Source of the DNA: Octopus bimaculoides
Taxonomy: Eukaryota
DNA length: 40,122 nt
Reading direction: 5' to 3'
Assembly (NCBI RefSeq): GCF_001194135.2
Contig: NC_068999.1
Span: 49,222,586-49,262,707 of the forward strand
Numbering within the stretch: the first letter of the stretch is position 1; the number at the start of each line of letters is the position of its first letter. The translations under genes were made by a program, and so were the position numbers. This document shows, in pieces, positions 1 through 40,122 of the stretch. The notes beneath the pieces were generated by a model that made no database searches, was not told where the DNA came from, and was given only the letters and a program-made list of their open reading frames with translations.

Positions 1-203
1 GAAAAGTTCATGGCTTTAAGGGGGTCGTGAAAGGCCCGGTTGGAGGCCCAACCTTCTGAGTTCTTTTACAGGGTTTAGAAAAACTGAAAGACTGCTGTAA
101 TAAGTTTGTGAATCTGAGAGGTGAATATGTTGAATAAAATCATAATTAACTGATCTTCCTGTATTTTCTTTTACCCAAAACCAGGAACTTTTCAGTACTC
201 TCT

Positions 204-207
<4 letters not shown>
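1..207 (+). mobile_element. 3' remnant of a mariner-family DNA transposon (transposase C-terminus plus degenerate TIR)
   Basis: 31-69 reads KARLEAQPSEFFY; after a 1-nt frameshift 72-137 reads GLEKLKDCCNKFVNLRGEYVE*. This matches the mariner C-terminal pattern WLxxQPxxFYxxGIxKLxxRWxKCxxxxGxYVE*. TIR-like aacttttcagtactctcttg (~186-205) runs into (TA)n. Confidence 0.75.
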
Positions 208-242
<35 letters not shown>

Positions 243-245
<3 letters not shown>

Positions 246-310
246 CACAGGAGTGGCTGTGTGGTAAGTAGCTTGCTTACCAACCACATGGTTCCGGGTT
301 CAGTCCCACT
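243..310 (+). mobile_element. SINE family A (tRNA-derived, CORE-like), head only
   Basis: A-box-like TGGCTGTGTGGT and B-box-like GGTTCAGTCCC; near-identical to the reverse complement of 14190-14251; truncated after the B box. Confidence 0.8.
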
Positions 311-594
311 TCAATTTGGGTTGCAATGAAATTTTATGTTTTGAAAATTTGATTGTATTTTGAATTGTATTTGAATTGAATTGAAATCTGTTTGTGTGTG
401 TGTGTTTGTGTCTGCGCTTAAGTTTTTTATTTTGTGTGTGTTTTTATTTTGTATGTATGTGCATGTGTGTGTGTGTATTTGTATTGTTTGTGTGTGTGTG
501 TTGTGTGTTTGTGTGTTTTTATCTTGTGTGTGTATTTTCTGACTGTGAGCATATAAGAGAGACTATACATGGGTTTTGCAATCTGATTTTGTAG

Positions 595-769
595 GAAAGA
601 AAAGAAAATATGGAGCCTAATGTAGAATGTCAAGGCCAATCAGTTTCTGGTACTCGAACATGTCGCGCACGTCGATCGATCAACTACAAATTTACTGAGT
701 TTGACGAGCTTATTGACAGCGCTATCCAGGACGATATGAAAAACGCGAAAGATGCTTCGGCTGCAGAAT
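595..769 (+). CDS. RSF1: RSF1 exon (ERKENMEPN...RARRSINYKFTEFDELIDSAIQDDMKNAKDASAAE)
   Basis: Acceptor gtAG 593-594, donor GTAAGC at 770, open frame, phase-1 end. Missed by the ORF track. Confidence 0.85.
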
Positions 770-1228
770 GTAAGCTTGAAATAAATTAACTCTTGTGGGT
801 TTTTTTTTTTGGTTTTTTTTTTCCTTTTGAAAAAAAGATTTGTTTTTAAAAGGTACCAATTGAGGTACCAATTCAGGCAGTGGCAGTAAATTGGTGAAAA
901 ATGTAAGAAAGTGGGACTGGGTGCCTTGTGGTAGTTGATCCAAGTTTTTGAATTCTGACAGCAACATCTATGACAACATTGATGTCAAGCTGTATCCACC
1001 CTAAAGTGACCACTCTTTCGCTTGGACAACATTGGTGGTGTAGAGAGGTGATTGAAATGCACAAGACAAAGTAAAGCCTTGCCTAGACCTGTGCATCCAT
1101 ATACTTTGTCGATTTTTATAAAGACATGTTATGGTGCTGAAATTATGCTTCTTTGGTCTGTGAATTGAGTCAGCATTTACTCCCCACCTCTCTCCATCCA
1201 TCAATCCATACATACAATTTTATGCATA

Positions 1229-1261
<33 letters not shown>

Positions 1262-4200
1262 TACAATATGGCTTGGTGTTAAATAACCACCTAAGGGATA
1301 CTAATTATCCAATGAATTTACTGGTTTTTTATTATCTATATCAATAACAATGTTATGAACTAACGCTCTTAACAAATAGGTATATAAATAAAATATACAT
1401 AGTTTATCAATATATAAATATCAATAAGAAATGGCAACCAAAATAGTAAACTGAACAATTAGATAATTTATTCATTAAATGATAAATTCAATTCATAAAT
1501 TACAACTGTTTCCACCTCATTAATAAAACCATGTTTTTCAAGAATAATAAAATCGCATTTAAATATATAATGAGGTTTCATCAGCTGTGTTATTTGTTTA
1601 TATGAAATAATTAAATTGAATTAAATGTATCATTTGATGATTAAATTATTTAATTGTTCAATTTATTGTTTCGGTTTCCATTTCTTATAAATATTTATAT
1701 ATATCAATCCAATATATGTATATACACATACACATGTGCATTTATATATATATGTATACACACACACACACACACACACACAAATGCATATGTATTTGTA
1801 AGTGTATATATATATATATATATCATCGTCGTCGTTTAACGTCTGCTTTCCATGCTGGCACGGATTTGACTGAGGGCTGGTGAGTCAGAAGGCTGCACTA
1901 GGCTTCAATCTGATTTGGCAGAGTTTCTACAGCTGGATGCCCTTCCTAACACCAACCACTCTGAGAGTGTAGTGGGTGCTTTTATGTGCCACCGGCTTGA
2001 GGGCCAGTCAGACGGTACTGGCATTGACCATGCTCAAATGGTGCTTTTTACGTGCCACCTGCACAGGAGCCAGTCCTACGGCATTGGCAACGACCACGCT
2101 CGAATGATGTTTTTTACGTTCCACCGGCACAGGAGCTAGTCAGGCGATGCTGGCAACAATCATGCTTGAATGGTGTTTTTTACGTGCCACTGGCACGGGA
2201 GTCAGTCAGCAGCCCTGGCAACGATCACGCTCAAATGGTGCTTTTAATGTTCCACTGGCATGGGTGCCAGCTAGGTGGTACTGTCATAGGCCACGACAAC
2301 AATTTCACTTGCCTCATGAGATCTTCGCAAGTGTAGTTTATTATCCAGTGATTAAAGGGTACTCTTAAATGGGCTGGTTATAAGTAAGTACTGGGATTGA
2401 TGCATTCTACTAAAATTTTAAGGTATTACTTCAGCATGGCCACAGTTAAATAACTGAAACAAGTAAGAAATATGTATGTTTATATGTATATATGCATATA
2501 TAATAACTTTGTGTATATGAATATATATATAGTAATTTTGGGTATATGTCTACATTTTATTTTCAGGTAATGAAGATGAAGAGTCACATAGTGGTAAAGA
2601 CATGTCGAACTTCAGCTCACGGGAAGCTCCTGTCAGCAAGGGCAAAGACATGGACACTATAATGACAGTGTACAGTGAAAGCAATGACCTTCGACCCCAA
2701 GGAATCCAAGCCAAAAAGGAAGCTGGTCGTCGCCGAGGAAAGGACATCTCTAATCTCGTGGGTAAAGGAAGCGACAGCGACGAACAGTATCCTGCACCTC
2801 GCAAAAGGCGGCCTAGGAGAAAGCTAACCACTCTAGACAGTGACAGTTATGGCTCCGATAGTGAAGAGTACAAAGCTTCCGAGTAAGTATCTTTGCTAAA
2901 ATTATATTGTACATGTGATGACAAATTCTACTGTGTTTGTTGTGTTATGGATGCTGTGAAGTAGGAGTTATTGCTGAGATGAACCCTCAGGTGTCAGTTT
3001 TGTTTCCTGGTCGGATTTTTTTTTTTTATAGATGTTTTTGTCCCAATCAAGGCTTAAAGCCATTGTAGCTTAAGGGACTATAAAGAAGGAAAAAAAGGGA
3101 CCTACAAATTAAAAAGATGTATATTAGATAATGGTTTCTTGAATGCGTAATGTGTTGGGCAAAATCAGATTGATTATGCTCAGCATTTTTTTAATTACAG
3201 ATCTGCTCGTTTATGGTTGTCTTTGAGCTAACCAGCTAATTCAATCCCAGATAGAGCAGACTACTCCTCATCCAAATAAAGGCTCACTTAAAAGATTAAG
3301 AACCTTATTTCAAAGATGTATTAGAGTAATGTATGTTTTTTTTTTAATTTGTTTTTAGGGAATCTGACCCTTCAGTTGAAGATCTTGATCTGAGTGATTA
3401 TTCAGATGAAGAGGAAGATGACGACGACGATGATGATGAAGACTATGGTACCAGGCGTCGATCGACTCGCTCATCAACCAGACAGAATACCCGTGCCAGT
3501 CAAAAGTCATCAAGAATTAACACACGGAGAAGCCGGCGACGTAACTTTGATGACTTCGGTAAAAAAAACATTTTCTCTCATTTTTTTTTTTGTTAAAATC
3601 AGCTCCACACATTGTCTTCATAATAAGACTGTTGGATATTAGTTATGTTTTTTTTTTCTGTCTTGATTGATTGTTTGGCTGCTAATCATTTATCAATGTC
3701 TACGAGAAGTAAAATATTTTATTGTTCTTTTCTCTAATCGTTACATTTTAAGGAGAAAGTTTCTGTTGTTAACAGATGGACATGCTTCGTAATATTGAAA
3801 AGATTTGTGTTTTATTAGCATTCATTGTCAATGTAATCGACTAATCTCCTCTCCCAAAATTTCCTTTAATAGAAAGGATTATTATTATCATAATTATTAT
3901 TATCATTATTATTATTATTAATAATAATAATAATAAGTGTGGTGGATGGGTGGAATTGGTAGAGCACTGGGCAAAAGTGCCTTGTGATATTTAGTTACAT
4001 ATTTTTGCAGTCTGAGCTCAAGTAATGTTGAGATGTCAAATAGATTTTAAGAACCTAATTTGAGACGGATAAAAGGATAGAAAGTTGCTCTGAAGTGTAA
4101 ATCACCTACCAAGAATCAAGTGACCTCTTCTGCTGCCCTTGCTTCAAATAAGGTTTTAAAATGTGTAAATATCGTTTTACATCGTTACTGTTTCGTATTA

Positions 4201-7200
4201 TGCCAAGGGGATTAACCCAACAATTGAGCGGGAGTTATTTACTCCTGCTGAAAATTGACGTGAATTTTTTTGGTTTTTTTTTTTGAAAAACCTACAAAAT
4301 GTCTTCTGTTTGACAACGTACCACATCTACTTCTTTTTTTCACTCTAAGAGGGAAAGAAAAGGAAGATGTTGCGACGTTCATTTCAAAAGTCATTTTTGT
4401 AATTCAGTTTCTGCTTAAAATGGAATGTAGTCTACAGGGCAAAGAATTGATAATTTGTTCCACTGAAACACCAATGAATTGTTTCTTAATATGTTGATTT
4501 CTTTTGATTAAGTACAGGACTCCTATATTGATCCCTTTTGATGCTTGATACAATCCCTAGTTCTATGATAAAGTCTTCCTGTTTTAAAGACATCTAAATC
4601 AAAAATTTCATATTTATTTTCCAATGGATAATCAGAACCTTGTAAATTGGATTTGGTAGACAAAAACTGGAAGAAGCCCATCATATATGTGTGTGTACCC
4701 TTGTCTAAATATGATAGTTGTAAACGAGCATCCTGAACATACAAGCGATGTTATTTTCCAGTCGTCCACGATAAATGTGTGTCTGGCCATGGAAAATATC
4801 TTGCTTGGAAACATGTGAGGGTTAGTGACAGGAAGAATGTCTGGTTGTAGGAAATCTGCATCAATGAATTTTGTCAGACCCATGCAAGCATGAGAAAGTA
4901 GATCTTGGTAAAAACTGTGTAGAAGTTTGTTATGTGTGTGTGTGTGTGTGTGTGTAATAGAGTAAGATATATATATATGCATATTATATTAAAGCACCGG
5001 ACTCACAATCATGAGATAGTAAGTTCAATTTCTGGACTGGTCTGTGTGTTGTGTTCTGGAGCAAGAGACTTTATTTCACGTTGCTCCAGTTCACTCAGCT
5101 GTGGAAACGAGTTGCAATGTCACTGGTGCCAAGCTGTATCGGCCCCTTTTGCCTTTCCCTTGGATAACATCAGGGGCTTGAAGAGGGGAGGCTGGTATGC
5201 ATGGGTGACTGCTGGTCTTCCATAAACAACCTTGCCTGGACTTGTGCCTGGGAGGGGAATTTTCTAGGTGCAATCCCATGGTCATTCATGACCAAAGGTA
5301 AATGGGGGTGATTTAATCAACTAGAACCCTTTAAGGCAGTGCTCCAGCATGACTGTAGTCCAGTGACTGGAACAAGTAAACAATAAAAGATATATTTATT
5401 TGTGGATTTACTTGTCTTTTTATTTTATTTTATTTATATTTATTTACTTTTTTATTTTTTTTCTATTTCAGTGGTTGATGATGATTATGACTCTGATGAC
5501 AGTGGAAATTACCGCAGGTCCACGAGAGCATCGGTGAAGCGCAAAGTTAACTACCGCGAGAAATTCAGCGACGAGGAGGAGGAAATGACACCGTCTGAAG
5601 AAAGCGAAGCGAACAGCGAAGATTTCTCTGACCTTGCATCCGACGACAGCGTGAAACCAAACAAGAAGCTAAAACTGAAACTGGAGAAAAAGAAGCTCAA
5701 GAAGTCAAAGCGAGTGATTCGCAAAAACTTCTCTGACGATGACGACGACGATAAAGCAGACGATGGGATAGACGACGAAGAAGACACTGGTGATAGAGGC
5801 AGTCGGAAGAAGAAGAGGAAAAGCCAACAGCAGTTTTCATCTTCTCATGATAACAGTGCTGAGAGCGATGACGAGCTGAAGAGCAAGAAGAAAGCTGGTA
5901 GAAAGAGGCGTCTGGCTGTCAGTGACAGCGATTCTTCTTCTTCATCTTCTTCTTCGAGCACTCGGTCACAGAATCGAGTCCGCCGCTCCCACCGCTCTTC
6001 AACGCTGAAAGTGAATTTTAAGAAGCTGCTAGATTCAGATTCCGAAGAAGATTCTGGAAACATCGAGCGAAAATACATTCTCAGCAAACTTAAAAAGAAC
6101 ACCATTGTGTCCGACTCCGATTCCATCGCATCTGACGACAAATCGAGTATAAAGAATGATGATGACGATGAGGTCGGTGGTGGTGAGAATAAGGATAGCA
6201 GCAGTAACAGAATGGACATTGATGATAATGTCGATGGCGTTGGGGTGGAGACTAAAAAGGAGGGCAAGCCTGTCGGCAACAGTAATGTGGATGCAGTTAT
6301 CAAACCTGCAGCAGCAGAAACAACAGCAGTACCACCACCACCACCAACAACAACAACAGCAACAGCAATGCTAACAACAACAACAGTTGCACCACCACCA
6401 TCAACAAAAATAACTACAGAGACATCACTACCGCCAACAGTAACACCAACAACTGTGGAAAAACCAGCACTTGCAGTAAAAGAAACAGCAGCATCAGAGA
6501 AAACTGCATTAGTTGCACCTGTAAAGAAAGTTGCACAAGCTCCAGAAAAAGAGGCAACTGCAGCACCTGAAAAATCTCATGCAGCGATACCTGAAAAAGC
6601 TGCTGCAGCAATACCTGCAGAAAAAGCTGCTACTGTACCAGAAAAAACTGATACAGCAGCATCAGTGAAAACTGATACAGAAGCACTTGTGAAAACAGCT
6701 ACTACAAAAACTGATACAGCAGCATCAGAAAAAACTGCTTCAGTAGCACCTGCGAAAACTGATATGGCAGCAGAATCAGCAAAAACAGCTCCAGTGGCAC
6801 TGATAAAGACTGATACAACAGCATCAGTAAAAACAGATACTTCTGTGTCAGTAAAAGCTGATACTGCACCCTCATCAAAATCTGCGAAGGCAGCACCAAT
6901 AAAAACTGCTTCAGGAACACCGGGAAAAACTGCTTGTGCAGCACCAGAAAATACAGATGCAGTAATACCTGCAAAAATTGCTAAAACATCTCTTGCAGAA
7001 AATGATTCAGCTACACCGGCAAAAGCTGCAAAATTAGCACCTGCAAAAGCATCTGCGGCGTCACCTGTAAAAGCCGCTGGATCAACCCCTGGGAAAACTG
7101 ATACTGCAGCTCCAGTAAAATCTGATACTGCCACACCTACCAAAATCGACACAGCAGCAAAAACTGCTTCAGCGCCATCTACAAAGTCATCTGCAGCCAC

Positions 7201-9586
7201 TCCTGCAAAAACACCAACTGCTACCAATGCAAAATCAACTGCAGACACACCTTCCAAATCAGTTGCAGACACACCTGCAAAATCAGCTGTAGCTACGCCT
7301 GCAAAGTCAGCTGTAACTACTCCTGCAAAAGCAGCTGCAGATTCACCTGCAAAGGAATCTGCAGACTCATCTGCAAAAACGGTTGTTGCCATGCCTGCAA
7401 AAACAGTTTCAGATTTGCCTGTGAAAACAGTTACAGATTCAACTGCGAAAAAAGCTGCAAGAACGCCTGCAGATTCGCCTGCAAAAACAGCTGCAGCTAT
7501 ACCTGCAAAAATAGGTGCAACCACACCTGCAAAAACAGCTTCAGACTCCCCTGCAAAAACAGGTGCAACCACACCTGCAAAAACAGCTTCAGACTCACCT
7601 GCAAAAACAGGAGCAACCACACCTGCAAAAACAGCTTCAGACTCACCTGCAAAAACAGGTGCAACCACACCTGCAAAAACAGCTTCAGACTCACCTGCAA
7701 AGACAGTTGCAGACTCACCTGCAAAAACATCTGTATCTACACCTGCAAAGACAGCTGCAGATTCTTCTGCAAAAACTGCAATTTTTCCTGCAAAAACTGC
7801 TGTCTTTCCTGCAAAAAGTGCAGTCTTTCCTGCAAAAAGTGCAGTCTTTCCCGCAAAAAGTGTAGTCTTTCCCGCAAAAAGTGCAGTTTTTCCTGCAAAA
7901 ACAGCTGCTTCGGCATCTTCAAAAACAGCTTTAGGGTCACCTGCAAAATCAGCTGTAGCCACACCTGCAAAGACAACTGCAGATTCATCTGCGAAAACAG
8001 TTTCATCCACATCTGCAAAGACAACTGCAGATTCATCTGCAAAAACAGCTGCATCTACACCTGCAAAGACATCTGCAGATTCATCCTCTAAAACAGCTGC
8101 ATCTACACCTGCAAAGACATCTGCAGATTCATCTGCAAAAACAGGTGCAACCACATCTGCGGATTCATCTGCAAAAACAGGTGCAGCCACATCTGCAAAG
8201 TCATCTGCAGATTCATCTACAAAATCAGGTGCAGCCACATCTGCAAAGACATCTGCAAAAACAGGTGCAGCCACATCTGCAAAGTCATCTGCAGATTCAT
8301 CTACAAAAACAGGTGCAGCCACATCTGCAAAGACATCTGCAGATTCATCTGCAAAAACAGGTGCAGCCACATCTGCAAAGACATCTGCAGATTCATCTAC
8401 AAAAACAGGTGCAGCCACATCTGCAAAGTCATCTGCAGATTCGTCTACAAAAACAGGTGCAGCCACATCTTCAAAGACATCTTCAAAAACAGGTGCAGCC
8501 ACATCTGCAAAGTCATCTGCAGATTCATCTGCAAAGACAGGTGCAACCACACCTGCTAAAACAGCTTCAGACTCATCTGCAAAAAAACCTGCAGCCACAC
8601 CTGCAAAGACTACTGCAGATTCATCTGCAAAAACAGGCACACCTGCAAAGACAGCTGCAGATTCATCTGCAAAAACAGCTACAACCACACCTTCGAAAAC
8701 AGGTGCAGCCACTCCTACAAAAACAGCTGTATCAGTAAAAAATACTTCAGCAACCTCTGAAAAAACTGCTGCAGGGGCAACAACAGCCAAATCCTCAGGA
8801 TCAGAAAGAACACCTGCAGCATCCTCATCAAAAACAGCTTCTTCATCAACACCAGCGAAGAAAACACCGACAGAAGGGACCAAAGCTGCCACAACTGTAT
8901 CGGCAACAGCAACAACTGCAACATCGGCATCAGTACCAAGAAAAACAAGTGCAACAACGGCATCGGCAACAACAACAACAACAACAAAAACAGCAGCTGT
9001 AGCATCGTCATCAACAACTAAGGATTCAGCAGCAAAAACTCCAGTAACAACAAGTTCCTCTACTCCCGCCAATACTAAGAGCACGAGCAGCAGCAGCTCG
9101 ACTAGCAGTAGCAGTACTGCGTCCAAGAACAGCTCCAACATCACTACCAATGTAACATCTACGACGACGACCACCACCACCAGCAGTAGCACACCCTCTA
9201 CCAACTCCACCTCAGTCACCTCGAATACAACAAGCACATCGTCCAGCGAAACAACAGTTTCAAATACAGAGGTCCGACAGAGCGACAGCAGCAGCGGCAG
9301 CGGCAGTAGTAGTAGTAGTAGCAGCAGCAGCAGCAACAGCTGCAGCAGCACGGTGAACAGTAGTTCGTTTAGCCAAATGAACGGTCACGACAATCAGAAG
9401 GCTGGCCAAAAGGACAGGCTTTTGGAAAAAGCGGAAACTCGGACTATTCCTGTCGACCAGCAACAGCAGCGAGACGATAGCTTAGGCAATGAGCAAATAA
9501 GTGGTCAAGATGACCCGTCGTTACACGTGGTGGGCAGCTCTACCAGCCGGTCTGGACCTCAGGTAGCCAACGTTTTAAAACCCTAA
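595..9586 (+). CDS. RSF1: RSF1 (remodeling and spacing factor 1 / HBXAP) orthologue, 3' part: join(595..769,2567..2882,3359..3558,5472..9586), 1601 aa in window; 5' exons lie upstream of the window
   Basis: All four exons have AG/GT boundaries and compatible phases (1,2,1); total 4806 nt = 1602 codons including stop. RARRSINYKFTEFDELIDSAIQDDMK, the GKD(I/M)S motifs, RRKLTTLDSDS and KRKVNYRE correspond in order to the post-PHD region of human RSF1 as I recall it (RTRKCISYRFDEFDEAIDEAIEDDIK, GKDIST, RRRLNDLDSDS, KRQINYKE). Confidence 0.85.
1410..1702. repeat. Long imperfect inverted repeat (foldback) in an RSF1 intron
   Basis: 1410-1522 (atatataaatatcaataagaaatggcaaccaaaatagtaaactgaacaattagataattt...acctcatta) matches the reverse complement of 1568-1702; the loop is about 45 nt. 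Confidence 0.85.
1823..2310 (-). mobile_element. SINE-like family B ((GAT)n 3' tail) with an internal ~65-bp tandem array
   Basis: The plus strand shows catcgtcgtcgtttaacgtctgctttccatgct...ggatgcccttcctaac, shared with copies at 21775, 25443 and 30663. Five ~65-66-bp units start at 1975, 2040, 2106, 2172 and 2237. Confidence 0.75.
2567..2882 (+). CDS. RSF1: RSF1 exon (NEDEESHSGKDMSNF...GKDMDTI...GKDISNL...RRKLTTLDSDSYGSDSEEYKASE)
   Basis: Acceptor tttcAG 2565-2566, donor GTAAGT at 2883; in frame with ORF 2602..2886; phase 1 in, phase 2 out. Confidence 0.9.
3359..3558 (+). CDS. RSF1: RSF1 exon (ESDPSVEDLDLSDYSDEEEDDDDDDDEDYGTRRRSTRSS...RRSRRRNFDDF)
   Basis: Acceptor tttttAG 3357-3358, donor GTAAAA at 3559; the 200 nt fit phase 2 in and phase 1 out. 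The ORF track reads this region in the wrong frame. Confidence 0.85.
4750..4910 (+). mobile_element. Degraded family B SINE-like copy, opposite orientation
   Basis: ggttagtgacaggaagaatgtctggttgtaggaaatctgc...acccatgcaagcatgagaaagtag resembles the reverse complement of the family B segments seen at 1823 and 21775. Confidence 0.5.
5472..9586 (+). CDS. RSF1: RSF1 giant terminal exon (acidic/basic region followed by a ~1,100-aa A/S/T/K/P repeat tail)
   Basis: Acceptor tttcAG 5470-5471; phase 1 matches the previous exon (G+TG = Val); frame open for 4115 nt to TAA 9584-9586. The ORF start at 5402 is intronic. Confidence 0.85.
7513..7701 (+). repeat. Coding 48-bp tandem repeat x4 (TGATTPAKTASDSPAK)
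   Basis: Near-identical units ccacacctgcaaaaacagcttcagactc(c/a)cctgcaaaaacagg(t/a)gcaa start at 7521, 7569, 7617 and 7665 (the last is partial). Confidence 0.9.
7778..7903 (+). repeat. Coding 21-bp tandem repeat x6 (A-V-F-P-A-K-S/T)
   Basis: Units start at 7778, 7799, 7820, 7841, 7862 and 7883, e.g. gcagtctttcctgcaaaaagt. Confidence 0.9.
8140..8540 (+). repeat. Coding ~48-bp repeat block (SAK(T/S)SADSS(A/T)KTGAAT) with internal deletions
   Basis: Repeated acaggtgcagccacatctgcaaag(a/t)catctgcagattcatct; about 8-9 units by eye. Confidence 0.85.
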
Positions 9587-9704
9587 AGCTTTCATCTGTT
9601 CTATCACCAATCACCATCACCTTGCTACGCTGCCGTCTGTCTAAATTCCTACGACTGGTTTCCTGGTTATTGTATTATTTTAAAAGACATTTTTTTTTTT
9701 TACC

Positions 9705-9742
<38 letters not shown>

Positions 9743-10682
9743 TCTGTAATATCTGATAGACTCTTTTATTTTATTTTATTTATATTTTTTTTTTCCTTTA
9801 AAAAAAAAGAACAACAAAACAAAACAAAACCAACAACAATCTCTGGTTCTCTCATTCTCCTTCTTACCCGTGTCCCCTTTCTCAATCTCTTATTCTTTCT
9901 CCCTTCCTCTCGATTTTTTTTTTTTTAATTCCATTTGTTTCTCTCTCTCTTTATTGTCCACCACTACCACCACAACCACCACTATCACCACCACCACCAG
10001 CTGTCTGACTGTAAAACTCCCCCTCCCCCCAGCCCACTTCCGAACCATTTTATTTTATTATTTTTTTTTTTGTTTTTCAAAAAAACATGACTGGGTAATA
10101 TAGTTTAATCGAATGTGGATCTGCTGTTCTGTTTTGTGTCTAGAGCCATACCAGCATAACATAAACATCCGTAAACATACCAACATACATACATACCTAC
10201 ATACATAGACCCAACTCCTTGATCCTTTTTTTTTTTTTTGTTATTGATCAATCATATCAACCAATTATCAAATTAATGTTTAACTGAAAAGAAAAAAAAT
10301 AATAATAAATAAATCTATGTAATTATTTAAATAAACAAACGAAGTCCCAGATTTGATCCGTTAAATCCTTCCCTCTTTCTAGATGTCATAATTATTATTA
10401 CAATTATTATTGCTACATTTTTAAAAGAAATCATCCTTATTATTATTATATTTTATTAATAATGATTTATAAAGATTGACGTAAACTCTTCACGAAGGTA
10501 AATAGACAATAAGAAGAGTATGATGTGATTTGTAATACAGATTGTTTATTTAACGTTTTGAATGATATCTGTTGGAATATTGTTCAAACCATTAAATAAA
10601 CAATCTTTATCACAAATTGCATCGTGCTCTTCTTGTCTTTTAAAAACATTTTTGTTATTGCAGTGGGCTTGCAGAACCATTT

Positions 10683-10828
10683 GCATGCTGGACCATTAGC
10701 ATGCTGGACGAAATGCTTAGCGGCATTTCTTCTGGTTTTATACTCCTAAGTTCCAAATCTGTGCAGGTTGGACTTTTGTCTTTCATATTTTCAGGTTCGA
10801 CGAAATTTAGTACCAGTTGAGTACTAGA
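10683..10828 (+). mobile_element. Degraded SINE family C copy
   Basis: attagcatgctggacgaaatgcttagcggcatttc...gttggacttttgtctttcat...agtaccagttgagtact matches the reverse complement of 34918-35062. Confidence 0.6.
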
Positions 10829-10867
10829 CTTGATGTAACTGACGAGCTGTCTCCCTACAGAAAAATT

Positions 10868-10900
<33 letters not shown>

Positions 10901-10904
<4 letters not shown>

Positions 10905-10938
10905 TCGTTTAATGTCTGCCTTCCCATGCTAGCATGGG

Positions 10939-10977
<39 letters not shown>

Positions 10978-11121
10978 TGGGCTTCTTTAAGTTTCCATCT
11001 ACTAAATCCACTCAAGGCTTTTGTTGGCCTAATGCTATAGTGGAAGACACTGGCCAAAGGTGTCATGCAGTGGGATTGATCCTGGAACCATGTGGTTGGG
11101 AAGCAAACTTCTTACTACACA
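10901..11121 (-). mobile_element. Family B 3' stub (10901-10940), (CA)n, then family A head (10974-11121)
   Basis: atcatcgtttaatgtctgccttcccatgctagcatggg, then the reverse complement of the family A head including gacactggccaaaggtgtcatgcagtggga...ggaaccatgtggttgg. Confidence 0.7.
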
Positions 11122-23243: not shown

Positions 23244-23448
23244 TGTGATAAACACACTGACACACACACACACATACACGCACATACACATATTCAGTAT
23301 ATATTTGAAATATTCCTCGGAACTGTTCAGAACTTCTGAAGTATTTCGATCAGTGTGTAACTAAGCACGAAACAAAGAGAAGCCGCGTTCGACTTATTTT
23401 TCCATCACTTGTCCTATCAAAGAAGAAGAGACAACGGAATCGAGAAAG

Positions 23449-23670
23449 ATGCTGCTTCGATTATCGATCTCTTTTTGCCTATTATTGGTCGGCGGTTGCA
23501 TGTCACTGCCGTTTTTTTCGCCATCTCAGCCCGACTTTGGACATCTCAACCTGACAGTCCAAACAATCATAAAGTATTATGAAGGTTTGGCTCATCTCTT
23601 TAACAATAGCCGCACGCTGGAATTGTTTGGCGATATGTTACCTCTCGACTCTGAAGTGTACATGAATGCG
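23449..23670 (+). CDS. Lipase exon 1 (signal peptide plus extension, ends DSEVYMNA)
   Basis: Hydrophobic N-terminus MLLRLSISFCLLLVGGCMS; DSEVYMNA corresponds to LIPA DPETNMNV; donor GTAAGT at 23671. Confidence 0.85.
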
Positions 23671-24164
23671 GTAAGTTACATTTGTGTTCCCCGCTTGCGC
23701 GCACACACACACACGCGCACGTACGACGCATGTACACACATACGCATGCACACATGCAAACTATCCCGCAGCGAAATTCTCTCGCATTGCATGAAATATA
23801 TATACATCCATATGTAGCCTTGTCCCCCTTTTATTTTACTGAGATCCGAACATACTCGCACACACATACATGATCTCATTAGAAAGATACACACATACGC
23901 TCTCTCTCTCTCACTTTCCCATATATTTCCTTACATATACAATAACACCTCGTCTATCGCTGGTGTTACGTTCCAACCCCACCCCGCGATAGGTGAAAAT
24001 TCGCGAAGTAGAAGCAGTTCTATATATGTAAGCTTAAATATTAAACCGCGATATGGCGAAGGATTACTGTACATGCATTACATAGAAAGATACACACAGG
24101 CATAATCTCTTTCTCTCTCTCATACACACACATTCTCTTACATTTGCATGTATTCCTTAGACAC

Positions 24165-24218
<54 letters not shown>

Positions 24219-24611
24219 TAGCATGATCTTGTGAGTGTCAATTAAACAAAGGCGTGTAGATACGTTCGTATGTAACCTAATCTACTTTTTGTATTGAGAT
24301 CAACACACACACACACACACACACAGACGCACGCAAACATTCACAAGCACATAGACATACGCACACACAGACCTAAACACGCATGCATACAAATTATATG
24401 CATCCCTTGGAAAGATACACAATATTCTCTCTCTCTTTCACACACACACACACACACACATGCAAACATACACACACATACACACACCTTCGTATTATAC
24501 ACATTATTTAGAATGACACATGCATTCTTTCACTTTTTTCCTCATATTTCCGTACAATATTACTTCGAAAGATACATACACGCACAATCTGTCTGTCTGT
24601 CTGTCTGTCTG

Positions 24612-24650
<39 letters not shown>

Positions 24651-24659
24651 GTCTGTCTG

Positions 24660-24693
<34 letters not shown>

Positions 24694-25440
24694 TATTCCT
24701 TAGAAACATTCGTCTCCGCATTACACAAAACGGCAACATAATCTTACGAATGTCGTTTACGTAACGCAAATACAATGTGTAGAGTACATAACAAATGAGT
24801 CGAATTACAACAAACACGTGACGATAAATAAATAAAGAAATGTTTTCTTTAACTTTAAACAAGTTCAACGGATCTGGCGACATTACGTGAATCTTTCTAC
24901 ATAATAAATATTGTTGTTTGAGAAATTAAAGCCACACCTTCTCCCCTTACTTTCTTTCTTTCTTATATTTTGGTGTAATAAATGGCCTATATATATTCGT
25001 ATGCACGAGCAAATATAAACACGAACACAGACACAAAGTAAGGCTTTAGAAACGAGTTAAGTGCTGTGGCATGGAAATATGACAAGAGCAGTGAGATACG
25101 TGAAATTCCTAAAACTTAATGCGTAACCAACCGGTTGTTAAGCAACACGGGGCCATCCATGCCGAGTTTATAAATAGAGACGAGAATAGTTTTGTATAAA
25201 GTCAAATGATTTGAAAACTGAAATCGTTATGATTGAACTAACAACTGTGGAATTATTGGGTTTTATATTCAAACATTCGTTATCGTTGTCGTTAACAATG
25301 ATCTTGATAATGATCGTCGTGGCCGTCATCATCGTTGTCGACACCGCCGCCGCCGCCGCCGCCATCATCATCGTCGTCGTCGTGGCCGCCGCCGCCAGCA
25401 CCACCAGCAGCACCGCCAGCAGCACCACCAGCACCACCAC

Positions 25441-25477
<37 letters not shown>

Positions 25478-28400
25478 CCGTCATCATTTAACGTCTGTCT
25501 TCCATGCTGACACAGGTTGCGTGGTTTGACAGGATCCTCCAACGCGTTGAAGTACCGCGTCAAGTTCCAATGTCTGTTTTGGCGTGGGTTTTTACAGCTG
25601 GATACCCTTCCTATAGCCAAGCACTTTCCACAGTACATAGGGTACTTTTTCTTTTTTCGTGGCAGTGGCTCGAGTGGGGGTAACCATGTCACTCACTCGA
25701 CCGAATAGCTCCCTTGACTGAGCGTGAGTACAGTGGAGATGGCGGTGGGTTGATGCCAGGTATTGTCAGGTCAAAGAATGATAGAAGGCCAAGAACGGGT
25801 GTCATGCTGTAGGGAAGATACATAACTCTTTACTTTCTCTCTCTTTTACTTGTTTCAGTCATTTGACTGCGGCCATGCTGGAGCACCGCCTTTAGTCGAG
25901 CAAATCGACCCCAGGACTTATTCTTCGGAAGCCTAGTTCTCATTCTATCGGTCTCTTTTGCCAAACCGCTAAGTTACGGGGACGTAAACACACCAGCATC
26001 AGTTGTCAAGCGATGTTGGAGGGACACACACAGACGCACAAACANNNNNNNNNNNNNNNNNNNNNNNNNNNNNNNNNNNNNNNNNNNNNNNNNNNNNNNN
26101 NNNNNNNNNNNNNNNNNNNNNNNNNNNNNNNNNNNNNNNNNNNNNNNNNNNNNNNNNNNNNNNNNNNNNNNNNNNNNNNNNNNNNNNNNNNNNNNNNNNN
26201 NNNNNNNNNNNNNNNNNNNNNNNNNNNNNNNNNNNNNNNNNNNNNNNNNNNNNNNNNNNNNNNNNNNNNNNNNNNNNNNNNNNNNNNNNNNNNNNNNNNN
26301 NNNNNNNNNNNNNNNNNNNNNNNNNNNNNNNNNNNNNNNNNNNNNNNNNNNNNNNNNNNNNNNNNNNNNNNNNNNNNNNNNNNNNNNNNNNNNNNNNNNN
26401 NNNNNNNNNNNNNNNNNNNNNNNNNNNNNNNNNNNNNNNNNNNNNNNNNNNNNNNNNNNNNNNNNNNNNNNNNNNNNNNNNNNNNNNNNNNNNNNNNNNN
26501 NNNNNNNNNNNNNNNNNNNNNNNNNNNNNNNNNNNNNNNNNNNNNNNNNNNNNNNNNNNNNNNNNNNNNNNNNNNNNNNNNNNNNNNNNNNNNNNNNNNN
26601 NNNNNNNNNNNNNNNNNNNNNNNNNNNNNNNNNNNNNNNNNNNNNNNNNNNNNNNNNNNNNNNNNNNNNNNNNNNNNNNNNNNNNNNNNNNNNNNNNNNN
26701 NNNNNNNNNNNNNNNNNNNNNNNNNNNNNNNNNNNNNNNNNNNNNNNNNNNNNNNNNNNNNNNNNNNNNNNNNNNNNNNNNNNNNNNNNNNNNNNNNNNN
26801 NNNNNNNNNNNNNNNNNNNNNNNNNNNNNNNNNNNNNNNNNNNNNNNNNNNNNNNNNNNNNNNNNNNNNNNNNNNNNNNNNNNNNNNNNNNNNNNNNNNN
26901 NNNNNNNNNNNNNNNNNNNNNNNNNNNNNNNNNNNNNNNNNNNNNNNNNNNNNNNNNNNNNNNNNNNNNNNNNNNNNNNNGAGAAGTTTTCACAGCATGT
27001 GACATCCCAGATGAAGGGCCTACCGTTACGGAACGGGAAAATTATCATACTGTCCGGCCTTTAACCGACCGCTCGGTCTAGCCCCGCGGGGTCGAAGGTT
27101 AGTCTGCGGCGTCTGGGCCATGCTTTATGATCTTGTTAAGGGCAGCATGTCATGGAAGGTGGAATAGACTCGATAAAATGAAGGCTAAGTCAAGTGTTGG
27201 TTGATCTCTCTGTCACTCTCAGGTCTTTTGATTCTTCGGGGAACATAGGGCTGCAACAACATTTTCCCAACGGACGCAGTTCTGGGGGATCCTCTTCAGC
27301 TCAGCCTATGTCATTCCGGCTGCCTTCACCTCTGCGTCAACACTCCTGCGCCAAGACTGTTTTGGTCGGCCCACTTTTCGCTTCCCGCGTGGGTTCCAGT
27401 CAAGGGCCTGCTTGGTGACATTTGGTGCAGGTTTCCGTAGCGTGTGGCCTATCCATCCCCATTTTCGTTTCTTGATATCTGTCTTGATTGGAGACGTCCT
27501 AAAGTCCACGGATCCCCACAAATCTCTGAATCAATTTACATTAACGTCTTCGTAGTTTAATCTCTAGTTTGATTCGTGATGTTGTTTCTTGTAGCAAACA
27601 TCAAAACAAATTAGGACACTTCCATACGTTAACCGTTTAGCAATTAGATTACTGTCAAATGTTATGTTTATTTATTTGCATTGTTTTGAATTAATCTTGC
27701 TTTGTCTTGTAGTTTTAGTGTTGTGTGGAGACCAGCTTGTCGAAGAAGCGTTTCCTCTGGGTGTCTTTAAAAGGCGACTAAAAGACTCCAGTTTGGCACT
27801 CTCTCTCTCACCTAGTTGATCTAGCTAGGGTTGAGACCAAGTCGCAGCTTGCATCCCAGTATAAACAAACCACTGGTTTGGCTTTTTTTTGCCCAAAGTC
27901 ACCAAGTGGCCATCTCCACAGCTGGCATAATGGTATTTATGATCCTTCTTTTTGCAATGCCAGTAACTCCAAGACTTGTGGAGGAGGTGAATTAGTGTTC
28001 TGCCATTACTGCCATTATACATTGTCTTCAAAAATTCCTTTTTATTGAAGGTTATCTTTTATTCTTTTATTCTCAGAGCCAGCTCATTACAAGCAAAGGT
28101 TACCCCTGTGAAGTTCACACAGTTCTCACTGAAGATGGCTTCTATTTGGAAATGCAAAGAATTCCTCATGGAATCAAAGACAACGACATGAAAAAAGTCA
28201 GGCCAGTCGTATTTTTGCAACATGGAGTTCTGGGATCTTCAACCAATTTCTTAACAAATCTCGCAAATGAATCTCTAGGTATGGTTCTTTAATCACACAT
28301 ATATATGCATGCACACACACACATACTGATACATATTCATACATAGACACACACACGCACACACACACAACACACACACACACACACACACACACATATG

Positions 28401-28710
28401 TATGCATACATACACACACACACACACACATATATATACCAGGTTGGCCAATGTCACCTGGCAATAAATCAAAATTCCATAATTACCTAATATTCAATTT
28501 TATTTATTCATTCCAATTATGAGTGTTTAATAATTGAATACTGTGAGTTAAAAATCATTGTTTTTTCCCCAACATTTCTCTATTTATTAGCGAAGTCCTC
28601 ATATCAAATAATTTTTTTGTTTTAATCTTGGAATTAAATGNNNNNNNNNNNNNNNNNNNNNNNNNNNNNNNNNNNNNNNNNNNNNNNNNNNNNNNNNNNN
28701 NNNNNNNNNN

Positions 28711-28755
<45 letters not shown>

Positions 28756-30661
28756 TTGTATATGTATATGTATATATATATATATGTATATATTTGTATA
28801 TGTATATGTGTGTATATGTATATATGTGTGTGTGTCTATCTGTGTGTGTATATATATTTGTATATGTATTTGTGCATATGTGTATGTATTTTTGCATAAT
28901 ATGTATATACACAAACTTACATATTTTCCCCGGTATATTTCTTCCTTTCTATATGTAGCCTACCTTTTAGCTGATGCTGGTTATGACGTCTGGCTTGGCA
29001 ATTCCCGTGGAACTACGTATGGGCTCCACCATACTTTGTATCCAACTTCCAGTGACATGTTTTGGAGATGGAGGTGAGTCATTGGAAATAACGACTATTT
29101 TTCTTTCTCTCCCATTGTCAACGACTCTACATTTTCAGCGTCTGTATTCCGTTACCTGCCTCTATAACCATCGCTGTCACCACCAGACCATCGACACTTC
29201 ATATAGCCTCGATGTGGTCACACAATTTGCTAAAAGTAGCTGTCAAACTTCCTGCAAACTACATCCTATTTCGTTAAGAAGAAAGATGCGTTTGATAATT
29301 TAGGCTTAGATATAGGGGACAACTGCAGCTGTGTGGTTAAGAATTTTGCTTTACTACCAAATGGTTCTGGGTTCAGTCCCACTGTGTGGCATCTTGGGCA
29401 AGTCTCTTCTAGTATTGTTCTGGGCTGACCAAAGTCTTGTGAGTGAATTTGATTGGCAGAAACTGAAAGAAGCCTGTTGTAAAATGTGTATGTGTGTGTG
29501 TGTGTGTGTGTATGCACATGTGTGTATATGTATGTATATATATATGTATGTGTGTGTATATGTATATGAGAGGAAAGCTTTTGGTATGAGGTCTTATTTA
29601 AAATTTGATTTAGGCTCCAGATGTCGCCACCAGCTTCTTGAGTCACCCAGGAATTGGATCAACTGATTTCACCAGAAACTCTTGTGGAATGAAAGAAGAC
29701 ATAACTTCTTATATTCGTCCTTCAAGTTCTTCTAAAGTCTTTGGTTTGGTACTGTTGAGATGGACATAAGAGGTGTTGACAGTCGGCAGTCAGGCCAAGA
29801 AAGAAAGATCATGGCTGGCCGGGCACCAATCACATGGAAGGAGGAGAGAGGGGTAGGGGGCAGCGTGATTGAATGATTAGAAAATATATATATATATATA
29901 TATATATATGTGATGTGTATGTATGTTTGTTTGTCCCTCCTGCCACCACTTGATAACTGGTGTTGGTGAGTTTATGCCCCCATAATCTAGCAGTTTGGCA
30001 AAAGAGACCGATAGAATAAGTACAAGGCTTAAAAAATAAGTACTGGGCTCAACTTGTTTGACCAAATTTATCCAAGGCAGTGCTCCAGCATGGTCGCTGT
30101 CTAATGACTGAAACAAATAAAAGAATAAAAGAATAAAAGAATTATCTGTAGTTTGAGACTTCCATGTTTATGGAATTTTAAAATTAAATTAAATTTGTTT
30201 TTATTTATTTATTTACCTTTGCTTGTGTTTTTTTTTTCTTCTTTTTCTCCTCCAGTTTTGACCATATGGCTGCATTTGACTTACCAGCATCCTTGGACTA
30301 TGTTACCAAGGTAACAGGTCAGGAGAAGATGTATTATGTGGCACATTCACAAGGATCACTTATAGGCTTTTTAGCCTTCTCCGAAAACCAAACTTTGGCC
30401 AACAAGGTTTGTTCTGAAACGTTGTTCTAAGTTTAGTTCCGAAAACTCAAAGAACCATACAAGTGCAGGCATGGCTGTGTTACATGGCATCGTGAATTTA
30501 GAAATGTCCTGTAACTATCTGGTGGTGTTTCCACGTCTGCTACATGTGGTTTGTTTTCAGTTGAAAATAATTTGTTGCAGAAAAGAATGCAAAAACTGAG
30601 TTACACAAGCTGTGTTTATGCTAGAGACTAACAAGCAGCATTTCACCACAATCACTCACCT

Positions 30662-30728
<67 letters not shown>

Positions 30729-32178
30729 GTCATCATCATCGTTTAACGTCTGCTTTCCATGCTAGCATGAGTTGGATGATTTGACTGAGGACTGGTGAAC
30801 CAGGCTTCAATCTGATCTGGTAGAGTTTCTACAGCTGGATGCCCTTCCTAATGCCAACCACTCCGAGGGTGTAGTGGGTACTTTTACGTGCCACCGGCAC
30901 GAAGGCCAGTCAGGTGGTACTGGCAACGGCCTAATCCTTTTACATTATTATCATCATCATCTTTGTATCTCTCTCTCTCTCTCTACATGCTCACACACAC
31001 GCACATTGAAATATACTTATACACACACATATATATATATATATAAATCTCTGATGATTCACAGAGAAATGATAAATTATAGAGCTTGATATGTAAAGGT
31101 AGATTATTCTTAAGTACATTATAACTAAAAGGCTTATAATTCTAGTACTCAGAGTTACATGTTTCTGATTAATCAGCTGGTAATCAGAAGCTGTTGTTAG
31201 TTTGAAACAAATGTTGCTTGAAAATATTTTTTTGAAATATTTTTATAAAAGCTATGAAGAAAACACTTATCTTTAAAAAAAACTTTGCGAGTGACACAAG
31301 CAAAAATGGCTGCTTCAAGCTTGTGTTTTTCATTTCATTTCTAGTTCTAGTAAGAATAATCCAAATGCCTTTAGCTTCACATATACATGCACAGATGACG
31401 ATTGGAGATGGAGTTATATTGGGGCTTCACTAACTTCTTGTTCGAAAAAAAATATCAATCTCATAAAATAGTGTTTTACAATAAGAAAATGATCACCGGG
31501 TGAGGAATAGAAAGTTGGGCAAATGAGAAGAGAAATCATTCGTTTTTGACTCATCATTTGTTTAGTACTAAAAGCTTGTAGTCAACACGACAGTCCAAAG
31601 AAAAAAAATCAGCAGTGTAACGTGTTATAACTGTTGTTTTCTCTTCTCTCTTGTCAGTTGCCTCTCTAACTGTCGTTCACTTTAGTCTATGACTCCCACC
31701 GTCTCGTAGACTGATCTTTTTGTTTATAACTTTTTAGAACAAATCTGATTGGGAATAGTCCACTTGATCACTTGACCTGCTAGAAATAGCAGTCACATCT
31801 GTCTTAGATTAGAATTAAAATGGTAAGGACATTTTCGACAATGTAGCTCTTTGATGTAGTAAAAGACCAAAATGGTCAAGGCTGTAATGGCTTTGATTGC
31901 AGGTCTATTGAATTAGATCTGAACCAGGGCTAAATACCACCACCACCAGCAACACTACCACCACCACCAGCAACACTACCACCACCACCACCATGTATCT
32001 TGAGACTCCAGACAAAACTAACCTATATTTATATTTTTATTTCTAGATAAAATTAATGGTAGCACTTGGCCCCGTGTATACAGTCGGGCATATTACCAGC
32101 AGTGTCCGATTTGCTACAGTAATTGATGATAAGGTAAGATAATTACATTTCCCACCCAGTATGTGCTTTGTGTGTGTG

Positions 32179-32225
<47 letters not shown>

Positions 32226-35200
32226 ATGTGTGTGCATGCACACGTGTGTGTGTGAGCAGGCATGTGCAGGTGTTATTCACATGTGTATGTGCACATGCAT
32301 TCGTGCATGTGCATGCGCACGTGTGTGTACATGTGCATGTGTGCATGTTTGTGTGCATGCACACATGTGCGTGTGAGTGCAGGCATGTGCACATGCATTC
32401 ATGAATGTGTGTGCATGTGTGTATGCACGTGCATGCATGTGTGTGTGCATGCATGTGTGGATTTATCCTGAGTTCATCCCCAGGCTATCAAACACGAGCT
32501 AATCCTTTTGTATTGTTCAATTTTTACCTGCAGATATTATTCGATATATTTGGGAGGAAGTCTTTCTTACCTGAGAACATAATCATCACAACCCTTGCCA
32601 AAACAGTTTGCAGATGCCGAAGGCTCAACTTTTTGTGCCAAGACGCCATCAGGATTGTTGCAAAGTTTGATGATCGGAACATGAATTCAGTAAGTATTCT
32701 CATCTTCCTTTCTTTTACTGGTTTTTCAACCCATGGCATTGTGCTCATAAATGGACATCAGCTTCAATAGTTTTGTCGGTCATATTTGTACCTAGTACAT
32801 TTTTTCCCTGTTTGATATGCTTTTTATTATTCTCTATTTGTTGAACTGTGAAGTTATGGGACATAAATAGACACAGCATAAACATCATTTTCTCATATAG
32901 ACTAGTGTAAACATAAACACACCATTATATACATATATAGATACGTACATATATACATACATACATACGTAATACATACATACATACGTAATACATACAT
33001 ACATACGTAATACATACATACATACATAGTTTAGATTTACAGAAAACAAAAAAAAAATGACAGGTGAGGGAACAACAAACAGGTGTATTAGTTTGATGCT
33101 TGAGAAGATTGGAAAAGTCTTTAATGCTCTTAATTCTCTTCTTTTACAGTCTCGTATACCAGTTTATTTAACACATTCACCTGCCGGTACCTCTACTCAA
33201 AATATGGCCCATTTTGCTCAGGTAAGGTTACAACGAAATTTTCGTCCAGTGCCAGAAAATACATCTTTATCATCAGAATTCTCCTTCTCATATTTTCTTT
33301 CATTATAAAATGTTCCTTTTGTTTGTTTTTGCAAAATATTCTCTCAACCCTTTTTTGATACCCAACCTGCCCGAGACTGCTTCTGGTTCTATGATATAAA
33401 CTTCTCAAATTAATTCCAGTTTCATGTTAATGTATATATTCCAAACACTAGATTACTATTGACAAAGTTATTTCTCTAAATCCTTCAATGTTATCAAAAA
33501 TAATTAGAATTGAAAGCATTGAATTTCTGCAGAAATTTAATAGCAAAAGTGATTATGTCCGTTTCCAAGTTTCTAAGGAAGACAAGTTATTCAATAAAAA
33601 AAATTTTTTTTCAAATCAAAGTAAAAGCAACTCGTACAGAAGGATGGACATCCCCCAAATATACATAATATATTACAAAGAGGGCGGTCAATTTTTTTTG
33701 TTGGCTAATATATCTGTATATCTGACTAATTCTGTCATTGTAGTTGACAATAAGAAGGGCTTCCGACCACAAAACCTGAAACAAAAGTCATTATGAAATA
33801 CAGCATAAATGAATGAATTTGACATAGAATTTGACATAGAATTTGACATAGAATTTGACATAGAATTTGACATAGAATTTGACATTCTATGTTCTCTTAG
33901 TTAATTTAATGATATCAGGTGCTGGTGTGGCTGTGTGGGAAGAAGCTTGCTTTCTAACTACATGGCTCTGGGTTCAATCCTACTGCATCACACATTGGAC
34001 AAGTGTCTTCTATTATATATTTGGGCTGACCGAAGCTTTCTGAGTGGAATTTGGTAGCTGGAAACTGAAAGAAGCCCGTTGTATATATGTATGTATGTGT
34101 GTGTGTGTGTGTGTTTGCGTTTGTGTTTGTCTTTGCTTTTGTTTGTCCCCCACCACTGCTTGACAACCGGTGTTGGTGTGTTATGTCCCCGTAACATAGC
34201 GGTTTGGCAAATAGATCGATAGAACAGGTATCAGGCTTAAAAGAAAACATAAGTACTGGATTCGATTCCTTCGACTAAAAATTCTTCAAGGCGGTGCTCT
34301 AGCATGGCCGCAGTTTAATGATTGAAACCAGTAAAAGACGAAAGATAAACGGTAATGTAGAAAGCGTAAAAAAAAAAAATATAAAAAAAGAATTTTCCCT
34401 GTGGAAAGAGGAGGCAACTCTGAAATCTTGCTGTTAATTAAAAGTAAAGTTACGTTTGTAATGTCGGGAAAGAAACATTCAATCAAGGATTAATATTAAT
34501 TAAATTTAAATAATTTTCTCTGATCATTAAGTTCTATTAGACTGTTATTTCATGGTTTCCATTTCAAGTTCCAATATGGTGAACTATGAACAATTGTTTT
34601 CATACTTTAGCATTTGGTAAACTAAATATCGGACGGGGAATCAACGGAGGAGTTAAATCACTGGAGAAAAATACCTTGCTGGATTTATTTCGGTATTTTG
34701 CATTCTGAGTTCAAATTCTGCCAAGATCAATTTTGCCTTTCATTTGTTTTCAAGAGTCGATAAATAAAATGCCAATCCTGGGGGCTGGTAGAATCGTTAC
34801 TGCATCAGAAAAAAAAAAAAAAAAAAAAAAATCTTAACGACATTACTTCGTCGACTTTGCCTTTCATACTTTTGGAGTCGATAAAATCAACATCTGTTGA
34901 GTACTGAGGTAGGTGTACGCAACTGGTACTTAATTTATCGACCCCGAAAGGATGAAAGGCAAAGTCGACCTGGGCGGAATTTGAACTCAGAACGTAAAGA
35001 CAGATGAAATACCGCTAAGCATTTCGCCCGGCGTGCTAACGTTTCTGCCAGCTCGTCGCCTTATAAAAGTTACATATTACAACCCAGCCTCAAACTTTAA
35101 AATAAATAGTCATTATAAGCTTCTCTTCTGTTTTGTGATCCAAATGTATTTTAAAATTTGTCATGAAATCATAAGTNNNNNNNNNNATTACGGCACCAAA

Positions 35201-35511
35201 GCTGACAACCTCTTGCACTATGGACACGTAAGTTATTAAAGAATATAACTAGAATAAAAAGCTACAATGTATTCCTTATTAAAAAGGAAGTCAGTCTACG
35301 TTAGCTGACTTGATAAAACTCAGTGTCTTCTACAATAGCCTAGGGCCGACCAGAGCCTCGTGGGTGGATATGGCAGAGGGAAAATGAAAGAAGCCCGTCG
35401 TATATATATATATATAAAGGAATACAAAAATGGGACAAAAACGCAAAACATCCAGACAGATGAAACAAAAAAGGGACAAGAAAAAACAAGGACGGGTCAT
35501 TCGGAGTTATA

Positions 35512-35543
<32 letters not shown>

Positions 35544-40122: not shown

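What the first reader, a model, noticed from the sequence alone, without database searches (positions are those of the whole stretch)
6293..9586. RSF1 carries a ~1,100-aa lineage-specific tail resembling a histone H1 C-terminal domain, with about 30 CDK consensus sites
Seen: the terminal exon continues in frame into an A/S/T/K/P tail with lysine every ~8 residues, about 32 S/T-P-x-K motifs (manual count, mostly TPAK/SPAK) and 7 S-T-P motifs. The in-window part alone is 1601 aa, although its conserved motifs match only the post-PHD region of human RSF1 (~1441 aa in total, from memory). Established: S/T-P-x-K repeats are the DNA-binding, CDK-regulated motifs of linker histone tails; S-pT-P is the Polo-box docking consensus; and human RSF1 has been reported to use a C-terminal CDK1 site to recruit PLK1 at kinetochores (recalled). 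Inference: this may be an ISWI-remodeller subunit fused to its own phospho-switchable linker-histone-like or PLK1-scaffold domain, acting as a cell-cycle rheostat for chromatin compaction or condensate formation.
Basis: partly seen in the sequence, partly recalled or inferred. Interest (0 to 1): 0.8.

Follow-up and report, generated by a model that had tools for sequence, protein, structure and literature searches.

The report
Repeat-built disordered insert in RSF1
A cephalopod-type RSF1 chromatin-remodeller gene carries an in-frame insert of about 990 amino acids, built from tandem 8- and 16-residue repeats; it is a real, lineage-specific disordered region with 32 CDK-type sites, but it only superficially resembles a histone H1 tail and its function is untested.

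Summary
The reading frame is open from 5472 to 9586. The stretch 6293-9583 encodes 1097 aa, rich in A, T, S, K and P. It has 32 S/T-P-x-K motifs, against 3.4±1.7 in composition shuffles, and a lysine mostly every 8 residues.

The gene is RSF1. Four phase-compatible exons give exactly 1601 codons and match named RSF1 proteins.

The "tail" is an internal insert, about 6158-9127, made of 24/48-nt tandem repeats. It lies upstream of a conserved C-terminal block. A related cephalopod-like genome and cDNA lack it, with about 21 aa at that point.

Other protostome RSF1s have unrelated low-complexity inserts of up to about 1300 aa in the same slot, so an insert here is ordinary. The CDK-site array is not ordinary: none of about 150 homologues exceeds 5 sites per 300 aa.

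The H1 analogy is weak:
- Lysine is 10.9% and net charge is +5 per 100 aa.
- A+K is 33%, against about 70% in H1 tails.
- No sequence match to H1 was found.

The count of S-[S/T]-P motifs (all seven are S-T-P) is at chance. About half the repeat units have lost the proline.

The exon is probably not terminal. A conserved donor at 9562|9563 is spliced in a relative's cDNA.

No expression data were available for the window's species. Best reading: a coding minisatellite that produces a disordered, phosphorylatable spacer.

The parts
595..769 (+). RSF1 post-PHD exon A, containing the motif R..RRSINYKFTEFDELIDSAIQDD
   Evidence: tblastn of P0002 (named 'remodeling and spacing factor 1' by JGI) hits 655-741 at E=1e-4. 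The donor GTAAGC lies at 770-775, and the phase fits exon B. The 5' boundary is tentative.
2567..2882 (+). RSF1 exon B, with GKDMS/GKDIS motifs and a basic K/R stretch
   Evidence: tblastn of P0002 hits 2722-2883 at E=2e-5. blastn to relative locus L001 gives 79% identity over 2641-2890. The acceptor AG is at 2565-2566 and the donor GTAAGT at 2883-2888.
3359..3558 (+). RSF1 exon C: an acidic tract followed by R/S/T-rich sequence, ending NFDDF
   Evidence: blastn to L001 gives 71% identity. The relative's cDNA L003 joins ...NFDDF directly to VVDDDYD, which confirms the C-to-D junction. The splice sites are shown.
5472..6157 (+). Large exon D, conserved N-block: VVDDDYD..RRSTRASVKRKVNYRE, followed by acidic, basic and serine tracts
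   Evidence: The acceptor AG is at 5470-5471. Identity to P0001 is 63-86% in the aligned blocks.
6158..9127 (+). Lineage-specific in-frame insert of about 990 aa. Sub-parts: a P/T-rich lead-in (about 6293-6560); older, diverged 8-residue xEK/xVK units (about 6560-7132); the TPAK/SPAK 16-residue array (7133-7760); FPAK 7-residue units (7767-7902); SSAK/TSAK units that have lost the proline (about 7900-8540); a second TPAK stretch (8540-8730); and T/S homopolymer-like sequence (8740-9127)
   Evidence: In the global alignment P0001 has only about 21 aa here. Supporting data: TRF periods, the unit listing and self-blastn over 6482-8773. This frame has 0 stops in 1097 codons, against 35 and 30 in the other + frames.
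9128..9343 (+). Ancestral T/S-rich linker (NSSNITT..TTTTTTT..STPST) and a poly-Ser run
   Evidence: It aligns to P0001 'DSNNITTVTTTTTTISTVTTPSTSTTTTT'.
9344..9562 (+). Conserved C-terminal block SSFSQMNGHDNQK...TSRSGPQ. It is homologous to the NG-x and F-x-I-x-N-L-L region of other RSF1 proteins
   Evidence: blastn to L001 gives 69% identity over 9362-9591. The human CDK1-site column (QSPxK) reads HDNQK here.
9563..9586 (+). Conserved splice donor GTAGCC, and the read-through codons VANVLKP followed by TAA
   Evidence: CAG|GTAGC is conserved with L001. In the relative's cDNA L003 this donor is spliced to an exon 9.3 kb downstream, at L001 20296, which follows ttttttctgacAG. It is the only strong donor in the exon. 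The window's own 3' mini-exon was not found.

Best explanation
The region is a coding minisatellite inside the large 3' exon of an RSF1 orthologue. A 24-nt unit (8 residues, consensus T-[AGS]-A-[AD]-[TS]-[PS]-A-K) and its 48-84-nt higher-order units expanded by slippage or unequal exchange. This inserted about 990 aa between the acidic/basic serine-rich region and the conserved C-terminal block. This slot is the length-hypervariable part of RSF1's disordered C-terminal region, where other protostomes carry unrelated low-complexity inserts.

Shown or directly supported by sequence: the repeat architecture, frame preservation, absence from a relative, the position of the slot, and the composition.

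Inferred: the product is an intrinsically disordered, weakly basic, polar spacer that is translated with the rest of RSF1. Its most likely biochemical property is multi-site phosphorylation by proline-directed kinases (CDK or MAPK) at up to 32 [ST]PxK sites. Full occupancy would move the segment's net charge from about +55 to about -9. This would work like the [ST]PxK repeats next to acidic tracts in nucleolin's N-terminal disordered domain. It would not work like the DNA-condensing, highly basic tail of histone H1.

Much of the array is probably tolerated rather than selected, with constraint mainly on the reading frame and on lysine periodicity.
For: RSF1 identity:
- tblastn and profile hits to proteins named RSF1 in Dreissena, spiders and a tick, and to the Lymnaea homologue.
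- A four-exon, phase-consistent model of 1601 codons.

Repeat origin:
- TRF periods are all multiples of 3.
- The 48-nt copies at 7517-7708 are nearly identical.
- The array matches itself over 6482-8773.

Coding status:
- This frame has 0 stops in 1097 codons; about 50 are expected from base composition, and the other + frames have 35 and 30.
- The conserved C-block downstream is in the same frame.
- The exon has no strong internal donor or acceptor apart from the conserved donor at 9563.
- In a relative, the homologous exon is uninterrupted in a spliced cDNA.
- Lysine codons vary synonymously (AAA 51, AAG 20). Lysine is the best-kept periodic residue: the probability of the same residue 8 positions on is 0.76, against 0.52 for P and 0.21 for S.

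Lineage specificity:
- P0001/L001 has about 21 aa where the window has about 990.
- The tail and the array find no relatives among 5.8 billion proteins.

Hypervariable slot:
- The distance from the VNY block to the F.I.NLL block ranges from 136 to 1305 aa in homologues: Lymnaea 1305, Dreissena 790, spiders 545-678. In the window it is 1332.

Disorder:
- Composition; no Pfam family.
- AlphaFold2 on the single sequence gives mean pLDDT 40 and no secondary structure.

The nucleolin analogy rests on PMC9064852.
Against: There is no transcript, peptide or phosphorylation evidence for the window's species. No octopod orthologue could be retrieved, so neither the age of the insert nor its copy-number stability is known.

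The assembly has N-gaps elsewhere in the window, and repeat copy number could be mis-assembled.

An open frame in a repeat whose unit is a multiple of 3 nt is weaker evidence for coding than in unique sequence. The minus strand also carries a 924-aa ORF with only 5 stops in that frame.

The AlphaFold run used no alignment. The splice-site scan used only simple consensus patterns. The charge-switch arithmetic assumes full occupancy of all sites.
Confidence: 0.6

Rival explanations
1. The insert is a linker-histone-like DNA-binding and chromatin-compacting domain that CDK can switch by phosphorylation, and/or a multivalent PLK1 Polo-box scaffold. On this view RSF1 acts as a cell-cycle rheostat.
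For: There are 32 [ST]PxK sites. SPAK and TPxK are genuine H1-type CDK sites and SPKK-type motifs bind DNA (PMC5400378 and PMC3287190). Human RSF1 uses a C-terminal CDK1 site to dock PLK1 (PMC4918322). The insert lies about 70 residues upstream of the block homologous to that human region. Lysine periodicity is well kept.
Against: Lysine is 10.9% and A+K 32.7%, against about 70% in H1 C-terminal domains. Net charge is +5 per 100 aa and D+E is 6.7%. Each motif has one basic residue (TPAK-T), not the two of SPKK or TPKK. PDB sequences and Pfam give no H1 or nucleolin match. S-[ST]-P is at chance: 7 against 5.6±2.3. The proline is replaced by serine in about half the units. The human QSPxK column is not S/T-P in cephalopods or in other invertebrates.
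Confidence: 0.12
2. The insert is a neutral by-product with no function of its own. A slippage-prone low-complexity tract ballooned in a permissive disordered linker. Selection acts only to keep the downstream C-block in frame, and the CDK-like motifs are an accident of which unit was amplified.
For: The same slot holds unrelated inserts of 140-1300 aa in other RSF1s. RSF1 homologues carry other lineage-specific tandem repeats elsewhere, for example ISDVPAKTGEDPK about 25 times in Lymnaea and KLATPKDAE about 14 times in a vertebrate homologue. The 48-nt copies are nearly identical, which implies recent expansion. The proline-to-serine change has spread through half the array. The relative does without the insert.
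Against: Lysine periodicity persists even in the older, diverged part of the array: the probability of lysine 8 positions on is 0.62 at 6560-7132. There is not one frameshift or stop across about 3 kb. A 32-site array is unique among about 150 homologues.
Confidence: 0.2
3. The insert is not part of the mature protein. Either it is removed from the mRNA as an intron within the exon or by alternative splicing, or its size is an assembly artefact.
For: No expression data were available. Repeat arrays are often mis-assembled, and the window has six N-gaps. The exon's annotated end is itself doubtful, because a conserved donor at 9563 is used in a relative.
Against: The exon has no strong-consensus internal donor or pyrimidine-rich acceptor. 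The frame is intact through diverged, non-identical units, which are hard to produce as an artefact. There are no N-gaps within 5472-9586. The homologous exon, including its low-complexity linker, is uninterrupted in the relative's cDNA.
Confidence: 0.08

Closest known systems
RSF1/HBXAP, the SNF2H-partner subunit of the RSF ISWI remodeller (vertebrate)
   Same: The post-PHD motifs are shared: RxxRxxI[NS]Y[KR]FxE[FY]D, GKD[MI]S, and VDDD..RR..VNYxE. So are the acidic, basic and serine tracts, and a C-terminal NG-x and x-I/V-x-N-L/V-L block. The human C-terminal region carries a CDK1 site (Ser1375, QSPxK) that docks PLK1.
   Different: Vertebrate homologues have under 100 aa between the acidic region and the C-terminus, and one key CDK site. 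Here about 990 aa of repeats with 32 sites are inserted. The human site's column is not S/T-P here. The final DLVxYV(C/T) motif was not found in the window or in the relative's locus.
Lymnaea stagnalis RSF1 homologue CAL1542884.1 (3176 aa), and the RSF1 proteins of Dreissena, Solemya, spiders and a tick
   Same: They carry large lineage-specific low-complexity inserts (439-1305 aa) in the same slot, between the VNY block and the F.I.NLL block. The Lymnaea homologue also has tandem repeats elsewhere in the protein.
   Different: Their inserts are rich in P, Q, G, S, H or E, near neutral or acidic, and have at most 1.1 [ST]Px[KR] per 100 aa. The window's insert is rich in A, T, S and K, has an 8-residue period and carries about 2.9 sites per 100 aa.
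Nucleolin N-terminal disordered domain ([ST]PxK[KA] repeats)
   Same: It has short-period [ST]PxK repeats next to long acidic tracts in a nuclear, histone-interacting protein. These repeats are substrates of CDK1 and MAPKs (PMC9064852).
   Different: Nucleolin has 8 repeats, mostly TPxKK with two basic residues. Here there are 32 sites with a single lysine followed by T/S, in about 100 units. No sequence homology was detected.
Linker histone H1 C-terminal domain
   Same: It is disordered, low-complexity and prone to slippage, contains A, K and P, and has (S/T)PxK CDK sites that include SPAK-type sites.
   Different: In H1 tails A+K is about 70% and the tail is highly basic; here A+K is 32.7%, S+T is 37.7% and net charge is +5 per 100 aa. 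There is no winged-helix globular domain and no sequence match.
Neurofilament-H/M KSP multiphosphorylation repeats (recalled from general knowledge, not tested here)
   Same: They are long tandem arrays with a 6-8-residue period and K-S-P-x-K-type proline-directed kinase sites. They act as phosphorylation-controlled disordered spacers.
   Different: They are cytoskeletal proteins, E/K-rich, with far higher charge density. There is no homology.

Membership tests
RSF1 (remodeling and spacing factor 1) orthologue | Conserved post-PHD motifs: RxxRxxI[NS]YKFxEFD, GKD[MI]S, and VDDD..RR..VNYxE | tested here: met
   tblastn with the JGI-named RSF1 P0002 gives E=1e-4 and 2e-5. A profile search retrieves proteins that their sources name RSF1.
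RSF1 (remodeling and spacing factor 1) orthologue | N-terminal DDT/WHIM region and PHD finger | not testable with these tools
   The window starts downstream of the PHD-encoding exons. No full-length gene model for this species could be retrieved.
RSF1 (remodeling and spacing factor 1) orthologue | C-terminal G-F-x-I-x-N-L-L block followed by an acidic stretch and the D-[LI]-V-x-Y-V-[TC] end motif | tested here: inconclusive
   The first block is recognisable as GPQVANVL. The end motif was not found in any + frame of the 30 kb downstream, nor in the relative's 10 kb downstream. The relative's cDNA ends ...GPQVLP*.
Linker-histone H1 C-terminal-domain-like segment | Very high lysine content and net positive charge (A+K about 70%) | tested here: not met
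   K is 10.9%, A+K 32.7% and net charge +55 over 1097 aa, compared with PMC3287190.
Linker-histone H1 C-terminal-domain-like segment | (S/T)-P-x-K CDK consensus sites | tested here: met
   32 sites, against 3.4±1.7 in shuffles.
Linker-histone H1 C-terminal-domain-like segment | Sequence relationship to H1, or an attached winged-helix globular domain | tested here: not met
   No Pfam family was hit. The PDB sequence search returns only an unrelated 8-residue-repeat protein and a uL4 extension.
PLK1 Polo-box docking scaffold | Enrichment of S-[pS/pT]-P motifs | tested here: not met
   7 observed against 5.6±2.3 expected from composition.
PLK1 Polo-box docking scaffold | Phosphorylation-dependent binding to the Polo-box domain | not testable with these tools
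   This needs a biochemical pull-down.
Coding minisatellite / tandem-repeat disordered region | Head-to-tail units whose length is a multiple of 3 nt, with higher-order units and high identity between neighbouring copies | tested here: met
   TRF periods are 24, 48, 21, 36, 72, 84 and 90 nt. Nearly identical 48-nt copies are listed.
Coding minisatellite / tandem-repeat disordered region | Reading frame kept through the array and continuous with conserved flanking coding sequence | tested here: met
   This frame has 0 stops, against 30-35 in the other + frames. The conserved N- and C-blocks are in the same frame.
Coding minisatellite / tandem-repeat disordered region | Present in mature mRNA and protein | not testable with these tools
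   No transcript or protein data were retrieved for the window's species. The only indirect support is a relative's cDNA and the absence of internal consensus splice sites.

The most novel reading that the evidence does not exclude
The array is a selected, octopod-specific multi-site phosphorylation module in RSF1. CDK or MAPK would prime the [ST]P sites. Serine or threonine recurs every 4 residues, with an unbroken chain of 55 such positions. That spacing would allow a GSK3-type kinase, which uses an S/T-x-x-x-pS/T motif, to spread phosphorylation along hundreds of residues. This would turn a weakly basic spacer into a polyanion and so tune how the RSF complex engages chromatin or kinetochores through the cell cycle. 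It might stand in for the single vertebrate CDK1 site at the PLK1 docking position, which cephalopods lack.
Probability: 0.1. Interest if true: 0.6.

Novelty: new member of a known kind. Interest (0 to 1): 0.3.

Why it matters
If the insert is expressed, it nearly doubles the disordered C-terminal half of a conserved ISWI-remodeller subunit. It also adds the densest CDK-consensus array seen among about 150 sampled RSF1 homologues. That makes it a natural experiment on how far a chromatin regulator's disordered region can expand, and on whether repeat-born phosphosites acquire function.

The comparative result has wider value. RSF1 has a defined length-hypervariable slot just upstream of its C-terminal block, filled with different low-complexity sequences in gastropods, bivalves, arachnids and this cephalopod. 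Without expression or phosphorylation data the insert remains a curiosity, not a mechanism.

Tried and rejected
- Pfam scans of the exon product and of four sub-segments found no family.
- A PDB sequence search with the non-repeat part found nothing meaningful. The search with the TPAK core returned only 'HeliScrew4', an 8-residue [ST]PEQ[IV]AAL repeat protein, and a uL4 KPVKKAAP extension. I rejected both as periodicity and composition matches: the window's units lack their hydrophobic positions.
- Word-indexed homologue searches with the whole tail and with the array alone gave only marginal low-complexity hits (P0003, P0156, P0157), which I judged irrelevant. The whole-tail search was also saturated by low-complexity candidates: it missed P0001, which does share the C-block.
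- Looking up the window's own ORF in the assembly index found nothing on record.
- A metagenome scan for relatives confirmed none of 600 pattern matches.
- I searched for the window's equivalent of the relative's 3' mini-exon by exact and 3-mismatch patterns and by sensitive blastn. It was not found; only microsatellite hits came back.
- I searched for the RSF1 end motif D[LI]VxYV downstream by regex in all + frames and by tblastx against the relative's locus. It was absent.
- The 924-aa ORF on the minus strand (6577-9351) is an antisense artefact of the repeat composition.
- Literature searches for octopus RSF1 and for the SRA run of the relative's cDNA found nothing relevant.
Full report
**1. 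What is in the sequence.**
The window looks like cephalopod genomic DNA. It is rich in TA and CA microsatellites, has many copies of a short dispersed repeat, and contains six N-gaps, none of them inside the feature. On the + strand a long frame is open from the acceptor AG at 5470-5471 to TAA at 9584-9586.

It contains exactly 32 [ST]PxK motifs (17 TPAK and 8 SPAK among them) and 7 S-T-P. Lysines are 8 residues apart in 71 of 119 intervals. Composition shuffles give 3.4±1.7 [ST]PxK, so that excess is real. They give 5.6±2.3 S-[ST]-P, so the seven Polo-box-type motifs are at chance.

**2. How it was built.**
The DNA is a tandem array. TRF reports periods of 24, 48, 21, 36, 72, 84 and 90 nt over about 6560-8733, and self-blastn matches 6482-8773 to itself at 67-73% identity. 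The 8-residue consensus is T-[AGS]-A-[AD]-[TS]-[PS]-A-K.

- Four 48-nt copies at 7517-7708 (TPAKTASDSPAKTGAT) differ by only 1-2 nt, which indicates recent expansion.
- A 21-nt FPAK variant occupies 7767-7902.
- From about 7900 to 8540 the proline codon CCT has become TCT in most units (SSAK/TSAK), and this variant has itself been amplified.
- Overall the proline column is P in 35 and S in 32 of the 71 regular units.
- Lysine is the best-kept periodic residue. The probability of finding the same residue 8 positions on is 0.76 for K, 0.52 for P, 0.48 for A and 0.21 for S.

The 32 sites are therefore copies of one or a few ancestral motifs, and the CDK consensus is not what has been preserved.

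**3. Which gene it belongs to.**
Four exons with canonical splice sites and compatible phases sum to 4803 nt, or 1601 codons: 595-769, 2567-2882, 3359-3558 and 5472-9583.

The upstream exons carry RSINYKFTEFDE and GKDMS/GKDIS motifs. They match a protein that JGI names 'remodeling and spacing factor 1' (P0002). A profile built from the window, P0001 and P0002 was run against 1.84 billion representative proteins and gave 213 hits. Their sources name several of these RSF1: Dreissena polymorpha, Stegodyphus, Caerostris and Ornithodoros. The hits also include the Lymnaea stagnalis and Solemya velum homologues. The RSF1 assignment is sound for the part of the gene that lies in the window. The DDT/WHIM and PHD parts lie outside it.

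**4. It is an insert, not a tail, and it is lineage-specific.**
P0001 (343 aa) comes from a 182-kb ENA contig, locus L001. It is the orthologous large exon of a fairly distant, cephalopod-like relative. Four colinear blastn blocks match at 69-79% identity.

P0001 has the same N-block (VDDDYD...DDKSSIK) and the same C-block (SSFSQMNGHDN...TSRSGPQVAN[VI]L). Only about 21 aa lie between the N-block and a T-rich linker. In the window, homology stops at about nt 6157 and resumes at about nt 9128 (NSSNITT...). So about 990 aa are specific to the window's lineage.

No relative of the array was found among 5.8 billion proteins. That collection evidently holds no octopod RSF1, so the age of the insert within octopods is unknown.

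**5. The slot is hypervariable in RSF1 generally.**
I measured the distance from the VNY[RH]E block to the G-F-x-I-x-N-L-L block in homologues:

| Homologue | Distance (aa) |
|---|---|
| Short forms | 136-199 |
| Cephalopod-like relative (P0001) | 296 |
| Tick | 439 |
| Solemya | 457 |
| P0072 | 460 |
| Spiders | 545-678 |
| Dreissena | 790 |
| Lymnaea | 1305 |
| Window | 1332 |

The other inserts are rich in P, Q, G, S, H or E and have at most 1.1 [ST]Px[KR] per 100 aa. No homologue exceeds 5 such sites in any 300-aa window, whereas the window's exon reaches 22.

RSF1 homologues also carry other lineage-specific tandem repeats elsewhere. Examples are ISDVPAKTGEDPK about 25 times in Lymnaea and KLATPKDAE about 14 times in a vertebrate homologue. 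An insert at this position is therefore ordinary for the family. Its composition and its array of CDK-consensus sites are not.

**6. Is it translated?**
Arguments for:
- The RSF1 frame has 0 stops in 1097 codons. Base composition predicts about 50, and the other + frames have 35 and 30.
- The frame holds through the older, diverged units as well as the recent ones, and it continues into the conserved C-block.
- Lysine codons vary synonymously, AAA 51 and AAG 20.
- The exon contains no strong-consensus internal donor or pyrimidine-rich acceptor.
- A spliced cDNA contig, L003 from Logan run SRR21372857, comes from a species about 90% identical to L001. It covers the homologous exon without interruption, from the exon C junction onwards.

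Arguments against: no transcript or peptide from the window's own species was available. An open frame in a repeat whose unit is a multiple of 3 nt is weaker evidence than in unique sequence; one minus-strand frame has only 5 stops and a 924-aa ORF.

I put the probability that the insert is in the mature protein at about 0.8-0.85.

**7. Probably not the terminal exon.**
The same cDNA leaves the exon at ...TCTGGACCTCAG|GT. It continues with GTCCTTCCATAA (V-L-P-stop). That sequence lies 9.3 kb downstream in L001 at 20296, directly after ttttttctgacAG.

The donor CAG|GTAGC is conserved in the window at 9560-9565. The protein may therefore end ...SGPQ plus a few residues from an undetected 3' mini-exon. 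Alternatively it ends with the read-through VANVLKP. This changes only the last few residues.

The canonical RSF1 end motif (acidic stretch, then D[LI]VxYV[TC]) was not found downstream in either locus.

**8.
The recalled human biology is correct. CDK1 phosphorylates Ser1375 of RSF1 in a Q-S-P-x-K context, and this docks PLK1 (PMC4918322). In a multi-species alignment that column falls in the NG-x block. It reads HDNQK in the window and is not S/T-P in other invertebrates. The array lies upstream of this block, separated from it by the ancestral T/S-rich linker.

The H1 analogy fails on the features that let H1 tails condense DNA. A+K is about 70% in typical H1 C-terminal domains (PMC3287190) and 32.7% here. 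S+T is 37.7% here, and net charge is only +55 over 1097 aa. Each motif has one basic residue. Neither the PDB sequences nor Pfam link the insert to H1.

A closer functional analogue is nucleolin's N-terminal disordered domain. It has eight [ST]PxK[KA] repeats beside long acidic tracts, and CDK1 and MAPKs phosphorylate them (PMC9064852). AlphaFold2 on a 300-aa piece, run without an alignment, gives pLDDT 40 and no secondary structure, consistent with disorder.

**9. Most likely mechanism.**
Shown: an in-frame coding minisatellite expanded in the permissive, disordered slot of RSF1.

Inferred: it is translated as a flexible, weakly basic, polar spacer. Its main biochemical handle is multi-site phosphorylation by proline-directed kinases. 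Full occupancy of 32 sites would shift the net charge from +55 to about -9. That could alter its interplay with the neighbouring acidic and basic tracts. Much of the array is probably tolerated rather than selected.

Serine or threonine recurs every 4 residues, with an unbroken chain of 55 positions against at most 13 in shuffles. This permits a speculative priming-and-spreading phosphorylation model. I treat that only as the most novel reading the evidence does not exclude.

**10. Verdict.**
- Observation: confirmed.
- Interpretation: partly supported. RSF1 identity, lineage specificity and the CDK-consensus array hold. The H1-like domain, the PLK1 scaffold, the "tail" label and the "terminal exon" label do not.
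- Novelty: a new member of a known kind, namely a lineage-specific tandem-repeat disordered region in a chromatin protein.
- Interest: modest, pending expression, phosphorylation and comparative octopod data.

Noticed in passing
window 9560-9586; L001 10984-10990 and 20283-20322; L003 1009-1038: The donor CAG|GTAGC at the end of the large exon is conserved. In a related species' cDNA it is spliced across a 9.3-kb intron to a mini-exon that encodes only V-L-P-stop. The window's own mini-exon could not be located.
   Followed up: partly
window 9344-9586 and 9587-40122 (+ frames); L001 11033-21032: The cephalopod-type RSF1 seems to lack the C-terminal acidic stretch and D[LI]VxYV[TC] motif. That motif is present in the vertebrate, mollusc and arachnid homologues examined.
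   Followed up: partly
window 6577-9351, minus strand: A 924-aa antisense ORF (FAGV/FADE-type repeats) runs through the array. This frame has only 5 stops. I regard it as a by-product of the repeat composition, not a gene.
   Followed up: partly
window 7133-8740 (protein level): Serine or threonine recurs every 4 residues through the array. The longest unbroken chain is 55 positions, against at most 13 in shuffles. This spacing fits primed S/T-x-x-x-pS/T kinases such as GSK3.
   Followed up: partly
P0005 (Lymnaea stagnalis CAL1542884.1) residues ~690-1010; P0010, P0013, P0028: Other RSF1 homologues carry their own unrelated tandem repeats in the N-terminal half. Examples are ISDVPAKTGEDPK about 25 times in Lymnaea, KLATPKDAE about 14 times, and KDADKEKT-type arrays in vertebrate homologues. 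RSF1 appears unusually prone to repeat expansion.
   Followed up: no
window ~28990-29077 and ~36990-37100, + strand: Exon-like ORF pieces (LADAGYDVWLGNSRGTTYG and PVALYSGGRDSLADP) look like an acid-lipase-type alpha/beta hydrolase gene downstream of RSF1. The only Pfam hit is weak: Abhydrolase_1, E=0.086.
   Followed up: partly
window 10942-11121, 13065-13284, 14034-14264, 17410-17788, 18542-18927, 19371-19757, 25841-26044, 29885-30135, 33904-34338, 35560-35747 and others: A short dispersed repeat family of about 150-400 bp, SINE-like and often next to TA or CA microsatellites, occurs at least 10 times on both strands at 70-90% identity.
   Followed up: no
window 13288-13310, 14963-15362, 15762-16284, 26045-26980, 28641-28710, 35177-35186: There are six runs of N (assembly gaps, 1962 bases in total), all outside the RSF1 exons.
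   Followed up: no
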